Both the position numbers and the translations under genes were made by a program. Shown here piece by piece: positions 1 to 64,000 of a stretch of DNA of 64,000 nucleotides (positions are counted from its first letter, which is position 1; each line of letters starts with the position of its first letter). The stretch lies in contig CAVRPP010000003.1 in assembly GCA_963723165.1 (NCBI GenBank), positions 413,717 through 477,716 of the forward strand. The letters run 5' to 3'. The notes below the pieces were generated by a model. The model saw only the letters and a program-made list of their open reading frames with translations. It was not told the DNA's origin and ran no database searches. Origin of the DNA: an uncultured Actinomycetota bacterium. Its GTDB lineage: Bacteria; Actinomycetota; Acidimicrobiia; Spongiisociales; UBA4744.

Positions 1-300
1 TACGAGTCGGACACCGCAGGGTCGGTTGGAGCCCGCCAAAGGTACCGACCCTTCGTTGCTGCCGACAACGCCGCATTCCTACGGTGCGGGACCTGGTTCA
101 TCATGGAGAACAGCTGGCCAGAACCCAGCCGGGACAACGACGGAACCACCCGCGATTGGTTGGGTGTACGGGTCGTATTCGACCACGATTGGCTCACCGG
201 ATTCGCCTGGTTCTCCGGTTCGGTCTGCAACCGGGGGGCGTCGGGAACGTGCTGGTCCGCCGACACCGTCATGCACGTCGAGCCGGACCCGAATCCGTAG
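1..300 (+). CDS. TadE-like Flp-pilus minor pilin (pseudopilin), C-terminal fragment; 5' end lies outside the window
   Basis: Frame 1 is open from nt 1 to the stop at 298-300. The C-terminal motif (LGVRVVFDHDWLTGFAWFSG...MHVEPDPNP) parallels the C-termini of the downstream TadE-like proteins (THQYITGFLSFP...QLEPDVE; THQWFTGLFAST...RLEPRVFS). Confidence 0.45.
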   Translation, partial: YESDTAGSVGARQRYRPFVAADNAAFLRCGTWFIMENSWPEPSRDNDGTTRDWLGVRVVFDHDWLTGFAWFSGSVCNRGASGTCWSADTVMHVEPDPNP

Positions 301-440
301 CGGCTCCCGCTCGCCGGCAGCCGCATCGAGCGGCTCACATCGCTCCTCAGATCCTCAACATTCCGCTAAGGAAACTGGCATTTCTGCCGATGATCCTGGA
401 GTAGTTCGGGTGATGCGCGTCGCGCATTTGGAGCAGTTAT

Positions 441-995
441 ATGCGGAGCCGGTTTGGACAACGCAACGAGCGGGGCGCCACCATTGTCGAATTCGCCGTG
501 GTCTTCCCGCTCATCATCATGCTGGTCATGGGAATCGCCGAATTCAGCCTGGCCTTCAAGGACTGGTTGACGATCAGCCATGCCAGCCGCGAGGGCGCCA
601 GGGCCGGGGCGACCGCCGCCAACGACATCGCCGCCGACATGCAGGTCCTGACCGCCATCGAACAGGCCCTCACCGGAGGCGATTTGCGGGCGATCACCAA
701 TGTGGTGGTTTCCGACCCGGACGGGGGGCCGTCCACCACGTACGCCTATACCGGCAATCCGACCTGCGCATGGGCACCCTGCCCCGATCCCTACGCCGGG
801 GCTCCACCCCTCTACGCGCCTCCCTATGCCGCCCCCAACTACTTGCCGGAGACTCGCGACGTGACCGCTCCCAGCCCGGGCCGGATCAAAGTGTCGATCA
901 CGTTGACGCACCAGTGGTTCACGGGCCTATTTGCCAGCACGTCGGTCTGGACTTCCGACACGATCATGCGCCTCGAGCCGAGGGTGTTCTCATGA
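441..995 (+). CDS. TadE-like protein (Flp pilus assembly minor pilin/pseudopilin family)
   Basis: N-terminus ERGATIVEFAVVFPLIIMLVMGIAEFSLAF matches the TadE N-terminal hydrophobic signature (xVEFALVlPlll...G-EfGr). ATGA start/stop overlap with the next gene. Confidence 0.8.
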   Translation: MRSRFGQRNERGATIVEFAVVFPLIIMLVMGIAEFSLAFKDWLTISHASREGARAGATAANDIAADMQVLTAIEQALTGGDLRAITNVVVSDPDGGPSTTYAYTGNPTCAWAPCPDPYAGAPPLYAPPYAAPNYLPETRDVTAPSPGRIKVSITLTHQWFTGLFASTSVWTSDTIMRLEPRVFS

Positions 996-1594
996 GAAAG
1001 CGGCGCTGGTTCTCTCTCCGGCGGAGGACGAAGTCGGAACGAGGGGCCAGCCTCATCGAAGCGGCTCTCGTAGTCCCGTTGTTGATCCTGCTGGCGTTTG
1101 GAGCCGCAGAGTTTGGATTTGTGTTCCTGGACTTCCTCAATGTCTCCAGCGCCGCTCGAGAGGGCGCCCGGGTGGGCAGCGCCGTCGGCGACGCGGTCGA
1201 CGCCGACACGCTGATCTTGGGGGCGATTGCCGAGGCAACCGCCGATCTGGATAATTCCACAATTGAGGCCATCTGGGTTTTCGAAGCCAAGGCCAACGGT
1301 GACCCGGTCGACAATTGTGTGGTCGACACCTCAACCAACTACTTCACCTGTGCTGGTCCGACGAACAACATCAACATTTACGACTCGGCAGGCAACAAGC
1401 TGATCGGATCCTGGACCGCAACCGGCCGCAGGGTGACCGTCGGGCTCAATTGCCCGGCTGTACCGGCGGAGTGTCCGGACCGCCTCGGCGTACGAGTGGT
1501 ATTCACCCATCAATACATCACCGGATTCCTGTCCTTCCCGACCGGACCGTTCTCAGAGGATGCCGTGTTCCAGCTCGAGCCGGATGTGGAATGA
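992..1594 (+). CDS. TadE-like protein
   Basis: ERGASLIEAALVVPLLILLAFGAAEFGFVFLDFLNVSSAAREGARVG is a TadE-type N-terminus. The start ATG at 992 overlaps the stop of the previous gene, so they look translationally coupled. Confidence 0.75.
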   Translation: MRKRRWFSLRRRTKSERGASLIEAALVVPLLILLAFGAAEFGFVFLDFLNVSSAAREGARVGSAVGDAVDADTLILGAIAEATADLDNSTIEAIWVFEAKANGDPVDNCVVDTSTNYFTCAGPTNNINIYDSAGNKLIGSWTATGRRVTVGLNCPAVPAECPDRLGVRVVFTHQYITGFLSFPTGPFSEDAVFQLEPDVE

Positions 1595-1612
1595 CATGAG
1601 GGGAGCAACGCC

Positions 1613-3145
1613 ATGAGGAAACCGGCCATACGAGACGAGCAAGGTGCGATCCTGCCGTTTGTGGCGCTCGTGCTGGTGCTGCTGCTCGGGTTGGCCTCAT
1701 TCGCCGTCGATCTCGGCTGGTTCTACCTGAACTCGACTCGTATCCAAAGAGCCGCAGAGTCGGCTGCCCTCGCCGGGGTGATCCACATGCCCCAGGCCTA
1801 CGCGACGAAAGCCGAACCCACAGCTTTGCAGGTGGCAGCCAGCAACGGCTACGTCGACGGAGCAGACAACGCTGCCATCACGGTCACCGACGGACTCATC
1901 TGGGGTGAGCCAAACCAGATCGAAGTTGAAATCAGCGACACTGTTGACACCTTCTTGCTGCGCGTGCTCGGAAGGCAGAATCAGACGATCACTCGTAGCG
2001 CCGTCGCCGAATATGTGCCGCCCCTGCCCCTGGGGAGCCCTGAATCGCAGTTCGGGAACAGCTGCGACCCCAATGAGCCCGGCTGCACGGGCCAGCCCAA
2101 CTTCTGGGCGAACATCCACGGTCGATACACCGACACCCGGATGGGTGACGCCTACTCGTCCTACTGCGAGGACGGCCAGGGCAGCGGAAACGCCGGATGC
2201 GGCCAAAACGTCTCATGGAGGAACCCGGCCACGTCGACCAGGGGAGGCGGGTACCTCTACGGGATAGAAGGAACCGCCGGCGTCCAGTTTTCGATTCAAT
2301 TCCTCGACATCGTCCATCACAACATCTCCGGCTCCGAAACCACCAACGACAACTGGCGAACCGGCGACCGCGGGTGCGAGGCGTGGGGCGATAGCAATGC
2401 GGACTGCGGTCAGACGGTGCGGACCACGCTGTATGCCCCGGATCCTTCTCCGCTCAACCTCAACGGCAACATAGCAATCTGCACCAGGGACTGGGCCCCG
2501 GCCCCGCAGGTGCCGGAGAGCGACCCCTATACGTGGGACACCTGGTGCCCGGTCATTCCGCCGTCAGATGGACTCTACGTTCTGCAGATCGAAGCGCTCG
2601 ATCCGCTCGCTTCTCCAAACCCGTCTGCCGACGCTGGCTGGTCGGGGCTCAACCGTTACTCGGTGCGGGCGACCAACGGATCGCGACTCTACGGGCTCGG
2701 CGACATGTCCCTCTACAACAATGCCACCGGCACGACCAGCGACTTCTACCTCGCCGAGGTGAGCGATATCTACTCGGGCAAGGACTTCGTGGTCGAGCTC
2801 TACGATCCCGGCGAAGCCAACCCGGGCGGTTGGGTCGAGATCAAGTCTCCCGCCGGAGCAGGAGTCTGGAATACCTACGCCAGCTGCCGGATGAGCGTGC
2901 GGACCAGCGAGACAGCCTCGTGGTCGAGTCCCACCACTCTGGCTCCCTGCCGCTTCTTTGCAAACAACGACGGCGGAGCCAACGACTACAACGGCGACTG
3001 GATCAAACTGGAGATGACCCTCAGCAGCTACGTCTGCGGCCCCAACTGCTGGTGGAAGCTCAACTACAACTACTCCAACAACGTGAACGACACCACCACC
3101 TGGAAGGCCTACATCGTCGGCAACCCGGTGCACCTCCTCAAGTAG
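1613..3145 (+). CDS. TadG-like Flp pilus assembly protein (Tad_N domain, large W/N/G-rich extracellular region)
   Basis: N-terminus QGAILPFVALVLVLLLGLASFAVDLGWFYLNSTRIQRAAESAALAG matches the TadG N-terminal (Tad_N) signature (AVDxGxxY...aAdaAALAGa). AGGGGAG RBS upstream. Confidence 0.75.
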   Translation: MRKPAIRDEQGAILPFVALVLVLLLGLASFAVDLGWFYLNSTRIQRAAESAALAGVIHMPQAYATKAEPTALQVAASNGYVDGADNAAITVTDGLIWGEPNQIEVEISDTVDTFLLRVLGRQNQTITRSAVAEYVPPLPLGSPESQFGNSCDPNEPGCTGQPNFWANIHGRYTDTRMGDAYSSYCEDGQGSGNAGCGQNVSWRNPATSTRGGGYLYGIEGTAGVQFSIQFLDIVHHNISGSETTNDNWRTGDRGCEAWGDSNADCGQTVRTTLYAPDPSPLNLNGNIAICTRDWAPAPQVPESDPYTWDTWCPVIPPSDGLYVLQIEALDPLASPNPSADAGWSGLNRYSVRATNGSRLYGLGDMSLYNNATGTTSDFYLAEVSDIYSGKDFVVELYDPGEANPGGWVEIKSPAGAGVWNTYASCRMSVRTSETASWSSPTTLAPCRFFANNDGGANDYNGDWIKLEMTLSSYVCGPNCWWKLNYNYSNNVNDTTTWKAYIVGNPVHLLK

Positions 3146-3318
3146 GGAACGCGACTACGGTCCCCGTCTGCACATGCCCGGCCGAGGGTCTGCTCCTTGA
3201 AAACCCACGTCAAGTTTTCTCGCCGACCGCCGATGACTGTTGCGTGGCAGGACCTGCCACAGGCTGGGAGGCTTGATCGAGCACCTTTATTGGGTGGTCG
3301 AATGAGCTGAGGAGTGAC

Positions 3319-3768
3319 ATGAGGTCTCGAGACTCAAAACGACCCGGCCGTTTCTTCTCCGGTGACCGCGGCGCCGCCCTCATGGAAGCTGCGTTGGTCA
3401 TGCCTCTCATGCTGATGCTCACCGTCGGCGTGTGGACCACGGCCCGGGCCTGGAACGTGCACAGCACACTCGACCACGCTGCTCGGGAAGCCGCCCGCTA
3501 CGGAGCGACCGAGGTCCCCTGGGGCGGGACCTCTGCTGCAATCGTGAGAGCCGTTGCCGACCAGGAGCTGCAAGCTTCTGCCATTGTGCCTGCGGATGTC
3601 ACCACCGTCTGCATAGCCGAGGGAAGCGCTCCCTGCGGTTTGGGCGCCATCCCCGATGTCGACCAGGTCGCGGTGCAATTGAGCTGGGACAACTACCGGA
3701 TGGACTTCATCTTCTTCACGATATCCGTTGACCTCAAGGCATCGGCGGTATCCCGCTGGGAGGGCTGA
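3319..3768 (+). CDS. TadE-like protein (paralog of 7746-8255)
   Basis: RGAALMEAALVMPLMLMLTVGVWTTARAWNVHSTLDHAAREAARYGAT. Good RBS (GAGGAG). Confidence 0.8.
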   Translation: MRSRDSKRPGRFFSGDRGAALMEAALVMPLMLMLTVGVWTTARAWNVHSTLDHAAREAARYGATEVPWGGTSAAIVRAVADQELQASAIVPADVTTVCIAEGSAPCGLGAIPDVDQVAVQLSWDNYRMDFIFFTISVDLKASAVSRWEG

Positions 3769-3769
3769 G

Positions 3770-5110
3770 ATGAGGAACCTCATCCACCGGGGCAGAGGAG
3801 AACTCGGCTTCAGCGCTATTTGGACGGCCATCACCGCCTTCTTCGTGGTTGGGGTAGCCGCCCTGGCGGTGGACGTCTCGGGTTTCTACCGGGAAGCAGC
3901 GGCGGAGCAATCCGCTGCGGACATGACGTGCCTCGCCGGGGTGAGGGATCTTCCGCAATCTCCGAGCGACGCCCTTGATCATGCCGTTGCCATTGCCCGA
4001 CAGAACTGGTCCGAGGTGGCAGGTGCACCGGCAACGATCGACCTGGTGGCCAAGACGGCCATCCTCGATAACGGCAGCGGCGACGTCGTGACCATTGTGG
4101 CCGGTTACGGAGGACAGCCAACCAAGATGGCCGTGACCGTCACCCAACAAGCCCCAACCCAATTCGGAAAGGTACTCGGGGCAAACAGCACTCGGATAAC
4201 CCAGGAGGCCTTCTGCAAGGTGCAGGGTCTCCACATCGGTGATCTTCCGTTTGGCGCCATCCCCGGCGGCGGCTTCGACGGTGAACTCCAGACCGGCAGC
4301 CTCTGTGCAAACGGGAACTGCCGGCCCCTGGAATTGCCCCGCGAGGACGGCACCGGCGCCGGCGTCTGGTTCATCCGCAACGTTGCCATAGGTGGGCAGG
4401 CGCAGCTCCTGCCGGTCAAGACCGCAGTACCGCCCGCATCGCTCACCGCGTGCGCTCCGTTCTCCGGGCCGTGCACCATTGTCAATCAGGATCAGGGCGT
4501 CTCCACCGGGCAGCTCTCCGACGGTATCGCCCGGGGCAACGGGGCAGCCGCAGTAGATGGACGATTTGAGAATCCGACCACGAGTTCTGTGTTCAGCAGC
4601 CTGGCGGGCCGAATTCTCGACGGCGACACCCCTGAAGAGATCCTCGATCCCGACTACGTGCTCGGCAGTCCGGGTACGTTCTCCGGAATCACCGGCGGCG
4701 GCCTCGGCAGCCTCGGGCAACCTCCGGGATGGGATGTTGACATACACGGCCTCTGGTCGGGCATCGACCCGGATCGGACCTACTACTACAACGAAACGGT
4801 CGCCAAGTGCGACTCACCGCGGCTGGGCCGCATCCCGATCATCGCTCAGGTCGACTGGGGACCCGGGCAGCCCCTGAACCTGCCGGGCGGTAATAGTGAT
4901 CCGGTGAAGGTGGTCGGCTTCTACCTGATCGCCCTGGAAGATCCCAACGAATCAAGCGACTTCTTGAACCCCTCCGACTCCCTCAAGAACCTGTCGGGGA
5001 AGGTTCTCTGGTTGGGACCGGACGCCAGTTGCAGCGGCACGGGGGGCAAGATAAAGCCCTACCAACCCGGTGACGTCAAGGTGCTGCGCCTGGTCGACGA
5101 AACAGCCTGA
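3770..5110 (+). CDS. TadG-like Flp pilus assembly protein (paralog of the degraded copy at 8252-9864)
   Basis: ELGFSAIWTAITAFFVVGVAALAVDVSGFYREAAAEQSAADMTCLAGV is a Tad_N-type N-terminus. The ATG at 3770 overlaps the stop of the upstream TadE-like gene. Confidence 0.75.
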   Translation: MRNLIHRGRGELGFSAIWTAITAFFVVGVAALAVDVSGFYREAAAEQSAADMTCLAGVRDLPQSPSDALDHAVAIARQNWSEVAGAPATIDLVAKTAILDNGSGDVVTIVAGYGGQPTKMAVTVTQQAPTQFGKVLGANSTRITQEAFCKVQGLHIGDLPFGAIPGGGFDGELQTGSLCANGNCRPLELPREDGTGAGVWFIRNVAIGGQAQLLPVKTAVPPASLTACAPFSGPCTIVNQDQGVSTGQLSDGIARGNGAAAVDGRFENPTTSSVFSSLAGRILDGDTPEEILDPDYVLGSPGTFSGITGGGLGSLGQPPGWDVDIHGLWSGIDPDRTYYYNETVAKCDSPRLGRIPIIAQVDWGPGQPLNLPGGNSDPVKVVGFYLIALEDPNESSDFLNPSDSLKNLSGKVLWLGPDASCSGTGGKIKPYQPGDVKVLRLVDETA

Positions 5111-5291
5111 GCCCGCCGCGGCGGCCGATCTGATCTCCCGACCTGTGTCACATCTGCGTGCATTGACTAGTCAGAACATGCCGACCAGATTCACCACTTC
5201 ATACGACCGCCCTGGGCGTTATGATCACCACAGAACGTAGGCGGAAGAAGATCACGTTCACAACTTGACTCTCAATTGTCAAGAGGGGCTT

Positions 5292-5317
5292 CAGTTGCAG
5301 TTGCAGTTGCAGTTGCA
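5292..5317. repeat. (CAGTTG)4 hexamer microsatellite inside a low-GC intergenic region, overlapping a TGCAACTGCA palindrome
   Basis: CAGTTGCAGTTGCAGTTGCAGTTGCA, followed by GATTCTGCAACTCTGAAAGTGCAG. Lies in the gap between Tad modules II and III. Confidence 0.8.
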
Positions 5318-5364
5318 CAGCGATTCTGCAACTCTGAAAGTGCAGGCTGGGAGGCGGCGTAACA

Positions 5365-5871
5365 GTGCGTTGGGGGCAACGACTTCAAAGCAGAGACGAT
5401 CGAGGGGCATCCCTCGTTGAGTTCGCATTGGTCCTACCTCTCCTGCTGCTCATCCTGTTTGGCATAGCCGAAATCGGTCGGTTCGTGGCCACCAAAGAAG
5501 CGGTCAACACAGCGAGCCGCGAAGCGTCTCGCTATGGATCCGCAACGGGGATCAGCCCTACGGCAACCCCGCCGGTCCCCCGCTTCGCCGATTGCGACGG
5601 GATACGAGAAGCAGCTCGCGAGCTGGCAATCATTGTCACTTTCGATGACGCCGACATCACCATCAACTACGACAACGGAACAACCGGGACCATCATCGAG
5701 ACCTGCCCGGTCGGGGCGCAGGCCGACCCCGACAACATCGCCTTAGGTGATCGAATCGAAGTGACGGTCACCACAACGTTCACTTCGAGCATTCCGTTCA
5801 TCGGCCCGTTCTTGGGAACCATCAACGTGTCCTCAACGGATCGGCGCTCCATATTCGAGGGGTCGATATGA
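5365..5871 (+). CDS. TadE-like protein
   Basis: RGASLVEFALVLPLLLLILFGIAEIGRFVATKEAVNTASREASRYG. GTG start after a GGGAGG RBS. Confidence 0.8.
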   Translation: MRWGQRLQSRDDRGASLVEFALVLPLLLLILFGIAEIGRFVATKEAVNTASREASRYGSATGISPTATPPVPRFADCDGIREAARELAIIVTFDDADITINYDNGTTGTIIETCPVGAQADPDNIALGDRIEVTVTTTFTSSIPFIGPFLGTINVSSTDRRSIFEGSI

Positions 5872-6284
5872 GCGGCCGTTTGAGCGAAAGAGGCGCAGCA
5901 GCCGTCGAGATGGCGTTCGTGCTGCCGCTTCTGCTCCTGCTGGTGCTCGGGATAACCGATTTCTCTCGAGCGCTCCTCACCAATATCACCGTTGTTCAAG
6001 CGGCACAGGAGGGTGCTCTTTTCGCTTCTTACTTTCCAGGCGGCGACGTCCAGCAGCGGGTTGTCGACAGCGTCGACGACATCGCCATAACCCCTGGTGA
6101 TGTGACCAGCGCAGTCGACCTGGTCGCTTGCACGGCGACCGTCACGGTTGACCACGACTACCCGATGATCACTCCGGTGGGCAAGATCTTTCTCGGTGAC
6201 ACCGTCACGCTCTCCCATGCGGTGACGTCGACGATATTCGCCGCGGGTTGTGTACCCGCCACCACAACAACGACGACGCCATGA
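5868..6284 (+). CDS. TadE-like protein
   Basis: RGAAAVEMAFVLPLLLLLVLGITDFSRALLTNITVVQAAQEGALFA. Its start overlaps the previous stop. Confidence 0.75.
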   Translation: MSGRLSERGAAAVEMAFVLPLLLLLVLGITDFSRALLTNITVVQAAQEGALFASYFPGGDVQQRVVDSVDDIAITPGDVTSAVDLVACTATVTVDHDYPMITPVGKIFLGDTVTLSHAVTSTIFAAGCVPATTTTTTP

Positions 6285-6336
6285 ATCAGACGAGGCTGCA
6301 CCCGCAACGGGGGCAAGAGCAGAGGATGGGGATGGA

Positions 6337-7608
6337 ATGAGGAGACTCCACGGAGATGAGAGCGGCGCCGTTCTGGTCGTCGTTGCCGTTGCGATGTTGC
6401 TCGTGTTGGGAGTCGCTGCCTTGAGCGTCGATGGAGGCCGCGGACTCAATGAGGAGCGCGACTCGCAGAACGCCGCAGACCAGGCATCCCTGGCCGCTGC
6501 GTGGGCAGAGTGCAACGGCCGGGATCCTGTGGCGGCCGGCATCGCTTCGGCCGCTGCCAACGGGTTCGATAACAACGGCACAACGAACTCCGTGACGCTC
6601 ACGGACCTGGGCAGCGGTCGATTCGAAGTCGTGGTCTCGTCGACCATCGATGGCGGGTTTGCCAAAACGGTGGGGGCCAACACGATAACCGCCAGTTCCC
6701 AGGCCGTTGCCAGTTGCAGCATCACTACCGGATCGGGCGGTTTTGCCCTATTCGCAGGCTTCACCACGTGCGGGCCTGTCGACCTCAGCCTCACCGGGTC
6801 TTCGCAAACTATCAAAGGCGCGATCCATTCCAACGACCAGTTGAAGATCAACGGCAATGTCGCCTCGCCGAGCGAGGTCTGGGGACCGGTCACGGCCGCG
6901 GTCTCGGTGCAGCACTCCGGGGTCAACTTCTTCGAAACAGACGGGACCCCGTCGGCCCCCGGCACCAACCCAACGCAGGGCGTTGCCCTGGTTCCGCCCT
7001 ATCCGGTCAAGTATAAGATCGGCGACTATGCCCCCGGCTCGACCATCGCCTCCGCCGCCGGCAGCGATTATTTCGATTTCACCACCAACCAGAGCTGGTC
7101 CGATGTCAGTCTCGCCTCAGGCCTCTACTACGTCGACGGCAACGTCAGCCTCAACCGGGTGAGCGGCGAGCATGTAACCATCGTCGCTACGGGGCAGATC
7201 AGCCTGACGGGGACGAATACCGTCAACACCATCGTGGACTCGAGCGATCCGAACTACGGCCCGTACGATCCAAGCGGGCTGGCCCTCTTCAGTACCTACC
7301 GGAACGCAACAGCGTCGTGCAACCGCGATGCCATAACGTGGAGTGGCTCCAATCACGTCTGGAGCGGTATTCAGTATGCGCCCTTCGGCAACATCGATAT
7401 GAGCGGCGCCGACAATTCGACGTTCGACGGCAGCATCATCGCTTACAACATCAAGCTGAGCGGTTCTGCCATCAACATCACCTACAACGACGACTTCGAC
7501 GGCAACCCGAGCCACGGTGATCAACATCGAGGAGTAGCCGCCGGGAGCCTTCAAGTGTGGCAACGACAGCCGAAAACCCCTCATTCCGTCTGGTCATTCT
7601 GCCGATAA
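6337..7608 (+). CDS. TadG-like Flp pilus assembly protein
   Basis: The internal ATG at 6337 (MRRLHGDESGAVLVVVAVAMLLVLGVAALSVDGGRGLNEERDSQNAADQASLAAA) follows GGATGGGGATGGA. The Tad_N motif is present. The upstream part of the ORF overlaps the previous gene and is probably not translated. Confidence 0.7.
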   Translation: MRRLHGDESGAVLVVVAVAMLLVLGVAALSVDGGRGLNEERDSQNAADQASLAAAWAECNGRDPVAAGIASAAANGFDNNGTTNSVTLTDLGSGRFEVVVSSTIDGGFAKTVGANTITASSQAVASCSITTGSGGFALFAGFTTCGPVDLSLTGSSQTIKGAIHSNDQLKINGNVASPSEVWGPVTAAVSVQHSGVNFFETDGTPSAPGTNPTQGVALVPPYPVKYKIGDYAPGSTIASAAGSDYFDFTTNQSWSDVSLASGLYYVDGNVSLNRVSGEHVTIVATGQISLTGTNTVNTIVDSSDPNYGPYDPSGLALFSTYRNATASCNRDAITWSGSNHVWSGIQYAPFGNIDMSGADNSTFDGSIIAYNIKLSGSAINITYNDDFDGNPSHGDQHRGVAAGSLQVWQRQPKTPHSVWSFCR

Positions 7609-7745
7609 CTCTGTAGGTTGTCCGACGCCACGGAGAGTGAGAGTTTGTCTTCATTTCGACCACTCTATGCGGTATCATGCGGTGTGGGTGGAACGATCCC
7701 GACGGACCGAATGGTGGGATCGTTGCAGTCCCCTGGGAGGCAACG

Positions 7746-8255
7746 GTGATACGAGCACGATTTCTGAAGAAGCCACCGCGCCGTGAGCGCGGCGCCGCGC
7801 TCGTTGAGGCCGCCCTCGTGCTCCCGATGTTGTTGATGCTCACCTTTGGCATATGGACCACAGCCCGCGCCTGGAATGTTCACAACGTCCTCGATCACGC
7901 CGCCCGGGAAGCCGCCCGGTATGCCGCGACCACGTCGGATTCGCTCGCCATTCTCGACCCGATCGCTCGCGGCGAAGTTCTGGCCGCCAGCATCCGGTGG
8001 AGCGACGTATCGGGATGCTCGGCGATCATCGAGAGCGGTGCCGTCACTGAGAGCGCAACAACCGGAGGCGGCATCACGGTCGTCGACTCTCCGGTCGGTT
8101 ACTGCATCTCTCTCGGAGGTGGCGCGGGCCAGGACCCGACCACAGATGATCGAGCCCAGGTCAGGCTGGTCGTTCGGGACTTCCGGCTCGATTTCATTCT
8201 GTTCTCCTTCGAGGTCGATCTCACCGCCCAGGCCGTTTCGAGGCTAGAACCATGA
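7746..8255 (+). CDS. TadE-like protein (paralog of 3319-3768)
   Basis: GTG at 7746 sits 6 nt after GGGAGG. RGAALVEAALVLPMLLMLTFGIWTTARAWNVHNVLDHAAREAARYAAT is nearly identical to the N-terminus of the 3319 gene. Confidence 0.8.
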   Translation: MIRARFLKKPPRRERGAALVEAALVLPMLLMLTFGIWTTARAWNVHNVLDHAAREAARYAATTSDSLAILDPIARGEVLAASIRWSDVSGCSAIIESGAVTESATTGGGITVVDSPVGYCISLGGGAGQDPTTDDRAQVRLVVRDFRLDFILFSFEVDLTAQAVSRLEP

Positions 8256-9864
8256 TGTCCCGGCAGATGCACCGGCAGGAGCACGGCATTGCCGCCGTGT
8301 GGACGGCCGTCATCCTGCTGTTTCTCATCGGAGCCACCGCCCTCGCCGTTGATACGTCGGAGTTCTTCCAGCAGGCGCGCAGCCAGCAACGGGCAGTGGA
8401 CCTGGCCTGCCTGGCCGGTGCGGCCGAGTTGCCGGACGAATCCGGCCATGGCGGTCGCAGAAAGCGGCAGATTTCGCCCGGCCCAATCAGCGAGGCCTCA
8501 ACATGATCACTCCCGGCACACCGACCACCCGGGTCGGCAATGTTTCGACCTGGATAGCTGGAGATTTCGTTCTCGAGGTGGAAACCCCGGCCGTGTACAA
8601 CGGGGTTCCGAGCGCAAGCATCATGAGGGTCAGTCTCCGCCAGGAGGCCCCAACCCGGTTCGGGAAAGTTCTCGGCGCCGACAGCACCGGCATCCTGCAG
8701 GAAGCCTATTGCGGAGCATTCACTTCGGTCTCAACCGGGATCTTTCCCGGTCGGCGTCAGCACCGGGTTCCCGGGCGGCATCATCAAGTTCACCGAGAAC
8801 CAATGCAACGATTACCCCTCCACCGCATCCGGCAGCGGCGTCTGCAACTATCTCGAGGTTCCCCGGGTGGACGGACTAGGAGGCGGTGGGAGCAACGAAC
8901 TCACTTTCAACATGATGCTGGGCGCAGACCGGCCCATTACTTGCCTGGCAGCCGCTGCCGATGATCCATGCACCGCGGTCCCAGCTCGGTGCGACTCCGT
9001 CGCAGACGATGTTCCCTGCAACCAGGTGGTCTCGAAGTCGGGCAACATCGCCGGATCCGTGTACGACGGCTTGATCGGAGGCAAGACCGCCACCGACCAC
9101 CTCGGCCGGTTGGCCTACTCGGACGGCCGCACCCCGAACCCGGTCAATCCGCACGAGATGCCAACGAATGTGTGGACCTCGGTAGCCCGACCGACCGGAG
9201 CGCCGTCAGGCACGGTCGTGTGGAATACCAACCTCATGTCGAACCCATCGGACGACCTCGTGGCCAGCTGCAGCCCGGCCGCCTCAACCGCCGACTACTT
9301 CATCGACGATGACACCGACCCGCTGACGCCCAATCCCGAAGACCCGCCGACCACCTGTGACGACGGGGATATCGACGATCAGCCCGTCTACCCGATCCCG
9401 CCCGACATCAGCTATGTGAACCCGCCCCAGTTTGAGATCTCCGAGTACGACTGTCAGCGATCTGCGGCTCATCATCGTGCCTGCCGGAGTCTGGGGACCC
9501 AAGGGCGCCGGGCCCTCCAACCCCCGCCTCTTCACCATCACCGGGTTTGAGATTGCCTACCTCCTGGATCCAATCGTTGAGGACGACACGGACATCTCGG
9601 GACGGCCCGATAGCCGACGACAAGCGACAGGGCAACCATATCGGCGGGCGACACCCGCCTGCTCTGGTGGAACCACCAGAACAACAACGGCGGCAGCTGG
9701 CAGGAGGGCGACGACCGGACCACGAACCTGGCCCAGATGTCCGCCTTCAGCGTGCGGTTTGCTCCCGACGCCTCAGGTCATCGGCGGATGCCCGCTCAAC
9801 CCGGTTCCGCCCGGGCTCGGGGAATCTACTCCCCAGTGAGATCAAGCTGGTAGCAGGCCCTTAA
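8252..9864 (+). pseudogene. TadG-like gene disrupted by at least 3 frameshifts (paralog of 3770-5110)
   Basis: Homology to 3770-5110 runs through four different frames. These are 8252-8506 (Tad_N motif AVDTSEFFQQARSQQRAVDLACLAGAAEL), 8503-8750 (...APTRFGKVLGADSTGILQEAYCGAF... versus ...APTQFGKVLGANSTRITQEAFCKV...), 8744-9470 and 9432-9640 (LFTITGFEIAYLLDPIVEDD versus VKVVGFYLIALEDPNESSD). The shifts fall near 8500, 8745, 9470 and 9640. Confidence 0.55.
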
Positions 9865-9890
9865 TCAGATCGCCGGGTAGATTCGTCGGT

Positions 9891-10771
9891 ATGAAAACCC
9901 TGCCCCACCTCGTTACCGCCCTCATCTCCCCCTTCACCAGATCCGGCCACATCGATCTCGACGCCCACCGCCACAACCTCGAGGCCCTCAACCAACAAGG
10001 AATCAAGGGGTTTCTGATCGGCGGATCGACCGGGAGAAGGACCCTATCTCGAAACCGGCGACCGCCTCTTCCTGGTCGACGCCGCCCGACGTACATTGGG
10101 GAAACGGCCTTTCCTGCTCGCCGGTATCGCCGGCGAATCTTCTCGCTCCGCCCTTGCCCAGACCGAAGAAGCCACCGAGGGCGGTGCCGATGCAGTGCTG
10201 GTGGTGACCCCCACCACGATGGTTCGCGGCAACCACTCAGCAGTGGCCGCGTATCTTCGAAGATCTGGCAGACGCCGCCCGTGTTCCGGTCTTTCTCTAT
10301 TCCGTCCCGGCGGTGACCGGCTACACGCTCCCCGTGGAAACGGCGATCAAACTGTCCCGGCATCCCAACATCACCGGCATGAAGGATTCAGGCGGCGATC
10401 CGGTGGCCATGACTCGTCTTGCAGAGCAAACCGTCGACGACTTCGTCCTGATGACGGGTTCGTCGAAAGCGGTGAGGCTCTGCATGACTGCGGGAGCCCA
10501 TGGAGCCATCACCGCCAGCTCGAACTACCTGCCGGAACTCACCGGCCGGGTGGTGACGGCCGCCCGCAGAAACCTCCTGACCGCCGGCGAACTCCAGTCG
10601 ACACTGACCAGACTCTCGACCGCGGTCGAGGCGTACCGGGTGCCCGGGGTCAAAGCCGCAGCAGGAATGACCGGGCTCCGACCGGGACATCTGCGCAAAC
10701 CGCTCCGACCCGTGCCGCCCAAGGACAAGAGAGCAATCGCAAAGGTGCTGAAAGACGCCGGAATTCTCTAG
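9891..10771 (+). pseudogene. Dihydrodipicolinate synthase (DapA) family gene carrying two +1 frameshifts
   Basis: The N-terminus LVTALISPFTRSGHIDLDAHRHNLEALNQQGIKGFLIGGSTG and the C-terminus (...ITGMKDSGGD...SNYLPELTGRVVTAARRN...) are DapA-like. The reading frame changes at about 10033 (GGGAGAAGG) and about 10258 (TATCTTCG). Removing one base at each site restores ...GSTGEGPYLETGDRLFLVDAA... and ...AAYFEDLADAARVPVFLYSVPAVTGYTLPVETAIKL.... Confidence 0.6.
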
Positions 10772-10921
10772 GCCACACTTCCTCACTTCTTGTGCCTCGC
10801 GCCCAATTCGAACCCGCCTCGCAAGGAACGACGAGGCAACCGCCGCCCTCCGGGCGGTGTTTCGCCCACTGCTACTCTGGCTCCGTCAACACACCGCTGT
10901 GGAGAACAAAGGAGACGTTCG

Positions 10922-11299
10922 ATGGCAGTCAAGTTTCTTTCGGAGGAGTGGGCGAAAGAGGTAACGGATACCTTGCGCGCCCACGAGGACTTCAAGGCAT
11001 CTGCCGACATGAGCGTGCAGTTCGTGGTGAGCGATGCCCCCGACGGCGAAGTGAAGTTCTACCTGGACGCCACCAGCGACGAACCTGTTCAGTCGTTGGG
11101 CGCACTCGATAACGCCGACGTCACCATCACCAGCAATTACGAGACGACCAGCGCCATCTTCAGCGGTGAACTCAACACCCAGATGGCCTTCATGACGGGC
11201 AAGATCAAGGTCAACGGCAACATGGCCAAGTTGATGACCCAGCAGGCTGCTCTGGGCCATTGGGCTTCTGCCGTTGCAGCCCTCGACATCGATTTCTGA
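10922..11299 (+). CDS. SCP2 sterol-binding domain protein
   Basis: MAVKFLSEEWAKEVTDTLRAHEDFKASADMSVQFVVSDAPDGEVKFYLDATSDEP...MAFMTGKIKVNGNMAKLMTQQ is an SCP2-type fold sequence. AAAGGAGA RBS. Confidence 0.7.
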   Translation: MAVKFLSEEWAKEVTDTLRAHEDFKASADMSVQFVVSDAPDGEVKFYLDATSDEPVQSLGALDNADVTITSNYETTSAIFSGELNTQMAFMTGKIKVNGNMAKLMTQQAALGHWASAVAALDIDF

Positions 11300-11313
11300 A
11301 GACCAATAACAAA

Positions 11314-11346
11314 GGGGCGGCCCTGCGTGGACCGCCCCTTTGCTCT
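11314..11346. terminator. GC-rich hairpin between convergent genes (candidate bidirectional terminator)
   Basis: CAAAGGGGCGG-N11-CCGCCCCTTTG forms a perfect 11-bp stem. It lies between the 3' ends of the SCP2 gene (+) and hupB (-). There is no clear U-tract. Confidence 0.45.
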
Positions 11347-11356
11347 GCTTGTCCGG

Positions 11357-11641
11357 TTACTTCTTGCGCTTGGCGACTTCGTCCTTCAGGCCTTTGCCGG
11401 CCGAGAACTTGGGCACAAACTGGGTCTTGATACGGATCGATTCACCGGTCGCAGGATTGATGCCCTTGCGTCCCTGGCGCTTGCGCGACTCGAACGATCC
11501 GAATCCAACGATCTGAACCCGGTCGCCCTTCTTCATCGCCTTGGTGATCGAACCGAAGACGCTGTCGACTGCTACTTTCGCAGCGGCTTTGGTGATGCCG
11601 GCATCGGCCGCAACCTGATCGATCAATTCGCCTTTGTTCAT
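11357..11641 (-). CDS. hupB: HU family DNA-binding protein with a Lys/Ala-rich C-terminal tail
   Basis: MNKGELIDQVAADAGITKAAAKVAVDSVFGSITKAMKKGDRVQIVGFGSFESRKRQGRKGINPATGESIRIK is a canonical HU sequence. The actinobacterial-type basic tail is present. Confidence 0.9.
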   Translation of the reverse strand: MNKGELIDQVAADAGITKAAAKVAVDSVFGSITKAMKKGDRVQIVGFGSFESRKRQGRKGINPATGESIRIKTQFVPKFSAGKGLKDEVAKRKK

Positions 11642-11748
11642 CGGGATACCTCCTCAAAACGGGATAACTACACAGCTGTAACTATACGCCCTCGCTCGTT
11701 GCAAGCGCGCTCGATGAGCGTCCGACCCGGCGCTGAGAGGCGACCGAC

Positions 11749-12684
11749 CTACAGTTCGAGTTGGTGCAGTTCGTCGACCTTCTCTTTCACCGCCGCAGCA
11801 GCCTCGGCCAGAGCCGCGACTTCTTCGTCGGTCAGATCCATGACGACGACTTCCTCAACACCGTTTTTGCCGAGCTTGGCCGGTACACCCAGGTACACAT
11901 CGTTGATGCCGTACTCACCCGAAACCCACGCGCACACCGGCATCATGGCCTTCTCGTCGTTGATAATGGCCGCCACCATCCTGGCAGCCGCCGATGAGGG
12001 GGCGTAGTAGGCGCTGCCGGTCTTGAGTAGAGCGACGATCTCGCCTCCCCCGCCACGGGTCCGATCCAGGATGGCCTGAATCTCTTCCTCGCTGAGATAG
12101 TCGGTGAGCGGCTTGCCGGCCACCGAGCATTGCGACGGGACCGGGACCATCGTCGGACCATGACTTCCCAGAGTCAGAGCGTCAACCTCGAGAATGTCCA
12201 CGCCGGTAGCCTCGGACAGGAAGTGGGCGAGACGGGAACTGTCCAGAATGCCTGCCTGGCCGAGGACCTTGCTATGCGGCAATCCGGAAACCTCAGCCGC
12301 CAGAGTGGTCATCTGATCGAGAGGGTTCGTCACAATGACCAGAGTTGCCTCAGGCGAAAACTTGATGATCTGCTGGGTCACATCCTTGACGATCTTGGCG
12401 TTCACCTCGAGAAGATCCATCCGGCTCATGCCGGGCTTTCTCGGCAATCCCGCCGTGATCACCACGACGTCGCTGCCGGCCGTGTCCGCGTAATCGTTGG
12501 TTCCTACGACCAGTGTCCGATACTTCTCGACGGGACGGGACTGATTCATGTCGAGGGCCAAACCCTGCGGCAGACCTTCGACGATGTCGGTCATCACCAC
12601 CTCGTCGACGATGTCCATCGCTGCCAAACGCTGGGCCGTAGTTGACCCGTATTTGCCCGCCCCGACGACCGTGACCTTGCTCAT
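11749..12684 (-). CDS. mdh: Malate dehydrogenase (LDH-like MDH family)
   Basis: MSKVTVVGAGKYGSTTAQRLA...ITAGLPRKPGMSRMDLLEVNAKIV...LDSSRLAHF. ATG at 12684. The upstream part of the ORF is a spurious extension. Confidence 0.9.
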   Translation of the reverse strand: MSKVTVVGAGKYGSTTAQRLAAMDIVDEVVMTDIVEGLPQGLALDMNQSRPVEKYRTLVVGTNDYADTAGSDVVVITAGLPRKPGMSRMDLLEVNAKIVKDVTQQIIKFSPEATLVIVTNPLDQMTTLAAEVSGLPHSKVLGQAGILDSSRLAHFLSEATGVDILEVDALTLGSHGPTMVPVPSQCSVAGKPLTDYLSEEEIQAILDRTRGGGGEIVALLKTGSAYYAPSSAAARMVAAIINDEKAMMPVCAWVSGEYGINDVYLGVPAKLGKNGVEEVVVMDLTDEEVAALAEAAAAVKEKVDELHQLEL

Positions 12685-12792
12685 ACCCACACTCCTTGGC
12701 TGGTCGGTCCTGTGGGTTAAGGCTAGTCCCGCCACGGTGGCCCTCGGCCGCCGGAGAAGCAAGTTGACCGCCAGTCCTGCTATCAAGGAACC

Positions 12793-13962
12793 GTGCGCCG
12801 TTTGCTCCTCCCTATCTCGTTGATTTCGGCCTTATCGCTGACGGCGTGCGGCCTGCTGCCGGCTGCAACTACCGACAACGGCTCCGTCCAGACGCCCTCA
12901 TCAACCACCCTCGGCATAGATCTGAACATGGACGACCCGGAGTTGCTTCAACGCCTCGGATCCCCGCCTTTCGAAGACGTCACCTGGACGAGAACCATCG
13001 GCGGCATACCCCTGCTGGGAGCTACCGGTTCGGCAGACCAGCGTGAGCTCGAGCTGATCGCTGCGGCTTTTGAGGAAGTTCCAGCAGCCCTGTCGGCAGA
13101 GGGGCAGCCCCGAAACCTCATCCGTATCCAATCGGTCGGCGGTGAGGAAGCCATCGGCAAAGCAGTCGCATTTACCAAGGGACCCGACATCTACCTCGTC
13201 GACCGGACCTTCGCTCCCAACGATGAAGACACCACTCGCCTCGAATTGACCAGGGCTCTCATCCACGAACTCGCCCACGTCGCCCAGTACCGGGCTCTCG
13301 AGGCCACCTACGTCGAGGCGGCACTGGCCGGCGAGGTCGAGCAGGTCGATCCGGCCGCGGGTTCGAGCCTTGTGCAGTCGTTTGCGGCATCGGTCGGTTG
13401 GATCGATCAGAACCCCGACCCCTTGGAGGCCTCGTGGTTTCTCCCCACCACGATCGAGGCCTCAACTGATTACGGGCGGACCGGAGCCGGCGAGGACATG
13501 GCCGAGGCCGTCTCCATGGTCGTGCTTGGACGCTCGAATTGGATTCCTGCCGCGCATACACGATGGGTGGAGCAGTGGCTGGGAAGAGCGTCTGCATCGC
13601 TGGCGAGCGGCAAGCCGTGGGCGCCGGCCGGATCCCGTGAGGTCCTCTCCAAGGATCCGCTCTACGACGAGACCTCACTCACCGCCGGCGCCTTCCGGTT
13701 CGAACACATCGAACCGCTCTACTTCAGCCTCCCGGCAGAAACCAGTCCTCACGCTGGTCTGGCCGCCGAGATTCAGGTCCGGCTGCTGGAGCGCCGTATC
13801 AGTGGCGTGCTTGCCCTCACCGATGACGACCGGTTGCCCCACTACGCCGGTATGTTCACCAGGAAGGACGGGGTGAACCTATGGGTGGAGCTGTGGGACT
13901 TCCGGGAAGCCACGGGATTCAGAACCGCCGATCCGATCCTGACCTACGTCATGCTGTGGTAG
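12793..13962 (+). CDS. Lipoprotein of unknown function with an HExxH motif (possible secreted zinc metallopeptidase-like protein)
   Basis: Signal peptide with lipobox LSLTAC. HELAHVAQY motif. No family was recognised with confidence. Confidence 0.5.
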   Translation: MRRLLLPISLISALSLTACGLLPAATTDNGSVQTPSSTTLGIDLNMDDPELLQRLGSPPFEDVTWTRTIGGIPLLGATGSADQRELELIAAAFEEVPAALSAEGQPRNLIRIQSVGGEEAIGKAVAFTKGPDIYLVDRTFAPNDEDTTRLELTRALIHELAHVAQYRALEATYVEAALAGEVEQVDPAAGSSLVQSFAASVGWIDQNPDPLEASWFLPTTIEASTDYGRTGAGEDMAEAVSMVVLGRSNWIPAAHTRWVEQWLGRASASLASGKPWAPAGSREVLSKDPLYDETSLTAGAFRFEHIEPLYFSLPAETSPHAGLAAEIQVRLLERRISGVLALTDDDRLPHYAGMFTRKDGVNLWVELWDFREATGFRTADPILTYVMLW

Positions 13963-14010
13963 CAGTCAGCAGTCAGCCCATTCTCGTGATAGCTGATAGC
14001 TGATAGCTGG
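13962..14010. repeat. Heptamer tandem repeats (CAGTCAG x2; GATAGCT x3) between convergent genes
   Basis: GCAGTCAGCAGTCAGC ... GATAGCTGATAGCTGATAGCTGG. Confidence 0.7.
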
Positions 14011-14011
14011 A

Positions 14012-14762
14012 CTAACTTCCCACGATCCATGTCCCGGCGACGACGCGATCGAACGCTCCGGCCCCGCTCATTTCGAGGCGGCGGATCCCGGGCAGGGGCC
14101 CTGCCTCCAGGCTGATCCGACCACCCGGCCAAAGCAGCTCAGCCGAATCGGCATCGTGGGCGGCGACTTCGGCGCCCAGTACTTCGACGAAGAACCCAGC
14201 CGTCAGTCCGACGTCGTCAGACACCATCACCACCCGTTCCAGCACCGCCGAGAACGGCTCCCCGGGGCGGCGGCTCGGGCCACCAGCGTCGGCCGGCCGG
14301 CTCACCGGCCCGGGCTGCATCCCAGGCCAGCTCGAACCGCCAGACTTCTGACTCGGCCAGCTGAATCACCGTTCCGTGAGAATCCCGCGGGTGGAGGAAC
14401 GCTTCCCGCCAGTTCGCATCGGACAGGTCGACCCCAACCGGATGCAGCCCGATTTCCTCTAGCCGCTTCAACTCGGCGGCCAGGTCGGGCACCTTGAAGG
14501 TCAGGTGGTGGGGTCCATCTCCGTGACGATCGAGGAACCTGACCAGGAAATCGCTTCGATCGAGGTTCCATGGTTCCAGCAGCTCGACAGTCATGCCCGT
14601 GGTCAGGTCACCGAGCCTGATCTGCATAGCCCGGAACCCGGCCGCGTCGCCGCCGGAGACCAGAGTGGCTCCGAGTTCAGAAATCAGCCGGTCGCGGGGC
14701 GGCACGGCATCCCGAACGGCCAGGGCGACGTGATCGAGATCGCAGCGCCGGTTCGGCTTCAC
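14012..14762 (-). CDS. Two-domain VOC (glyoxalase/bleomycin-resistance/dioxygenase) family protein; the frame changes near 14320, so either a frameshift or two overlapping genes
   Basis: ORF 14217-14762 carries a VOC-like domain (DLDHVALAVRD...HHLTFKVPDLAAELKRLEEIGL). ORF 14012-14320, in another frame, continues a second VOC-like domain. Confidence 0.45.
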
Positions 14763-14764
14763 CT

Positions 14765-15151
14765 TCAGGACGGTTCCGGAGGGGGAATCAGACAGAATTC
14801 GTTTCCGTCGGGATCAGCCACCACCCACAACGAGTACTCGGGTTCGATGACTTCCCGCAACCGGCGGCCCCCCAGCTCCTCGACACGCGTCAACGCCGCC
14901 TCGAGATCCGCAACCTGGAGATCGACATGAGCGCGGTTCTTGCTGGTCTTCTCCTCGTCTGTGCGTTGCAGGACAAGGCTCGGAGCGCCCTCGTGTTGTC
15001 TGCCCAACCACCAGAACTGATGGTGACGGAAGGCAACCTCGACCCCCAGAATCTGCGACCAGAAGGTGCCCCCTCGCTCGAGGTCGGCCACGTCGACAAC
15101 GACGTCGGCAATCACCCCGATGCCCTCTCGCTTCACCTCATCTGCCATCAC
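14765..15151 (-). CDS. VOC family protein (glyoxalase-like)
   Basis: ADVVVDVADLERGGTFWSQILGVEV...AHVDLQVADLEAALTRVEELGG...DPDGNEFCL. Confidence 0.7.
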   Translation of the reverse strand: MMADEVKREGIGVIADVVVDVADLERGGTFWSQILGVEVAFRHHQFWWLGRQHEGAPSLVLQRTDEEKTSKNRAHVDLQVADLEAALTRVEELGGRRLREVIEPEYSLWVVADPDGNEFCLIPPPEPS

Positions 15152-15169
15152 GTCGTCCTCATGAATTCG

Positions 15170-16372
15170 TCACATGCGCTCGACGATGGCGGCGGCGAAC
15201 TCGGAGGTCTTCACTTCCGTTGCCCCTTCCATCAGGCGGGCGAAGTCGTACGTGACGATCTTGTCTTCGATGGTTGCCTCAATGGCGTTGACGATGAGAT
15301 CCGCCACTTCCTGCCATCCGAGGTACCGGAACATCAGCTCTCCCGAAAGAATCACCGAGCCCGGGTTCACCTTGTCCATGCCGGTGTATTTCGGTGCCGT
15401 CCCATGGGTGGCTTCGAAGACCGCGTGGCCGGTGTCGTAGTTGACGTTCCCACCCGGGGCAATGCCGATCCCACCTACCTGGGCCGCCAGCGCATCCGAG
15501 ATGTAGTCACCGTTCAGGTTCATCGTGGCGATCACGTCGTACTCTGCCGGGCGGGTGAGAATCTGCTGGAGAAACGCATCGGCGATCGCATCCTTGACGA
15601 GCAACTTGTCGCCGGCGTCGCCACCCGAGTCCGCCCAGCTGACCGCCACGTCTGAAAACTCTTCGGCAACCAGCTCATATCCCCAGCTGCGGAAGGCTCC
15701 CTCGGTGAACTTCATAATGTTGCCCTTGTGGACCAGCGTGAGCGAGTCCCGCCCGTTGTCGAGGGCGTACCGGATCGCTGCCCGGATAAGACGCTTCGAC
15801 CCTGTTTCGGAAATCGGTTTGATGCCCAGGCCGCTGTCGGGCCGGATGTCCCATCCGTAGGTATCGTGGAGAAACGCAAGCAGTTTCCGGGCATCATCGG
15901 TGCCGGCTTCGAGCTCCTTGCCTGCGTAGACATCCTCGGTGTTCTCCCGAAAGATCACCATGTCGATCAACTCGGGTTGTTTGACAGGAGAAGGAACCCC
16001 CTTGAACCAGCGCACAGGCCGCAGACAAACGTACAGGTCGAGCGTTTGGCGCAAGGCGACGTTGAGGCTCCGGATGCCACCACCGACCGGTGTCGTCAAA
16101 GGACCTTTGATACCGACCAGGTAGGTGCGGAAGGCGTCAACCGTATCGGCCGGGAGCCACTCGCCGGTGTCGTCAAAAGCCTTCTGGCCTGCCAGTACCT
16201 CCATCCAGGCGACCTCACGTTCCCCGCCGTAGGCCTTGGCTACCGCCGCATCGAACACGAGTCGAGCGGCCCGCCAGATATCGGGGCCAATACCGTCCCC
16301 TTCGATGTACGGAAGGATGGGGTCGTCGGGTACCTGTACGCCGGTGGGACCCATCGTGATCGGCGATGCCAT
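15170..16372 (-). CDS. icd: NADP-dependent isocitrate dehydrogenase
   Basis: The full-length translation matches dimeric IDH ([36 protein letters not shown]). Confidence 0.9.
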
Positions 16373-16404
16373 GAGGACTCCTTCGTTGTGTGTTCGTTGA
16401 TCGA

Positions 16405-17259
16405 TTATCCCATGCTGCGTTCAGCAGCTGCCACGGTGTTGCGCATGAGCATCGCCACCGTCATCGGACCGACCCCGCCCGGCACCGGGGTAATAGCACC
16501 GGCGATCTCTTTCACGTCGTCGAAGAGGACATCGCCGACCAGCCCGTCTTCGGTCCGATTGATGCCAACATCGATGACCGTTGCCCCCGGCTTGACGGCA
16601 TCGGGTCCGATCAGGCCGGGGACACCGACGGCTGCCACCAGAATGTCCGCCTCACGGGCAACGGCGGCAATGTCAGGCGTCCGGGAATGGGCGGCGGTGA
16701 CCGTTGCGTCGGTCCCCTTGGCAGCCAGCAGCATCGACAGCGGCCTGCCGACCAGGAATGAACGACCCACGATCACGGCTCTCTTCCCGGACGGGTCGAT
16801 CCCGTAGTGAGACAGAATCCGCATCACTCCCTGCGGCGTGCACGGAACCAGCACAGCCCGTTCCAGAGCCAGCAAACCGAGATTGTACGGATGGAGCCCG
16901 TCGGCATCCTTGTTCGGGTCGATGAGCGACGTCACCCGCTTGTCGTCGAGGTCACCGGGCAGCGGGAGTTGCACCAGGATTCCGTCGACCGCGGGGTCGG
17001 CATTGAGTCGCAGCACCAGAGCCTCAATGTCGGCCTGGCTGGTCCCGGCGTCGAGCTCATGGTGCAGGGAATTGATGCCCACCTTCTCGGCGAGCCGGCG
17101 CTTGCTACGGACATACACATGCGAGGCGGGGTCGTCACCGACCAACACCGTTGCCAACCCGGGGACTTTTGCTTTTCCTGCCAGAGCGGAAACGCGTTCT
17201 GCCACCTCGTCCCGAACCGCTGCCGCCACTGACTTGCCATCCAGTATTAGTGCGCTCAA
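16405..17259 (-). CDS. folD: Bifunctional methylenetetrahydrofolate dehydrogenase/cyclohydrolase
   Basis: [19 protein letters not shown]...[16 protein letters not shown]...[11 protein letters not shown]...[14 protein letters not shown]. Confidence 0.9.
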
Positions 17260-18782
17260 TGTCGGAAATGCCTCCTTCTGGTGAACACCAGGGCGATGCC
17301 TGCCTGTTCGGCAGCGACGATTACTTCTTCATCTCTTTTCGAGCCGCCGGGTTCGACGATGGCCGTCACTCCGGCCTCGGCGAGCATGTCGATCCCGTCT
17401 CGAAAGGGAAAGAACGCGTCGCTGGCGGCAACGGCACCCGCCGCCAGGTCACCGGCGCGCAGTACGGCGCGTTGAGCGGCTCCCACCCGGCTCTGGTCTC
17501 CGGCCCCGACCCCGATGGCTGCTCCGTCGCGGACGATGACCACTGCGTTGGATTTGGTGTGGGCGGCAACGATCCACGCCAGCTCCAGATCGGACCATTC
17601 TTCGGTGGTCGGGCCCCTCGAGGTCATGACCTGCCAATCCTCGCGCCCCTCAACCATGCGGTCACGTGCCTGGGCCACGAACCCACCGTCCAATCGACGC
17701 ATGTCGATGCCACCTGGATGGGGAGCCGGCGCCCGCAAGACCCGCAGATTCTTCTTGCCTGCGAGTTCGCCGGCGGCAGCAGGCGTCACCTCCGGGGCGA
17801 TGACCACCTCAATGAAGAGTTCGGCCATCGCCTCCGCGGTCGGAGCGTCGAGCGGCCGGTTGAGGGCGACCACGCTCCCGAAAGCGGAGAGAGGATCGCA
17901 CTCCCAGGCGGCTTCGAACGCTTCCACCAATGAATCCGACACGGCTACCCCGCTGGCGTTCGTGTGCTTGACGACTACGGCCGCCGGTCCTTCGAACTCC
18001 CACACCAGGCGCCAGGCTGCTTCGGTATCCACGTAATTGTTGAAAGACATCTCTTTGCCCTGCAACTGGACGGCCGAGGTCCACCACCCGTCCTCCCCGG
18101 ACTGTTCATAGGCACCTGCCGTCTGGTGCGGGTTCTCTCCGTAGCGCAGGACCCGCCGCCGTTCCAAAGGAAGGATGAGCCGGGACGGTAATTGGTCGGG
18201 TTCCAACCACCGGAGAATGGCGGCGTCATAACGAGCGGTGCGATAGAAAGCGGTCCGGGCCAGTTCCTTGCGGAGCTCATCGTCGAGGCCGCCATGTTCA
18301 ACCGCCGTCAGGATCTCGGCGTATTGATCGGGAGAGGTCACGACCCCGACATGAGCATGGTTCTTAGCCGCCGCCCGGATCATGGCGGGCCCCCCGATGT
18401 CGATGTTCTCGATGGCCTCCCCGGTGGTCACATCGTCGAGGGCCACAGTTGCCTCGAACGGGTAGAGGTTGACGACCACCAGTTGAAAGGGATGTATCCC
18501 ATGGCGACCCAGATCAGTGCGATGTTCCGGTTTGGACGGGTCGGCCAGTATCCCTCCGTGGATGGAGGGATGGAGCGTCTTGACCCGACCACCGAGGATT
18601 TCGGGAGAGCCCGTCACAGCGGCGACACTGGTCACGTCCAATCCGGCGTCTTCCAGGATCCGGGCCGTCCCGCCCGAAGAGACAATCTCGACTCCGCTTT
18701 CGATCAGGCCGCGAACGAAAGGGACCAGATCGCCCTTGTCGGAAACGGAGATCAACGCCCGGCGAATCGGGATACGCGTCAT
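17256..18782 (-). CDS. purH: Bifunctional AICAR transformylase / IMP cyclohydrolase
   Basis: [19 protein letters not shown]...SSGGTARIL...[13 protein letters not shown]...VVVNLYPFE. Confidence 0.9.
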
Positions 18783-19390
18783 GTCTCCTCCCAGATCACC
18801 CGGCGGCCTTCAACCCGTAAACGCCCGGCGGCAAAGGCCTTGACCACCAGCGGGAACAGGCGATGTTCCTCACTTTGGATGCGGGCGTGGAGCGCCTCTT
18901 CGGTGTCGCCGGGTTCTACCGCAACCGCCCGCTGAGCGATGATCGGCCCGTGGTCCACCTCATCATCGACGAAATGCACAGTTACCCCGGTCACCTTCAC
19001 GCCGTGGGCCAGTGCCGCAGGCACTGCGTGAGCGCCGGGGAAAGCGGGCAAGAGGGCGGGATGGATATTGATGATCCGGTTCGGGTAGCGATCGACGGCG
19101 GCCGGGGAGAGAATGCGCATGAACCCTGCAAGGAGCAGCGCCTCCGCCCCGTACTGCCGGGCGATGTCACAAATAGCGATCGAGAAGGCCTGCCGATCCT
19201 CGAAATCACCCCAGGGAACAACCTCCGCCGGCACGCCGGCGTTTGCGGCCCGGGCCAGAGCTCCAACCCCGGGCCGGTCCGATATGACCACCACGATCCG
19301 GGCGCCAAAATCGGGGTCGGTCCTGGAGGCATCGAGGAGCGATTGCAGGTTGGAGCCAGAACCGGATACCAACACCGCAACGGGCAGCAC
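18779..19390 (-). CDS. purN: Phosphoribosylglycinamide formyltransferase
   Basis: VAVLVSGSGSNLQSL...LLAGFMRIL...INIHPALLPAFPG...VTGVTVHFVDDEVDHGPIIAQ. Overlaps the purH start. Confidence 0.9.
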   Translation of the reverse strand: MLPVAVLVSGSGSNLQSLLDASRTDPDFGARIVVVISDRPGVGALARAANAGVPAEVVPWGDFEDRQAFSIAICDIARQYGAEALLLAGFMRILSPAAVDRYPNRIINIHPALLPAFPGAHAVPAALAHGVKVTGVTVHFVDDEVDHGPIIAQRAVAVEPGDTEEALHARIQSEEHRLFPLVVKAFAAGRLRVEGRRVIWEET

Positions 19391-19456
19391 GCAGACCCTT
19401 CCTGACGTCTCTCAGCGCATACTAGGTCAGCATCGACGCCCGGCAGATCGCCCGAT

Positions 19457-19744
19457 TCAGACCGGGACCGCCACCATCGTGCGCGTGTCGATGGTCTCCA
19501 ACAGCTTCGCCGGTTCGGGTTCGATGGCCTTGCGGTGCTCCGAGGCGTAGTATCGCTCGGAGGCCGACTCGATCCCGTCCTCGCAGCCAACGATCCAGAT
19601 GAACTGGTTCGCCTCCGGGATCGACCAGGCGCCCACCACCTCGAACCCGGCCCTCCGGCGGGCGTCGACGACAGCCGGGAAGATGCCGAGAAACGTCTCC
19701 ATCTCGCCTTCTTTGACCTGGTACATACGCAGCTGATACTCCAT
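19457..19744 (-). CDS. NIPSNAP family protein (~95 aa)
   Basis: MEYQLRMYQVKEGEMETFLGIFPAVVDARRRAGFEVVGAWSIPEANQFIWIVGCEDGIESASERYYASEHRK is a NIPSNAP-like pattern. Only the 3' third of the long ORF 19457-20419 is real; the rest is antisense to the MFS gene. Confidence 0.65.
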   Translation of the reverse strand: MEYQLRMYQVKEGEMETFLGIFPAVVDARRRAGFEVVGAWSIPEANQFIWIVGCEDGIESASERYYASEHRKAIEPEPAKLLETIDTRTMVAVPV

Positions 19745-19762
19745 GAGCCCCTCCCCCGTTCC

Positions 19763-19780
19763 TGACGACTGACGACTGCA
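19763..19780. repeat. Heptamer tandem repeat (TGACGAC x2) in a divergent intergenic region
   Basis: TGACGACTGACGACTGCA. Confidence 0.6.
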
Positions 19781-19831
19781 TACGGTACACCGGCGAACGT
19801 GACGCCAACCAAACACCCCTAATCTGCATCC

Positions 19832-21085
19832 GTGACCGATCGACTTCTCACCCGACCGTTCGTTTTTGCCTGGCTGGCCAACATGGCCCAGGGCATGGCC
19901 TTCACGATGTTCCTCCACTTCCCGGGGTTCTTGAAGGGTCTCGGCGCCGGGGAGGTGGAAATCGGCCTGATCGTCGGTTTGACCGCCGTTGCCTCCATCG
20001 CGGTCCGGCCTTCGGTCGGTCGGGCGATGGATCAGCGTGGCCGGCGACCGGTGATCCTGTTCGGAAACGTCGTCAACGTGGCCGTCCTGGCCCTCTACCT
20101 GACGGTCGGCGAGGTGGGGATCTGGCTCTACGCTGTGCGAATCACCCACGGGTTCGCCGAGGCGCTGCTCTTCACCGCCCTCTTCACGTACGGCGCCGAC
20201 CAGGTTCCTGCCACCCGCCGCACCGAAGGGATTGCCCTCTTCGGGATCTCGGGAATTCTGCCCATCGCCCTCGGGGGGGTATTGGGTGACATCATCCTGG
20301 CCCGCTGGGATTTCGACATCTTCTTTGTCGTCGTACTGGGTTTCGGGATCCTGTCGCTGCTCCTCTCGCTGCCACTTCCCGAATCGCACACGCCTGGAGG
20401 CAGTGGAGAGCAACCCCAACGTTTCCTTGCATCGGTACTGCAGAAGAACCTCCTGCCGCTGTGGTGGGTGACCCTGGTGTTCTCGCTGGCCCTCACGGCG
20501 TATTTCACGTTCCTCAAGACGTTCGTCATCGACACCGGCATCGGATCGGTCGGACTCTTCTTCTCCACCTATGCTGCCACCGCGATTGGGCTGCGCCTTT
20601 TCGCTGCCTGGCTACCCGACCGGGTGGGTCCAAAGCGGGTGCTCTACCCGGCATTGGGTTCGATGGTGCTGGGATTCGTGGTGTTGGCCTCTGCAACCGG
20701 TGCAGGAGCGGTTGCCGTCGCCGGCGTGCTGTGCGGCGCCGGGCACGGGTATGCGTTCCCGATCGTCATGGGCATGGTGGTGTCGCGGGCTGCGGAAGCA
20801 GACCGGGGTTCGGCCATGGCCATCTTCACGGGTCTGTTCGATGTCGGCGCCCTGTTGGGCGGCCCGGCGTTCGGCGCCATCATCCGTTTCGGCAGCTATT
20901 CATCGATGTTTCTGGCTGCGGGCGGTTGGATGCTGGTCGGTGGCATCATCTACGCCTACCTCGATCGATCCAACCCGGTCGCCCCGATCGGCGTGCGGCG
21001 CACACGCCTGGGAGGGACCTCCATGATCCCGGGCGAAAGCGCGGTTGTCGCTATCGATGTCGACCCACCCGGAGGCGACGACTAA
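19832..21085 (+). CDS. MFS transporter
   Basis: About 12 predicted TM helices. MDQRGRRPV motif in loop 2-3. Confidence 0.8.
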   Translation: MTDRLLTRPFVFAWLANMAQGMAFTMFLHFPGFLKGLGAGEVEIGLIVGLTAVASIAVRPSVGRAMDQRGRRPVILFGNVVNVAVLALYLTVGEVGIWLYAVRITHGFAEALLFTALFTYGADQVPATRRTEGIALFGISGILPIALGGVLGDIILARWDFDIFFVVVLGFGILSLLLSLPLPESHTPGGSGEQPQRFLASVLQKNLLPLWWVTLVFSLALTAYFTFLKTFVIDTGIGSVGLFFSTYAATAIGLRLFAAWLPDRVGPKRVLYPALGSMVLGFVVLASATGAGAVAVAGVLCGAGHGYAFPIVMGMVVSRAAEADRGSAMAIFTGLFDVGALLGGPAFGAIIRFGSYSSMFLAAGGWMLVGGIIYAYLDRSNPVAPIGVRRTRLGGTSMIPGESAVVAIDVDPPGGDD

Positions 21086-21302
21086 GGGGGCAACCAACCC
21101 ACCAGCCCACAGCCCTTGCCCCCTCCGACCGATTGCTCACCGCAATCGGCCACCTCCCCCACCTCCGGCCAGGGAGGACGTATTGAACCGGCGCCCCGCC
21201 CCTGCCGGGCCACAACGTGCTCCCCCGGCGCAGACGGGCGAGCTGTCCGAGCAAAGCGAGGACTGAGGGGCAAACAGCGCCTCGATATCCGTTTCCCTCC
21301 CC

Positions 21303-21316
21303 GGTACAAAGTACAA
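21303..21316. repeat. Heptamer tandem repeat (GTACAAA x2)
   Basis: GTACAAAGTACAAAGTG lies between the convergent MFS and DUF2207 genes. Confidence 0.5.
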
Positions 21317-21337
21317 AGTGCGCACGCCGAGGGCGTC

Positions 21338-23146
21338 CTACCAGGCGCCTCCGCCACCGCCGCCGCCTCCTCCTCCTCCGCCGCCGCTGAAGCCACCGCC
21401 GCCACCGGACGAACTGGGCGGGGCGAACGCGCCGGTCAGCGCCGACTGCAATCCGGCCAGGGCGTTGCTGGAATGTCCACCGGAGAACCCGTGGTTTCCG
21501 TACCAGTAGATGTTGCTCCTTTGGGCCAACTCTTCCGGGGCGTGGATACGAGCGGCTTCCAGGACGTCGTCGGCCACTCCGAGGGTGATGGCGTAGACCA
21601 GATACTCATCCCACAGGTCGAGGGCTATAGCCGGTGCCTCATGCAGTCGGCTGAAATCCTGCAGGTAACGTTTGAAAGCCTGCCACCGGACCGCCAGCAA
21701 GGCACCCTGGTCGGAGCGCTTCACCCAACCCGTCTGGCGGAACCCGAAGACGGCCACGATCGCTGCGTTGATGACGAAAGCGCCGACCAACCCGGGCACC
21801 AGGAAGGGCGCCCAACGCGATCCGGCCACAGCGTTCCAAAAGGGGAACAACACGGCAAACATGATGACAAGGCTCCCGATGGCCCAGGCCAGCGGCTTGC
21901 CACCACTCCGATCCAGCAAACCCAACCGGACCTGTTCCTTGCGAGCTTCGCTTTCGAATTTGTCGTACCTAGTGGCGTTGGCCGCGGCGTCGTCGCGAAT
22001 CGCCTGCCGGAACTCGGTAAGCGGAAGCGGTTCATCCGCCAGCACTCGTTCGAGAATCTCCATCACGGGTCGTTCGACGGCCCCGCCGGCAAGACCGACA
22101 TCGGCCAGCCCGATCTCGAGATCGGAAACGTCTTCGCGGCGGAGACCCATCCAGGTTTTCTTCTCGACGGTTACCGGCTGGGCGCGCAGCGCTCCCCGGC
22201 GGATCAGATCGAACATGGTCGCAACGAAGTCTTCGGTGCCGACCGGACCCTGCCGCAGGAGGCCTCCGATCACGGCGGGTGGATGATCCGATGGTGGCTC
22301 TTGCTCGTATTCCCGGTCATAGGCCACAACGGGCTCACGCCCATGACGGAAATAGATGAAAAGCACGGCCACGGTGGCAGGCAGGAAGGCCAATAAGGCG
22401 AGCGTCACCACCAAGAATGTCAGCAGGGTTCGATCCGTCGATGCCTGGCTGTCCTGCGCTTCTTCGTAGCCGAGGATCTCATCCAAGCCGTCCCCGGCTA
22501 TCACCGTCGCTCCGCCGGTTGATTCCAGGTCGGAGCGGGGGAACACAACCCGGAGCTCAACCCACTGGCCGGAGGGGATCCCTTCGGCGGTGAGACTGGG
22601 TGAGACCCCATCGTCGCCCAACGCCGTCGAGCCGTTCACCGAGCGCGGATGCCCCCAGACCAAAACGTCTCCGGAGACCTGGTCGCCGGGAAGATCCATG
22701 GTCGCGAAGAGGTGTCCCAGCGGTTGATCCCACTGATCGCCCCAGACCTTCAGGTTGACGTCGACCACGTCGTCGTAGGCGATTGCCAACCCGAGCAGCC
22801 GATAGCCGACCGTGAACGTGCGGGCCTCGTCGGAAGCCTGGTAATGCCACACCACCCTGACGAAGCCGCCCCGTTGCTCTACCCCGAAGGTCCCGGGATC
22901 GCCCGCGGATCCGAGTTCGGTCGGTGCCCCAGGCTGGTAGACGACACCCCCCTCGACCACCTGAACGTCGACGACCTGCTCTCCGGAACGGAGCGGGATG
23001 TCGCGCCAAGCCCCGGCAAACACCCCGTCGAAGTCATAGGTGATGTGCTCGGTAACCGAAACCGATCCGTCGGACTCAACGACAACCTCCACATCCGTGT
23101 TGGTCAGATTGAAGGACTTGGCCGCCGCCGGGGCAGCCCCGAGCAA
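21338..23146 (-). CDS. DUF2207-family membrane protein with a C-terminal poly-Gly tail
   Basis: Signal-peptide-like N-terminus. The true start is probably upstream of the TTG at 23146, reading ...RLRSLGFVAVLAALFSLLGAAPAAAK, and may overlap the lemA stop. Two TM helices flank a cytoplasmic segment. The C-terminus is GGGGGFSGGGGGGGGGGGGGAW. It is paired with LemA, as is usual. Confidence 0.7.
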   Translation of the reverse strand: MLGAAPAAAKSFNLTNTDVEVVVESDGSVSVTEHITYDFDGVFAGAWRDIPLRSGEQVVDVQVVEGGVVYQPGAPTELGSAGDPGTFGVEQRGGFVRVVWHYQASDEARTFTVGYRLLGLAIAYDDVVDVNLKVWGDQWDQPLGHLFATMDLPGDQVSGDVLVWGHPRSVNGSTALGDDGVSPSLTAEGIPSGQWVELRVVFPRSDLESTGGATVIAGDGLDEILGYEEAQDSQASTDRTLLTFLVVTLALLAFLPATVAVLFIYFRHGREPVVAYDREYEQEPPSDHPPAVIGGLLRQGPVGTEDFVATMFDLIRRGALRAQPVTVEKKTWMGLRREDVSDLEIGLADVGLAGGAVERPVMEILERVLADEPLPLTEFRQAIRDDAAANATRYDKFESEARKEQVRLGLLDRSGGKPLAWAIGSLVIMFAVLFPFWNAVAGSRWAPFLVPGLVGAFVINAAIVAVFGFRQTGWVKRSDQGALLAVRWQAFKRYLQDFSRLHEAPAIALDLWDEYLVYAITLGVADDVLEAARIHAPEELAQRSNIYWYGNHGFSGGHSSNALAGLQSALTGAFAPPSSSGGGGGFSGGGGGGGGGGGGGAW

Positions 23147-23205
23147 CGAGAACAGGGCCGCGAGAACCGCGACAAAACCGAGAGAGCGGAGCCTGCCGAT
23201 CCGTC

Positions 23206-23754
23206 TCAGAAACGTACCTCCGGCGCCTGCTCTGCCTCTTCGGGGGCGTCGAAGAACGGTTTCACCGAGAACCCGGTCAAAGCCGCAACCATGTTGGACG
23301 GCACCGTCTGCACCTTGTTGTTGAACGTCAGCACGGAATCGTTGTAGATCTGTCGTGACACGGCAATCTTGTTCTCGGTCTCGGACAGCTGCGCCTGCAG
23401 TTCAGAGAAGTTCTGGCTGGCTTTCAGATCCGGATACGCCTCGGCGAGCGCAAAGAGTTGCCGCAACGCTCCCGTGAGGAAGTTCTCGGCTTGCGCCTGC
23501 TCCTCAACGGTCCCTGCGGATAGTGCCCGATTTCTCGCTTCGACGACCTGCTCGAACGTCGACTTCTCATGCGACGCATAACCCTTGACCGTTTCGACCA
23601 GATTAGGGATCAGGTCGTAGCGCCGTTTCAGCTGAACATCGACCTGCGCCCAGGCGTTGTCCACCCGGTTCCGTAGTTTGACCAGGCTGTTGTAGATGCC
23701 GACGATCGCCAGCACCAGGACGACGACCACGACACCGGCAATCACATAACCCAC
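23206..23754 (-). CDS. LemA family protein
   Basis: N-terminal TM helix, then [54 protein letters not shown], which is a LemA signature. Confidence 0.85.
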
Positions 23755-23812
23755 ACATCCCCCTCGGTTCGACTCGTGCCGAGTCTAGGGATCGCGGCGA
23801 TCGGGGAACAGG

Positions 23813-25096
23813 TTGGGAACCCTACAATTTGCGGTCGTGCAAACCTTGTCCAAGCTCCGCACCTTCACCGGCGATTCCCGCCGATTCCTTGCGTCTGCGT
23901 TCCTGTGGGGCTTTGCCTTTTCGGTCACGTGGCTGTACCTCAACTTCCTGTTTGAGAACCTCGGCTTTTCCGATTCACTGGTTGGCGCCGCCAACGCTAT
24001 CCCCAACATGGTCGCCATAATCCTTGCCCTGCCGGTCGCCCGGCTGGCCGGGCGACTCGGGTTCATTCGCTCACTCCGGATCGCGGCGGTGGTGGCCGGG
24101 ACCGGACTGGTGGTGCTCGGGTTCGTCGAACAGACCGCGTTGGTGATCCTGGCCGTGGTGCTGGTGGGCGTGGGTGGGATGGCGTTCTGGGTGGTCCCTT
24201 CCCCGTTGATGACCGCCCTGGAACCTGCCGCCAACCGAACCTATTTGTTTTCGGCCCAGTTCGCCGCCCACCTGGTCGCCGGTTTCCTCGGAAGTCTGAT
24301 CGGCGGTCAGATGCCTGCAATCTTCGCCCGCCTGGCCGACATCGACCCGAAGAGCCTCCAGGCGATCCAATGGACCGTCGTTCTGTCGGGACTGCTTTAC
24401 ATGCTGGCGGCAGTCCCGCTACGGAGCGTCACCGAGGTCAGACCGGACGAGCCCGGTCACGGAGCGCTCTGGCACATCCCTCGCGCCGCCCGCCCCATCT
24501 TCTTGAAACTGCTGGCGCCCAACGCTCTGATCGGCCTCGGAGCGGGACTGATCATCCCCTTCCTGAACATCTTCGTGGAAGGCAAATTCGGGGTGGACTT
24601 CTCCACTCTCGGAGCCGTTTTCGCCTGGTCACAATTGGGCATGGCGCTGGCGGTGATGACCCAGCCGCTCATCGCTGCCCGGCTCGGCAAAGTCGCCAGC
24701 ATCGTGCTGGTCCAAGCGCTGTCACTTCCGTTCATCGCCATGCTCGGCTTCTCGAGCAGTTTCGCCGCCGTGGCCATTGCCCTGTTCGTCAGGTCGGCGC
24801 TGATGAACGCAGCCAATCCGATCTACGCCGCATTCACGATGGAGCAGGTCAAGGAAGGATGGCGTCCCTCGCTGGCCGCCGCCGAGAACATGGTGTGGGC
24901 CGCCGGGTGGGTCGTAGGACCGATCGCCTCCGGCCTGGTGCGGGAGAGGTTCGGCTTCGACACCGGGTTTCTCGTCCTTTTCGCGGCCATGCTTGGGCTC
25001 TACGCCGCCGGAATCACCTACTCGTGGCTGGTGCTGCGGCCCCTCGAAAAGGCTTCTGAAGAACGACTTGACTCAACCGATCCGCAGGGCCTCTAG
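23813..25096 (+). CDS. MFS transporter
   Basis: 12 TM helices. ARLAGRLGFIRSL loop motif. Confidence 0.75.
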   Translation: MGTLQFAVVQTLSKLRTFTGDSRRFLASAFLWGFAFSVTWLYLNFLFENLGFSDSLVGAANAIPNMVAIILALPVARLAGRLGFIRSLRIAAVVAGTGLVVLGFVEQTALVILAVVLVGVGGMAFWVVPSPLMTALEPAANRTYLFSAQFAAHLVAGFLGSLIGGQMPAIFARLADIDPKSLQAIQWTVVLSGLLYMLAAVPLRSVTEVRPDEPGHGALWHIPRAARPIFLKLLAPNALIGLGAGLIIPFLNIFVEGKFGVDFSTLGAVFAWSQLGMALAVMTQPLIAARLGKVASIVLVQALSLPFIAMLGFSSSFAAVAIALFVRSALMNAANPIYAAFTMEQVKEGWRPSLAAAENMVWAAGWVVGPIASGLVRERFGFDTGFLVLFAAMLGLYAAGITYSWLVLRPLEKASEERLDSTDPQGL

Positions 25097-25701
25097 CCGA
25101 AGCGTCCGGCGGCGGCCTGCCAGATCAACACTCCCCCAAGCAACACCAGCAACGCTCCGCTACCGGCGAGGATCCGCCGGTACCAGACCAGGCTCAGAAC
25201 ACCCCGGCCGTAGGCCACCCCCCACGCCAGGAAGAGCTTGCTCCCGACCAGCAGACCGTAGAAACCCAGCAGGAAAGCGGCGGCCGGGCCGGATCCTTTG
25301 TCCCAGGCGGACACGAGAAGCGGCCCACCGACGCCCAACCAGAACAGCCAGGGGTGCGGACTGAGGATGTTGGTGATGAATCCGCGCCGGAGATCCCGAC
25401 TCCCGACCTGCCGGCTTTCGAATGAGGCGCGGGGAGCCTTCCGATAGGTATCGACTCCCAGCACTCCCACGAACAATCCTCCGGCGACCGCCACGTAGGG
25501 CAGAACCCCGGTGGGAAAGACACCGACTGCGAGCACGCTGAGCGCCACCACCGGCAGGTCGGACAACAGTGGGGCGATAGCCACCCGCACGCCTGCGGCC
25601 ACTCCCCGTTGCAGGGCGGTGGTCACCACGAGGGCGCTGAGCGGTCCGGGGCTGATACCGGCAGCGAAGCCGAGCGATATGCCGAGCAGCAGCTCAGACA
25701 C
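25093..25701 (-). CDS. LysE family translocator (amino-acid exporter)
   Basis: MSELLLGISLGFAAGISPGPLSALVVTTALQRGVAAG is a LysE/RhtB N-terminal motif. 6 TM helices. Confidence 0.7.
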   Translation of the reverse strand: MSELLLGISLGFAAGISPGPLSALVVTTALQRGVAAGVRVAIAPLLSDLPVVALSVLAVGVFPTGVLPYVAVAGGLFVGVLGVDTYRKAPRASFESRQVGSRDLRRGFITNILSPHPWLFWLGVGGPLLVSAWDKGSGPAAAFLLGFYGLLVGSKLFLAWGVAYGRGVLSLVWYRRILAGSGALLVLLGGVLIWQAAAGRFG

Positions 25702-25742
25702 GGGCGCAGCCGGCTACCGGCGAGCTTCGAGCCTTCGCCGGA

Positions 25743-26618
25743 TCATCCCAATGCATCTGCCATGGCACGGCCGATCTGGGTGGGGTCGTCGAGTACCACC
25801 GCCCCGGCTATCCGCAGGGCCTCCATCTTGGCCTGGGCAGTTCCCTTCGATCCGGAGATTATGGCGCCGGCATGGCCCATCTTCTTCCCGGCGGGTGCGG
25901 TGACCCCGGCCACATAGGCAACAACAGGTTTGGTGACATGCTCGTCGATGTAGGCCGCAGCTTGTTCTTCTGCGTCTCCACCGATCTCTCCGATCATCAC
26001 GATGCCCTCGGTGTCCGGATCGGCCTGGAAGCGAGACAGCACATCGATGAAGTTCGTGCCGGGAACCGGATCGCCGCCGATGCCGATACACGTGGTCTGC
26101 CCTATGCCCAACATGGTCAGTTCGTGCACTGCCTGGTAGGTGAGAGTGCCCGAGCGCGACACAACTCCAACGTTGCCGGGAAGGGTGATCTCATCGGGCA
26201 TGATGCCCACGTTCGACTTACCGGGCGAGATCAAGCCAGGGCAATTGGGGCCGATCAGCACCGTGCCGGGACTCGTTTGCCTGACGTAGTTGTATACGCG
26301 GGCTTCGTCCTGCGCCGGGATCCCCTCGGTGATGCAGACGATCACGGCGCACCCGGCGGCGGCTGCCTCCATGATGGCGTCGGAAGCGAAGGGCGGAGGC
26401 ACAAAGATCAACGATGTGTTCGCTCCGGTCCCCTCGACGGCCTGAGCCACGGTGTCGAAAATCGGGATACCGGCTACTTCCTCGCCCCCTTTCCCGGGCC
26501 GGGTGCCGGCCACAACGTTGGTGCCGTAGGCCCGATTCCGGAGAGCATGGAACTGGCCCTCCTTGCCGGTCAAGCCTTGCACGACGACCTTTGTTGATGT
26601 GTCGATGAGAATCGCCAT
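25743..26618 (-). CDS. sucD: Succinyl-CoA synthetase alpha subunit
   Basis: [24 protein letters not shown]...SRSGTLTYQ...[12 protein letters not shown]...[11 protein letters not shown] at 26618. The longer upstream ORF extension is spurious. Confidence 0.9.
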
Positions 26619-26619
26619 G

Positions 26620-27771
26620 TCAGACCCCCTCCCCTTTCGCCAGTGCAACGGCCTTCTCCGCCGCTTCTCGCATGGTGGCGGCCGGAATGAGCTGCTCCGA
26701 TTCAACCCTGGTGAGGATCTCCCGGCCTTCGGTGGCGTTGGTGCCGTCCAGCCTAACGACGATAGGCCAGGGCAGCTCCAGATGCTCAAACGCTTCGAGG
26801 ATGCCCTGGGCGACCAGGTCGCACCGGGTGATGCCGCCGAAGATATTGATAAGCACACTCTTGACGGATGGGTCCTGCATGAGGATTTCAAGCGCAGAGG
26901 TGATCGTGTCGGCGCCGGCACCGCCACCCACATCGAGGAAATTGGACGCCTTGCCCCCAACGAGCGAAACCACATCGAGCGTCGACATGACCAACCCGGC
27001 ACCATTGCCGATGATGCCAACGTCACCGTCGAGTTTGATGAAGTTCAGATCTCGTTCCTTGGCCATCTTCTCAACCGGCGGGACGACATGTTCGTCGGCA
27101 AGCGCCGGGAAATCGGGATGGCGGAAAAACCCGTTCTCGTCGAGAGCGACCTTGGCGTCGAGGGCAACAACGCTGCCTTCTTCGGTGAGGATGAGCGGAT
27201 TGACCTCAACCAGGTCGCAGTCGAACTCGACGAACGCCTGATAGAGCTTCTTCAGGAGGGCAACGGCCCCGCGGGCAGCCTCGGCGTCGAGCTTGGCTCG
27301 ATAGACCATCTCCGTCGCTTGCCAGTTGGTGAGCCCCATGACCGGATCGATATAGACCTTGACGACGGCTTCCGGCTGGGTGGCCGCCACCTCTTCGATG
27401 TCCACGCCACCTTTGGCGCTGATCATGCCCAGGTGTTTCTTGGCCGAACGATCCAGGGTGAAGGAGGCGTAATACTCGGCTTTGATGTTTGAGGCGCTCT
27501 CCACCCACACCTTGTGAACGGTGTGGCCTTTGATGTCCATTCCGAGGATGGCCAGAGCATGTTCATGGGCTTCGTGCGGGTTCTCAGCGAGTTTGATGCC
27601 TCCCGCCTTGCCGCGCCCACCCACCTGCACCTGGGCTTTCACCACAACCCGCCCACCGATTTCCTCGGCCGCTCGCTGGGCTTCGGTCGGTGAGGTGGCC
27701 ACACGCCCGTCCGGCACCGGCACCCCGATGCGGGCGAACAACGATTTCCCCTGATACTCCAGTAGATCCAC
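26620..27771 (-). CDS. sucC: Succinyl-CoA synthetase beta subunit
   Basis: [20 protein letters not shown]...[18 protein letters not shown]...[12 protein letters not shown]...GGITRCD. Confidence 0.9.
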
Positions 27772-27780
27772 GATCTCTCC

Positions 27781-28179
27781 TCAGCGTTTTGGAATGTGGG
27801 CTTCCACCCAATCGGTGATTTCGCTCAAAGGTGTCCCGGGGGTGAAGATCCCGACCAGACCCGCCTCGAGCAGCGCCGCCGAATCCTGCTGGGAGATGAT
27901 CCCCCCTCCGAACACGACAATGTCGGCCGCGTCCCGCTCCTTTAGAAGCTCGACGACTTTCGGAAACAGCGTCATGTGAGCACCGGAAAGCACCGAGAGA
28001 CCGATACCGTTGACATCTTCCTGGATGGCCGTCTCGACGATCTGCTCGGGCGTTTGATGCAACCCTGAGTAGATCACCTCATTGCCTGCATCGCGAAGCG
28101 CCCGGGCGATGACTTTGGCGCCCCGGTCGTGTCCGTCCAGTCCCGGCTTGGCAATGAGGATCCTGCGCGGCATAGCCAC
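27781..28179 (-). CDS. Stand-alone cobalamin (B12)-binding domain protein; methylmalonyl/isobutyryl-CoA mutase small-subunit-like
   Basis: ILIAKPGLDGHDRGAKVIARALRDAGNEVIYSGLHQTPEQIVETAIQEDVNGIGLSVLSGAH has the DxHxxG B12-binding motif and is closely similar to IcmB/MCM C-terminal domains. Confidence 0.8.
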   Translation of the reverse strand: MAMPRRILIAKPGLDGHDRGAKVIARALRDAGNEVIYSGLHQTPEQIVETAIQEDVNGIGLSVLSGAHMTLFPKVVELLKERDAADIVVFGGGIISQQDSAALLEAGLVGIFTPGTPLSEITDWVEAHIPKR

Positions 28180-28327
28180 CGGAGGTTACCGCAATCCCGA
28201 TGCGCGAGATCCCCGAAGACGGTTTTGGCGTCCAGAAGATGGATTATTCGCCCTTATCGGACGCCAAAACGGAAGAATTGGGGGCCGCTACGGTTGTAAA
28301 TACCAGATTCAACGCAAGGGAGACCGC

Positions 28328-29437
28328 ATGTCCAATATCCACGGGGTGGCAGCTCAGGGTCAGAGCATCTGGATGGACGAAATCTCGAGACAACTACTCG
28401 AACCGGAGGGTCTGGCCGCAATGGTCGACGGTTCCGCCGTCACCGGGGTGACCTCAAATCCAACCATCTTTGCCAATTCCATCGTACGGTCGGCCGACTA
28501 CGACGCGGCTCTGCAGGAACTGGTCGACCGTGACGCAGACACCATCGAGATCTACACCGCGCTGGTGACCAGGGACATTCGTGACGCGTGCGACGCACTC
28601 AAGCCGGTGTGGCAAGACAAGGGCGGTGCCGATGGGTTTGTCTCCGTTGAGGTCTCCCCTCTGCTGGCCAACGAGACCGAGGAGACGATCCAGGAAGCCC
28701 GCGACTGGTGGAAACGGGTCGACCGGCCCAACCTGCTGATCAAGGTGCCGGCCACCCCGGCCGGAATCCCGGCCGTCAGACGGCTGATCGGTGAAGGCAT
28801 CTCGGTCAACGTCACCCTGATCTTCTCGCTGGAGCGGTACCAGGAAGTGATGGACGCCTACCTGGACGGCCTGGAGACCTACGCCCGCACCGGCGGCGAT
28901 CTCTCCCGGATCAACTCGGTCGCCTCTTTCTTCGTGTCGCGGGTCGACTCCGAAGTGGACCAAAGGCTCAAGAGCATTGGAACGACAGCAGCCATGGCTC
29001 TTCGGGGCAAAGCTGCAATCGCCAACGCCCGGGCGGCGTACGGTCTCTTTCTCGAGACCTTCTCCGGCGAGCGCTGGGAAGCCCTTTTGGGGCAAGGCGC
29101 TCGGATCCAACGCCCGTTGTGGGCATCGACCAGCACGAAGGACCCCGCCTATCCGGACACCATGTATGTCGATCAATTAGTGGTCGCCGACACCGTCAAC
29201 ACGGTCCCGGTCAAGACGATCGAGGCCTACCAGGATCATGGCAACCCGGAGCCACCAGTGTTCGGGGGGCCGGAGATCGCTGAGGCACGTGCAACCCTTG
29301 CGCAGCTGGCAGCTGTGGGGATCGACTACGAAGACCTAGTGCAAGTGCTCGAGGATGAGGGAGTCGAGAAGTTTGCAGTCTCTTACCGGGAACTGCTCGA
29401 ATCGATCGATCAGAAACGCCTGGCTATCAAGGGATAG
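28328..29437 (+). CDS. tal: Transaldolase
   Basis: MSNIHGVAAQGQSIWMDEISR...GVTSNPTIF...LLIKVPAT...VNVTLIFS. The ORF extension 28082-28327 is spurious. Confidence 0.85.
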   Translation: MSNIHGVAAQGQSIWMDEISRQLLEPEGLAAMVDGSAVTGVTSNPTIFANSIVRSADYDAALQELVDRDADTIEIYTALVTRDIRDACDALKPVWQDKGGADGFVSVEVSPLLANETEETIQEARDWWKRVDRPNLLIKVPATPAGIPAVRRLIGEGISVNVTLIFSLERYQEVMDAYLDGLETYARTGGDLSRINSVASFFVSRVDSEVDQRLKSIGTTAAMALRGKAAIANARAAYGLFLETFSGERWEALLGQGARIQRPLWASTSTKDPAYPDTMYVDQLVVADTVNTVPVKTIEAYQDHGNPEPPVFGGPEIAEARATLAQLAAVGIDYEDLVQVLEDEGVEKFAVSYRELLESIDQKRLAIKG

Positions 29438-29458
29438 CTCTCACCAGGCTCGGCCGGA

Positions 29459-31099
29459 TCAACCCCCGTTGAGCGGAATCGAGCCGTCGGTGCGGTGGTA
29501 CTGGTCGTGAGCGGCGATGAGCGGTTCCCACTCGGGATGATCCACATCGACGGCCACCAGATGGCGGCTGCGCGGTCCGCCGTCCCGGTCGAATGATCGT
29601 GCCTGGCGTATGAGCTTCGCCGAGGCATCGTCGATCCTCCGGTGTTGGGCGAGATGCTCCTCCCACGAGACACACACAAACACCTCGGTGATCCGGTGCG
29701 GGTCTTCGCTGTTCCGGTAGAGCCGCCACCGGTACGCACCCGTTCGTAGGCGTACGTTGCGGACCTCGCTCATCAGCTCAACGAATTCCTCCAGATCGGC
29801 GCGGTCGATCTGCCAGGTGTTGGCGATCATCACCGGTCCTCCCTCCGTATCAACGTGGGGCGGGGCGGGCCGATCTTCCGTGTACTCAGGCGTGTCGATC
29901 TCGTCCAGCGAGGGAACCCGGAACCGAGGCGCTGCTAGGCCCAGAGCTATCGCAACCGTCGAGAAGGCAACCATTGCCCCACCGGCCCCGATGCCGTCGG
30001 CCAAAACCCCCGACATGATCGATCCGATTGGATAGACACCTGAGAAAGCCAGCAGGTAAAGGCTCATTGCCCGACCGCGGATCCAATCCGGGGCCATCAT
30101 CTGGCTGCTTGCATTGAGCGTGGTGAGGGTCAGCACCCAGCAGGCGCCCGCCACCAGCATCCCGAGGACGGCGACTGGTGCCGACGGGGCGAGTCCGACT
30201 GAGATCCCCGCTGCCCCGAAAACAACGATGGTGACCGGCACCGACCGCGCTCCCAACCGTCCGACCACCCGCGGGCGGATCAGGGCTCCGATCAAAGCTC
30301 CGGCCCCCATGAAGCCCAGCAGGATCCCGTACATGGTCTCCGAGCCGCCCAATTCGCTCGTTCGGTTGGGCAAGGTGGCTTGCACTGCCGAAGAGCTGAT
30401 CGCAAACAGGGAAACCAGGGCCAGCAACCGGCGAAACGCTGGAGTGAATTGGGCGTACCGGATCGATTGACCGATAGCGTTCGTCATCGATGTGTGTTCC
30501 GGTACCGAGAGGGCCAGCCGACTCCCGATCACCGCGATCACGGCTATGACGGCTACATAGGAGACGGCGTTGAGGCCAAACCCCAACTGGGGGCCCGCCG
30601 TAGCAACGATCACTCCACCCAGGGCCGGCCCAACCGCCCGGGCGACATTGAATCCTGCCGAGTTGAGGGCCACGGCGCTGGCGACCATTCCTCGTGGTAC
30701 AAGATCGGGGACCAGAGCTTGCCAGGCAGGCAGGTTGAACGCCATCCCCACTCCCATCACCAACCCCAACCCGAGCAGCAACCCCGGCGTGATCAGATCG
30801 GTGGCCGTGAGAATCGCCATAGCGGCGGCGGCCGAGCCCATCAGGGACTGGGCGACCAGCATCACCTTGGTCCGATCGATGGTGTCGGCCACCACCCCGG
30901 AAATGAGCGCTAGAAACAAAAGGGGTAGAAGGTTGGCAGCCACCATCAGCCCCACCCAGGTGGCGGAGGAGTTGGTGAGTTCCTTCATCAACCAGGCGGC
31001 CGCCACCGTCTGCAGAAACGAGCCGACATTCGAGAAGAGAGCGGCGAGCCAGATAGCGCGGTAGTACGGCAGCCGCAGCGGAGCGATGGCTTGTGACAT
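29459..31099 (-). CDS. MFS transporter (EntS/enterobactin-exporter-like) fused to a C-terminal ABM/Dabb-like cytoplasmic domain
   Basis: 12 TM helices (residues 1-~400). The tail ...MIANTWQIDRADLEEFVELMSEV...YRWRLYRNSEDPHRITEVFVCVSWEEHLAQH resembles the ABM (antibiotic biosynthesis monooxygenase) fold signature. Confidence 0.7.
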   Translation of the reverse strand: MSQAIAPLRLPYYRAIWLAALFSNVGSFLQTVAAAWLMKELTNSSATWVGLMVAANLLPLLFLALISGVVADTIDRTKVMLVAQSLMGSAAAAMAILTATDLITPGLLLGLGLVMGVGMAFNLPAWQALVPDLVPRGMVASAVALNSAGFNVARAVGPALGGVIVATAGPQLGFGLNAVSYVAVIAVIAVIGSRLALSVPEHTSMTNAIGQSIRYAQFTPAFRRLLALVSLFAISSSAVQATLPNRTSELGGSETMYGILLGFMGAGALIGALIRPRVVGRLGARSVPVTIVVFGAAGISVGLAPSAPVAVLGMLVAGACWVLTLTTLNASSQMMAPDWIRGRAMSLYLLAFSGVYPIGSIMSGVLADGIGAGGAMVAFSTVAIALGLAAPRFRVPSLDEIDTPEYTEDRPAPPHVDTEGGPVMIANTWQIDRADLEEFVELMSEVRNVRLRTGAYRWRLYRNSEDPHRITEVFVCVSWEEHLAQHRRIDDASAKLIRQARSFDRDGGPRSRHLVAVDVDHPEWEPLIAAHDQYHRTDGSIPLNGG

Positions 31100-31305
31100 G
31101 GTCCCCGAGTGTAGGAAGCGCTCGACTCTTCGGGTTCACGAACACGATTGGGGGGCCGCCCGCCTCGGATCGCTGGTGCTCCCGCCCAATCGCAAAACGG
31201 ATCCACTCGGTGACCGATGCCTCTATGCCCCGGAAGTCCATTGGCATACGGTTGTCGTACGGAACGCCGACCGACCCGTTTCACTGGTAAAGCACGGAGG
31301 GCCGC

Positions 31306-31779
31306 GTGTCGGTACAAGACACGTACATCGACTCGTTCACCGAGTTTGTGGAGAGCGCAGAACCGAGGTTGCGGCGGGCCCTGGTGGCTCGTTACGGCTA
31401 CCAGGAAGGCAGAGAAGCGGTGGCAGAGGCCCTCGCCTATGCATGGGAGCACTGGGAGCGGGTCGCCGGTATGGAAAACCCGGTTGGCTACCTCTACCGA
31501 GTGGGACGCACCCGGGGAACCTGGGGATTTCGGCGACCGGTGCAACTCCCCCGCGCGGAGGCTTCGGCCGACCCGTCCTGGTTCGAGCCGGCGCTCCCCG
31601 CGGCAGTTGAGCACCTCCCGAGCAAACAACGGACCGCCGTGATGCTCGTCAAAGCCCACGGCTACACGTACGACGAAGCCGCCGACGTCATGGGCATTGC
31701 CCGGACCTCGGTTCAGAAACATGTTGAGCGGGCCCTGCAGAAACTCCGCAAAACCCTTGAGGTGACAAGCGATGCATGA
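31306..31779 (+). CDS. ECF-type RNA polymerase sigma factor
   Basis: GTG start 5 nt after GGAGG. Region 2 (YLYRVGRTR) and region 4 HTH (SKQRTAVMLVKAHGYTYDEAADVMGIARTSVQKHVERALQKLR) are present. Confidence 0.7.
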   Translation: MSVQDTYIDSFTEFVESAEPRLRRALVARYGYQEGREAVAEALAYAWEHWERVAGMENPVGYLYRVGRTRGTWGFRRPVQLPRAEASADPSWFEPALPAAVEHLPSKQRTAVMLVKAHGYTYDEAADVMGIARTSVQKHVERALQKLRKTLEVTSDA

Positions 31780-33238
31780 CCTTGACGATCAACTCCGCGA
31801 GTTCGGTTCATTCGTAGATGACGCCGTCGAAACCGTGCGAGCGACGGAGGTCACGATCCCTCACGCCACGCCGGTTCACCAACCGCCGCGGCACCGCCTA
31901 GCGATCGCCGGCGCAGCCGCCGCCGTGGTCGTGCTATTCATCGCTGCCGCGGTTGTGCTTGGCCCCTTCGGGTCGGAAGCGCCCTATGTGGAGGAACCGA
32001 TCACGGCTTCTATCACAACCACCACGAGCGAGGCTGCGGCTCCGGCATCGCCGGCGATGTCGTGGACCCGCGTCGAGTCGGATGCGTTCGGTGGTTCCGA
32101 CGACCAGTTGATCAGAGACATCGCGATCGGCGGACCCGGGTTGGTGGCCGTCGGAGCAGACGGCTCGGGTGGCGATCTGGATGCCGCCGTGTGGTACTCG
32201 ACCGACGGGCGCGTTTGGACGAGAGTCCCGCACGACGAGCTGGTCTTCGGAGGACCCGGAGACCAATACCCGATGGCAGTGGCGGCAGGCGGGCCGGGGT
32301 TCGTGGCTGTAGGAGATGACAGCACGCCGGATGGAACAGCCGGCATCACGGCCGTTTGGACCTCTGAGGATGGGATCACCTGGAGCCGAGTTCTCCACGA
32401 CGAAAGTGCTTTCGGCGGCGAGGAACAAGTCAACGTCTTCATGAAGGATGTCACCGCTTTCGGGTCGGGTCTCGTGGCCGTGGGGTTGGAATGGAGGGAC
32501 AGCCAGGCAGACGCGGTGGCTTGGACCTCTCCCGACGGGATCATCTGGGAGCGAGTCCCGCCCAACGAGACGGTATTCGGTGGGCCCCACGATCAGGCCA
32601 TGTGGGCAGTGGTGCCAGCCGGACCCGGACTGGTAGCGGTCGGACAAGGCGGTAACATCTTCAACGCTGGCCCCGACCAACCGGCGGCCGTTTGGGTGTC
32701 GACCGACGGGCGCGACTGGTCCCGGGTGCCCGACCAGGCAGCGCTCCTCAGCGGATTCTCACAGCAAGGTGGCGAAGGCCCTGCAGGGTTCACCGGGGAT
32801 TGGGCCCGCATGGACGATGTGGCGATCGGCGGTTCCGGCGTTGTGGCGGTTGGCCGAGTCGGCAGATGTGAGGTTCAGTGCGATGAAGACGGCGCCGCCT
32901 GGACCTCCACCGACGGTATCACCTGGCAACGGAGCCTCGTCGAAACAGTCGACGGTGTCCGAATCGACGACATGTGGGCGGTGGCCACCCTCGATGATGT
33001 GCAAGTCGGTGTCGGCAACGGCTCGGACAGCAACGGGGAATTCGGACCAGCCGTGGCATGGACATCGAACGACGGAGGCGACACCTGGAGTCGAGTTCCC
33101 CACAGCGGCACCACCTTTGGAAAGATCTCCGAAGGGCCCAACTTAATGTTTGCTGCGGTCGAGTTCGGACCCGATCTGATCGTGGTGGGGAGTTGGGGAT
33201 CGAATGCCGCGGTGTGGATAGCAACCATCGAAGAGTGA
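31772..33238 (+). CDS. Putative anti-sigma factor: single-pass membrane protein with an extracytoplasmic BNR (Asp-box) repeat beta-propeller-like domain
   Basis: Start overlaps the sigma gene stop (ATGCATGA). A TM helix at residues ~52-75. There are at least 7 repeats of the S-x-D-G-x-x-W-x-R-V type (YSTDGRVWTRV, TSEDGITWSRV, TSPDGIIWERV, VSTDGRDWSRV, TSTDGITWQRS, TSNDGGDTWSRV). Confidence 0.55.
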   Translation: MHDLDDQLREFGSFVDDAVETVRATEVTIPHATPVHQPPRHRLAIAGAAAAVVVLFIAAAVVLGPFGSEAPYVEEPITASITTTTSEAAAPASPAMSWTRVESDAFGGSDDQLIRDIAIGGPGLVAVGADGSGGDLDAAVWYSTDGRVWTRVPHDELVFGGPGDQYPMAVAAGGPGFVAVGDDSTPDGTAGITAVWTSEDGITWSRVLHDESAFGGEEQVNVFMKDVTAFGSGLVAVGLEWRDSQADAVAWTSPDGIIWERVPPNETVFGGPHDQAMWAVVPAGPGLVAVGQGGNIFNAGPDQPAAVWVSTDGRDWSRVPDQAALLSGFSQQGGEGPAGFTGDWARMDDVAIGGSGVVAVGRVGRCEVQCDEDGAAWTSTDGITWQRSLVETVDGVRIDDMWAVATLDDVQVGVGNGSDSNGEFGPAVAWTSNDGGDTWSRVPHSGTTFGKISEGPNLMFAAVEFGPDLIVVGSWGSNAAVWIATIEE

Positions 33239-33263
33239 GTGGCCCCCAAGAAGGAGGGCAACG

Positions 33264-33833
33264 ATGAAGAAACTGATGATGATGCTGGTAGTTATCGCAC
33301 TGCTGATGTCGTTTCCGGTTGCGGCGGTGGCAAAGAAACCGGCACAACCGCCGGGCCAGGAGCCGTTCCCAGGTCTGACATGTCAGGCGTGGTTCGAGTC
33401 TCATGATGATACCTTGTGGCAAGTTGGCATCCCAGGCGATTTCCCAGTCGACGACGGCGATTTCCGGGTGACCTTGACCCCGGCTCAACCTGCAGCGTGC
33501 ATAGATGTGACATCAGCAGTGGCAGGTGTGTGGAATTTCGAGATTGATGCTGTAAAGGTGGCGTCGTTCAACATGCAGATCAAGGACAGCGTTCCGGGCG
33601 ACATGTGCTGGCGTGACGCGTGGAGTAACAAGAAGGCGAACCTCCCCGACTTGCTGAGCACGCCCGAGATACCCATAGCAACGATCAACGCCTGCCCAGG
33701 AGATGACTTCACAGACGGTGGCTATGCCGAGCCCAAACCAAGCATCGACCACCCCCTGGTCTTTGGGGTGGCCTACTCCCCGGAGAGGCGCGCCGAAAAC
33801 AGCAGCCTGACTATCACCGTGACTCTTCCGTAA
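33264..33833 (+). CDS. Secreted hypothetical protein (cleavable signal peptide; locally lower GC)
   Basis: MKKLMMMLVVIALLMSFPVAAVA signal peptide. 4 Cys residues. No family recognised. Confidence 0.5.
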   Translation: MKKLMMMLVVIALLMSFPVAAVAKKPAQPPGQEPFPGLTCQAWFESHDDTLWQVGIPGDFPVDDGDFRVTLTPAQPAACIDVTSAVAGVWNFEIDAVKVASFNMQIKDSVPGDMCWRDAWSNKKANLPDLLSTPEIPIATINACPGDDFTDGGYAEPKPSIDHPLVFGVAYSPERRAENSSLTITVTLP

Positions 33834-33990
33834 CCGCAGATCCTCTAGATCGCCGTCGGATTGCGGGTGGTACGACCACGGGCGGAACGGGGATTCGAGC
33901 CGGATGGGAGAAGGCGACCGTCGCAGGCCGGCTGGCCAGCCGGTTCGGCCTCCACCCTCTCCGCTTCGCTGCCTGCCGGCAGCTCCGCGC

Positions 33991-34010
33991 CTCTCCCGCC
34001 GGCGGGAGAG
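33991..34010. terminator. Perfect 20-nt palindrome between convergent genes (candidate bidirectional terminator)
   Basis: CTCTCCCGCC|GGCGGGAGAG lies between the 3' ends of the secreted-protein gene and pcrA. Confidence 0.4.
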
Positions 34011-34052
34011 GCTGGGATTCACCCCCTCAATCTGCTGCCGTCCGCTACCTTC

Positions 34053-36296
34053 TCACGCCTTCTTCAGCGGCGCCCAGGCCAGCAACAACCGCTTCTGGCC
34101 TTGCTGGTCGAACTCGACGGTAGCTTCGGCCCGATCACCGGTGCCGGTGATCTCAAGCACCACACCCGTCCCCCACTTGTTGTGGAGCACCCGGTCCCCC
34201 GGCACGATCTCCGATGCGTCGACGGTCGGATGGGCGTTGGTCGGCTCGCTCTCGTATTTGGCTCGTCGCTGCCGCTTGTCGATCTTGGTCACCAATTCCT
34301 CGGGGATCTCGGAGAGGAAGCGGCTCGGCGGGTTGTAGTTGGTACCGCCCCACAGCATGCGGCTCCAGGCGTTGGTCATGAAGAGACGGTCCTGGGCCCT
34401 GGTGATCCCGACGTAACAGAGGCGCCGTTCCTCTTCGAGCTCCGAGGGGTCCCCAAGGGACCGCACATGGGGAAAGACCCCGTCGTCGAGTCCGATCATG
34501 AAGATGATCGGAAACTCGAGGCCCTTGGCGTTGTGCAAGGTCATCAGGGTGACGGTGGCAGACCCTTCTTCGAGTTCGTCGATATCCGCGACCAGACTGA
34601 TCGACTCCAGAAACAGCTCCAGACGGCGCAGTCCATCGAGATCGTCCCAGGCCTCGTCACCGATGATCGAACCTTCAGCGCCGATCTCGTACTCCTCTGC
34701 GACCGTGCCCAATTCCCGAACGTTCTCGACTCGCCCCAGCGCCTCGATCGTTTGTTCGACCTGGAGTTCCGCTAGGTATCCGGTGGACTCGAGGACTGCC
34801 TCAACAGCAACCTTGGGCCCATCTTCGGCCTTGGCACGCAAGACGTCGATCAGGGCCAGGAACTCCTTCACCTGTTTGCGGGCCCGGGCGGACAGATTCG
34901 GTGCGTCGTCGACCTGCTGCAGGCCATCGTGAAACGACACACCGAGACCTTGGGCAAACCGGTCGAGGTGGCCGAGCGAGGTGGCGCCCAGCCCTCGCTT
35001 GGGGACGTTGATGACCCGCTTGAGGGCAACCTGATCGTCCGGGTTGACCAGCACCCGCAGGTAGGCCAGCACGTCCTTGACTTCCCGCCGGTCGTAGAAC
35101 TTGACGCCGCCCACGACCGCATACGGGATGCCGTACCGGACGAAGACCTCTTCGAGCACGCGGCTCTGGGCGTTGGTCCGATAGAAGACGGCGATATCCG
35201 AAGCCAACCGGCCTTCGTCCTCGAGGGCGTTGATCTGCTCTGCGACGAAAGCTGCCTCATCGCGTTCATCCTCGGCCTCGTAACGGTTCAGCAGCTCACC
35301 CCGTCCTCGATCGGTCCAGAGGTGCTTGGGTTTTCGCTCATCGTTGTTGGCGATGACCGAATTGGCAGCCTCCAGAATGACCTCCGTCGACCGGTAGTTC
35401 TGACCGAGAACCACGACCCGGGCGTCCGGGTAGTCACTTTCGAAGTCGAGGATGTTGCGGATGTCGGCGCCGCGAAACCTGTAGATGGACTGGTCGCTGT
35501 CACCAACCACGCACAGATTGCGATGCTGAGCAGTGAGTTGTCTCACCAGCGTGTACTGGGCGCGGTTCGTGTCCTGATACTCATCGACCAGGACATACTG
35601 AAAACGACGCTGGTAGTGGTCCAAAACGTCAGGAAAGGCTCCGAACAACTCAACGGTGATCATCAGGAGATCGTCGAAGTCCATCGCGGAGGCTTCCAGC
35701 AGGCGCTGCTGATACAACCGGTAGACATCGGCCACTTGCTCGTGATAGAACCCGGTCCCCTGCTGGGCGAAGGACTCGTAGTCGATCAGTTCGTTCTTGG
35801 CGTCGGAGATGGCCGCCCGGATATTGCGCGGGGGAAACCGCTTGGGGTCCATGTCGAGATCACGCACGCACATCGTGGCCAACCGGAGGGCGTCGGCATC
35901 GTCATAGATGGAGAACGACGAGCGGTAGCCGAGGCGAGGTGCTTCTCGCCGCAGGATGCGAGCACAGGCACTGTGGAAAGTCGAAACCCACATCGCCCGT
36001 ACGGCCCCACCGACCAACCTCTCGACCCGTTCCTTCATCTCGTTGGCAGCTTTGTTGGTGAAGGTGATGGCCAGAATGGATTGAGGCGGAACACCCAGAT
36101 CCCGGATGAGGTGCGCGATCCGGTAGGTCAATACTCTCGTTTTCCCGGATCCGGCGCCGGCCACGACCAGCACCGGGCCTTCGGTGGCGGCAACTGCCTC
36201 GCGCTGGACGGGATTCAAAGAGTCGAACAGCGGCGATTGGGCAGGGTCGGCTTCAACCGCAAACAGGGCGTCGTCGGATGAGGCGAAGGATTGCAC
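34053..36296 (-). CDS. pcrA: ATP-dependent DNA helicase PcrA/UvrD
   Basis: LNPVQREAVAATEGPVLVVAGAGSGKTRVLTYRIAHL (Walker A and motif I). Full set of UvrD motifs. 747 aa. Confidence 0.9.
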   Translation of the reverse strand: MQSFASSDDALFAVEADPAQSPLFDSLNPVQREAVAATEGPVLVVAGAGSGKTRVLTYRIAHLIRDLGVPPQSILAITFTNKAANEMKERVERLVGGAVRAMWVSTFHSACARILRREAPRLGYRSSFSIYDDADALRLATMCVRDLDMDPKRFPPRNIRAAISDAKNELIDYESFAQQGTGFYHEQVADVYRLYQQRLLEASAMDFDDLLMITVELFGAFPDVLDHYQRRFQYVLVDEYQDTNRAQYTLVRQLTAQHRNLCVVGDSDQSIYRFRGADIRNILDFESDYPDARVVVLGQNYRSTEVILEAANSVIANNDERKPKHLWTDRGRGELLNRYEAEDERDEAAFVAEQINALEDEGRLASDIAVFYRTNAQSRVLEEVFVRYGIPYAVVGGVKFYDRREVKDVLAYLRVLVNPDDQVALKRVINVPKRGLGATSLGHLDRFAQGLGVSFHDGLQQVDDAPNLSARARKQVKEFLALIDVLRAKAEDGPKVAVEAVLESTGYLAELQVEQTIEALGRVENVRELGTVAEEYEIGAEGSIIGDEAWDDLDGLRRLELFLESISLVADIDELEEGSATVTLMTLHNAKGLEFPIIFMIGLDDGVFPHVRSLGDPSELEEERRLCYVGITRAQDRLFMTNAWSRMLWGGTNYNPPSRFLSEIPEELVTKIDKRQRRAKYESEPTNAHPTVDASEIVPGDRVLHNKWGTGVVLEITGTGDRAEATVEFDQQGQKRLLLAWAPLKKA

Positions 36297-36372
36297 GGGT
36301 CGATGGTACCTGCCTGCTCCTGCCTAATCACACGCGTGTAACCGCAGGCAGGAAGTCCCGCGATCCGGATGG

Positions 36373-37251
36373 TCAGCGGACGGTGACTTCGACCGATCCG
36401 TCGGGCCGCACGACCCGACCTTCTTCCTCATCGGCCGTCGGATCAGGTGGTGACGTCCGCATCGTGAAGCAGAAGCGGCTTCCGGTCGGGAACCGATGCT
36501 CGTACCAGAGGTCGCCGCCCATCGCCCGCGCCAGTCGCAGAGCGATCGGGAGACCCAGCCCTATCCCCTTGTCGGAACGGGCGTCGCCTTTCGAAAGCTG
36601 CTCGAAATGGGTGAACACCCGATCGACATCCTCCTCCGGGATCCCCGGGCCGTTATCGGAAACCACGACGAGATAGAACTCTCCGTAGGGACTGCCCTCG
36701 ACGAGGACCTGGTCGCCGCCGTACTTGTGAGCGTTCTCCACCAGATTCCGCAGCACCTGCTGGACCCGCCGCTCGTCGGCAAACACCGAAACACCCCCGG
36801 GAATGGCCACAGCGGCTTCGCGGGCCGTTCCCGGAGGCAGGATCGCATTGGTCACATCGTGAGCGACTTCGGACAGGTCAAACATCCCCAAGTCCAGCCT
36901 GAGCCTGCCCGCTTCGAGCCTGGGGATCACCAGTACGTCCTCAACCAGCTCGGAGAGGTGTACGGCTTGTTTGTTGATGATGGTCAGGAATTCATCGACC
37001 TCTTCGCCGGGCAGGTTCTTCCACGATTCGAGGAGGGTATCGGTGAATCCGGCGATCGAAGTCAAAGGGGTTCGCAGCTCATGGCTGACCATAGAAACGA
37101 ACTCGTTCTTCATCCGCCTGGCGCGATCGGCCGACTGGGTAGCGAATTGCTCCCGCCCCCGGGCTGCCCGAACCGCCCGGATGGCGGCAACGACGGCAAC
37201 CAACGCTGCCACTACGGCACTGCCACCTATCAGTTCAGGCAGGTGCTCCAT
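36373..37251 (-). CDS. Sensor histidine kinase (HisKA + HATPase_c), one N-terminal TM helix
   Basis: H-box VSHELRTPLTSI. N-box VLRNLVENAHKYG. G-boxes DNGPGIP / GLGLPIA. Confidence 0.8.
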   Translation of the reverse strand: MEHLPELIGGSAVVAALVAVVAAIRAVRAARGREQFATQSADRARRMKNEFVSMVSHELRTPLTSIAGFTDTLLESWKNLPGEEVDEFLTIINKQAVHLSELVEDVLVIPRLEAGRLRLDLGMFDLSEVAHDVTNAILPPGTAREAAVAIPGGVSVFADERRVQQVLRNLVENAHKYGGDQVLVEGSPYGEFYLVVVSDNGPGIPEEDVDRVFTHFEQLSKGDARSDKGIGLGLPIALRLARAMGGDLWYEHRFPTGSRFCFTMRTSPPDPTADEEEGRVVRPDGSVEVTVR

Positions 37252-37378
37252 AACGCTTCAGCCTCCAGCTGAGCAGCCGGTTTGCTGCCCATATGAGCTA
37301 TCGACAGGTATCCCGGCGAGGTTGAGCCGTTCGAACCGACTCCCCCGCGTCGGCGGGCAGAGAATGGGTGCCCGGCGA

Positions 37379-38377
37379 CTAGGAATCTGGATCCCCGTAC
37401 AGGGAGGACAGGCTGAGGCGGGCTTCCTGCTCCAGGAGCTTCTGATGGTGATAGGCGGAATCGACAACCGCCGCCAACGGGAATTCCACCATTCGCAGCG
37501 TCCGCGCCACCTGGGGGGTGAAGATCCCCGGCCGTCGCGAACCGATGGCCAGGATGCCGAGCACCTGCCCGCGAGATCGCAAAGCCATGGCGAAAAAGGA
37601 AGGCCATCCGCCGCCCGCATCAGCGTCGGAGAACTCCTGGCTGCCGGAGCGCCACACTCCCAACTCCTCCGGACTGACCGAAATGGAAGCTAGCTGCTCG
37701 AGGTGACCGGCGGCCAGGGCACGGAAGTGATCGAAATCCGGCCTGGAAAGGGGGGTATCGACGCGGATCGCCAGGCGCCGCTCCGCAGCCAGCGCAATCC
37801 CGGCCAGGTCGTAGTCGACGAAGCGGCGGAGGATCAACAGCGATTCCTGCACCGTCGTTGGCAAATCCATGGCGCGAGTTGCCATGGTCACGATGTCATT
37901 GACGATGGTGGCATCGAAGAGTTTGCGGTCCAGAAGCTCTGTTACCCGGGCCAGCACGTCCACCTGGTCGAGTTGCTGAGCCTCGACTTCGCCGGTCGTC
38001 AATTCCGACAGGGCTCGCGTTGCCCGGGCTGTGCGGATCGCTGCCAGCAATTCCTCCCCGAGCGACTCCTTGGTCAAGTAGCCGTCCGCACCCGATTTCT
38101 CCGACCAGTAGCGGTCCTCGGCAGAGTCGAGAGCGGTCAAGATCAGAATCGGTATGTGGGCAACCGACCAGTCTTCTTTGATCAGGCGACACGCCACATA
38201 GCCGCTCATACGAGGCATCTTGATGTCGAGGAGCACCAGGTCCGGCGGTTCTGAGTAAAACTTCTGAATCGCCTCGATGCCGTCCTCAGCAGTGGTTACC
38301 TCATAGCCGGCCTCGCGGAGCAGCGATCCCACTGCCGCTCTGATGACCGGACTGTCGTCGGCAACCAGGATCCTCAC
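37379..38377 (-). CDS. Response regulator: receiver domain fused to a GAF-like domain
   Basis: MRILVADDSPVIRAAV...DLVLLDIKMPRMSGY...ILTA is a REC domain carrying the Asp. The C-terminal half has a GAF-like pattern. Confidence 0.7.
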   Translation of the reverse strand: MRILVADDSPVIRAAVGSLLREAGYEVTTAEDGIEAIQKFYSEPPDLVLLDIKMPRMSGYVACRLIKEDWSVAHIPILILTALDSAEDRYWSEKSGADGYLTKESLGEELLAAIRTARATRALSELTTGEVEAQQLDQVDVLARVTELLDRKLFDATIVNDIVTMATRAMDLPTTVQESLLILRRFVDYDLAGIALAAERRLAIRVDTPLSRPDFDHFRALAAGHLEQLASISVSPEELGVWRSGSQEFSDADAGGGWPSFFAMALRSRGQVLGILAIGSRRPGIFTPQVARTLRMVEFPLAAVVDSAYHHQKLLEQEARLSLSSLYGDPDS

Positions 38378-40554
38378 CGGTTCACCTCGGTTCGTTCGCC
38401 GGGTTGGGGCACGCTGCGCATGTCGAGCAGAGAATTGAGGGTGGTCGCCAGTAAACCCTGCCGGAGGTCGGCTTTGTCGAGGTAGGCGTTGACTCCAGCC
38501 GCCCAGGCTCTGGCCTGGTCCTTCTCTTCGGCAACTGCCGAAACCATCACTACCGGGAGAGAGGGGAGGATGTTGCGAACGGCTTGAACCAACTCGACAC
38601 CGTCCGAACCCGGCATGGCGTAGTCAACGACGAGCGCATCGAAGCTCTCCTCCTGAAGCTTGGCCAGACCTTCCTCGGCGTCGGCTGCCACCAGAGTCTC
38701 AAATCCTTGACCTGTCAGAACCGAGCCGACCAGCTGACGGGCTCCGGCCGAGTCGTCCACCACCAGTACCCGCGGTCGCGACATGACCGGGGTCGGCAGC
38801 GATCGTACGCGGTCACCCAGGCGATTAGGTTCGACGACGACGACCACATCTCCCCCGCCGAGCACGGCTGCGCCGGTCAGATGCGGGGTTCCGGCCAGCA
38901 CCGGACCCAGACCTTTGACGGCCACCTGGCGTCTGCCCACGATCCGGGGCACCGTGACGGCTACAAGACCGGACCGGGTAGCCAATACGAGGACTTCGTT
39001 GACCGGTTCGGTCTCCGGGAGGCCAACGGCCGATGCGAAAGACGAAATCGGCAGGCGTTGTCCCTGGTGGATGAGCTCCATCCGTTCTTTCCCGGGCCGT
39101 ACTTCGGCCCCTGCCAGAGCGAATGCGGCCACGACGGCCGCCGCCGGGACGCCCCACTGACGTTCCTCAGCGGCCAGGAGCAACATATCCTGCAGCGCCC
39201 ATGAGGCCGGGAGCGTCAGCATCACCGACGTACCAAGGCCCGGACGTGACTCCACCGTGATCCCGCCGTTCAACATCTCAGCCGTTTCGGCGACGAGCGC
39301 GAGGCCTGCTCCGTCGCCACTCAGATCGGTTGCTTCGATCGACGTCGAAAATCCTCCGCCGTAGAGAAGCCGGGTGAGTTCGCTTTCCGAAGTTTCTTCA
39401 TCAGCTGGGATCAATCCCCGTTGAGCAGCGGACCGTCGTACTTCCTCCCAATCGATCCCGGAACCATCGTCCTCAACTGTGATGATGAGGTTGTTCTTGG
39501 TGACTTGAGCCCGGACGGCCAGGGTGGCCGAAGCGGATTTTCCTGCGGCTTCCCGCACCTCCGGCGCCTCAACGCCGTGATCAATTGCGTTTACCAACAG
39601 GTGTCGCAACGGTTCTCGGAGATGCTCGATGATCTGGCGGTCTACCTCGACCTCGTCGCCCGCCAGCTCAAATCTGATTTGCTTCCCCGTACGACGGCTC
39701 AAGTAACGGACGAACTGGTGGAATGTGTCGGTGATCTCCGACAGAGGAGCCGCAACCAGCTGCAATGCCCGCATCTGCAGATCCTCAACGGCCAGATCCA
39801 GGGTCTCAACCGCAGATTCCCAACTGGTGGCCAGGGATGCAACCTCTCGCGGATTACTCGAAACAGCGAAGCGAAGAGCTTGAACTGCGGAAGCCAGCGC
39901 AGCTGCGTCGAGCCGTACTTCCGCGGCCCGATTGATCAAGCGGTAGAGCCGGGTGGTCTCGACCCGCGTGGCCGGGCCCACCAGACCGGACTCAACGGAG
40001 GAAAGCAGGCCACCGAGATCGAGAAGCTCGGGGCTTCCCATTTCCGGGACCGGACGAGCCGGAGCGGGGGACGGGGGCGATGGTTGCACCGTCGGGGCAG
40101 CCTCGGCCGGTGGCGGGGGCATTGCCTCTGCCCGGTGTGGGGCGGCCGCAGGTCGGGTCGGGGGTGCTTCCGGAGCGCCGAGGAAATGTTCCAGCGCCTC
40201 CACGGCGCTGCGCAGGCCCGCAGGCCGTCCGTTGATTCCTTCGTCCATGGCCCCGAGAAACTCTGCGGAAACGGCCCGCAATAGTTCACCGAGCTCGGAA
40301 CTCGGTGCCAGAACGCCCTCAGAGATATCCCTCCACGTAGCTTCCAGCACCCGGGCGGCTTCGCCCATTTCAACAAACCCCATGACCCGCGAAGACCCCT
40401 TGATCGTGTGGGCGTCGCGAAACAAGATCGAAAACAGGTCGGTATCCAGTTGACCGGCCGACATCGCGGTCGATCCCTCCACCAGATTTGCCGACCGCTG
40501 CGCAACTTCTTCGCGGAATATCGCCAGGAGCTCTGCGTCGTTGCCCAACTCCAA
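38374..40554 (-). CDS. CheA-like hybrid histidine kinase (Hpt, dimerisation, HATPase, CheW-like domain, C-terminal receiver)
   Basis: Hpt motif FRDAHTIKGSSRVMGF. HATPase motifs HLLVNAIDHG and DDGSGID. A CheW-like domain follows. The C-terminal REC is VLVVDDSAGARQLV...DALVVDYAMPGSDG. Confidence 0.8.
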   Translation of the reverse strand: MELGNDAELLAIFREEVAQRSANLVEGSTAMSAGQLDTDLFSILFRDAHTIKGSSRVMGFVEMGEAARVLEATWRDISEGVLAPSSELGELLRAVSAEFLGAMDEGINGRPAGLRSAVEALEHFLGAPEAPPTRPAAAPHRAEAMPPPPAEAAPTVQPSPPSPAPARPVPEMGSPELLDLGGLLSSVESGLVGPATRVETTRLYRLINRAAEVRLDAAALASAVQALRFAVSSNPREVASLATSWESAVETLDLAVEDLQMRALQLVAAPLSEITDTFHQFVRYLSRRTGKQIRFELAGDEVEVDRQIIEHLREPLRHLLVNAIDHGVEAPEVREAAGKSASATLAVRAQVTKNNLIITVEDDGSGIDWEEVRRSAAQRGLIPADEETSESELTRLLYGGGFSTSIEATDLSGDGAGLALVAETAEMLNGGITVESRPGLGTSVMLTLPASWALQDMLLLAAEERQWGVPAAAVVAAFALAGAEVRPGKERMELIHQGQRLPISSFASAVGLPETEPVNEVLVLATRSGLVAVTVPRIVGRRQVAVKGLGPVLAGTPHLTGAAVLGGGDVVVVVEPNRLGDRVRSLPTPVMSRPRVLVVDDSAGARQLVGSVLTGQGFETLVAADAEEGLAKLQEESFDALVVDYAMPGSDGVELVQAVRNILPSLPVVMVSAVAEEKDQARAWAAGVNAYLDKADLRQGLLATTLNSLLDMRSVPQPGERTEVNR

Positions 40555-40636
40555 GTTGAACCTCTTTCACTTTGAACGGTCGCCTGTTCGGCATTACAGA
40601 TATCGGTCGACCACTCGAGCTACTTGAGAGAAAGGG

Positions 40637-42208
40637 CTATTCCCACTCAATCGTGGCGGGGGGTTTTGACGAGACGTCATAAGCGACCCGGTTGATGCCC
40701 GGCACCTCGTTGATCACACGGCTGGAAATCCGCTCCAAGACGTCGTAAGGCAACCGGGCCCAGTCCGCCGTCATGGCGTCATCGCTGGTCACGGCCCGGA
40801 CGATCAACGGGTACGCGTAGGTTCGTCCGTCCCCCTGCACACCAACGGTCTTGATGGCCGGAAGCACTGCGAACGATTGCCAGAGTTGGCGATAGAGGCC
40901 GGCCCGGCGCACCTCCTCCAGGACGATGCTGTCGGCGGCGGCCAGCAGTTCGAGCCGTTCCCGGGTGACTTCGCCAATGATGCGAACAGCCAGACCGGGA
41001 CCCGGAAACGGTTGACGCCAGACGATCTCTTCTGGCAACCCCAGCTCGCTCCCGATCGCCCGCACCTCGTCCTTGAAGAGGTCACGAAGCGGTTCCACCA
41101 GCTCGAACTTCATGTCTTCGGGAAGGCCGCCGACGTTGTGGTGACTCTTGATCCTTGCCGCGTCTTTCGTGCCCGACTCGATGATGTCGGGATACAGAGT
41201 TCCCTGCACGAGGAAGTTCGTGTCGGTCAGGTCGGCGGCTACTTCTTCGAACACGCGAATGAAGGTCTCGCCGATGATCTTCCGTTTCGACTCCGGATCC
41301 GTTACACCCGCCAGTGCTGCGAGAAACCGATCTTGCGCCTGGACATGAACCAGGTTGATCTGGAAGGTGCGCCGGAAGGTGTCCTCGACCTGCGCGGCTT
41401 CGTCGGCCCGCAGCAGCCCATGATCGATGAACACACACGTCAGCTGATCACCAACCGCATGGTGAACAAGAGCGGCGGCGACCGATGAGTCGACTCCACC
41501 GGACAGTCCGCACATCACCTTCTCCGATCCCACCTGCCGCCGGATGGCGTCCACGGACTGTTCGATGATCGAATGATGGGTCCAATTCGGTCGGAGCCGG
41601 CAAGCGTCGAACAGGAAATGCTTGAGGATTTCGGTACCGCGCGGTGTGTGCGCCACCTCAGGATGAAACTGAACGCCGTAGGTGCGCCGGGTCCGATTCT
41701 CCATGGCCGCTACCGGGGATCCGGCCGTTGAGGCGACCACCTGGAAGCCCGGTGGCGCCTCGACCACCGCGTCGCCATGGCTCATCCACACATCCTGGGT
41801 TTCCGGGAGTTCGGCGAACAGGCCTCCTCCGTCGGAAACGGTCAGCTCGGTCTTGCCGTATTCGGCGCTACCGGTGCGGGCAACCCGGCCACCCAGGCTA
41901 TGAGCGAGCAGTTGGTGGCCGTAACAGATTCCGAGCATCGGGATCTCGAGGTCCAGGATGTCCGGATCGATGTCGTACGCATCGTCGGCATAGACCGAGG
42001 CCGGTCCTCCCGACAGGATCAGGCCGGCAGGGCGCCGGGCTATGATCTCGGCCGCCGTGATATCGCGGGGCACGATTTCCGAGAGCACATGGGCTTCCCT
42101 CACCCGCCTTGCGATCAGCTGGGCGTACTGCGCTCCGAGGTCGACGACGAGGACCCGGTCGAAGTCTCCGGTCGAAGCTTGTCCAAAGGAACCGTCCCGG
42201 GTCGTCAC
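40637..42208 (-). CDS. guaA: GMP synthase (glutamine-hydrolysing)
   Basis: GATase domain ([10 protein letters not shown]). ATP-PPase SGGVDSSV P-loop. C-terminal dimerisation domain. Confidence 0.9.
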
Positions 42209-42214
42209 GAGTTG

Positions 42215-43372
42215 CTACCCCATCCCGACCCGTTGCGAGCGCTGCAGCGTCTTGCCCTCTGTTTGCAGCGAAGGAGCAATCATCACCTCTGCCTTCTGGA
42301 ACTCCTTCACGTCGGCATAACCGGTGGTGGCCATCGACATGCGCAGGCCCCCGAAGAGGTTCCGACGCCCGTCGTTCTCGTGGGCCGGGCCGACGAGAAT
42401 CTCTTCGAGGGTGCCGAGATTCCCAACCTGAACTCTCGCCCCCCGGGGGAGGGTCGGATGGAACGTTGCCATACCCCAGTGGGCTCCGCGGCCGGGCGCT
42501 TCTGCCGCCCCCGCCAGCGGGGACCCAATCATCACGGCATCCGCACCGCAGGCAATCGCTTTCGAAACGTCACCGCCCGTGCGCATCCCCCCGTCGGCAA
42601 TGACATGCACGTACCGCCCGGTCTCATCGAGGTAGCGGATACGGGCCCCGGCCGCATCGGCAATGGCGGTGGCCTGGGGCACCCCCACCCCGAGGACTGC
42701 CCGGGTTGTACAGGCCGCCCCGGGCCCGACCCCGACCAGTACCGCAACAGCGCCGGTCCGCATCAGATGGAGCGCAGTTGAGTAGGACGCGCACCCGCCG
42801 ACGATCACCGGCAACGCAAAGCCGGCAATGAATTCCTTGAGATTCAGCGGCTCGCGACGCGTAGAGACGTGTTCGGCCGAGACAACGGTCCCCTGAACGA
42901 CCAAGATATCAAGTCCGGCCTCGACCGTGAGTGACGCATACGAGTCCACGTGCTGAGGCGTCAGACTGCCGGCAACCACCACCCCGCCGTCCTGGATCTC
43001 TTTGATGCGGCGTCCGATCAGATCTTCTTTGATCGGTTCCTGATAGATCTCCTGCATGCGCAGCGTGGCCTTGTCCGCCGGCAGTTCCGCGATTTCCTCG
43101 AAGTAGGGCTCAGGATTCTCATACCGGGTCCACAGGCCCTCCAGATTGAGGACCCCGAGACCACCGAGGTTCCCGATCTCAATAGCCGTTGCCGGGCTGA
43201 TGGCAGAGTCCATCGCAGAACCAACCATGGGAAGCCGAAAACGGAACGCGTCCATGTGCCAGGAGATGTCCACATCGTCGGGGTCGCGGGTGCGCCGGCT
43301 GGGAACAATGGCGATGTCGTCGAACCCGTACGCCTGCCTGCCCGACTTGCCGATGCCGATGTCGATTTCCAT
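42215..43372 (-). CDS. IMP dehydrogenase family protein (GuaB3-like, no CBS pair)
   Basis: [31 protein letters not shown]...GVLNLEGL...[29 protein letters not shown]. The probable start is the internal ATG at 43372. Confidence 0.8.
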
Positions 43373-43486
43373 CAGAATCCTCCGCCATTCAGGGAAACCC
43401 TCACGGTAGCCCGCTTCCATCGCAGTGCTAAGTCGCCGGGCAGTCGCCGCCCATCATCTGACAGATGGCTCATCCGGGCGCAGGAC

Positions 43487-43514
43487 AAACTGGAAACTGG
43501 AAACTGTGAACTAC
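43487..43514. repeat. Heptamer tandem repeat (AAACTGG x2-3, ACTG core) in the guaB3 / CPBP divergent region
   Basis: AAACTGGAAACTGGAAACTGTGAACTAC. Confidence 0.7.
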
Positions 43515-43582
43515 TCTTCTTTCCCGTGAACTTACCGCCCCTATCCGCCCCGCCCTCGTTTCGCTGGAGATTCAGCGACTTC

Positions 43583-44287
43583 GTGTTTGTGTGGTTGGCC
43601 GGGCTGATTGCATCATTTGCCGGGACCGCCATCGGTATTGCCCTGGGGGTGGGAGGATCGCTTGAAGACCTGGCGGTCGGCATCCCCCCCGAACTGCTGT
43701 TTTGGGTGGCGCTGCCTGCCCAGTTCTTTGGAATGCTCCTCGCGCTCGCCTGGGTGAGCCAAAGACGGGGTTCCGGCAGCTTCGCCACCGATTTCGGCCT
43801 CACGATCCGTCCCCGCGATGCAAGCTTCATCCTCCTGGGGATGGTGCTGCTCGTCGCCCTGGCCTTCGCCCTCACACCTCTGGCCGAGTTGCTGGGCGCC
43901 GACGAAACCCCACAGATAACGACCGAGGCCATCTCGCGGGTCGTGGACCTCCCCACTCAGATCATGATTGTGCTCACCGTCGCCGTCGCCACCCCCGTCG
44001 TCGAAGAACTGACGTTCCGGGGTTTGCTGCTCCGATACCTCGAGGAGCGCATGAACCCCCGCCGGGCGCTGATTCTGTCGGCTGCCCTTTTCGGGGCATT
44101 TCACGTGCTCGGGGCCAACGGCACCGCCGGGGCCACCATTGCCATGGTGCAGACGTTCCTGGCAGGACTGGTTCTGGCCTATGTAACGCAGAAGTCGGGA
44201 AGACTGAGCCGTGCCATCTTCGTCCACGGCGGATTCAATCTCGTAACCATCCTGGTCCTGTTCCTCTTCCCCGATCTAGCGGTCTAG
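43583..44287 (+). CDS. CPBP family intramembrane metalloprotease (CAAX protease/Abi-like)
   Basis: EELTFRGLL and FGAFH motifs. 6-7 TM helices. The start is uncertain (GTG at 43583 or 43589). The long upstream ORF part overlaps guaB3 and is rejected. Confidence 0.7.
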   Translation: MFVWLAGLIASFAGTAIGIALGVGGSLEDLAVGIPPELLFWVALPAQFFGMLLALAWVSQRRGSGSFATDFGLTIRPRDASFILLGMVLLVALAFALTPLAELLGADETPQITTEAISRVVDLPTQIMIVLTVAVATPVVEELTFRGLLLRYLEERMNPRRALILSAALFGAFHVLGANGTAGATIAMVQTFLAGLVLAYVTQKSGRLSRAIFVHGGFNLVTILVLFLFPDLAV

Positions 44288-44342
44288 CCAGCCCGCCCGG
44301 GCGTCCCATCCTTGCAGCAGACGGCCCACGCAACCGACATAG

Positions 44343-45350
44343 TTACCCTTCGGTACCCAATCGGGCGTCGAAGCCGAGCTTCTTGCGGACTGAAGCCATC
44401 TCGCCCTCCGCCCTCATCCGGGCGTCGAGAGCGCCTTTGACCATGATCCTGGTTATCTCTTCATCCTCGAGGGCCTTGAATGCCAACCGGATGGGGCTGA
44501 GACCCTCAACCACCGCTTCCGCGACGGTCACTTTGAAGTGGCCGTATTGCGTGTCGTGGTACTCCCGGACGAGATCGTCGACCGGGCGGCCGGTGAAAAG
44601 CGACAGGATGTCGAGCAGGTTGGAGATGCCGGGCTTCTTTTCCCGGTCGTACAGTATTTCGCTCCCCGAGTCGGTCACTGCCGCCTTGAACCGGGAACGG
44701 ATGGTGTCCGGATCATCCAGTAAGAGAACCCGGCTGTTGGCATCGTCATCGGACTTCGACATCTTTGAGGTCGGATCCTTCAAGGACATGATCCGGGCGC
44801 CGATCTCGGGGGTGATCTGCTCCGGAAGTGGAAACTCGTCGCCAAATCGGGAGTTGAATCGCTCGGCCAGGTCCCGCGCCAGTTCCAGATGCTGGGTCTG
44901 GTCGTCACCGACGGGGACGGCATGAGCCTTGTGGACCAGGATGTCGGCAGCCATGAGCACGGGATAGGCGTATAAACCAAGGTTCTTCCCGGCCTTGTCT
45001 GCCTTCTCTTTGAACTGCGTCATGCGGTTGAGAGCTCCGAGAGATGTGATGGTGCTCAGCATCCACGAGAGCTCGGCGTGCTGGGGCACCTGACTCTGGA
45101 AGTACAGCAACGACCTAGCCGGATCCACTCCGACGGCGAGCAGGAGCTTGGCCGTGTTCAACCGGTTCTGATGGAGGGCAACCGGATCGTACGGAACAGT
45201 GATGGCATGGAGGTCGACGACACAGTAGATGGCGTCGTATCCGTCCTGCAGCTTCACCCAGTTGCGCAGTGCTCCCAGGTAGTTGCCGATATGAATGTCC
45301 CCGGTCGGTTGAATGCCCGAGAACACGGTCTTCTTGTCGCTCACCTTCAT
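44343..45350 (-). CDS. trpS: Tryptophanyl-tRNA synthetase
   Basis: FSGIQPTGDIHIGNYLGAL (HIGH region). KMSKS present (TSKMSKS). Confidence 0.9.
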   Translation of the reverse strand: MKVSDKKTVFSGIQPTGDIHIGNYLGALRNWVKLQDGYDAIYCVVDLHAITVPYDPVALHQNRLNTAKLLLAVGVDPARSLLYFQSQVPQHAELSWMLSTITSLGALNRMTQFKEKADKAGKNLGLYAYPVLMAADILVHKAHAVPVGDDQTQHLELARDLAERFNSRFGDEFPLPEQITPEIGARIMSLKDPTSKMSKSDDDANSRVLLLDDPDTIRSRFKAAVTDSGSEILYDREKKPGISNLLDILSLFTGRPVDDLVREYHDTQYGHFKVTVAEAVVEGLSPIRLAFKALEDEEITRIMVKGALDARMRAEGEMASVRKKLGFDARLGTEG

Positions 45351-45562
45351 CTCCTCAAAGAAAACGTCGGGGCCCCTCGGCCTCCGGCGCACTCGTTCGG
45401 GCGGGCCTCAATCGCCCGCCCTCCGTTCGAACCACATGATTCCCAGAGGCTAATGCAAAGACGGGCGATCCCCACCACGCCCCGCTGGATCTGCGACGCC
45501 GACGGCGGCCCCGCCCGGTGGGATCGACAGTCCGGTCGGGAACCAGGACTTGCTGCTCGCTG

Positions 45563-46945
45563 TCAGGTTGCAGCGGCGGAATTGCCGCCGCCAGGGAATA
45601 GCGTCTTTCGTGAGTCCCAGAAAACAGCACCCAGGATGATGAGCCCACCGACGCCGATGATCCATTTCAGGTACTGATCCTCGAAAGCTTCGCCGCAAGA
45701 AGCGCACTCCCTATTGACGGGAATGGCGCCGATTCTCCCGTTGGCCACAGGCGCAGTGAGATTGGAGTCAACGATGGAGGTCGACGTCGTTTCTGCGGGT
45801 ATGAGTGCCATGTCTGTAGGGGTGTGATCCGTCCCATGACAGCTCGTGCAATCAACCCGACCGAGATGAGGACTATGACAAACAACACACTCCGCATCAA
45901 CAGCCGTAGGGGTGTGATCCGTCCCATGACAGCTCGTGCAATCAACCCGACCGAGATGAGGACTATGACAAACAACACACTCCGCATCAACAGCCGTAGG
46001 GGTGTGATCCGTCCCATGACAGCTCGTGCAATCAACCCGACCGAGATGAGGACTATGACAAACAACACACTCCGCATCAACAGCCGTAGGGGTGTGATCC
46101 GTCCCATGACAGCTCGTGCAATCAACCCGACCGAGATGAGGACTATGGCAAGCAACACACTCCGCATCAACAGCCGTAGGGGTGTGATCCGTCCCATGAC
46201 AGCTCGTGCAATCAACCCGACCGAGATGAGGACTATGACAAACAACACACTCCGCATCAACAGCCGTAGGGGTGTGATCCGTCCCATGACAGCTCGTGCA
46301 ATCAACCCGACCGAGATGAGGACTATGACAAACAACACACTCCGCATCAACAGCCGTAGGGGTGTGATCCGTCCCATGACAGCTCGTGCAATCAACCCGA
46401 CCGTTGTGAGAGATGTGGCAAGCAACACACTCCGCATCAACAGCCGTAGGGGTGTGATCCGTCCCATGACAGCTCGTGCAATCAACCCGACCGTTGTGAG
46501 AGATGTGGCAAGCAACACACTCCGCATCAACAGCCGTAGGGGTGTGATCCGTCCCATGACAGCTCGTGCAATCAACCCGACCGTTGTGAGAGATGTGGCA
46601 AGCAACACACTCCGCATCAACAGCCGTAGGGGTGTGATCCGTCCCATGACAGCTCGTGCAATCAACCCGACCGTTGTGAGAGATGTGGCAAGCAACACAC
46701 TCCGCATCAACAGCCGTAGGGGTGTGATCCGTCTCATGACAGCTCGTGCAATCAGCCCGACCGTTGTGAGAGGTGTGGCAAGCGACACACGCGAAATCAG
46801 CAGGTCCGGGATCCTGGCGAGGACCTCTACTCAGTTGGACGGCCAAGTCACCGCCCGGTATGTCGGCGAGTACCGTCGGCTGGCCAAAAAGTAAGAAGCC
46901 AAGGCCAGCCAGCAGGATGGAGCCGATGGTGAGGCGCTTGTTCAC
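45563..46945 (-). CDS. Membrane-anchored tandem-repeat Cys/His-rich protein with 22 CxxCH motifs (candidate giant multihaem c-type cytochrome, or a novel metal-binding repeat protein)
   Basis: N-terminal signal peptide MNKRLTIGSILLAGLGFLLFGQPTVLA. Eleven 30-aa repeats (DAECV[AV]CH[IS][SP]H[NL]GRVDCTSCHGTDHTPTAV), each with 2 CxxCH. C-terminal TM helix KWIIGVGGLIILGAVFW. This is the only frame with start, signal peptide and TM anchor. Other long ORFs on both strands are periodicity artefacts. Confidence 0.6.
   Translation of the reverse strand: MNKRLTIGSILLAGLGFLLFGQPTVLADIPGGDLAVQLSRGPRQDPGPADFACVACHTSHNGRADCTSCHETDHTPTAVDAECVACHISHNGRVDCTSCHGTDHTPTAVDAECVACHISHNGRVDCTSCHGTDHTPTAVDAECVACHISHNGRVDCTSCHGTDHTPTAVDAECVACHISHNGRVDCTSCHGTDHTPTAVDAECVVCHSPHLGRVDCTSCHGTDHTPTAVDAECVVCHSPHLGRVDCTSCHGTDHTPTAVDAECVACHSPHLGRVDCTSCHGTDHTPTAVDAECVVCHSPHLGRVDCTSCHGTDHTPTAVDAECVVCHSPHLGRVDCTSCHGTDHTPTAVDAECVVCHSPHLGRVDCTSCHGTDHTPTDMALIPAETTSTSIVDSNLTAPVANGRIGAIPVNRECASCGEAFEDQYLKWIIGVGGLIILGAVFWDSRKTLFPGGGNSAAAT
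45815..46810. repeat. Eleven near-identical 90-nt in-frame tandem repeats inside the CxxCH gene, falling into two subfamilies
   Basis: Units start at 45821, 45911, ... 46721. Units toward the gene's 3' end (45821-46360) carry CCGAGATGAGGACTATGACAAACAAC (CVVCHSPHLGRV). Units toward its 5' end (46361-46810) carry CCGTTGTGAGAGATGTGGCAAGCAAC (CVACHISHNGRV). Only a few substitutions separate units. Confidence 0.9.
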
Positions 46946-47503
46946 TTGTTTGTCCCCAGGCAGTCATCGCCGGTACTGCCGGTTGGAACAGGAGACTCAC
47001 GGTATCACCGCGGGAGGAATCTCCCATGCCGGCCGTCTCACCGGACGCGGAACCCCATTGTTCGACTACGCCACCAACCTTCGTTCACCCTCACACTAGC
47101 GATTCGACAAACCGTCCCCGACCGTGAGAGTGACCCGGAAGGGCCGGTCGGGGAACGCGCACCCCCAAACATGATTGGCACAGCATCCGAAACCGCGGCC
47201 CCACCCCCAGCACCCCATGTGCCGTTATGTGCGGGTGTCCGGGCCCAAAGACCCTCGCTGTCCCAGCCCATGTTTCACCACGATCCGGATAACGGCGGTC
47301 GATTGCGTTCATTTCGAGTACTAGCGGGACCGTCTCACCTGGAACGATCGATGCCCTGCCAGAACCGGGAGCCCCGCACTAGAAGTGCCGTTATGTGCGT
47401 CCCGTGGGTCGAATGGCCCTACCCTCCAGATCGACCTTCCTTGCACTCTTGGAAGCATTATTGACCGGGCTGAGGGCATGGCAGGTGAGGAGGTAACGAC
47501 GCA

Positions 47504-47938
47504 ATGGAGATTGTCTGGGGTGTCGTCCTGATTGTTCTGGGTTTGCTGGCCTGGGGAGGGCAAGGTTTGTCCTATTTCGCTCCCAGCACCGCAGAGAAGC
47601 TGCATCTCACGGAGGGGGAAGAGAAGGTCGAGCCGGTTTTCTGGGCTGATGGCCAAGGTGAAGCGCTCTGGGACTTCTTGACCCTCTGGATCCTGGTGGT
47701 GGCAGGAGTCCTCCTCCTGTTGGATCACGACGCCTGGCCCTATTTCGGTCTGGTCGGCGGAAGCGTCTACGTCTACTTCGCAGGGAGAGGAATCCTCACC
47801 CGACTGGAGATGCAACGCAGCGGATTCCGCATAGGTGACCCAGGCAACGTCCGCCTCGGACTCATCATGCTCGCTGTATGGGGGGTGGTCGGTCTGATCA
47901 CCATCGTCACCGCAGCCACCACTTTCTCCGGCTCATGA
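47504..47938 (+). CDS. Hypothetical small membrane protein (144 aa, 4 TM)
   Basis: Hydrophobic segments MEIVWGVVLIVLGLLAWGG, LWDFLTLWILVVAGVLLLL, LIMLAVWGVVGLITIV. Paralog of the next gene. Confidence 0.5.
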   Translation: MEIVWGVVLIVLGLLAWGGQGLSYFAPSTAEKLHLTEGEEKVEPVFWADGQGEALWDFLTLWILVVAGVLLLLDHDAWPYFGLVGGSVYVYFAGRGILTRLEMQRSGFRIGDPGNVRLGLIMLAVWGVVGLITIVTAATTFSGS

Positions 47939-47966
47939 GCGACCCGTCAAGCAGAAGGTAGCAACC

Positions 47967-48401
47967 GTGGAAGTGACGACAGCGACCTGGCTGATAGCAA
48001 TTGCTGGACTTGTTCTGATACTCCTCCTTGGTGCGTTCCAGTTCGTGGCCGTGTTACGCCCCCGGTCCGATTGGACGGTCCAAAACGTTTACGGAGGTGA
48101 CCCGAACAGCACCGACCCCAAGGCGTACTTCGCCTACAACCAGGGGTACGCCTGGGCCGACGTATTCCTCTGGGCACCGATCCAAATCGCAGGCAGCATC
48201 GGCATGCTCCTTGGCGAGCGGTGGGGTTTTCTACTCGCCCTTGTCGCCTCTGTCCCATACGTATACACAGCCATCACCATCTACATCTGGGATCGCGACC
48301 TCGGTTCCCGCAAGAACACAATCGGCGGCTGGGTGCTCTGGGGGATCTGGCCGGTATTCGGACTCATCCAGGGTATCTACAGCCTTCTCAGACTCCTCTA
48401 A
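47967..48401 (+). CDS. Hypothetical small membrane protein (144 aa), paralog of 47504-47938
   Basis: Same length and TM topology as the upstream gene, with a conserved YVY motif region. Confidence 0.5.
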   Translation: MEVTTATWLIAIAGLVLILLLGAFQFVAVLRPRSDWTVQNVYGGDPNSTDPKAYFAYNQGYAWADVFLWAPIQIAGSIGMLLGERWGFLLALVASVPYVYTAITIYIWDRDLGSRKNTIGGWVLWGIWPVFGLIQGIYSLLRLL

Positions 48402-48469
48402 CCAAAACACCCGCTACCACCGAAACCGATCCGGTTTTCTGACCCCCTATCTCTCTTCCCCCGGTACTG

Positions 48470-48498
48470 TTGACGCCGGCACCTCGATGCGTCATACT
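48470..48498 (+). promoter_or_regulatory. Candidate sigma-A type promoter for the cimA leader (-35 TTGACG, 17-nt spacer, -10 CATACT)
   Basis: TTGACG-N17-CATACT. The predicted transcription start is about 7-9 nt downstream, coinciding with the leader ATG at 48507, i.e. a leaderless leader peptide. Confidence 0.35.
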
Positions 48499-48506
48499 GC
48501 TCCGCC

Positions 48507-48542
48507 ATGTACGCACCTGCAGCCATCATCATTATCGTGTAG
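48507..48542 (+). CDS. Leader peptide MYAPAAIIIIV (4 consecutive Ile codons followed by Val)
   Basis: ATG TAC GCA CCT GCA GCC ATC ATC ATT ATC GTG TAG. It sits immediately upstream of a hairpin and an intrinsic terminator preceding cimA. Confidence 0.55.
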   Translation: MYAPAAIIIIV

Positions 48543-48595
48543 CGCACACGGATAGCCGTGTGCGCCCGACCCTTCGCCCCGCGAAGGGTTTTTTG
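48542..48595 (+). promoter_or_regulatory. Transcription attenuator: 10-bp hairpin (GCGCACACGG-ATAG-CCGTGTGCGC) followed by an intrinsic terminator (CCCTTCG-CCCG-CGAAGGG + TTTTTT)
   Basis: The terminator has a GC stem and a T6 tract at 48589-48594, about 17 nt before the cimA RBS (GGGAGAG). An alternative pairing exists: CGTGT at the leader's Val/stop with ACACG in the first hairpin's left arm. Confidence 0.55.
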
Positions 48596-48611
48596 TACCC
48601 GGGAGAGCACC

Positions 48612-50189
48612 ATGAAGACCGAAATCTACGACACCACCCTTCGCGACGGTTCGCAGCAGGAAGGAATCTCGCTGACGGTCGGCGACAAGTTGCGCATCGC
48701 CTCCCTGCTCGACGAGCTGGGAGTCGACTACGTCGAGGGCGGGTGGCCGGGCGCCAACCCCAAAGACGACGAATTCTTCCATCGTGCCAAGAAGGAACTT
48801 GATTTTGCCACTGCCACACTGGTCGCGTTCGGATCGACCCGTCGACCTCGCGGCACGGTGGCCGATGACCCCCAACTGCAGGCCTTGCTGGCCGCCGAAA
48901 CGGAGATTATCTGCATCGTCGGGAAATCGTGGGACTACCACGTACTCGAAGCGCTCCGGACCGACCTCGATGAGGGAGTCCGCATGGTCGAAGAGTCGAT
49001 AAATTACCTCCGCAGCCACGATCGGCGGGTGTTCTTCGATGCCGAGCACTTCTTCGACGGCTTCCGGACCAATCCCGAATTCGCCGTCAGGGTCTTGCAG
49101 GCCGCGACCGATGCGGGAGCCGAGCGCCTGGTTTTGTGCGATACCAACGGGGGGACGCTTCCGTCGCAAATCCTGACGACCATCGGCCGGATCCAGGAAG
49201 CACTGCCGGACGGCCAGCTGGGCGTCCACTTCCACGACGATGTCGGGTGTGCAGTGGCCAGCTCGCTGATTGCGGTCGATGCCGGAGTGCGCCAGGTGCA
49301 GGGGTGCATCAACGGCTATGGAGAACGGACCGGCAACGCAGACCTTTCGACCCTCATTCCCGATCTGGCTCTCAAGATGGGCCTCCCGGTGCTTCCCGAA
49401 GGCCGGCTCGAGCTCCTCGGGCCGGTGGCCCACCACATTGCCGAGGTTGTGAACATCGCCCTCGACCCGCACCATCCCTATGTCGGGACCTCGGCCTTCA
49501 CCCACAAAGCCGGGCTCCACACCTCGGCTTTGGCTCGCAAGTCGGACGCCTATGAGCACGAGGACCCGGCCCAGGTGGGTAACCACACCAGGATGGTCGT
49601 TTCGGAACTGGCCGGCCGGGCCAGTGTTCTCTCTGAGGCAAAGAACCTCGGACTCGAGGTCGACGCCGACGCGGCTGTTCGCATTCTGGAGCAGGTCAAG
49701 GATCTCGAACACAAGGGATATCACTTCGAGGCTGCCGATGGATCCTTTGAGCTGCTCATGCGGAGAGCCCTCGGGTGGGAACAAGAATTCTTCGAGCTGG
49801 AGTCGTTCCGGGTGTTCACCGACCGGCGCGCCAACGAGGAGATCGTGGCGGAAGCAACGGTCAAGGTGCTCGTAGGAGGCAATCGCGTAGTCACGACCGG
49901 CGAAGGGGTTGGACCGGTCCATGCCCTTGACCAGGCCTTGCGGGCGGCGCTCCGCGAGGCCTATCCGGACATCGATAGGCTCCGCCTGACCGATTACCGG
50001 GTACGAGTCCTTGATTCCTCGCACGGGACGGGAGCGATGGTCCGGGTGTTGCTGGAAACCTCCGCTGAGGACGAATCGTGGGGCACGATCGGGGTCCATG
50101 AGAATGTCATAGAAGCCTCGTGGGACGCCCTGACCGAAGGCCTCATCGTCGGACTGCTCCGTCGGCGAGACGCCAACCCTCCCTTATAG
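48612..50189 (+). CDS. cimA: (R)-citramalate synthase (LeuA-family, CimA clade)
   Basis: MKTEIYDTTLRDGSQQEGISLTVGDKLRIASLLDELGVDYVEGGWPGANPKD...AFGSTRR... is collinear and highly similar to characterised CimA (Geobacter/Leptospira type). A C-terminal regulatory domain is present. Confidence 0.85.
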   Translation: MKTEIYDTTLRDGSQQEGISLTVGDKLRIASLLDELGVDYVEGGWPGANPKDDEFFHRAKKELDFATATLVAFGSTRRPRGTVADDPQLQALLAAETEIICIVGKSWDYHVLEALRTDLDEGVRMVEESINYLRSHDRRVFFDAEHFFDGFRTNPEFAVRVLQAATDAGAERLVLCDTNGGTLPSQILTTIGRIQEALPDGQLGVHFHDDVGCAVASSLIAVDAGVRQVQGCINGYGERTGNADLSTLIPDLALKMGLPVLPEGRLELLGPVAHHIAEVVNIALDPHHPYVGTSAFTHKAGLHTSALARKSDAYEHEDPAQVGNHTRMVVSELAGRASVLSEAKNLGLEVDADAAVRILEQVKDLEHKGYHFEAADGSFELLMRRALGWEQEFFELESFRVFTDRRANEEIVAEATVKVLVGGNRVVTTGEGVGPVHALDQALRAALREAYPDIDRLRLTDYRVRVLDSSHGTGAMVRVLLETSAEDESWGTIGVHENVIEASWDALTEGLIVGLLRRRDANPPL

Positions 50190-50233
50190 TCAGGAAGGTT
50201 CGCGAGAAGGGAACCGGCGTGAACGTTCCGCAC

Positions 50234-51637
50234 ATGACTGCTGATGAGTTTCGGCGGCGGGGCCGAGAGATCATTGATTGGCTCGCTGATTACATGGAGC
50301 GAGTTGAGGAGTACCCGGTGCTCTCGCAGGTCAAACCGGGCGACATTCGTGCTTTGCTGCCCGAACACCCGCCCGCCGCGGGCGAGCCATTCGCCCGGGT
50401 CATGGGCGACCTCGACCGGGTCGTCATGCCCGGGATCACCCACTGGCAATCGCCCTCCTTCTTTGCCTATTTCAATGCCAACGCTTCCGGACCGGCGATT
50501 CTCGGGGATCTGGTTTCCTCCGGTCTCGGAGTACAGGGGATGCTGTGGGCAACCAGTCCCGCTTGCACCGAGCTCGAAACCGTGGTGATGGATTGGCTGG
50601 TGGAGATGCTGGAACTGCCCCCTGCGTTCCTGTCGTCCGGGGCCGGAGGCGGGGTCATCCAAGATTCGGCCTCCAGCGCCACGCTTACGGCCATAATCGC
50701 GGCTCGGGAGGCGGCCACGGAGCGAACCACCAACCACACCGGGACTGTAGGCAACCTCGTTGCCTACACCTCGACCCAGGCGCACTCGTCTATCGAGAAG
50801 GGGATTCGCATCGCCGGGATCGGCACCGACAACCTCCGTTCAGTCGAGGTGGACTCCGCCTTCGCGATGCTCCCCGCGGCCCTGGAAGAAGCCATCGAGG
50901 AGGATCTGGCTGCAGGCCTTCGGCCCTTCTTCGTCTGCGCCACCATCGGAACCACCTCGTCAACGGCCATCGATCCGGTTCGGGCCATCGGCGAAATCTG
51001 CCGCCGGTACGGTCTGTGGCTGCACGTCGATGCGGCGCTGGCCGGGACGGCGGCACTGTTGCCCGAGATGCGCTGGATCCACGATGGAGTCGAACTCGCT
51101 GACAGCTACGTATTCAATCCCCACAAGTGGATGCTGACCAACTTCGATTGCACGGCCTTCTATGTAGCCGACCGAACACCGCTCATCGGAGCGCTCAGCG
51201 TGCTGCCGGAGTACCTTCGCAACGAAGCTTCGGCCTCCGGAGCGGTGATCGACTACCGGGACTGGCACATCCCGCTTGGCCGCCGTTTCCGGGCACTGAA
51301 GCTCTGGTTCGTCATCCGCCATTACGGGATTGAAGGTCTTCAGGCCTTCGTGTCCGAACACATGCGGTTGGCCAAGCTCTTCGCCTCCTGGGTGGATGCC
51401 GAACCCGAGTTCGAACTGGCTGCCCCAACGCCGGTCAATCTCGTCTGCTTTCGCCACACCGGCGGGGACGACGTCAACCAGCGCATCATGGACCGGGTCA
51501 ACCAGTCCGGCGAGATGTATTTCACCCATTCCAGGCTCGACGGAAAGCTCACCTTGAGACTGTCGATCGGACAGACCCACACCGCCGAGCCGCACGTCGC
51601 GAAGGCATGGGAGCTGATCCGGGAAGCGGCTGAATAG
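50234..51637 (+). CDS. Pyridoxal-phosphate dependent group II decarboxylase (aromatic-L-amino-acid / tyrosine decarboxylase-like)
   Basis: MTADEFRRRGREIIDWLADYMERVEEYPV...ITHWQSPSFFAYF...SSATLTAIIAARE...FNPHKWMLTNFDC has the PLP-Lys motif N-P-H-K. Confidence 0.85.
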   Translation: MTADEFRRRGREIIDWLADYMERVEEYPVLSQVKPGDIRALLPEHPPAAGEPFARVMGDLDRVVMPGITHWQSPSFFAYFNANASGPAILGDLVSSGLGVQGMLWATSPACTELETVVMDWLVEMLELPPAFLSSGAGGGVIQDSASSATLTAIIAAREAATERTTNHTGTVGNLVAYTSTQAHSSIEKGIRIAGIGTDNLRSVEVDSAFAMLPAALEEAIEEDLAAGLRPFFVCATIGTTSSTAIDPVRAIGEICRRYGLWLHVDAALAGTAALLPEMRWIHDGVELADSYVFNPHKWMLTNFDCTAFYVADRTPLIGALSVLPEYLRNEASASGAVIDYRDWHIPLGRRFRALKLWFVIRHYGIEGLQAFVSEHMRLAKLFASWVDAEPEFELAAPTPVNLVCFRHTGGDDVNQRIMDRVNQSGEMYFTHSRLDGKLTLRLSIGQTHTAEPHVAKAWELIREAAE

Positions 51638-51685
51638 ACCTCGATTGCTCAACCGCGCTCCGATGCCTGGCGACACGGATGCGCT

Positions 51686-52280
51686 TTATGGATCGAAGAG
51701 GTCGCGGGGCGGAAGGCGAGTCACCGGTGGTTCCAGCCCGACCAACTGCCGGACCATGTGGGCGGTTGCACCCCACAGGACCTCTCCTTCGATGTCGAAA
51801 AACCAGACCTTGTGGTTCCGCCACATCTCAAAGCGCCAGTTGAGCGGCTCGGCGAAGATGTCGACGGCCGGTTCGAGAATCTTGTCCACCTCGCGGGGAG
51901 ACGGCATCAACTCCGGTATCCCGTTGATCCACCCGACTACCGGAACGACCAGCAGCGAGTATTCGATCGTATGAATGGCCGGCAGGAACCCGAGCACTTC
52001 AACCGACGCCGGGTTCAACCCAACTTCCTCTTCGGCTTCTCGCAGGGCTGTTCCGACCGGGCCCCCATCGCCCGTGTCCGGGCGCCCTCCGGGAAAGGCC
52101 AGGTGGCCTGCGTGGGTAGGCATGGTCATGGGTCGTTTCGTCAGAATCACCCGGGTCACGCCACCCCCGTCGTCGTAGAGGGGCACCAGCACCGCAGCCT
52201 GCGGCAATTCACCCGGTGGTGGGGGCTCACTCTGGATCCCCGGAAACCGGCCCAAGATATCGTTCACCCGAACATGGTAC
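51686..52280 (-). CDS. NUDIX hydrolase (CoA pyrophosphatase-like)
   Basis: Nudix box GGRPDTGDGGPVGTALREAEEEVGL. Start uncertain; the ORF extends to 52336. Confidence 0.7.
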
Positions 52281-52302
52281 GACGCCGATAGTCTGAGCGG
52301 AC

Positions 52303-52917
52303 ATGGATGACCTCTCGACCGACCCACGATTCTCACGCCGGTTCATGTTGCGACCGTTCAAACGTCGCGACGCCGACGATATGACCGAGGCCGTGCAGGC
52401 ATCCCAACTCGAACTCAACGAGTGGCTGCCGTGGGCTCATCTCGGCTACACGAAGGGAGATGCCACCACCTACATCCGCGACAGCATCAAGTCCTGGCGG
52501 GAAGAACGCGCCTACGACCTGGCGATCAGGAAGACCGATGAACCGGGTCGTCACATCGGCAACATCTCAGTGTGGTTCGTCTCCCGATCATTCAAAACCG
52601 GCGAGGTCGGGTACTGGGTGCGTACGGACGAAACCTCTCGAGGAGTCGCTACCGAAGTGACGGCCCGGGCGCTGCAGATGGCATTCGAAGAACTCAAGAT
52701 GCACCGGGTGATTCTTCGGATCGCCACCGGGAACCGCGCCAGCGAACGGGTCGCAGAGAAGCTCGGGTTCTTCCGGGAGGGGATTCTGCGCGAGGAGATC
52801 AAGGTTCGTGGCAAATGGCTCGACCACTCGGTCTGGGGTCTGCTCGAACATGAGTACAAGAAGAACCGGGGCAGGTACCAGGACCTCATCGGGGCAACAG
52901 ATCAAGCCGTCGAATAG
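52303..52917 (+). CDS. GNAT family N-acetyltransferase (RimJ/RimL-like)
   Basis: FMLRPFKRRDADDMTEAV...IGNISVWFVSRSFKTGEVGYWV...ILRIATGNRASERVAEKLGF. Confidence 0.8.
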   Translation: MDDLSTDPRFSRRFMLRPFKRRDADDMTEAVQASQLELNEWLPWAHLGYTKGDATTYIRDSIKSWREERAYDLAIRKTDEPGRHIGNISVWFVSRSFKTGEVGYWVRTDETSRGVATEVTARALQMAFEELKMHRVILRIATGNRASERVAEKLGFFREGILREEIKVRGKWLDHSVWGLLEHEYKKNRGRYQDLIGATDQAVE

Positions 52918-52932
52918 TGAAGACGTTATTCG

Positions 52933-53178
52933 TTATTCTTCATTCGTTGCTCGTGCCTCGTGGTTTCGCTTCCAGCGGCTGATGGCCGACCAGCGGGACA
53001 AGACGGAGCCGGGGATGACGCCCAACAGGTGGACCGGGAGAAAGTACTCGAGCGGTGGGTTGCCACCCGAAAACTTGACCACCAACCACACAACCCACAC
53101 CAGAAGACCCAGCAGGATCAGCCGGCGACCGATCCGCTCGAGGTTTGAAGCGTCGGCTCTCTTGATGGTGGCGGTCAC
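52933..53178 (-). CDS. Hypothetical small membrane protein
   Basis: An 81-aa ORF with a TM segment LILLGLLVWVVWLVVKF. Weak call. Confidence 0.35.
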   Translation of the reverse strand: MTATIKRADASNLERIGRRLILLGLLVWVVWLVVKFSGGNPPLEYFLPVHLLGVIPGSVLSRWSAISRWKRNHEARATNEE

Positions 53179-53271
53179 GGAGACATTATGTCAGGTCGAT
53201 GCAGACCGAATGCCGACACAACGCACCGTCGGACCAGGGAAAGACGAGCAACCAAGAACGCCCGTACACAA

Positions 53272-53298
53272 AGGAGCGGGACCCCGAAGGGCCCCGCT
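53272..53298. terminator. GC-rich hairpin downstream of groEL
   Basis: GAGCGGG-ACCCCGAAGGGC-CCCGCTC forms a 7-bp GC stem about 30 nt after the groEL stop (minus strand). Confidence 0.35.
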
Positions 53299-53324
53299 CT
53301 CTCGATTCGACTCTCGGTTGTGAC

Positions 53325-54972
<1,648 letters not shown>

Positions 54973-55263
54973 TTAGGCGATGATCGCGAGCAGGTCGCGA
55001 GAAGAGAGGATCAGATACTCCTGGCCCTCGAACTTGATCTCGGTGCCCCCGTACTTGGAGTAGACGACCGTGTCGCCTTCCTTGACGTCCATCGGGGTGC
55101 GTTCTCCCTGGTCGTTGACCTCTCCGGGCCCAACGGCCAACACCTCACCCAACTGTGGCTTCTCTTTGGCCGTATCGGGTATTACCAGACCAGACGCGGT
55201 GCGAGCATCTTGATCATCCTTGGCCTTGACGACCACACGATCGCCCAATGGCTTCAATTTCAT
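54973..55263 (-). CDS. groS: Co-chaperonin GroES
   Basis: [47 protein letters not shown]. Confidence 0.9.
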
Positions 55264-55287
55264 AGCGGAGCCCCTCCTTCACTCGGG

Positions 55288-55344
55288 TTAGCACTCCATG
55301 GCTCTGAGTGCCAGATTCTAGCACTCACCCATACAGAGTGCTAA
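55288..55344. promoter_or_regulatory. Two tandem CIRCE (HrcA) operators upstream of groES
   Basis: TTAGCACTC-N9-GAGTGCCAG (55288-55314) and CTAGCACTC-N9-GAGTGCTAA (55318-55344). The consensus is TTAGCACTC-N9-GAGTGCTAA. Confidence 0.75.
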
Positions 55345-55408
55345 CCGGGGTTTCGCGGGCTTGAAGTAGCCGGTAGCCAATAGCCAGTGAACGCAAACCA
55401 TCTTCGCG

Positions 55409-55469
55409 AACTGGGAACTGGGAACCGGGACCCGGGAACTGGAGACTGACAACTGACGACTGGAACTAC
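55409..55469. repeat. Array of about eight 7-nt units with an ACTG core (ACTGGGA ACTGGGA ACCGGGA CCCGGGA ACTGGAG ACTGACA ACTGACG ACTGGAA)
   Basis: Periodic 7-mer array between corA's 3' end and the groES promoter. The ending (...CTACGTCTTCTTTC) resembles that of the 43487 array (...CTACTCTTCTTTCC). Confidence 0.75.
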
Positions 55470-56551
55470 GTCTTCTTTCGGTCCGGGTCTTCGACCAACC
55501 ACTGCAGGACTCCCCGCACCGGGGTGGTAGTGACGTGGAAGAGGCCGGCCAGGCCCCGACCAACGACCCGATCGACTCTCGGCAGACGCGGGCCACCGAT
55601 GAACCCCCGCCTGGAGAAGTACACCCACAGCCCGACCGAGAAAACGACCATGACACCGAGCAAGGCGAAATATGCCCACGGCTGGTCGAGTTCCGGCATG
55701 TTCACGAAGTTCATACCGTAGATTCCGGCGAGCAGGGACAGCGGCAGAATGATTGCCGAGAATACGGTCAGGACCTTCATAACCTCGTTGGTACGTTCCG
55801 CCACGGAGCTCCGGTAGGTCTCGAGCACAGAGGCGAGCAGGGCGCGAGCCATGTCGAGCGACTCAACGACCCGAAAACAATCGTCGTAGACGCTGTCGAG
55901 TCGCCGCCGGGCCCGGTCGTCGATGCCCGGCATCCCTTCATGCATCAAGGCACGCACCATGTCACGCTCGGGCGCCAGTACCCGTCGCAAGACGATGGCG
56001 TCACGTCGAAAGGCCTGCACCATCCCGACGACGTGGGGATCTCCTGCAACCGAACGTGACTCGAGGTCGGATATCTGAGCTTCGAGACCATCGACCAGTT
56101 GCAACGACCGCCTGGCGGCCGCTTCGAGAATGCCCGCCAGCAAGGTGTCCGGGCTGAGCGAGGAGAGGGTGTCCGCTTGCCGGAGCCGTTCGTGAGTCCA
56201 GGCAACGCCCGGGATGGGCGTTCGGTGGAAGGTGATGAGATACCGTTCGGATACGAACCCGTCCAGCTCTGCGGTGCTCACCCGATCATCGACCAGCGCC
56301 GGGCTGTGCGATGAAAAGAACACGTGATCGTCGTAGTCGTCGGCCTTGGGGAATTCGCTGACGTTTTGCACGTCTTCCAGGCCTTCCCCCTCCAGTCCAA
56401 AAAGCCGTCCGATTTCCTCGACGACTTCACGATCGACCGAGTCAACATCGAGCCAGAACCAGTCCTCCCCGCCGACCTCATTGCCGAGATCGTGCAGAGC
56501 CGGTTCTGAGAAGCGGTGCCGACCGTTGCTCACGGTCATCAAATGCATCAT
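55466..56551 (-). CDS. corA: CorA family magnesium/cobalt transporter
   Basis: Two C-terminal TM helices with the YGMNF signature (GIYGMNFVNMPEL). Confidence 0.85.
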   Translation of the reverse strand: MMHLMTVSNGRHRFSEPALHDLGNEVGGEDWFWLDVDSVDREVVEEIGRLFGLEGEGLEDVQNVSEFPKADDYDDHVFFSSHSPALVDDRVSTAELDGFVSERYLITFHRTPIPGVAWTHERLRQADTLSSLSPDTLLAGILEAAARRSLQLVDGLEAQISDLESRSVAGDPHVVGMVQAFRRDAIVLRRVLAPERDMVRALMHEGMPGIDDRARRRLDSVYDDCFRVVESLDMARALLASVLETYRSSVAERTNEVMKVLTVFSAIILPLSLLAGIYGMNFVNMPELDQPWAYFALLGVMVVFSVGLWVYFSRRGFIGGPRLPRVDRVVGRGLAGLFHVTTTPVRGVLQWLVEDPDRKKT

Positions 56552-56596
56552 GCGGACCCGATTATCGGGTCAGAGGCGGTCAAGACCGGGGATTTC

Positions 56597-56629
56597 GCAA
56601 CCAGCAACCAGAGACAAGAGACCAGAGAC
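56597..56629. repeat. Heptamer periodic array (GCAACCA GCAACCA GAGACAA GAGACCA GAGAC) flanked by an inverted repeat AGACCGG...CCGGTCT
   Basis: Between the corA 5' end and the DUF1295 gene 3' end. Confidence 0.65.
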
Positions 56630-56689
56630 TTTGACCGGTCTGGATGGATTTGACCAGCGAAGCAGTCTGGAAGCTGGTGGCTGCGGCCG

Positions 56690-57466
56690 TCAGGCTTTCT
56701 TCGGTCCTGGAAAGAACCCGTTGGTGGTGCGCACGTACTCTGCGTAGCCCTCGCAGGTCTTGCCGAGCTTCTTCTCGAGCAGGGCGGCACCGGAGACACG
56801 CATGAGAAGTACGGTCATCAACAGCGGCCCGGGGAACGACCACCATCCGCCGGCTCCGAGGGCGAAGAGGAAGAAGCCCCACCACACCATGAAGTCGCCG
56901 AAGTAGTTGGGATGGCGGGTGTACGCCCACACGCCCTGATCCATGACCTTGCCCTGGTTGGATGGGTCCGCTTTGAAGCGAGACAGCTGGAAATCGCCGA
57001 CCGCCTCGAAGGAGAATCCGATTACCCAGACCACCAGGCCCGCATAGTCGAGTATTCCCCAAGCATTGGTTCCATCAACAGCCCCCAGCAACGGGAGCGA
57101 GACGATCCACGCAAGAATGGCTTGCAGCCAGAACACGGTGAAGAGGCTCTTGACGGGGAACCGGGGACCTTGCCTCTTCCGCATTGCCTGGTAGCGATAG
57201 TCCTCTCCCTTCCCGGCGTTTCGCCAAAACAGGTAGATGGAGAGCCGCACGCCCCAGATGAAGAGCAGGCCGAGCACTACCGCCGGACGGGCGCTGTATT
57301 CGTTGTCGCTGGCAAATCGATAGGTTGCTCCGAGCGTGATGAAGACGAGGGGCCAGAACGGATCGATGATGCTGGCGTCTTTGCGGATGAGGCTCACGAT
57401 CCACACGATGGTCACGAGACCGGCCGCCGCTCCCAACCCCAGGAAGTAGGCACCTATGTCGAACAC
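56690..57466 (-). CDS. DUF1295 / steroid 5-alpha-reductase-like membrane protein
   Basis: Multi-TM. RHPNYFGDFMVWWGF motif. Confidence 0.65.
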   Translation of the reverse strand: MFDIGAYFLGLGAAAGLVTIVWIVSLIRKDASIIDPFWPLVFITLGATYRFASDNEYSARPAVVLGLLFIWGVRLSIYLFWRNAGKGEDYRYQAMRKRQGPRFPVKSLFTVFWLQAILAWIVSLPLLGAVDGTNAWGILDYAGLVVWVIGFSFEAVGDFQLSRFKADPSNQGKVMDQGVWAYTRHPNYFGDFMVWWGFFLFALGAGGWWSFPGPLLMTVLLMRVSGAALLEKKLGKTCEGYAEYVRTTNGFFPGPKKA

Positions 57467-57521
57467 AACCCCTCCTTCGAAGCCCGTCCGCCGCTAATCC
57501 CCACGATGACAACCGACCAGA

Positions 57522-58643
57522 TCACGAAAGCGATTGCCGTTGCATCCACCGGGTGATATCGCTCGCCGTCACGACGCCGACCAGTCTTCCGTCCTCTACC
57601 ACAATCACGCGTTGACCCGACTCGCTCAACCTGGTCAGGACCTCCTCGGCAGATGTATCGGCACCAACCGCGTCCTCCGGTTGCAGCACCTGCATCGTCT
57701 CGGAAACACGCAGCTCGCCCCAGCGGCTACGAGGGACCTCGCCGAGTTGTTTCAACGAGATCAAGCCCCGCACCCGGCCTTCCTGGAGCACCGGGAAGGT
57801 GGAGACGTTGTTCGCCATGAAATGATCGTCGAACACTTGCTGCAGCGTCAGATTGCCGTCGACGGCGAGTGGGGTGCGGGTCATGACCTGGGCGGCGACT
57901 ACACCGCTGAGACCCTCTTTCACCGTCAACTGGGCGAGGGTCGACCCGGCAGCCTGGAACAGGAACCACCCCAGCACAATCCACCACAACCCGCCGAAGT
58001 CTCTCCGGAAGAAGACACTCAGCACACCAACGGCAATCATCAACCCGGCGATGATGCGTCCCCCGTTGCCTGCCACCCGGGTGGCGCGCCGGTAATCACC
58101 GGTCGCCTTCCACACAATCGACCTGAGCACGCGGCCGCCGTCGAGCGGGAACCCGGGCAGCAGGTTGAATCCTCCCAGGAGGAGATTGATCCATCCCATC
58201 CGCGCAAAGAGTTGCTCAAAGACGGATCGGTCTGCGATCAAGGCCGCCAGGCCGAGGAACGCCCCGGCCAGCACAAAGGACGAAGCCGGCCCGGCGATGG
58301 TGATCACGAACTCATCCTGCGGGTTGGCGGCCTCCGATTCGATCTCCGAGACTCCGCCAAACACGAACAATCGGATTCTTCGTACGGATGTGCCTCGCCG
58401 GACCGCGACCAGCGAGTGGCTCAGTTCGTGGATCAGCACGCTTCCGAAGAAGAGGAAAGCACCGAACAGAGCGGCCACCCACAGGGCCGGGTCCCCCAGG
58501 GGTTCCATCAAACCGCGCCCCATGGCATCGACCAGGTCCGCCCAAAAGAAGAAGACGATCAGGAAGAAGATGACCAGCCAGGACGTATCGACGACGATGG
58601 GGATACCGCCGACCCGGCCGATCCGGAGACCGCCTCCGTTCAT
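57522..58643 (-). CDS. Site-2 protease family (M50) zinc metalloprotease with tandem CBS domains
   Basis: HELSHSL (HExxH in a TM helix). LPGFPLDGGRV motif. C-terminal CBS pair. Confidence 0.8.
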   Translation of the reverse strand: MNGGGLRIGRVGGIPIVVDTSWLVIFFLIVFFFWADLVDAMGRGLMEPLGDPALWVAALFGAFLFFGSVLIHELSHSLVAVRRGTSVRRIRLFVFGGVSEIESEAANPQDEFVITIAGPASSFVLAGAFLGLAALIADRSVFEQLFARMGWINLLLGGFNLLPGFPLDGGRVLRSIVWKATGDYRRATRVAGNGGRIIAGLMIAVGVLSVFFRRDFGGLWWIVLGWFLFQAAGSTLAQLTVKEGLSGVVAAQVMTRTPLAVDGNLTLQQVFDDHFMANNVSTFPVLQEGRVRGLISLKQLGEVPRSRWGELRVSETMQVLQPEDAVGADTSAEEVLTRLSESGQRVIVVEDGRLVGVVTASDITRWMQRQSLS

Positions 58644-59656
58644 CAGACGTCGAGTGACATCGACGGATCGACCTGCCCGTCCCAGGATGTGTACGTACCC
58701 TGGGACAACCAGTGCGATCCGGCGGCGCCGATCATGGCGGCGTTGTCGGTGCAGAGCAACGGCGATGGAAGCAGCAGCGTGACGCCGCGGCGGTCGGCCT
58801 CTTCCTGCATACGCAACCGCAGCCGCCGATTGGCCAGGACTCCCCCACCTCCGCCCACTACCCGGACCCCGGTATCGTCGACGGCGTTGAACGTCTTCGT
58901 GACCAGCACATCGACTATCGCTTCCTGCACGGAAGCTGCCACGTCGGCCAACGGCGGGAGCTGGTTGGAACTCGATGACTTCTTGATGAAGGTAACGACC
59001 GAAGTCTTCAGCCCTGAGAAGGACAGGTTGTAGCGATCGTCGGGAAGAGCGCGCGGGAATCGAACCGCCGCGGGATCACCCTTGAGCGATGCCTCGTCGA
59101 TGGCCGGGCCGCCCGGGTATCCGAGCCCCATGAATCGAGCCACTTTGTCGAACGCCTCACCCGAAGCATCATCGATGGTGCGCCCCAGTACCTCGTAGTC
59201 GCCCCAGTCCCGCACATGGACGATCTGGCTGTGACCGCCCGAGGCGAGAACAACAACTGCGGGAGGCACAAACTCGTCATATTCCAGCCGCGGCGCAAAC
59301 AGGTGGCCTTCCATATGGTCGACGCCGACAAAGGGCAGCTGACGCGCCCAGGCTGTAGCTTTGCCAAATGAGAAGCCGACCAGCAACGCCCCGACCAGGC
59401 CCGGCCCCTGTGTCGCCGCTATTCCATCGAGATCGTCGGGATGGACCCCGGCGTCACTCAAGGCCCGGTGTGTGAGAGCCCGGATTGATTCCACGTGAGC
59501 CCTGGCAGCCACCTCCGGCACGACCCCCCCGAAGCGGGCGTGCAGGTCGACCTGGGAAGACAGAACGTTGGACAGGGCCCGCGTCCCGCGCACGACTGCC
59601 ACGGCAGTCTCGTCGCAGCTCGTTTCGAAGGCGAGAACGGTCGGCTCGATTGTCAT
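58643..59656 (-). CDS. tsaD: tRNA N6-adenosine threonylcarbamoyltransferase
   Basis: [16 protein letters not shown]...[12 protein letters not shown]...VLASGGHSQ. Confidence 0.9.
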
Positions 59657-60162
59657 GAAAGGCTGCTCCTGATTTCACTGAGGCGACGACCGAATGCCGG
59701 CTGATCGATCTCGTGGACCCACATGATGAGAGCATCTTCGTCGCCGTAGTAGCTCTTGCGAACACCCACCGGCGCCATCCCGAACCTCCGGTAGAGCTCC
59801 TGGGCCGAGTGATTGGAGGAACGCACCTCGAGGGTGAGATGCTGCGCTCCGCCGGCGAGAGCAGCATCGATCAAGCGCAGCATCAAGCGAGTGCCGAGTT
59901 TCTGGCCGCGGGCTTCCGGGGTGACGGCAATGGTCGTAACGTGAGCTTCATCCAACACCTGAAGCAGCCCCGCATAACCTGCCACCTCACCCGGGTCGTC
60001 GATAGCCACGAAGTAGGAGCGACCGGGTTGCTCCAGTTCATCTCGAAAGACGGTTTCCGACCAGGGCAGCGGAAACGTCGAGCTTTCCAGGCGATGAACG
60101 CCAGGAATGTCCGAGGCGAGCATCAGTCGGATTTCCATCACGTCGGTGACGATTCCGCCCAT
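59653..60162 (-). CDS. rimI: Ribosomal-protein-alanine N-acetyltransferase
   Basis: GNAT fold. [17 protein letters not shown]. Positioned between tsaB and tsaD. Confidence 0.85.
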
Positions 60163-60857
60163 GGACCCTCCTCCCGGAAGTTCTTCCAGCTGATGGTCAC
60201 GTCGGGTTCGCGCAGGTACAGAGGCCTCACTTCGTCGGCGTGAGGAAAGTCTTCTCGCTCAACACGGCCCACCGCTAATTCGAGCATCGCCTCAGCGGCC
60301 GGGAATTGTGGTCGGCCGGTCTTGACCCGGTGCAGCCCCCGGAAGAAATTCTCGTTGAGTGACGCCCAGTCTCCAACCACCAGTGCGTCCTCCGGGTCCG
60401 ATTGCAGCATGGCCCGGAACCGCTCCACCGTCACCAACTGCCCGGGACCGTCTTTGACCACGCCACCCGGCAAAGGCCGGTAGGACGCCACGGCGAGCTC
60501 GCCGCGGCGAACGTCCACCACAGACCAGATGTGACGGCGGTGCGTTGACGCCCGCAAAGCAATTACGTCCAGTGAAATCAGGGGCACGAGGGGGACTCCC
60601 AGTGCCGACGCCAATCCTTGCGCTGTGGACAGGCCCACCCGGAGGCCCGTGTAGAGCCCCGGACCCACGTCGATCACTATGGCGTCCAGTTCATGGGGTC
60701 GCCACCCCACCTGGTCAAAACAGAAGTCGAGGGCCGACACGATGAAGGCGCCGTGGCCACGCCGATCCACCCGATCGGCCGCAGCCACAACGTCACGCCC
60801 ATTCCCCAGCGCAATGGAACTGGCCGGGGTGGCCGTCTCAATGGCCAGCAGCCTCAT
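60138..60857 (-). CDS. tsaB: tRNA threonylcarbamoyladenosine biosynthesis protein TsaB (YeaZ)
   Basis: MRLLAIETATPASSIAL...IVIDVGPGLYTGLRVGLSTAQGLA. Confidence 0.85.
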   Translation of the reverse strand: MRLLAIETATPASSIALGNGRDVVAAADRVDRRGHGAFIVSALDFCFDQVGWRPHELDAIVIDVGPGLYTGLRVGLSTAQGLASALGVPLVPLISLDVIALRASTHRRHIWSVVDVRRGELAVASYRPLPGGVVKDGPGQLVTVERFRAMLQSDPEDALVVGDWASLNENFFRGLHRVKTGRPQFPAAEAMLELAVGRVEREDFPHADEVRPLYLREPDVTISWKNFREEGPWAESSPT

Positions 60858-61312
60858 TCGGTCATCTCCTTCAGAGACCTGGTCTCCCAGGCACCATGGC
60901 CAACGAGACGTACGATCCGATCGGCAGGCCCGGTTACTTCGATATCTACGGTCAGGTGATCATCCGGCATCGCTGCGGCAACCGCATTGCCCCACTCGAC
61001 GATCAGAACCCCGTCGCGTGACCCTTCGAAGAGGTCGAGATCATCGAGCTCGTTGAGCGACCCGACCCGGTACACGTCGGCGTGAGTCAACGGCGTGAAC
61101 CCGCCCGTGTAACGACGCACCAGCATGAAGCTGGGACTGATCACGGGTTCTTCAATACCCAGGCCTTCGGCCAAACCCCCGGCCAGGGCAGTCTTCCCCG
61201 CACCGAGCTCGCCGACCAGCAGAATGACATCGCCGGGTCCGAGAAAGCTGGCCAGCCGGCGACCGATCGCCCGGGTTTCGACCTCGCTCGCGGAGTGGAG
61301 TTCAACCGTCAT
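60854..61312 (-). CDS. tsaE: tRNA threonylcarbamoyladenosine biosynthesis ATPase TsaE (YjeE)
   Basis: P-loop GELGAGKTALAGG. SPSFMLV motif. Confidence 0.85.
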   Translation of the reverse strand: MTVELHSASEVETRAIGRRLASFLGPGDVILLVGELGAGKTALAGGLAEGLGIEEPVISPSFMLVRRYTGGFTPLTHADVYRVGSLNELDDLDLFEGSRDGVLIVEWGNAVAAAMPDDHLTVDIEVTGPADRIVRLVGHGAWETRSLKEMTE

Positions 61313-61935
61313 CGGAAAAGCCCTAGTTGCTCAATGCCATGCTCTGGCTCTGTTTCCAGTTGGGAACCGGCTCGAGCGTCCAACGTTGCCTTCATCAGGG
61401 CGAAATCCTCTTGCATCGAAGCCAGGACCGAAGCCGAGCCCCGCAGGGCGGCGGCCGGGTGGAAAGTGGGAATGACGATACGGTTCCACCACGGATAGGC
61501 CCGACCTCGCAGCCGGGTGATCCCTCGTTCTTCTTTGAGCAGCAACTTCGTGGCGAAGTTGCCCAGGGTCATGACAACGGCCGGGTCGATGAGCCGGATC
61601 TGTCCGGCCAGATAGTCCTTGCATGCGGCAATCTCATCGGGGCGGGGATCGCGGTTGCCTGGTGGGCGGCACTTGACGACGTTGGCGATGTACACGTCGG
61701 ACCGATCGAATCCGATCTCCGATAGGAGCCGGTTGAGGAGTTGGCCCGCAGCCCCAACAAATGGAAGGCCCTGGAGGTCTTCGTTTCTCCCTGGGCCCTC
61801 GCCGACGAACATCACCTCCGCTTGCGGGTTGCCATCGCCAAAGACGACGGTGGTGCGCGTGCTCGACAGCCCGCACGCAGTGCAACCGGACGCCTGACCG
61901 GCCATGATTTTGAGTTCCTGTGCCGCTGTTGTCTC
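61309..61935 (-). CDS. Uracil-DNA glycosylase, family 4
   Basis: CTACGL...MFVGEGPGRNEDLQGLPFVGAAGQLL...HPAA. The ORF extends to 62010; the likely start is the ATG at 61935. Confidence 0.8.
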   Translation of the reverse strand, partial: ETTAAQELKIMAGQASGCTACGLSSTRTTVVFGDGNPQAEVMFVGEGPGRNEDLQGLPFVGAAGQLLNRLLSEIGFDRSDVYIANVVKCRPPGNRDPRPDEIAACKDYLAGQIRLIDPAVVMTLGNFATKLLLKEERGITRLRGRAYPWWNRIVIPTFHPAAALRGSASVLASMQEDFALMKATLDARAGSQLETEPEHGIEQLGLFR

Positions 61936-61945
61936 TGACATTCTC

Positions 61946-62875
61946 TTACCCGGAGTCCAAACCTGCCGCCTCCTGCAACGCTGCCTCGATGGCACGACCC
62001 GTTGCGACAAATGCGGCTTCGCCGATCAGATCAGGCGAAGCCTCCACGTCGCCGCAGGAGACTGCAAAAGCGGCATCGCCATCATATCGAGTATGGCCCG
62101 GTCGGAGGCACACGGCCAGGGCATCGTGGGTTCGCACGGCCACCCGCAGCAAGTCGTTCCGACCGAGGCGGGCGTTGGTAGCAACCACCACCAGGGTGGT
62201 GTTGGTAGCCGGGTCTGGAAGCAAGGCCGGCGGTCCGGGGATGAGAGAGCCTCCGGTCAACGGCTCGCCTTCCAGCGTGAAGACGTCTCCGACGGCGTTG
62301 ACCACGGCGAGGGCCCCGACCAGAGCTCCTTCGACCGACACTGAAGCCGACCCCAGGCCTCCTTTGGTGATGGCTTCCATTCCCCGCCACCCGGCGACCG
62401 TCGCACCGGTGCCGGCGCCAACGCTGCCCATCACCACCGGATCGCCGGACGCCGCTCGCGCCGCCGCGGCACCTTCAGCAGGTCCGGGCCGAACGCTCGG
62501 ATCCCCGACGAATAGGTCGAAGATCACAGCCGTCGGAACGATAGGAACCGGCCCGACGAGGGTTTGATGACCCCGGCCGGCGGCTTCAAGCTCGGCGACG
62601 ACGCCGTCGGCCGCGGCTAACCCAAAAGCACTCCCCCCGGTCAGAAGGATCGCCTGGATCGTCTCGACCCGCATCCCGGGGGCCAGCAACGCCGTTTCGC
62701 GGCTGCCGGGGGCCGCTCCGCGGATCTCTACTGCGGCGACGTTCGGCTCCGGCAAGGTCAATACGGTGCAACCGGTCATGGCGACTGGATCAGTCCAGTG
62801 GCCCACTTCGATGCCGGGGATGGACGTGATGGTCAAGGCACATACCGTCGCGGCAACCGGGGTCCGATCTGACAC
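61946..62875 (-). CDS. P1/S58 family peptidase (DmpA-like L-aminopeptidase)
   Basis: GIEVGHWTD...TGCTVL...TGGSAFGLAAADGV is a DmpA/ArgJ-like fold signature. Confidence 0.7.
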   Translation of the reverse strand: MSDRTPVAATVCALTITSIPGIEVGHWTDPVAMTGCTVLTLPEPNVAAVEIRGAAPGSRETALLAPGMRVETIQAILLTGGSAFGLAAADGVVAELEAAGRGHQTLVGPVPIVPTAVIFDLFVGDPSVRPGPAEGAAAARAASGDPVVMGSVGAGTGATVAGWRGMEAITKGGLGSASVSVEGALVGALAVVNAVGDVFTLEGEPLTGGSLIPGPPALLPDPATNTTLVVVATNARLGRNDLLRVAVRTHDALAVCLRPGHTRYDGDAAFAVSCGDVEASPDLIGEAAFVATGRAIEAALQEAAGLDSG

Positions 62876-63933
62876 ACAACCTCATACGAAATGGTGTCGA
62901 GGTGTTCTGCCCACTGATCCGCACTGACCTCCTCGGTCCCCTGCGAACCGAGCAGCACCACCTCGTCGCCCACTTCGACCGGGTCATCGCCGACATCGAC
63001 CACAACCTGATCCATGGTGACCGTTCCCGCCAGGGGGTGACGCTTGCCTCTGATCAGCACATCGCCGCCGTGCGCCCCCAACGCTCGCGGCAGGCCATCT
63101 GCGTAACCGACCGGAACGGTGGCGACGTGAGCGTCAACCGGGAGGGCTTTGCGACGACCGTACGACGGTCTTGTCCCGGCGGGGAGGTGTCGCACCATGG
63201 AAACATGGGAGACCACCCGCATGGCCGGCCGGAGGTCGAGTTCCGGCACGAGGCCGGGTGCGGGCCGCTGCCCGTAGATCCCGATTCCGACTCGCACCAT
63301 GTCGAGCCGGGCCTCGGGGTAGAGCAATGTCGCCGCCGTATTGGCAGCATGTCGTAGGGGAACCTCAACACCGGCTTTGCGGAGCGTCTCGATGAAACCA
63401 TTGAAGGTGTCCAATTGTCTTCTCGTGAAAACGGCATCTTCTTCTGCCACTGCGAAGTGGGTCCAGACGCCTTCGAGTTGGAGGTGTCGATTGGCCTCGA
63501 TGGCGGCCACCAATTCCCTGGCGTCCGCAACGGCAGCCCCAACTCGATGCATGCCGGTGTCCACTTTCAGGTGGGTAGCCAACGGCCGCTTGGCTACGCC
63601 ACTGAGCGCTTTGACGAATCCCGATGTGTATACGGTCGGGATCAGATCCCAGGCGACCACCTCGGCCGCCGACTGGTCGGGAGGTTCGGAGAGCAAGAGA
63701 ATCGGGGCTTCGATCCCCGCCTCCCGAAGGCGGATGGCTTCCTCCACCAATGCCACGGCCAGCATGGGGGCTCCCGCCTCGACCGCAGCTTCGGCCACCG
63801 GGACATCCCCGTGCCCGTACGCGTCGGCTTTGACCACTGCGCAGAGCCGGGCGGGAGCGGCGATACCGGCCAGCAGGCGGACGTTGTGCGCGATCGCTGC
63901 GAGATCGATCTCGACCCAGGACGGTCTCACCAT
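62833..63933 (-). CDS. alr: Alanine racemase
   Basis: VVKADAYGHG carries the PLP-binding Lys. Full-length match. Confidence 0.9.
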   Translation of the reverse strand: MVRPSWVEIDLAAIAHNVRLLAGIAAPARLCAVVKADAYGHGDVPVAEAAVEAGAPMLAVALVEEAIRLREAGIEAPILLLSEPPDQSAAEVVAWDLIPTVYTSGFVKALSGVAKRPLATHLKVDTGMHRVGAAVADARELVAAIEANRHLQLEGVWTHFAVAEEDAVFTRRQLDTFNGFIETLRKAGVEVPLRHAANTAATLLYPEARLDMVRVGIGIYGQRPAPGLVPELDLRPAMRVVSHVSMVRHLPAGTRPSYGRRKALPVDAHVATVPVGYADGLPRALGAHGGDVLIRGKRHPLAGTVTMDQVVVDVGDDPVEVGDEVVLLGSQGTEEVSADQWAEHLDTISYEVVCQIGPRLPRRYVP

Positions 63934-64000
63934 GCGAATCTCCCAATTTCGGTGGCCAGTCGTTCCGCAGTCACCGTACCGCGTTGAGCTACCGCTGAAC

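Follow-up and report, generated by a model that had tools for sequence, protein, structure and literature searches.

The 64,000-nt stretch of actinobacterial DNA analyzed here ("the window") carries a gene for a 460-aa protein that is probably a Sec-exported, membrane-tethered cytochrome, in which 22 bis-His haems form a chain whose length is set by its repeat units and which relays or stores electrons. The gene lies on the minus strand at 45563-46945. Comparison with its homologues gave a dN/dS (omega) of 0.42 against locus L007, and omega was 0.27 between two of the homologous loci (L009 and L011), in keeping with purifying selection. For the GuaA encoded in the window, all named matches at 78 to 88% identity were Acidimicrobiia metagenome-assembled genomes (MAGs). 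We conclude from these comparisons that 45563-46945 is a genuine gene under selection, from an Acidimicrobiia (Actinomycetota) bacterium.

The gene and its repeat array

The reading frame begins with a GTG at 46945-46943, ends with a stop at 45565-45563, and has the following features.

45563-46945, minus strand: whole gene, putative 22-haem cytochrome precursor of 460 aa (ORF list and translation)
46953-46957, minus strand: Shine-Dalgarno-like GGGGA, 7 nt upstream of the GTG (read from the sequence)
46865-46945, minus strand: predicted signal peptide, aa 1-27 (by inspection: basic KR n-region, hydrophobic core, VLA/D cleavage-type site)
45827-46816, minus strand: array of eleven 90-nt (30-aa) units, each predicted to be dihaem, aa 44-373 (TRF and protein register)
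46727-46816, minus strand: unit 0, 18 nt different from type A
46367-46726, minus strand: units 1-4, type A, CVACHISHNGRV, nucleotide-identical to one another
46187-46366, minus strand: units 5-6, type B, CVVCHSPHLGRV, nucleotide-identical to units 8, 9, and 10
46097-46186, minus strand: unit 7, A/B chimera (CVACHSPH; unit comparison)
45827-46096, minus strand: units 8-10, type B, nucleotide-identical to units 5 and 6
45671-45826, minus strand: stalk or linker, aa 374-425 (alignments; AlphaFold2 pLDDT below 50 over aa 355-415)
45617-45670, minus strand: predicted C-terminal transmembrane helix, aa ~426-443, LKWIIGVGGLIILGAVFW (hydrophobic stretch kept in homologues; AlphaFold2 helix)
45566-45616, minus strand: short basic tail, predicted to be cytoplasmic, DSRKTLFPGGGNSAAAT (positive charges after the helix in all homologues)
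45460-45476, minus strand: terminator-like hairpin 3' of the gene (not above shuffle expectation in a consensus scan; conserved in the alignment with L007)

Orthologues begin at the same M-x-x-R-L in the alignment. The signal-like N terminus, MNKRLTIGSILLAGLGFLLFGQPTVLA followed by D, was recognized by inspection, and the same pattern is present in three orthologous proteins (P0001, P0003, and P0004) and in the L009 ORF. In the stalk are a Ser/Thr patch that is conserved (TTSTS), a CxxC additional to those of the array (CASCG), and, next to the membrane, the motif FEDQYL; DSRK directly follows the C-terminal helix. Both the signal peptide and the C-terminal membrane anchor, which had been proposed in an earlier sequence-only reading of the window, are present and conserved in homologues. 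An NCBIfam scan at E up to 10 gave no match to known C-terminal sorting signals (LPXTG, PEP-CTERM, GlyGly-CTERM, and others) and a single irrelevant subthreshold match; no LPXTG occurs in the protein. The promoter and terminator scan gave a signal no higher than the shuffle expectation.

Tandem repeats with a period of 90 nt were identified by TRF at 45816-46763 (10.5 copies; 98% matches; score, 1636). The protein register gave 11 units with 22 CxxCH motifs, the start-to-start spacing of which alternates strictly between 13 and 17. These results agree with the eleven repeats and 22 motifs of the sequence-only reading. The two subfamilies described in that reading are real, although the B block is interrupted by the chimeric unit 7, so that they are not contiguous in the strict sense. 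Type A differs from type B at nine nucleotide positions, all inside a 19-nt stretch (unit positions 34-52) in which the codons for Cys and both His residues have changed synonymously only and all four other codons alter the amino acid. The same reading held that all six frames remain open across the array; in fact, only three are stop-free (two of the minus-strand frames and one plus-strand frame), and the other three contain 11 to 37 stops.

The architecture of the unit is D-x2-C-x2-C-H-x2-H-x2-R-x-D-C-x2-C-H-x3-H. An extra His follows every CxxCH throughout, as had been noticed previously; we place it at +3 in the first half-unit and at +4 in the second. We compared 29 distinct units from 8 loci, which have ~50% identity to one another. 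C7, C10, H11, H14, R17, D19, C20, C23, and H24 are invariant; H28 (27 of 29 units) and D4 (28 of 29) are nearly so, and all other positions vary. A six-frame scan of the 64 kb found 24 CxxCH motifs, 22 of them in this gene, a concentration that is not due to chance.

Sequence evidence on haem binding, and motif density

CxxCH accounts for 22 of the 23 CxxC motifs in the 460-aa protein, the lone exception lying outside the array, and the arrays of seven homologues contain no other kind of CxxC. His and CxxCH counts in these seven (44/22, 36/18, 16/8, 20/10, 8/4, 8/4, and 10/5) stand at exactly 2:1. Met is absent or sporadic in the homologue arrays and is nowhere conserved; the array in the window has 44 His residues, 22 motifs, and no Met. 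One additional invariant His per motif would provide a second axial ligand for each haem. The signal-type sequence with its VLA/D site, identified by inspection and kept in orthologues, predicts export to the extracytoplasmic side.

A search for cytochrome c families, suggested in the sequence-only reading, was positive for Pfam Cytochrom_c3_2 (PF14537; 46.4 bits against a cut-off of 25; E = 5.7e-12; 8 stretches). The doubled CXXCH domain (PF09699/TIGR01905) scored 15.2 bits, under the gathering score of 20.6 (E = 0.018). This domain is a tandem module of ~40 aa with two CxxCH motifs, found in large cytochromes and carried by many of the distant matches to the family profile; the unit described here is 10 residues shorter. 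When the family profile was compared with the PDB (E up to 1), 28 of 31 matches were multihaem cytochromes, including the 16-haem Hmc (1z1n, 7.7e-10; also 1h29/1gws), nine-haem cytochromes, MtrA (6r2q_A), GSU1996, c7, c3, Fcc3, UndA, and STC. The unit aligns with Hmc residues 348-383, which are three consecutive haem sites with a spacing of 13/16, and the intra-unit CxxCH-x8-CxxCH with its NG turn aligns with the haem pair at c7 residues 48-66; hence, the local spacing of the unit has solved precedents. An exhaustive HMMER search returned 221 matches, and outside the family all 72 of the 72 sequences read were CxxCH rich. The named proteins from a separate word-index search were annotated as cytochrome c3 family.

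Neither cytochrome c maturation genes (CcsBA/ResBC, CcdA, or ResA) nor other CxxCH genes were found within the 64-kb window, a negative result for this stretch that counts against haem attachment. Actinomycetota with a bcc complex carry System II cytochrome c maturation. The sequence-only reading had left a choice between a haem array and a non-haem metal binder, and the sequence evidence (CxxCH/His statistics, Cytochrom_c3_2, the PDB profile matches, and export) favors haem. In our judgment, the protein most probably belongs to the c3 superfamily, as a multihaem c-type cytochrome with bis-His ligation, and is not a zinc ribbon.

Within the array there is one motif per 15 aa; the figure rises to 20.9 aa when the whole precursor is counted and falls to 13.5 aa in the densest 8-motif stretch. 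For 60 related predicted multihaem cytochromes, the whole-protein median is 24.8 aa per motif (minimum, 17.9), and their densest 8-motif stretches go down to 14.4, with local densities of 14.4 to 16. Published values are "as low as 20" residues per haem (bioRxiv 10.1101/2025.05.29.656830) and 22 to 25 (PMC7399161). The earlier statement that the array is denser than known cytochromes is therefore correct with respect to solved structures and the literature (~20 to 25 residues per haem) and overstated with respect to predicted metagenomic cytochromes. Fifteen residues per haem over 22 sites is without solved precedent, which counts against the haem reading. Judged by the predicted proteins, the density is extreme but not isolated, lying at the end of a range already seen in metagenomic cytochromes.

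Class III cytochromes (c3, c7/PpcA, STC, and the concatenated Hmc, nine-haem cytochrome, and GSU1996) are the best PDB profile matches of the family. They share CxxCH motifs with it and have what is predicted for the window protein, namely, bis-His ligation, little secondary structure, and a haem core. Hmc, the nine-haem protein, and GSU1996 are also made of repeated small modules. Those modules are tri- or tetrahaem domains of 70 to 110 aa with ~23 to 35 residues per haem, whereas the unit described here is a predicted dihaem unit of 30 aa, with 15 residues per haem over 22 predicted sites. Moreover, class III modules are not near-identical at the DNA level as these units are, and class III proteins are soluble in the Gram-negative periplasm, whereas the window protein is predicted to be anchored by a C-terminal helix in an actinobacterium.

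Uncharacterized metagenomic "cytochrome c3 family / doubled CXXCH" proteins with 20 to 34 motifs (P0067, P0018, and P0040, for example) likewise have long runs of paired CxxCH units, ~32 to 36 aa in length, with a His 3 to 4 residues after the motif (for example, CLRCHSRPHVDRGxCLQCHTTSSWxFxHP in P0067). Their density is 14.4 to 16 aa per motif locally and 19.5 to 22 over the whole protein. They differ in having mutually diverged units, aromatic residues, and extra spacer, and they lack the HDPxPAD motif, the TTSTS stalk, and the C-terminal anchor. The likeness, at 21 to 30% identity, is only in the motif skeleton.

Homologues, copy number, and genomic setting

The homologues are all acidimicrobial or metagenomic (P0028 is annotated as Acidimicrobiia), and the hallmarks of the family are an N-terminal HDPxPAD motif, the TTSTS stalk, and the C-terminal anchor. 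A pattern scan of contigs from GTDB species representatives found only distant cytochromes of other phyla and no orthologue by the patterns used, and look-ups of the exact sequences of the window protein and of PurH gave no match. Homologues carry 2, 4, 5, 9, and at least 10 units, and the window protein carries 11. L009 is a diverged homologue with 9 units, L011 is separated from it by a one-unit duplication, and L008 and L010 each acquired 90-nt tandem repeats independently. The recent, stepwise, in-frame expansion and the copy-number variation anticipated in the sequence-only reading are supported by these relatives. We conclude from the compared arrays that units were duplicated recently and that unit number varies between homologues.

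The gene lies within an accessory islet with the following components.

45399-48468: accessory islet of ~3.07 kb, made up of the cytochrome gene and two genes for small membrane proteins, with a spacer of 557 bp
47504-47938, plus strand: 144-aa multi-pass membrane protein, family not assigned (ORF; divergent to the cytochrome gene, within the islet)
47967-48401, plus strand: another membrane protein of 144 aa, weakly paralogous to that at 47504-47938 (26% identity)

When the window was compared with L015 and L016 by BLASTN and the genes of L015 to L018 were mapped, the islet was missing from these four close relatives, in which trpS and the leuA-like gene adjoin. The GC content of the islet is 0.59 to 0.60, compared with 0.62 to 0.65 in the flanks, and GC3 in the cytochrome gene is 0.52, compared with ~0.75 in neighboring genes. 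There was no synteny on the upstream side between the window and L001. tblastn against plasmids gave compositional or repeat matches and one unrelated cytochrome c3 family gene, with nothing to place the islet on a plasmid. For the two islet membrane proteins, Pfam and NCBIfam gave no match with the threshold relaxed to an E of 1; proteins of the Listeria EetA/EetB type were considered for them, without support. Rfam searches (at gathering thresholds, and at E up to 1 on 45300-47600) found no RNA family either in the spacer of 557 bp upstream of the gene or in the region next to trpS. No redox or operon partner is conserved beside the family loci, the contexts of which differ (trpS, AllG, a hydrolase, and ADH); this lack counts against the proposed role.

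Predicted function, alternatives, and significance

Taken together, the features of the protein argue strongly for a type I membrane protein that is exported by the Sec route and has a multihaem c-type cytochrome as its ectodomain. Two haems would be bound covalently by each unit through its two CxxCH motifs, and the sixth (distal) ligands would come from its two additional invariant His residues, for a total of 22 low-spin bis-His haems at ~15 residues each; these assignments are strongly indicated. The core of the fold is expected, with similar strength, to consist of the haems themselves; the array has almost no aromatic residues and few large hydrophobic residues. The likely role of the invariant Arg and Asp is contact with haem propionates. 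With moderate confidence, we suggest that the closely packed haems form a linear chain, which would be ~17 nm long if the spacing were like that of MtrA or OmcS, and that the C-terminal helix and a flexible Ser/Thr stalk tether this chain to the outer face of the cytoplasmic membrane. There the haems may relay or store electrons, linking the respiratory chain of the membrane with acceptors or donors that lie within the cell wall or past it. The number of units may set the length of the chain, and it may be changed by unequal recombination between 90-nt units.

Structure prediction, another check suggested in the sequence-only reading, scored only the C-terminal helix well. The AlphaFold2 model of the full protein (8-row alignment) had a pLDDT of 56 and was a beta-solenoid-like stack with beta-hairpins around each NG turn, the helix at 418-449 being its sole well-scored part (pLDDT, 73 to 87). 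Foldseek against the PDB matched this model to beta-helix proteins only, at E > 1, and the solenoid was set aside as a repeat artefact. The model of a 4-unit slice of the orthologue P0001, likewise with a pLDDT of 56, placed helices over the first CxxCH in every unit; it had no Foldseek match. Because the all-beta and helical models contradict each other, neither was used, and the comparison with a c3/c7-like fold consists of these two models at a pLDDT of about 56 with no significant Foldseek match.

As for the role of the haem chain, a tentative possibility is a minimal-scaffold, length-tunable haem wire, in which 30-residue dihaem modules have their distal His in cis and 2 to 11 of them set the reach into or through the envelope. 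The setting would be shared with the envelope cytochromes of monoderms (OcwA and its partners in Thermincola potens/ferriacetica; Carboxydothermus), which are likewise multihaem c-type proteins outside a membrane in cells with no outer membrane; for the window protein this is predicted from sequence. How electrons pass the 20- to 80-nm monoderm wall is an open question (PMC7720022, PMC6703420). OcwA has nine haems in a globular fold and is related to NrfA-type enzymes (PMC6703420, PMC9250108). It has no tandem array and belongs to Firmicutes, whereas the window protein has a tandem array and belongs to Actinomycetota; none of the 31 PDB profile matches (E up to 1) was an OcwA chain, and the resemblance is in envelope setting only.

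It is rather unlikely that the same multihaem cytochrome has another job, as an extracytoplasmic electron capacitor, a short-range hub between membrane complexes, or a soluble metal or oxyanion reductase at the membrane surface, with no through-wall conduit. Members with 2 to 5 units (4 to 10 haems, about 3 to 8 nm) are too short for a Gram-positive wall of 20 to 80 nm, which favors such a role, and since 4-haem homologues could not span the wall, a wall-spanning wire is not the function of the whole family. The lack of a conserved partner or a terminal reductase gene nearby and the accessory nature of the gene point the same way. Wire and capacitor roles have both been suggested for very haem-dense cytochromes (PMC7399161), and we count this for the capacitor. 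However, the repeated, independent lengthening of arrays is more easily read as selection on reach, though it also fits capacity, and nothing in the sequence tells conduit from non-conduit.

We regard it as unlikely that the gene is real and the number and order of its units (AAAA-BB-chimera-BBB) are an artefact of assembly or a collapsed mixed population. Identical blocks extend over up to four 90-nt units (360 nt), past short-read resolution; short-read contigs of relatives stop within the array (L007, L011, L012, and P0004); and the assembly is not error-free, since the groEL and dapA-like genes of the window are frameshifted. Such frameshifts nevertheless indicate a long-read assembly, the reads of which would span 1 kb. 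The 1,383-nt frame is unbroken, the ordered pattern of A, B, and chimeric units is unlike a collapsed or looped repeat, and the diverged homologue L009, within the reach of any assembler, has 9 units; therefore, long arrays do exist.

A non-haem array, in which each 30-aa unit forms a zinc-ribbon-like knuckle pair or a Cu/Zn/Ni site, or is stabilized by disulfides, and the whole serves as a rigid stalk or metal sponge, is very unlikely. Pfam Zn_ribbon_11 (PF11682) did match at 48.5 bits (cut-off, 24; 11 stretches), a DnaJ zinc-finger domain (6jzb; E = 0.009) and ribosomal L37 (E about 1) appeared in the PDB searches, the hairpins at NG turns in the first, low-confidence AlphaFold2 model would suit such an array, and CxxC-x9-CxxC spacing is common to zinc-ribbon and DnaJ-type repeats and the window protein. 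However, the Zn_ribbon_11 stretches cover profile positions ~5 to 30, the four-Cys skeleton only. A zinc ribbon would use four Cys ligands alone in the reducing cytoplasm and needs no His, yet 4 His, 1 Arg, and 2 Asp residues per unit are equally invariant, and both His residues per motif are kept over ~90 motifs in diverged homologues. The signal peptide and the single C-terminal anchor direct the array to an oxidizing compartment, where Cys4 zinc sites are unusual, and c-type cytochromes make up not only most of the PDB profile matches but all of the better-scoring ones. Lastly, a decaying or selfish expansion, that is, a newly amplified minisatellite in a dispensable islet gene with no present function, is hardly credible: the islet's absence from four relatives, the atypical codon usage, and the near-identity of the units fit it, whereas the intact frame with all 44 Cys and 44 His residues, omega below 1 in two comparisons, and the unit architecture kept in diverged 9- and 10-unit homologues do not.

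If the haems are present, the 30-aa module for two haems would be the most economical natural haem-binding polypeptide yet seen and a useful template for designed bioelectronic wires. The family provides a clean natural series of 4, 8, 10, 18, at least 20, and 22 predicted haems, in which chain length could be related to function. Arrays of near-perfect 90-nt repeats cause short-read contigs to break and lead gene callers astray (in one NCBI MAG, the gene call on a 405-aa ORF with 18 motifs is confined to its last 125 aa), so such proteins are probably undercounted when electroactive potential is surveyed. Reports of multihaem cytochromes in Actinomycetota are rare (PMC7399161). The proposed function, if true, would add a cytochrome-based electron path in the envelope to Acidimicrobiia, which are abundant in sediment, soil, and water. 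A length-tunable wire would, in addition, give this class its first described cytochrome-based extracellular electron conduit and be a natural case of copy number controlling the distance of electron transfer.

Gene and repeat array

The putative 22-haem cytochrome precursor is encoded as follows.

45563-46945, minus strand: cytochrome ORF, 460 aa, GTG start

GGGGA lies 7 nt before the start codon, and the M-x-x-R-L start of the protein is common to its orthologues. Tandem Repeats Finder identified a 90-nt period at 45816-46763 (10.5 copies, 98% matches, score 1636); in the protein register, this is eleven 30-aa units (aa 44-373). The array contains 22 CxxCH motifs whose start-to-start spacing strictly alternates between 13 and 17, and when the window was scanned in all six frames, 22 of its 24 CxxCH fell in this gene. 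Thus, translation and repeat finding both bore out the sequence-only reading of eleven 90-nt repeats with 22 motifs. The signal peptide and C-terminal membrane anchor proposed in that reading were also found: at the N terminus, a basic n-region and hydrophobic core lead to a VLA|D site, and near the C terminus, a hydrophobic helix (aa ~426-443) precedes DSRK. This helix is the only segment that AlphaFold2 modelled confidently. Units 1 to 4 are identical at the nucleotide level (type A), as are units 5, 6, 8, 9 and 10 (type B); the types differ at nine nucleotide positions, all inside one 19-nt stretch, and 18 positions separate unit 0 from type A. Two contiguous subfamilies had been proposed; the two types exist, but unit 7, an A/B chimera, stands between B units. 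Of the six frames, just three run through the array free of stops; all six had been stated to do so. Otherwise, the earlier observation on 45563-46945 was largely confirmed.

Identical stretches of the array reach 360 nt, and the unit count therefore cannot be fixed by short reads. Four contigs of homologues (L007, L011, L012 and the contig of P0004) end inside the array, as would be expected from short-read assembly of such repeats. In the window, groEL (53325-54951, minus strand) is broken into two ORFs that overlap but lie in different frames; the N-terminal one matches positions 1-352 of the GroEL profile and the C-terminal one 376-536. The break suggests a frameshift, which could be an indel error of the kind usual in assemblies made from long reads only, or could mark a pseudogene. 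A DapA-like aldolase gene (9891-10771, plus strand) is fragmented, with profile matches at 1-44 and 136-285 and the middle missing from both frames, a second sign of assembly indel errors. Together, these two genes suggest a long-read assembly containing indel errors, the reads of which would span the array. The cytochrome reading frame runs unbroken from start to stop, and a count of 11 units is plausible.

Haem or zinc in the array

Two Pfam models scored above threshold on the window protein: Zn_ribbon_11 (48.5 bits, 11 stretches, four-Cys skeleton only) and Cytochrom_c3_2 (46.4 bits). The doubled-CXXCH model scored below its threshold (15.2 versus 20.6). The choice between the first two was settled by the pattern of conservation. 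In the arrays of seven homologues, CxxC is always CxxCH, the His count is exactly twice the CxxCH count, and Met is absent or sporadic. Among 29 distinct units with ~50% mutual identity, C7, C10, H11, H14, R17, D19, C20, C23 and H24 are invariant, H28 is kept in 27 and D4 in 28, and all other positions vary. In the stretch that distinguishes types A and B, changes at the Cys codon and at the two His codons are all synonymous, whereas the residue is altered at all four remaining codons.

We also searched PDB sequences with a profile built from four-unit slices (E up to 1). Multihaem cytochromes c made up 28 of the 31 matches, headed by the 16-haem Hmc 1z1n (7.7e-10) and including Hmc 1h29 and 1gws, nine-haem cytochromes, MtrA (6r2q_A), GSU1996, c7, c3, Fcc3, UndA and STC. 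The exceptions were a DnaJ zinc-finger domain (0.009), a copper ATPase domain (0.41) and the cytochrome c552 entry 5ze8 (0.19), which we kept outside the multihaem count. A unit aligns with Hmc residues 348-383, which in the solved structure hold three consecutive haem sites spaced 13/16, and the intra-unit CxxCH pair aligns with c7 residues 48-66.

Four-Cys zinc sites, suggested by the Zn_ribbon_11 and DnaJ matches, are less favoured; they leave the conservation of His, Arg and Asp wholly unexplained. A bis-His haem c site would account for all of it: the CxxCH His would be the proximal ligand, with one distal His per haem, and the invariant Arg and Asp may serve the haem propionates. Aromatic residues are nearly absent from the array and large hydrophobic residues are few, a composition that would fit a fold with the cofactor as its core. 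This composition is also the probable reason for the failure of AlphaFold2, whose two models are of low confidence (both pLDDT 56), disagree (all-beta versus helical) and have no fold match. Haem and a non-haem metal had both been put forward for this array; the zinc-ribbon profile does score, but conservation and the PDB matches favour haem, and we concluded that the protein is probably a c-type multihaem cytochrome.

The array has 15 aa per motif (20.9 over the precursor, 13.5 in the densest eight-motif stretch). Published densities are "as low as 20 residues per heme" (bioRxiv 10.1101/2025.05.29.656830) and 22.4-23.4, termed "remarkably high" (PMC7399161). The protein had been described as denser than known multihaem cytochromes. 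This is clearly so for solved structures, but not to the same extent for 60 related predicted cytochromes from the HMMER search, which have a median of 24.8 and a minimum of 17.9 aa per motif over the whole protein, and 17.7 and 14.4 in their densest eight-motif stretches. P0067, a related metagenomic cytochrome c3 family protein, has paired units of 32-33 aa with the same CxxCH-x2-3-H logic. Since dense predicted relatives exist, the window protein appears to be the dense extreme of an uncharacterised continuum and no separate category.

Family and genomic setting

The one clear orthologue from a word-index search was P0001, a protein of 259 aa whose four units have diverged; it shares the signal peptide, TTSTS stalk and C-terminal helix of the window protein. 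HMMER, exhaustive over 1.84 billion representatives, added P0003 (5 units), P0006 (2 units) and several fragments. P0028, annotated as a 125-aa hypothetical protein in the "Acidimicrobiia bacterium" MAG GCA_013001665.1, is the tail of a 405-aa ORF with a signal peptide, nine diverged units and 18 CxxCH (L009:3065-4282, contig JABDMA010000062.1). The gene is mis-called there, the public call HKN80_01820 covering only the last 125 aa. A metagenome scan yielded L011, which is close to L009 and whose 10 or more units include an identical pair, equivalent to a one-unit duplication. The dN/dS ratio is 0.27 for L009 versus L011 and 0.42 for the window gene versus L007. By these comparisons, the gene is real, under selection and a member of a family.

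High-identity 90-nt-period tandem repeats also occur in L008 (2.3 copies, 96% identity) and L010 (4.4 copies, 88%); therefore, unit duplication has recurred independently. Recent stepwise in-frame expansion, predicted from the window alone, is borne out by these repeats, the identical units and the L011 duplication, and the predicted copy-number variation by relatives with 2, 4, 5, 9 and at least 10 units. The L010 array (L010:200-1480, ENA ERZ25039600 contig_1148) is split over three reading frames and overlain by a called antisense ORF; the frame breaks are probably long-read indel errors inside the repeat.

Named matches to the window GuaA (78-88% identity) were all Acidimicrobiia MAGs, and the best matches had 92% identity. 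In contigs of four close relatives (L015-L018, ~80% nucleotide identity), the leuA-like gene and trpS are adjacent, with 232-322 bp between them, and neither the cytochrome gene nor the two small membrane-protein genes were found there. The segment missing from these relatives therefore constitutes a ~3.07-kb accessory islet.

45399-48468: accessory islet (cytochrome gene, spacer, two membrane-protein genes), absent from L015-L018
47504-47938, plus strand: 144-aa multi-pass membrane protein, in the islet, divergent to the cytochrome gene
47967-48401, plus strand: adjacent 144-aa multi-pass membrane protein, likewise divergent

Islet GC is below that of the flanks, and GC3 of the cytochrome gene is 0.52, versus ~0.75 for its neighbours; the islet showed no tRNA or integrase and no direct repeats at its flanks. 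The two membrane proteins are weakly paralogous to each other (26% identity, E = 0.007), neither with a Pfam or NCBIfam match. In L007, which is about equally distant, the cytochrome gene adjoins trpS, and the contig starts within the final unit of the array. Elsewhere in the family, the flanking genes vary (AllG, hydrolase, ADH), with no conserved partner gene across the compared loci. Genes for cytochrome c maturation are absent from the 64-kb window, as are further CxxCH genes.

A 28-nt direct repeat (47206-47233 and 47372-47399, 82% identity, 166 nt apart) with a CGCAC...GTGCG palindrome-like core is located in the 557-bp spacer that separates the cytochrome gene from the divergent membrane-protein genes. 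It has no Rfam match and may be an operator or promoter element. From the cytochrome stop codon to trpS (45393-45562), conservation with L007 exceeds that of parts of the coding sequence; this region has GC-rich hairpins (e.g., GGGCGGGCGATTGAGGCCCGCCC and a terminator-like stem at 45460-45476) and no Rfam match. In L015-L018, a gene for a pyridoxal-dependent decarboxylase separates the NUDIX gene from the leuA-like gene; in its place, the window (50190-51690) has ORFs without a family match (e.g., 50960-51676). This may be another local difference, or the gene may have degraded.

Predicted function and significance

At the sequence level, we regard the unit architecture, export and anchor signals, modular copy-number change and accessory status of the gene as established. 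The protein would, with strong support, carry 22 covalently bound low-spin bis-His haems. With moderate confidence, we propose that these form a linear chain anchored at the membrane's outer face. Haems in MtrA and OmcS are spaced at ~0.8 nm per haem, and at this spacing the chain might extend ~17 nm. It could then act as an electron relay or store in the envelope of a monoderm bacterium, with unit number perhaps setting reach or capacity, both with moderate confidence. We consider a wire function moderately likely. Walls are 20-80 nm thick (PMC7720022), a distance for which homologues with 4-10 haems are too short; as to function, therefore, a hub or capacitor must be taken seriously as a rival to a wall-spanning wire.

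The window protein thus appears to be a multihaem cytochrome of the known c3 superfamily whose tandem module is new and minimal. Its novel aspects are this minimal module, its recent expansion at the DNA level, the C-terminal anchor and the actinobacterial host. Its significance would rise considerably were the array shown to hold haem at 15 residues per haem and the protein's function to depend on length.

Follow-up and report, generated by a model that had tools for sequence, protein, structure and literature searches.

A putative isoleucine-responsive attenuator upstream of cimA, conserved among Acidimicrobiia and built without an overlapping antiterminator

THE cimA LOCUS AND ITS LEADER

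The gene cimA (48612..50189) lies on the plus strand of a 64-kb stretch of DNA (the window) and encodes a 525-amino-acid citramalate synthase. Its product scores 677 bits against the TIGR00977 equivalog model (cutoff, 450), and LeuA models score the same protein far under their own cutoffs, upholding the name given in a first-pass annotation of this DNA. The cimA start is the ATG at 48612, not 48613, and we read its ribosome-binding site (RBS) from the sequence as GGGAGAG (48601..48607). All features described below are on the plus strand.

The first-pass annotation had placed a promoter-like sequence, TTGACG-N17-CATACT, ahead of a leaderless mini-ORF encoding MYAPAAIIIIV; both are present. 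The −35 hexamer TTGACG (48470..48475) and the −10 hexamer CATACT (48493..48498), read from the sequence, are of σ70 type and separated by a 17-nt spacer, with the −10 element 8 nt upstream of the leader ATG at 48507; no Shine-Dalgarno (SD) sequence precedes this ATG in the window. The mini-ORF (48507..48542) comprises 11 codons plus TAG (ATG TAC GCA CCT GCA GCC ATC ATC ATT ATC GTG TAG), of which the four Ile codons ATC ATC ATT ATC (48525..48536), including the rare ATT at 48531-48533, are predicted to be regulatory.

Two hairpins separate the mini-ORF from cimA. The first, H1 (48542..48565), has 10 bp and a predicted stability of −19.2 kcal/mol; its arms, GCGCACACGG (48542-48551) and CCGTGTGCGC (48556-48565), flank the loop ATAG (AUAG in the RNA). 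A 10-bp hairpin directly after the leader stop had been reported, and it does exist, overlapping the stop codon by one base: the first G of H1 is the final base of TAG. H1 begins 8 nt after the start of the last Ile codon. The second hairpin is an intrinsic terminator, T (48568..48594), with a 10-pair stem (48568-48577/48581-48590), the loop CCC, and a U6 tract (48589-48594). Its core stem, CCCTTCGC/GCGAAGGG with loop CCC (48570-48588), can also be written CCCUUCGC/GCGAAGGG within the extended stem. Taking that 10-pair stem, the linker between H1 and T is 48566..48567; a narrower stem parse gives 3 nt.

The earlier description of T as a GC stem followed by six T residues was right, and its 7-bp stem with loop CCCG differs trivially from the CCC loop and 10 extended pairs found here. 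Its placement 17 nt before the RBS was not: 17 nt is the distance from the U-tract to the cimA ATG, and only 6 nt separate the U-tract from the RBS. Those 17 nt leave no room for a separate cimA promoter, and RNA polymerase must therefore pass T to reach cimA.

Folding of the 108-nt leader yields −41.6 kcal/mol (z = −3.4), a value that none of 200 shuffled sequences reaches. Counts of its single elements are not above chance, with two promoter-like sites found in the window against 1.2 expected from shuffles and three terminator-like sites against 4.0. Because these single-window counts match shuffles, the significance of the module rests on its conservation in 38 + 23 other loci.

CONSERVATION AMONG RELATIVES

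A module of this kind (type A) lies upstream of cimA in 38 of 79 related Acidimicrobiia loci, which span 54 to 92% CimA identity and range from low GC to 66% GC; nearly all retrieved relatives are from uncultured genomes (MAGs or single-cell assemblies). Recurrence of the Ile-rich mini-ORF and the terminator in relatives had been put forward as a check on the attenuator proposal, and both are kept across this range of identity. A sister version (type B), with an Ile/Val-rich leader tail, precedes leuB-ilvE-cimA in 23 further loci, bringing the total to at least 61. Since all codon and architecture statistics given here derive from related sequences, they are not phylogenetically independent.

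What these relatives retain is the promoter and reading frame, an Ile run, H1 placed at the stop, a short linker, and T. Type A modules follow the consensus TTGACN-N17/18-CATACT-N8/9-ATG, then an ORF of 8 to 16 codons, and TTGAC(N) stands at the same spacing as in the window in nearly all of them. In nearly all high-GC type A loci, (C/G)ATACT lies 8 to 9 nt before the leader start codon and an SD sequence is absent. This −10 spacing fits a 5′ UTR of 0 to 3 nt and is consistent with a predicted leader transcript that is leaderless or nearly so. Even “Ca. Actinomarina” retains the module, with the leader MKKIIIII* and AT-rich hairpins.

H1 was found in all 37 loci that could be parsed, starting between −3 and +3 nt relative to the end of the stop codon, and T was likewise kept in all 37, with 4 to 8 U residues among the first 8 nt past its stem. 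The linker is 0 to 7 nt long across type A loci and about 1 to 5 nt in type B, the latter read off dot-bracket folds. MAFFT leader alignments could not align H1, whose arm sequences differ among loci, and RNAalifold recovered T only; we therefore judged covariation by per-sequence stem tallies and shuffled-duplex controls, in place of an alignment-based approach. The 5′ arms of H1 comprise 25 distinct sequences, every one of them paired, and the H1 arms thus covary across relatives. We also considered H1 as a protein operator and judged this unlikely, since its arms covary instead of staying conserved.

The start, stop, and frame of the leader are kept in the 38 type A loci, with N-terminal residues and length (8 to 16 codons) varying, so that conservation of the peptide is limited to the Ile run. 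This pattern bears on whether the unit senses an amino acid at all: it might instead give rise to a small RNA or a short hydrophobic peptide, or T might serve to terminate upstream genes, the Ile run being incidental. Attenuator-derived RNAs can act in trans (rnTrpL, PMC6614838), and T could halt readthrough from upstream plus-strand ORFs. A functional peptide, however, fits poorly with a sequence that is not conserved outside the Ile run, and a terminator for upstream genes fits poorly with the company the module keeps. No related locus contains a homologue of the gene upstream of it; the module instead accompanies cimA or leuB-ilvE-cimA, and cimA lacks any other promoter. The metagenome scan with ATCATCATTATCNNNTAG points the same way: at least one metagenome contig carries the module ahead of cimA, and among the 120 listed matches to the same 15 specified bases, the ORF-H1-T architecture occurs only at that cimA-preceding match. 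The matches listed were mostly low-GC chance ones, usable only as a negative control. Taken together, we regard a nonsensory role as extremely unlikely.

An Rfam cmscan of 47900-49100 at E values up to 10 gave nothing but a chance snoRNA match outside the element, and a generic scan of the 64-kb window and loci L001-L080 for sORF-hairpin-terminator modules for other amino acids brought up none besides the present family.

LEADER CODON CONTENT AND SPACING

The amino acid content of the leaders follows the genes that they precede. With cimA alone, the tail (last six residues) is 53% Ile and 2% Val, and with leuB-ilvE-cimA it is 41% Ile and 17% Val; some type A leaders mix Thr and Ile codons. The Ile run of type A leaders is mostly 3 to 5 codons long, and in 33 of 39 leaders the last Ile is followed by a single codon and then the stop.

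Synonymous choice within the run is also unusual. ATT makes up 29% of leader Ile codons versus 7% in the adjacent cimA coding sequences (p = 4e-10), a roughly 4-fold enrichment of AUU that is confined to the last two positions of the run. The last Ile codon is itself often AUU, and among the 23 type B leaders, 19 carry AUU two codons ahead of the stop. The spacing between the last Ile codon and H1 is most often 8 nt, and in a few loci AUU lies 13 to 15 nt from H1. Given a spacing of about 8 nt, a ribosome stalled on the last Ile codon would sit flush against H1.

FOLDING AND THE SEARCH FOR AN ANTITERMINATOR

In a classical attenuator, a stalled ribosome would free an antiterminator helix that shares bases with T, and a ribosome at the stop codon would prevent that helix. 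H1 has some of the expected traits: it is placed like the antiterminator of the Mycobacterium tuberculosis ilvB1 leader, right after the stop codon of the upstream ORF (uORF) (PMC13236596), and it switches with ribosome position as in the ilvB1 model. In ribosome-masked folds, placing the ribosome at the Ile codons left H1 intact, and placing it at the stop melted H1. H1 and T, however, share no bases in any of the 37 parsed sequences (overlap, 0/37), and T survives at all ribosome states: in 36 of 37 sequences it stands in the minimum-energy fold whether the ribosome is at the first Ile codon, the last one, or the stop. The mutually exclusive terminator and antiterminator folds anticipated by the first-pass annotation are thus not borne out, there being no pairing that competes with T.

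Other searches for a competing helix gave the same answer. Blocking either arm of T in folding yielded no substantial alternative partner. A duplex screen of ten leader segments, all against all and including loop-loop contacts (pseudoknots), found no antiterminator: only the H1 arm pair and the T arm pair were complementary above shuffled controls, with z values of −0.7 to +1.1 for the other pairs. The alternative pairing CGTGT/ACACG, proposed earlier to link the last leader codons to H1, does occur in the window and would suit a classical switch, but it lies outside the minimum-energy fold and never touches T; nor is it conserved (mean z = +0.31 for the Ile tail with the 5′ arm of H1), and the codon before the stop that it requires differs among loci. 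We consider classical antitermination highly improbable here. The design is best read as nonclassical, with two nonoverlapping hairpins and apparently without an antiterminator that competes with T.

The same controls bear on a posttranscriptional scheme, in which T would be constitutive and leaky and a ribosome stalled near the 5′ end would stabilize the mRNA (for example, against 5′-end-dependent RNases) or alter cimA translation. Mycobacterial leaderless Cys sORFs do work via translation, not termination (bioRxiv 10.1101/834739), and the U-tracts of many T hairpins among relatives are interrupted, which suggests partial termination. Against this scheme, no leader segment is complementary to the cimA RBS region, the Ile tract included: paired with the RBS-containing segment downstream of T, the Ile tail gave a mean duplex z of +0.21, with 0% of values below −2. 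The strict position of H1, at the stop codon and beside T, would also be left unexplained, and we rate the scheme as very unlikely.

Three further candidates were set aside: hungry-codon frameshifting, for want of a slippery sequence; a Rho site, for which the region has too little length and too much structure; and a conserved elemental pause motif 10 nt past H1, which suits type A modules and not type B.

A PROPOSED MECHANISM

The module is probably a ribosome-mediated, Ile-sensing transcription attenuator for cimA, acting on a predicted leaderless mRNA. We think it likely that cimA readthrough responds to Ile. Of the original proposal, an Ile-rich leader and terminator forming an attenuator for cimA, the anatomy and its conservation stand, and the classical mutually exclusive folds do not.

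On this model, transcription would start at the leader AUG or within about 3 nt of it, and a ribosome would translate the 11-codon ORF while RNA polymerase approaches T. With Ile-tRNA plentiful, the ribosome would get to the stop codon, unwind H1, and depart, and T would then fold and end transcription. With Ile-tRNA scarce, it would stall at the last Ile codons, the rare AUU included, so that an intact H1 would abut its mRNA entrance (8 nt; P-site +12). Because the two ends of H1 lie side by side and T follows 0 to 7 nt further on across type A loci, the stalled ribosome would be held at the base of T, where it may sterically keep the T stem from being completed within RNA polymerase, without base-pair competition, such that cimA is transcribed.

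The link from stall to readthrough is hypothetical, because a classical antiterminator overlapping T is absent. Steric coupling of the ribosome and H1 to T, drawn from textbook dimensions of the ribosome and RNA polymerase, is a tentative suggestion, possible but with the chances somewhat against it. A rival version dispenses with the stalled ribosome: a closed H1, perhaps as a pause hairpin, would itself impede T, only a ribosome at the stop codon would permit termination, and without translation the default would be readthrough. The position of H1 at the stop, the short linker, and the melting of H1 only by a ribosome at the stop would all suit such gating, as would the stability of H1, which is at least that of T (medians over parsed loci, −18.3 versus −16.5 kcal/mol). 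It leaves unexplained, however, why the rare AUU is confined to positions that put the ribosome against H1; it needs precise ribosome timing on a leaderless mRNA; and a clash due to the hairpin by itself might be relieved where linkers are as long as 7 nt. Gating by H1 without the stalled ribosome thus seems unlikely to us. In its broadest form, the steric model would be one of “hairpin-bridged ribosome occlusion,” in which a stop-codon hairpin brings a ribosome on a rare Ile codon to T, as the standard branched-chain amino acid (BCAA) attenuator across Acidimicrobiia; we regard this generalization as rather doubtful.

COMPARISON WITH KNOWN SYSTEMS

Enterobacterial attenuators (trp, his, leu, thr, ilvGMEDA, and ilvBN) combine a short leader ORF, tandem cognate codons, and a terminator, and provide feedback through charged tRNA. 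The cimA module resembles them in having a tandem-codon leader ORF and an intrinsic terminator before the first structural gene, and its occasional mixing of Thr with Ile recalls thrL. It differs in having two independent, adjacent hairpins in place of 1:2, 2:3, and 3:4 helices, in lacking an SD sequence for the leader, and in the position of its regulatory codons, 1 to 2 codons from the stop and 8 nt from a hairpin. Moreover, it matches no Rfam leader family.

Termination governed by a bulky factor sitting on nascent RNA near a terminator, which for cimA is a proposal, is found elsewhere. In Escherichia coli pyrBI, where a ribosome occludes the terminator, the leader ORF extends through that terminator, and low UTP is signaled by pausing of RNA polymerase. 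The cimA leader, in contrast, has a stop codon that ends at 48542, 26 nt upstream of T (48568), a distance that H1 would need to bridge. TRAP, in Bacillus subtilis trp, offers a second parallel, as a factor on nascent RNA near a terminator that changes termination beyond structure competition (PMC3064811); TRAP promotes termination, whereas a stalled ribosome would prevent it.

There is a close likeness in layout to M. tuberculosis ilvB1NC (PMC13236596), in which a uORF rich in BCAA codons near its stop is followed by a hairpin right after the stop and then by a Rho-independent terminator; related ilvB leaders occur in Corynebacterium and Streptomyces (PMC1262725). As proposed for ilvB1NC, a ribosome that reaches the stop would mask the first hairpin, and the sensor codons are rare: GUA in ilvB1NC, AUU (and GUA in type B) in the cimA module. 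Mutation of the LVVI codons abolishes induction of M. tuberculosis ilvB1 (PMC13236596). The differences are that the cimA module precedes cimA or leuB-ilvE-cimA rather than ilvB and uses Ile-only codons; that the mRNA of the cimA module is predicted to be leaderless, the ilvB1 uORF being embedded in a leader of 166 nt; and that the ilvB1 model has mutually exclusive structures, whereas the cimA H1 has no overlap with T. Leaders in actinobacteria do not always behave as predicted, since in S. coelicolor ilvB, mutation of candidate regulatory codons had no effect (cited in PMC1262725).

Leaderless sensor sORFs are known from mycobacteria, where polycysteine sORFs sense tRNA charging for a biosynthetic operon, the Cys tract pairing with the SD sequence of the next gene in a terminator-free arrangement (Canestrari et al., bioRxiv 10.1101/834739). 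The cimA leader is likewise an sORF that would form the first cistron, with a predicted leaderless start and a run of cognate codons at its 3′ end. In the cimA module, by contrast, the Ile tract is not complementary to the RBS region, and a canonical terminator is conserved.

In the literature searched, we found no description of an attenuator of cimA, of citramalate regulation in Acidimicrobiia, or of antiterminator-less attenuators, and in Rfam none of the cimA leader module.

IMPLICATIONS

The module would be a leader-peptide attenuator that dispenses with an overlapping antiterminator, a design predicted at no fewer than 61 loci. Actinobacterial attenuators were noted in 2005 to “lack components” in many cases (PMC1262725); the cimA module turns that puzzle into a testable geometric hypothesis, in which a hairpin adjoining the terminator lies some 8 nt from a rare codon. 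As a unit of about 125 nt (promoter, 11-codon sensor, and two hairpins), it is also a candidate part for amino acid-responsive control in high-GC hosts.

For the organisms themselves, the module supports, on regulatory grounds and independently of homology, a role for the acidimicrobial TIGR00977 enzyme in isoleucine synthesis by the citramalate route, and it indicates that this route is probably feedback-controlled via Ile-tRNA charging. Acidimicrobiia are abundant in soil, marine, and wastewater environments.

A leader peptide-terminator module upstream of cimA

Every element that the first-pass annotation had listed ahead of cimA (promoter, mini-ORF, hairpin at the stop codon, terminator, and ribosome-binding site [RBS]) is present on the + strand within 48200-48800. 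Direct reading and a consensus scan both place a −35 hexamer, TTGACG, at 48470-48475 and, after a 17-nt spacer, a −10 hexamer, CATACT, at 48493-48498. The leader ORF (48507-48542), MYAPAAIIIIV-stop, reads ATG TAC GCA CCT GCA GCC ATC ATC ATT ATC GTG TAG; its ATG lies 8 nt past the −10 hexamer and lacks a Shine-Dalgarno sequence. The last G of the TAG is also the first base of H1, a 10-bp hairpin at 48542-48565 (GCGCACACGG/AUAG/CCGUGUGCGC). Two nucleotides further on begins the intrinsic terminator, T: its GC-rich stem, at most 10 bp long, spans 48568-48590 (core CCCUUCGC/GCGAAGGG, loop CCC), and a U6 tract occupies 48589-48594. The cimA RBS, GGGAGAG, is at 48601-48607, and the 17 nt previously counted from the U-tract to the RBS instead separate the U-tract from the start codon, which is at 48612, not 48613. 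The 525-aa product is a citramalate synthase, as had been proposed: it scores 677 bits against the TIGR00977 equivalog (cutoff, 450), and all 2-isopropylmalate synthase models fall far under their own cutoffs.

RNA from 48505 to 48612 folds as H1 plus T (−41.6 kcal/mol; z = −3.4), more stably than any of 200 shuffled sequences. Because promoter-like and terminator-like sites in this single window are no more frequent than in shuffled sequence, the case rests on relatives. The element has no Rfam family.

Two 144-aa ORFs upstream of the promoter (47504-47938 and 47967-48401, + strand) have no Pfam or NCBIfam match and may not be real genes, or may mark a variable region. For the nearer, putative upstream gene, 47967-48401, none of the related loci contains a homologue, not even L001 (CAVPPF010000005.1), whose CimA is 92% identical; thus, the module belongs to cimA. 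Downstream, cimA is followed by an ORF for a pyridoxal phosphate (PLP)-dependent decarboxylase (50120-51637, + strand; PF00282) with weak similarity to L-2,4-diaminobutyrate decarboxylase; in its longest form, this ORF overlaps the cimA stop codon. Since it adjoins cimA on the same strand in five relatives (L001, L003, L005, L009, and L010), it may be cotranscribed under the same attenuator. Other neighbors encode a class I Trp/Tyr-tRNA synthetase (44343-45392, − strand), a protein with zinc-ribbon and cytochrome c3 domains (45563-46945, − strand), a GNAT acetyltransferase (52303-52917, + strand), and a Cpn60-family chaperonin (53764-54951, − strand). Elsewhere in the 64-kb window there are neither further genes for branched-chain amino acids nor another sORF-hairpin-terminator module.

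Conservation directly upstream of cimA

Scanning the CimA protein against one genome per species yielded 80 loci (79 usable), all from Acidimicrobiia or unclassified Actinomycetota genomes, with 54-92% identity. Leader ORF and terminator are kept in relatives: the module lies directly upstream of cimA in 38 of the 79 usable loci (type A), although the loci are related, so such counts exceed the number of independent events. Type A promoters match TTGACN-N17/18-(C/G)ATACT, with the start codon 8-9 nt on. The ORF spans 8-16 codons, varies freely in its N-terminal part, and terminates with a run of mostly three to five Ile codons, separated from the stop by exactly one codon in 33 of 39 cases; among the last six residues, Ile makes up 53%, Val 2%, and Leu 1%. 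H1 starts between −3 and +3 nt relative to the end of the stop codon, the H1-T linker is 0-7 nt, terminators carry 4-8 U within 8 nt after the stem, and cimA starts 13-67 nt beyond. "Candidatus Actinomarina" genomes retain this design in AT-rich form, with the leader MKKIIIII-stop. On one metagenome contig (66% GC), the module also precedes a cimA that is 70% identical; among the matches listed, the remaining 119 metagenomic hits to the same Ile-codon string lack this architecture.

Automated filters were failed by 18 of the 79 loci. At one of the related loci, L023, H1 and T are visible by eye at the contig edge. At another, L046, a leader ending ...G-L-I-L-T-stop (CTC ATT CTC) lies about 150-110 nt upstream of cimA with a normal H1 and T, which suggests that sensing in this lineage has shifted toward Leu/Ile. 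In L004 and L006, an in-frame ATG just after the U-tract lies 5 and 17 codons, respectively, upstream of the start inferred by alignment to the window's CimA; cimA in some relatives might therefore start nearer the terminator than assumed.

Thr accounts for 15-18% of type A leader residues, and its codons are enriched directly before the Ile run in the leaders of L010-L012, L025-L033, and L036 (for example, MTSPTTTIIIT, MNEPTTTIIIA, and MTTNPTWTIIIIE). These leaders resemble the Thr-plus-Ile leader of the Escherichia coli thr operon, and low threonine might thus also induce the threonine-independent route to 2-oxobutanoate.

H1 is conserved as structure: 37 parsed loci contain 25 distinct 5′-arm sequences, all paired with their partner (median, −18.3 kcal/mol), and MAFFT cannot align H1 because its sequences differ. 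Compared with shuffled partners, arm complementarity is pronounced for both H1 (mean z = −4.6) and T (mean z = −4.5), in 100% of sequences.

A sister module upstream of leuB-ilvE-cimA

In a second group of loci, the gene preceding cimA has an IlvE C terminus, and the gene order is leuB-ilvE-cimA in both that are annotated (n = 2). An equivalent module lies before leuB, ∼2 kb upstream of cimA, in 23 loci (type B); in L067, for example, the leader is at 870-905, leuB at 922-2013, ilvE at 2058-2975, and cimA from about 2992. cimA is probably likewise third in this operon in L048, L053, L061, L039, and others. The type B sORF, predicted to be leaderless, starts 7-9 nt after a TACACT-like −10 hexamer. 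H1 starts on the final base of the stop codon in most loci, the linker is ∼1-5 nt (estimated from folds, untabulated), and the terminator sequence differs (ACCGUCCAC...GUGGGCGGUU). Thus, the architecture is conserved while the sequences have been replaced. Type B leader tails mix Ile (41%) and Val (17%), as in VIIIP, IVVIP, AIVIP, and others, so that leader amino acids track the products of the regulated genes: Ile only for cimA versus Ile plus Val for the operon with leuB and ilvE.

No competing antiterminator

The first-pass annotation had envisaged a classical Ile-responsive attenuator with mutually exclusive terminator and antiterminator folds; three tests revealed none. We folded leaders, each truncated after the T stem, with a ribosome at the first Ile, last Ile, or stop codon, masking mRNA through 10 or 13 nt beyond the first base of the A-site codon: for each ribosome state, 36 of 37 sequences retained T in their minimum-energy fold. 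When either T arm was blocked in silico, no substantial alternative partner emerged. Finally, ten leader segments, loops included, were screened for duplexes in all combinations, and every pair beyond the H1 arms and the T arms gave z = −0.7 to +1.1; this includes the T 3′ arm paired with the H1 3′ arm and linker together (z = −0.26) and the alternative pairing proposed earlier, Ile tail against H1 5′ arm (z = +0.31). The persistence of T, the lack of another partner for its arms, and the lack of any extra duplex argue strongly against a classical overlapping attenuator. The result fits an earlier comment that attenuators of actinobacteria are often missing parts of the classical scheme (PMC1262725). 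The cimA leaders differ from the Mycobacterium tuberculosis ilvB1 leader, which is depicted with mutually exclusive hairpins and loses induction when its LVVI codons are mutated (PMC13236596).

Ribosome position and a proposed coupling

In silico, the element that switches is H1: a ribosome at the Ile codons leaves it intact, and one that has advanced to the stop codon melts it. Counting from the first base of the last Ile codon, pairing in H1 most often begins 8 nt away (range, 5-12 nt in type A; 7-8 nt in 20 of 23 type B loci). If this codon occupies the A site, the start of H1 falls at about +12 relative to the first base of the P site, at the mRNA entry point of the 30S subunit. The rare codon AUU makes up 29% of leader Ile codons versus 7% in the neighboring cimA genes (Fisher P = 4e-10, on phylogenetically non-independent sequences), and all 33 AUU codons are at the final or penultimate position of the Ile run. 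In 19 of 23 type B loci, AUU occupies the second codon position ahead of the stop; GUA, a rare Val codon, is frequent in this group. Such placement argues that selection has set the slowest codons where a waiting ribosome would abut H1.

Taken together, the conserved anatomy, the H1 switch seen in silico, and the lack of any competing pairing lead us to infer the following scheme. With ample Ile-tRNA, the ribosome would reach the stop codon, open H1, and be released; T would fold, yielding a transcript of ∼88 nt. With scarce Ile-tRNA, the ribosome would wait on the last Ile codons, flush with closed H1. Because the hairpin ends lie side by side and T starts 0-7 nt after H1 in type A, the ribosome would be held beside the base of T, which would have to form deep within the RNA exit channel of polymerase. 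The stem would not be completed, and polymerase would therefore continue into cimA. A known case of a ribosome occluding a terminator is pyrBI, whose leader ORF, unlike that of cimA, extends through the terminator. A precedent for a bulky object beside a terminator, the role proposed here for the stalled ribosome, is TRAP, a factor bound to nascent RNA (PMC3064811).

Amino-acid-sensing leader peptides ahead of terminators have long been known as a kind of element. Neither the literature searched nor Rfam describes a cimA leader peptide or attenuator, or attenuation in Acidimicrobiia; as far as these searches go, the cimA target, the pairing of a predicted leaderless sORF with a terminator, and most notably the two conserved, non-overlapping hairpins are new.

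Readthrough is probably under Ile-dependent control. That it works specifically through steric coupling of ribosome and H1 to T is a tentative proposal, which accounts for H1 at the stop codon, rare codons ∼8 nt before H1, the short linker, H1 covariation, and the missing antiterminator. Alternatively, closed H1 alone may impede T, and termination would then require a ribosome that has arrived at the stop codon; a start-codon mutant would in that case show high expression. Other candidates for the coupling step are a cryptic tertiary contact, a bound factor, or post-transcriptional control. The proposed coupling, if true, predicts low expression from an untranslated leader.

Follow-up and report, generated by a model that had tools for sequence, protein, structure and literature searches.

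Heptanucleotide tandem arrays and their inverted pairing in intergenic DNA of an uncultured Acidimicrobiia lineage

Catalogues of heptanucleotide repeats go back to 1990, and the cyanobacterial repeat STRR1 is reportedly built of CCCCAGT units. According to the survey of Mrazek (2007), as it is cited in two later papers (PMC4679880, PMC4692102), no long simple-sequence repeats are as over-represented in bacteria as heptamers, and polymerase slippage has been proposed as their cause. The hupS spacer of Nostoc 7120 contains TTGTCAG x3 and CACTGACTACTGAC, with (C/T)ACTGAC units (PMC2408588). Inverted pairs of GGGAATC-type repeats are able to form stem-loops or cruciforms (PMC4692102). A post-transcriptional regulator of the RNA-binding type has been proposed to act on the TAACTGA repeats of Beggiatoaceae (PMC4679880) and on Nostoc heptamers.

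An initial annotation of the DNA considered here saw no obvious actinobacterial precedent for its repeats. For the class as such this was too strong: heptanucleotide repeats have been described, and of the ten genomes in which repeats with units of 5-11 nt are most abundant, three are from Actinobacteria, as the 2007 survey is cited in PMC4679880. In the literature searched, such repeats were known from cyanobacteria and Xanthomonas and were not found reported from the Acidimicrobiia lineage.

Period-7 arrays in the window and its relatives

The window, meaning the whole stretch of 64,000 nt that was analysed, comes from an uncultured Acidimicrobiia lineage represented by metagenome-assembled genomes. 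Tandem arrays were located by TRF and diagonal scans. The seven intergenic sites of the initial annotation are all present at the coordinates given there, and one further period-7 array, at 52924, was absent from its list. Outside the corA-groES spacer, which is treated in the next section, the arrays are as follows (related loci are given as L numbers).

5292..5317, plus strand: (CAGTTG) x4.3 between two tad-pilus genes, the sole period-6 member, with a single inverted unit, TGCAACT, 9 nt downstream
13961..13977, plus strand: (AGCAGTC) x2.4, 5' arm of a predicted hairpin between convergent genes, starting within the TAG stop codon of a 389-aa gene
13987..14009, plus strand: (TGATAGC) x3.3, 3' arm pairing with 13961-13977, with its end 2 nt away from 14012-14014, where the convergent ORF on the minus strand has its stop codon
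19762..19778, plus strand: (CTGACGA) x2.4 between divergent genes and upstream of both, 18 nt before the start of the minus-strand gene and 53 nt before the MFS gene; different arrays occupy the orthologous site in L094, L095 and L096
21304..21319, plus strand: (GTACAAA) x2.3 in the spacer where the MFS and DUF2207 genes converge, with a GC-rich hairpin after it
43487..43514, plus strand: (AAACTGG) x2.9 at 43487-43506 and a degenerate unit in the divergent guaB3/CPBP-protease spacer, with the GTG start of CPBP 12 nt further downstream
52924..52945, plus strand: (CGTTATT) x3.1, beginning 6 nt beyond the end of a plus-strand gene at 52917
56597..56629, minus strand: array upstream of corA, reading GTCTCTG GTCTCTT GTCTCTG GTTGCTG GTTGC in the sense direction (GCAACCA/GAGACCA units on the plus strand), forming the 3' arm of the predicted hairpin between DUF1295 and corA
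56654..56684, minus strand: predicted 5' arm partner of the 56597 array, GCAGCCACCAGCTTCCAGACTGCTTCGCTGG, made of degenerate NNNCCAG units in the sense direction

How far do these arrays depart from expectation? The 5.4 kb of intergenic DNA in the window hold six period-7 arrays where 0.04 are expected (diagonal scan, score >= 9), a 150-fold excess, and no excess over expectation is found there at periods 4, 5 or 8-11. Across the whole window, exact 7-nt tandem duplications number 12, against 4.4 +/- 2.3 in dinucleotide shuffles. Exact 14-nt duplications within genes amount to four, which equals the chance expectation. The arrays are restricted to intergenic DNA: in a set of five related loci with independent gene calls (84.7 kb, 91% coding and 9% non-coding) all nine arrays are intergenic, and by crude gene calls at least 51 of 67 are. 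According to a rough count, about 21 of 25 independent array-holding spacers include a gene 3' end, convergent pairs among them. Most arrays of the lineage have 2-8 units, with a maximum of 16.

The excess is also specific to the lineage. Period-7 arrays occur at 14 per 100 kb in the window, 15 in close relatives and 12 in more distant Acidimicrobiia (12-17 in relatives overall), and at 1.1 and 1.2 per 100 kb in control DNA from Myxococcota and from assorted contigs, respectively, which is a tenfold contrast. Likewise, (CAGT-N3) x3 clusters were found 11 times in 547 kb of lineage DNA and once in 587 kb of other DNA, and in the same comparison no CAGT clusters occur at periods 5, 8 or 9. Head-to-tail 7-nt units, an excess at period 7, confinement to non-coding DNA and copy numbers that change by whole units are the features that define heptanucleotide simple-sequence repeats, and all of them are found here.

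The units themselves are diverse, with at least 48 distinct types lineage-wide. ACTG or CAGT is present in 12 of 48 distinct types, where composition-matched shuffles give 3.5 +/- 1.8, and an ACTG core is present in five of the ten window arrays. The shared ACTG core suggested initially is therefore a genuine bias but not a universal core; the vocabulary is skewed to CAGT/ACTG, CCAG/CTGG and TCAG/CTGA, and there is no single motif. It is usually CAGT, not ACTG, that lies on the sense strand after the stop codon in arrays of the lineage.

Inverted array pairs behind stop codons

Many arrays form inverted pairs around a short loop, and long imperfect hairpins are predicted for them immediately after stop codons. 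The tract flagged at the outset is the 5' arm of such an inverted-array element, which has the corA stop codon on one side and the groES promoter on the other. Read along the minus strand, the element and its surroundings consist of the following features.

55466..55468, minus strand: corA stop codon TAG (CTA on the plus strand), end of ORF 55466..56551 (Pfam CorA, E=3e-64)
about 55409..55465, minus strand: 5' arm of the corA-groES element, with its tandem units at 55408-55462, identified from sequence, by TRF at period 7 and by a diagonal scan score of 18
55389..55408, minus strand: unique loop or core between the arms, CGCGAAGATGGTTTGCGTTC, the apical stem-loop of the predicted fold
55366..55388, minus strand: 3' arm of degenerate inverted heptamers, ACTGGCT ATTGGCT ACCGGCT AC, based on the predicted fold and the L094 alignment
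55288..55344, minus strand: two CIRCE inverted repeats and the groES promoter TTAGCA-18-TAGAAT, from sequence and promoter scan; context only, outside the repeat family

The 5' arm begins immediately 3' of the corA stop codon and reads, on the minus (sense) strand, TTCCAGT CGTCAGT TGTCAGT CTCCAGT TCCCGGG TCCCGGT TCCCAGT TCCCAGT. These are eight head-to-tail heptamers, as first described for 55409-55469, but ACTG, then given for all of them, is present in six and replaced by ACCG or CCCG in two. The 3' arm, whose counterpart in L094 is (ACTGGCT)n, pairs in the predicted fold with the last three units of the 5' arm. At unit 3, CCGGU faces ACCGG, so that both sides are changed relative to CCAGU/ACUGG, and the middle 3'-arm unit (AUUGG) contributes one G-U wobble. 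Only three of eight units are paired, and the hairpin predicted at this site shows no significant gain in stability over shuffles (z about -1.3). The CIRCE boxes and the groES promoter lie downstream of the element and are conserved in L001-L017. A scan for a canonical intrinsic terminator, that is, a GC-rich stem-loop with a T-run, found none after corA, and the array hairpins have no T-run; termination by tail-less hairpins is compatible with this result.

Two arrays had been described as ending in a similar tail, 'CTAC' and 'GTCTTCTTTC'. The likeness is real (16 of 17 bases, with one base missing), but both copies lie outside the arrays. At corA, the tail is the end of the coding sequence (...RKKT*), its copy at 55470-55479 being the last corA codons, which are conserved in corA orthologues. 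The copy at 43515-43525 is a conserved leader directly 5' of the CPBP protease GTG start, and relatives keep this leader regardless of which array follows. The tail is thus ruled out as part of a mobile element.

Other pairs in the window differ in the strength of the predicted fold. The hairpin in the DUF1295-corA spacer, whose 5' arm is conserved in L001-L021, has a sense-strand z of -2.7 for the bare spacer and -2.2 with 70-nt flanks. The arms at 13961 and 13987 pair at six of seven positions per unit, one G-U included; folded alone, the 66-nt spacer gives z = -3.4 (minus strand), and with 70-nt flanks z is not significant. Their orthologues in L093, L094 and L105 have other units in the same hairpin layout. 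The arrays at 43487 and 19762 have no inverted partner in their spacers, and those at 5292, 19762, 21304, 43487 and 52924 show no significant fold on either strand.

Among related loci, inverted pairs are formed by (CGTACTT)n with (TACGAAG)n in L011, by (GGTTTCA)n with (CCTGAAA)n in L095, and by (NNNCCAG)n with (GCTGGTT)n in L002/L021. An inverted pair in L094 reaches -81 kcal/mol, compared with -58 in shuffles (z = -4.75). Fold z is below -2 in 40% of 47 array clusters, and about 60% have no significant fold; the reference here is shuffles and not array-free spacers, so that the arrays are not demonstrably more structured than ordinary spacers. The complementary arms could be kept by template-switch repair of quasi-palindromes and not by selection at the RNA level. 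Self-pairing of single arrays through 4-nt palindromes within units was rejected, such palindromes occurring in 15 of 48 units where 20 are expected. A known RNA family was also ruled out, as Rfam 15 at gathering score gave no match in the whole window.

Turnover of the arrays and how they may have arisen

When the same spacer is compared between relatives, are the arrays conserved? Arrays occupy fixed sites between conserved sequence, and their units are replaced, in the corA-groES, DUF1295-corA, eCIS/glyoxalase, MFS/DUF2207 and guaB3/CPBP spacers. In the guaB3/CPBP spacer, every relative has a different heptamer array at the same position. Unit sequences are replaced wholesale between close relatives, and the adjacent promoter and CIRCE boxes are conserved. 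Copy number at orthologous sites ranges from 2 to 16. Thus, (GTACAAA) x2.3 of the window corresponds to (GTACCAA) x6.6 to x8.3 in L093, L096 and L099, and AGCAGTC x2.4 to 16 units in the orthologous array of L094. The orthologous (GCTGGTT) array between DUF1295 and corA has x3 to x6 in L002, L005, L012 and L021 and about two copies in the mixed array of the window. Between L002 and L021 the only difference is one GCTGGTT unit, about 160 further aligned bases being identical. The comparison of unit counts, proposed earlier and run here between related loci, therefore shows differences of whole units, which supports the earlier suggestion of tracts mutable by slipped-strand events.

These observations are probably best explained by heptanucleotide simple-sequence repeats that are driven by slippage, fill the non-coding DNA of the lineage and have in part been built into 3' stem-loops. 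Tandem 7-nt arrays would form and then change at their sites as whole units are added or lost, replication slippage being the most likely mechanism. Only outside genes would indels of non-triplet length be tolerated, so that arrays would accumulate in intergenic DNA. A large subset consists of two arrays of complementary units, inverted with a short loop between them, and therefore the transcript, or single-stranded DNA, could fold into a long imperfect hairpin. Such predicted hairpins start at or within a few bases of the stop codon, and may serve as 3' stem-loops, either terminators or stabilisers of transcript ends, and so insulate one transcription unit from the next. Arrays that lie unpaired in divergent promoter spacers may be near-neutral filler. 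The CAGT bias is not accounted for by slippage alone.

The corA-groES element points to a further step. It matches an L094 element at a different, non-orthologous locus at 51 of 57 bases, including a near-identical unique core of 18-20 nt, and this match is better than that to its own orthologues in L011 and L004. Slippage alone cannot explain the shared core, and an extra copying step is needed.

Does this make the repeats REP-like, as had been suggested? They would then be non-autonomous array-core-array hairpins, and a RAYT-type transposase (IS200/IS605-like) would copy them between intergenic sites, as is the case in Enterobacteria and Pseudomonas. The hairpin form outside genes, the position just behind stop codons, the cross-locus copy in L094 and the GTAG at the start of several elements all fit this idea. 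However, REP/REPIN families consist of one imperfect palindrome in many copies, and among the sampled loci no palindrome is conserved across sites, and unit types number at least 48. A high-copy conserved core is ruled out for these loci, as their 547 kb of lineage DNA contain just two copies of the unique core. Relatives that lack the array show degenerate heptamer remnants and not clean empty sites with target duplications, and the GTAG, which in REP elements is conserved at the foot of the hairpin, coincides here with the TAG stop codon of the genes, a codon that those relatives have as well. REP families are accompanied by a RAYT gene, which the repeats often flank; none was seen among the sampled loci, and a small ORF flanked by inverted arrays in L101 encodes a secreted 113-aa protein and not a RAYT-like transposase. 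The REP-like reading has limited support, from the form and position of the hairpins and from the single cross-locus copy, and is unlikely as an account of the family.

Equally unlikely is the proposal that the arrays offer multiple binding sites to a lineage-specific protein that binds nucleic acids and could act as a transcription factor, as a nucleoid protein or, through RNA, as a regulator at the post-transcriptional level. The bias towards ACTG/CAGT is significant, and some arrays lie 12-18 nt upstream of starts that have no obvious Shine-Dalgarno sequence (43487 before the CPBP GTG, and 19762), a start-proximal position that resembles the Beggiatoaceae pattern (PMC4679880). Deletion of heptamers also changed reporter output in Nostoc/E. 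coli constructs (bioRxiv 10.1101/2022.06.06.494920). Yet a site for one transcription factor should be conserved at orthologous promoters, and this is not what is seen: units are not conserved at orthologous sites, several unrelated unit types may occur within one spacer, and the array is absent from close relatives (L002, L003, L005 and others) with identical groES promoter and CIRCE boxes. The notion of iterated sites for one regulator is contradicted by this wholesale replacement beside conserved promoter sequence and by the number of unit types. The spacing also differs from known iterated operator layouts. Head-to-tail sites 7 nt apart succeed each other at about 240 degrees on B-DNA, and SARP heptamers, an iterated operator layout, have 11-nt spacing. 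Two related candidates were set aside, namely a CsrA-type sponge RNA with GGA motifs, because units are not conserved and Actinobacteria are generally not known to have CsrA, and Rho rut sites, because the sense strand of many arrays is not rich in C and poor in G.

It is very improbable that the arrays are phase-variable contingency loci, at which gain or loss of units would switch a neighbouring gene on or off. A change of a single unit between near-identical sequences, and the presence of some arrays in promoter-containing spacers, are what such loci would show, but most of the array-holding spacers counted above contain a gene 3' end, and the neighbours are housekeeping genes (corA, groES, guaB3, MFS, tad) and not surface-antigen genes. 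Contingency repeats lie in a reading frame or between -35 and -10, and the flagged array lies outside these positions, about 20-120 nt upstream of the groES -35 hexamer. Finally, unrelated chance duplications in a GC-rich genome would fit the several window arrays with only 2.3-2.4 copies and the four 14-nt duplications inside genes, but coincidence is already refuted by the intergenic excess at period 7 only, the contrast with other taxa and the longer arrays of relatives at the same orthologous positions.

Comparison with described repeat families

The lineage provides an independent, high-GC, actinobacterial case of heptanucleotide repeats. Many related metagenome-assembled genomes are available, so that orthologous spacers can be compared, and the arrays are organised as complementary hairpin arms abutting stop codons, with a vocabulary that overlaps those of cyanobacteria and Beggiatoaceae. 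These three properties make two questions testable: whether slippage and neutral drift or selection for structure shapes the arrays, and whether arrays mark transcript ends. The tracts are also hotspots for assembly breaks and for strain-level length polymorphism, and thus possible strain markers in uncultured Acidimicrobiia.

It is tempting to speculate that inverted heptamer arrays are a class of self-renewing stem-loop elements that recurs across phyla with the same CAGT/ACTG-centred vocabulary, a proposal that is itself rather doubtful. The phyla concerned would be Cyanobacteria, Beggiatoaceae, Bacteroidetes and Acidimicrobiia, with TTGTCAG, TACTGAC, NCCCAGT and NAACTGA as shared units. 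If this were true, it would suggest that one conserved molecular mechanism produces the repeats and also maintains the complementarity of their arms; this could lie in how the replisome or primase behaves at CTG/CAG, or in a nucleic-acid-binding protein of wide distribution. The elements might then also be copied between loci, at which the core shared by the window and L094 elements hints.

Among described systems, the long simple-sequence repeats with 5-11 nt units (LSSR; Mrazek, Guo and Shah 2007) are alike in that heptamers are the most abundant, lineages are affected sporadically and non-triplet units lie outside genes. As represented in PMC4679880 and PMC4692102, LSSR are a statistical class that carries no structural claim, whereas here a large subset consists of complementary inverted arrays. 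REP/REPIN elements with RAYT share with the present repeats imperfect hairpins outside genes, after stop codons and between convergent genes, and the one cross-locus copy; in contrast to them, the lineage has no conserved high-copy palindrome, and its stems are made of tandem heptamers.

The Xanthomonas GGGAATC and Nostoc GGGGA(T/C)T repeats (Rehm et al. 2015, PMC4692102) are, like those of the lineage, strongly over-represented specifically in intergenic regions. Between the same genes in related species, the Xanthomonas repeats vary in length and sequence, and some form inverted pairs (PMC4692102). Their units, as those of Nostoc, contain G-tracts with G-quadruplex potential, whereas the units of the lineage lack G-tracts except for a few in distant relatives, such as L112.

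The TAACTGA repeats of Beggiatoaceae, which are also found in some Cyanobacteria and Bacteroidetes (MacGregor 2015, PMC4679880), are intergenic, ACTG-containing, head-to-tail 7-nt units in 2-6 copies per set; L094 carries the units AACTGAC, AACTGAA and AACTGGN. Strains differ by indels in 7-nt steps, and the repeats can be absent from relatives in which the gene neighbourhood is unchanged (PMC4679880). The Beggiatoaceae have one dominant unit, and most sets are oriented forward directly upstream of start codons (PMC4679880), whereas the lineage has dozens of unit types and most of its arrays lie near gene 3' ends.

The cyanobacterial STRR of Calothrix and Nostoc/Anabaena also have head-to-tail 7-nt units at many dispersed intergenic sites and are hypervariable between strains. 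Their units overlap in part with those of the lineage, which has TTGTCAG, TACTGAC and TCCCAGT, and units of the Nostoc hupS spacer recur in L011, the window and L095. In the lineage, arrays remain short by comparison and inverted-pair hairpins behind stop codons are prominent. The host here belongs to the high-GC Acidimicrobiia (Actinomycetota), and with only partial overlap of units the arrays do not belong to the cyanobacterial STRR in the strict sense, for which a cyanobacterial host and the named units STRR1-3 are required. On the best reading, the repeats of this lineage are of the same kind as cyanobacterial STRR, Beggiatoaceae TAACTGA and Xanthomonas GGGAATC repeats, in a new lineage.

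Period-7 arrays and their distribution

The initial annotation had noted 6-7-nt tandem arrays in spacers of the window, and at period 7 they are confirmed beyond chance. The window contains 12 exact 7-nt tandem duplications, against 4.4 ± 2.3 in dinucleotide shuffles, and its intergenic DNA (about 5.4 kb) holds six period-7 arrays where 0.04 are expected. No excess is found there at periods 4, 5 or 8-11, and period 6 is represented by a single array, CAGTTG. On five related loci (84.7 kb, 91% coding, independent gene calls) all nine arrays are intergenic. About 21 of 25 independent spacers include one or more gene 3' ends and roughly half are convergent, which, given crude gene calls, is only suggestive.

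Among species-representative genomes, relatives of the window MFS protein are uncultured Acidimicrobiia MAGs (84-97% and 56-65% identity), with Myxococcota next at 45-48%; GuaB3 relatives are likewise named Acidimicrobiia. The excess is specific to this lineage, to period 7 and to intergenic DNA.

Density of period-7 arrays (number in 100 kb)
Window: 14
Close relatives: 15
More distant Acidimicrobiia: 12
corA-linked close relatives: 17
Myxococcota: 1.1
Assorted contigs with distant corA homologues: 1.2

Clusters of three successive CAGT cores spaced 7 nt apart number 11 in 547 kb from the lineage and one in 587 kb of other DNA; the same scan found none at spacings 5, 8 and 9. In an unrelated metagenome contig (L037, 3963-4005), the CAGT-type array (AGTTAGC) x6 follows a few bases after the alignment with a distant corA homologue (28% identity) ends, so such arrays also occur outside the lineage.

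Do the units share one core? The proposed ACTG core survives as an enrichment: with arrays collapsed to 48 distinct unit types, 12 contain ACTG/CAGT, against 3.5 ± 1.8 in composition-matched shuffles. CCAG/CTGG, CTGA/TCAG and GGAA/TTCC show comparable enrichment, and ACTG is missing from units such as GTACCAA, GCTGATA, ACCTGAA and GGTGACA. The vocabulary is thus biased, approximately towards GGAAC(T/C)(G/T)G in its various rotations, and not built on a single core.

The corA-groES element and inverted arrays

The tract at 55409-55469 is placed between two minus-strand genes:

55466..56551, minus strand, corA (Pfam CorA, E = 3e-64)
54973..55263, minus strand, groES

Directly 3' of the corA stop codon TAG, the sense strand has eight head-to-tail heptamers, TTCCAGT CGTCAGT TGTCAGT CTCCAGT TCCCGGG TCCCGGT TCCCAGT TCCCAGT, followed by a 20-nt unique segment, CGCGAAGATGGTTTGCGTTC, and three degenerate heptamers of opposite sense (ACTGGCT ATTGGCT ACCGGCT). 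Some 20 nt beyond these, the groES promoter, TTAGCA-18-TAGAAT, sits within two CIRCE inverted repeats. In the predicted fold, which is not significant against shuffles (z about -1.3), pairing is limited to the three loop-proximal units; one unit pair is altered on both sides (CCGGU with ACCGG). The heptamers of this spacer differ among the window, L011, L004, L007, L001 and L012, while L002-type relatives have a short spacer with only degenerate 7-nt remnants and the same promoter and CIRCE boxes.

The CIRCE (HrcA-type) repeats at 55288-55344, TTAGCACTC-N9-GAGTGCCAG and CTAGCACTC-N9-GAGTGCTAA, overlap the promoter upstream of groES in all relatives examined. Just upstream of the corA start (56552-56600, minus strand), an invariant hairpin, GACCCGATAATCGGGT, is preceded by the invariant AAATCCCCG; both are conserved in seven of seven aligned relatives, beside a variable array, and form a candidate 5'-leader regulatory element. 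groEL (53325-54951) appears as two overlapping minus-strand ORFs of 395 and 165 aa where relatives have a single 541-aa GroEL, probably through a frameshift or assembly error in the source MAG. The glyoxalase-like gene (14012-14762) is likewise spread over two frames, as minus-strand ORFs 14012..14320 and 14217..14762 that overlap; this is possibly another assembly frameshift.

The inverted layout is frequent, many arrays consisting of two runs of complementary units around a short loop. At the comparison locus L094, TAG-(AGTCAGC)3(AGCCAGT)13, a loop and (AACTGGN)8-CTA span the entire gap between two convergent stop codons, with a predicted fold of -81 kcal/mol versus -58 for shuffles (z = -4.75). 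The same spacer in the window, which follows the 389-aa gene, has (CAGCAGU)n paired with (GCUGAUA)n at six of seven positions, including one G-U (z = -3.4 for the bare 66 nt, minus strand); L105 and L093 have still other unit pairs there in the same hairpin layout. In the DUF1295-corA spacer, (NNNCCAG)n pairs with (GCTGGTT)n in most relatives and (CGTACTT)n with (TACGAAG)n in L011; in L095, (GGTTTCA)n pairs with (CCTGAAA)n. Folding of 47 non-redundant array clusters, with flanks of 70 nt, gave z < -2 for 40% and z < -3 for 26%. The window arrays starting at 5292, 19762, 21304, 43487 and 52924 have no convincing pairing partner.

Paired arrays may act as 3' stem-loops, serving as terminators or transcript-end stabilisers; at the corA-groES site such a structure would part corA from the heat-shock-regulated groES promoter, and unpaired arrays would be near-neutral filler. 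Alternatively, template-switch repair of quasi-palindromes could keep the arms complementary without selection on RNA. In the DUF1295-corA spacer, which separates tandem genes, the sense-strand z is lower in six of seven orthologues, which are not independent of each other; this bias weakly supports an RNA-level role.

Two further layouts were observed. L112, from a more distant Acidimicrobiia MAG, has a convergent spacer (430-660) in which four heptamer arrays are interspersed with two copies of an approximately 75-nt element bearing a GC-rich hairpin (CCTCCCCCGC...GCGGGGGAGG). In L101 (5190-5865), inverted arrays (TGTCACC) x5 and (GGTGACA) x4 lie about 600 nt apart; the ORF between them encodes 113 aa with a signal peptide and is not a transposase.

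Turnover of units at fixed spacers

In relatives, arrays occupy the same spacers with other copy numbers and other units. The DUF1295-corA spacer holds three GCTGGTT copies in L005 and L008, four in L012, five in L002 and L003 and six in L021, and the mixed array of the window retains about two; one 7-nt unit is the sole difference between L002 and L021 across an alignment of about 160 bases. In the MFS/DUF2207 spacer, GTACAAA x2.3 of the window corresponds to GTACCAA x6.6-8.3 in L093, L096 and L099, and AGCAGTC x2.4 after the 389-aa gene to 16 units (113 nt) in L094. In the divergent guaB3/CPBP spacer, each relative carries another array (GTTTCCA, CTCAGTA, GTACTTT or GGTGACT) between two conserved edges.

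Indels are thus unit-wise and units turn over at fixed positions, as expected of slippage-prone simple-sequence repeats, which supports slipped-strand tracts, one of three initial suggestions; replication slippage would both generate and resize the arrays. A second suggestion, a REP-like element, is weak. Array sites are mostly not homologous copies of each other; the one clear exception is the window corA-groES element. An L094 element at another locus agrees with it at 51 of 57 bases, including the unique core TTCGCGAA(G/A)ATGGT(T/A)TGC, and resembles it more closely than do the orthologues in L011 and L004. Only two copies of the core are present in 547 kb. We interpret the match as a single ectopic event, copying or conversion, between spacers that carry arrays, and not as evidence for a high-copy mobile family. 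The third, iterated sites for one regulator, is not supported, since units are replaced within the same spacers, unlike conserved binding sites.

A similar tail, CTACGTCTTCTTTC, had also been noted at two arrays. The likeness is real (16 of 17 bases, 55463-79 versus 43508-23), but it is explained otherwise, by a constraint acting on each copy separately: CTACGTCTTCTTTC complements the final codons and stop codon of corA (...RKKT*) and is conserved in corA orthologues, and the copy at 43508-23 is the CPBP leader.

Larger repeats were also seen. L097 (12138-12238) contains (AACCTGA)n and then CCGTTGCGCCGC three times over, in blocks of some 35-41 nt, indicating that heptamer arrays have themselves been duplicated as larger units. 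Within a 460-aa minus-strand ORF of the window (45563..46945), a 90-bp unit is repeated 10.5 times at 98% identity (45816-46763). The ORF product has a signal-peptide-like N-terminus and two CxxCH motifs (CVACH, CTSCH) per 30-residue repeat, about 22 putative haem-c sites in total. In L126-L130 the corresponding interval from trpS to the leuA-like gene consists solely of a ~300-nt spacer, suggesting recent insertion or expansion of the gene.

Heptamer repeats in other bacteria

Slippage has been proposed to explain why heptameric repeats are over-represented in general (Mrazek 2007, as cited in PMC4679880 and PMC4692102), and three Actinobacteria are among the genomes richest in repeats of 5-11 nt units (Mrazek 2007, as summarised in PMC4679880). 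Calothrix PCC 7601 was reported to carry three tandemly repeated heptanucleotides, and intergenic regions of Xanthomonas and Nostoc show strong over-representation of heptameric repeats, which recur between the same genes across related species, vary extensively and in some cases form inverted pairs (PMC4692102). TAACTGA repeats of Beggiatoaceae, Cyanobacteria and Bacteroidetes show indels in 7-nt steps between strains (PMC4679880). In Nostoc constructs, deletion of heptamer repeats changed reporter output, with no binding partner known (bioRxiv 10.1101/2022.06.06.494920).

The literature searched contained no description of heptamer arrays in Acidimicrobiia, and the present arrays extend a known kind of repeat to a new lineage. 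They add a useful twist in the hairpins of complementary arrays abutting stop codons and in a unit vocabulary common to distant phyla: the Nostoc 7120 hupS spacer contains TTGTCAG x3 and CACTGACTACTGAC (PMC2408588), units also found here in L011, the window and L095.
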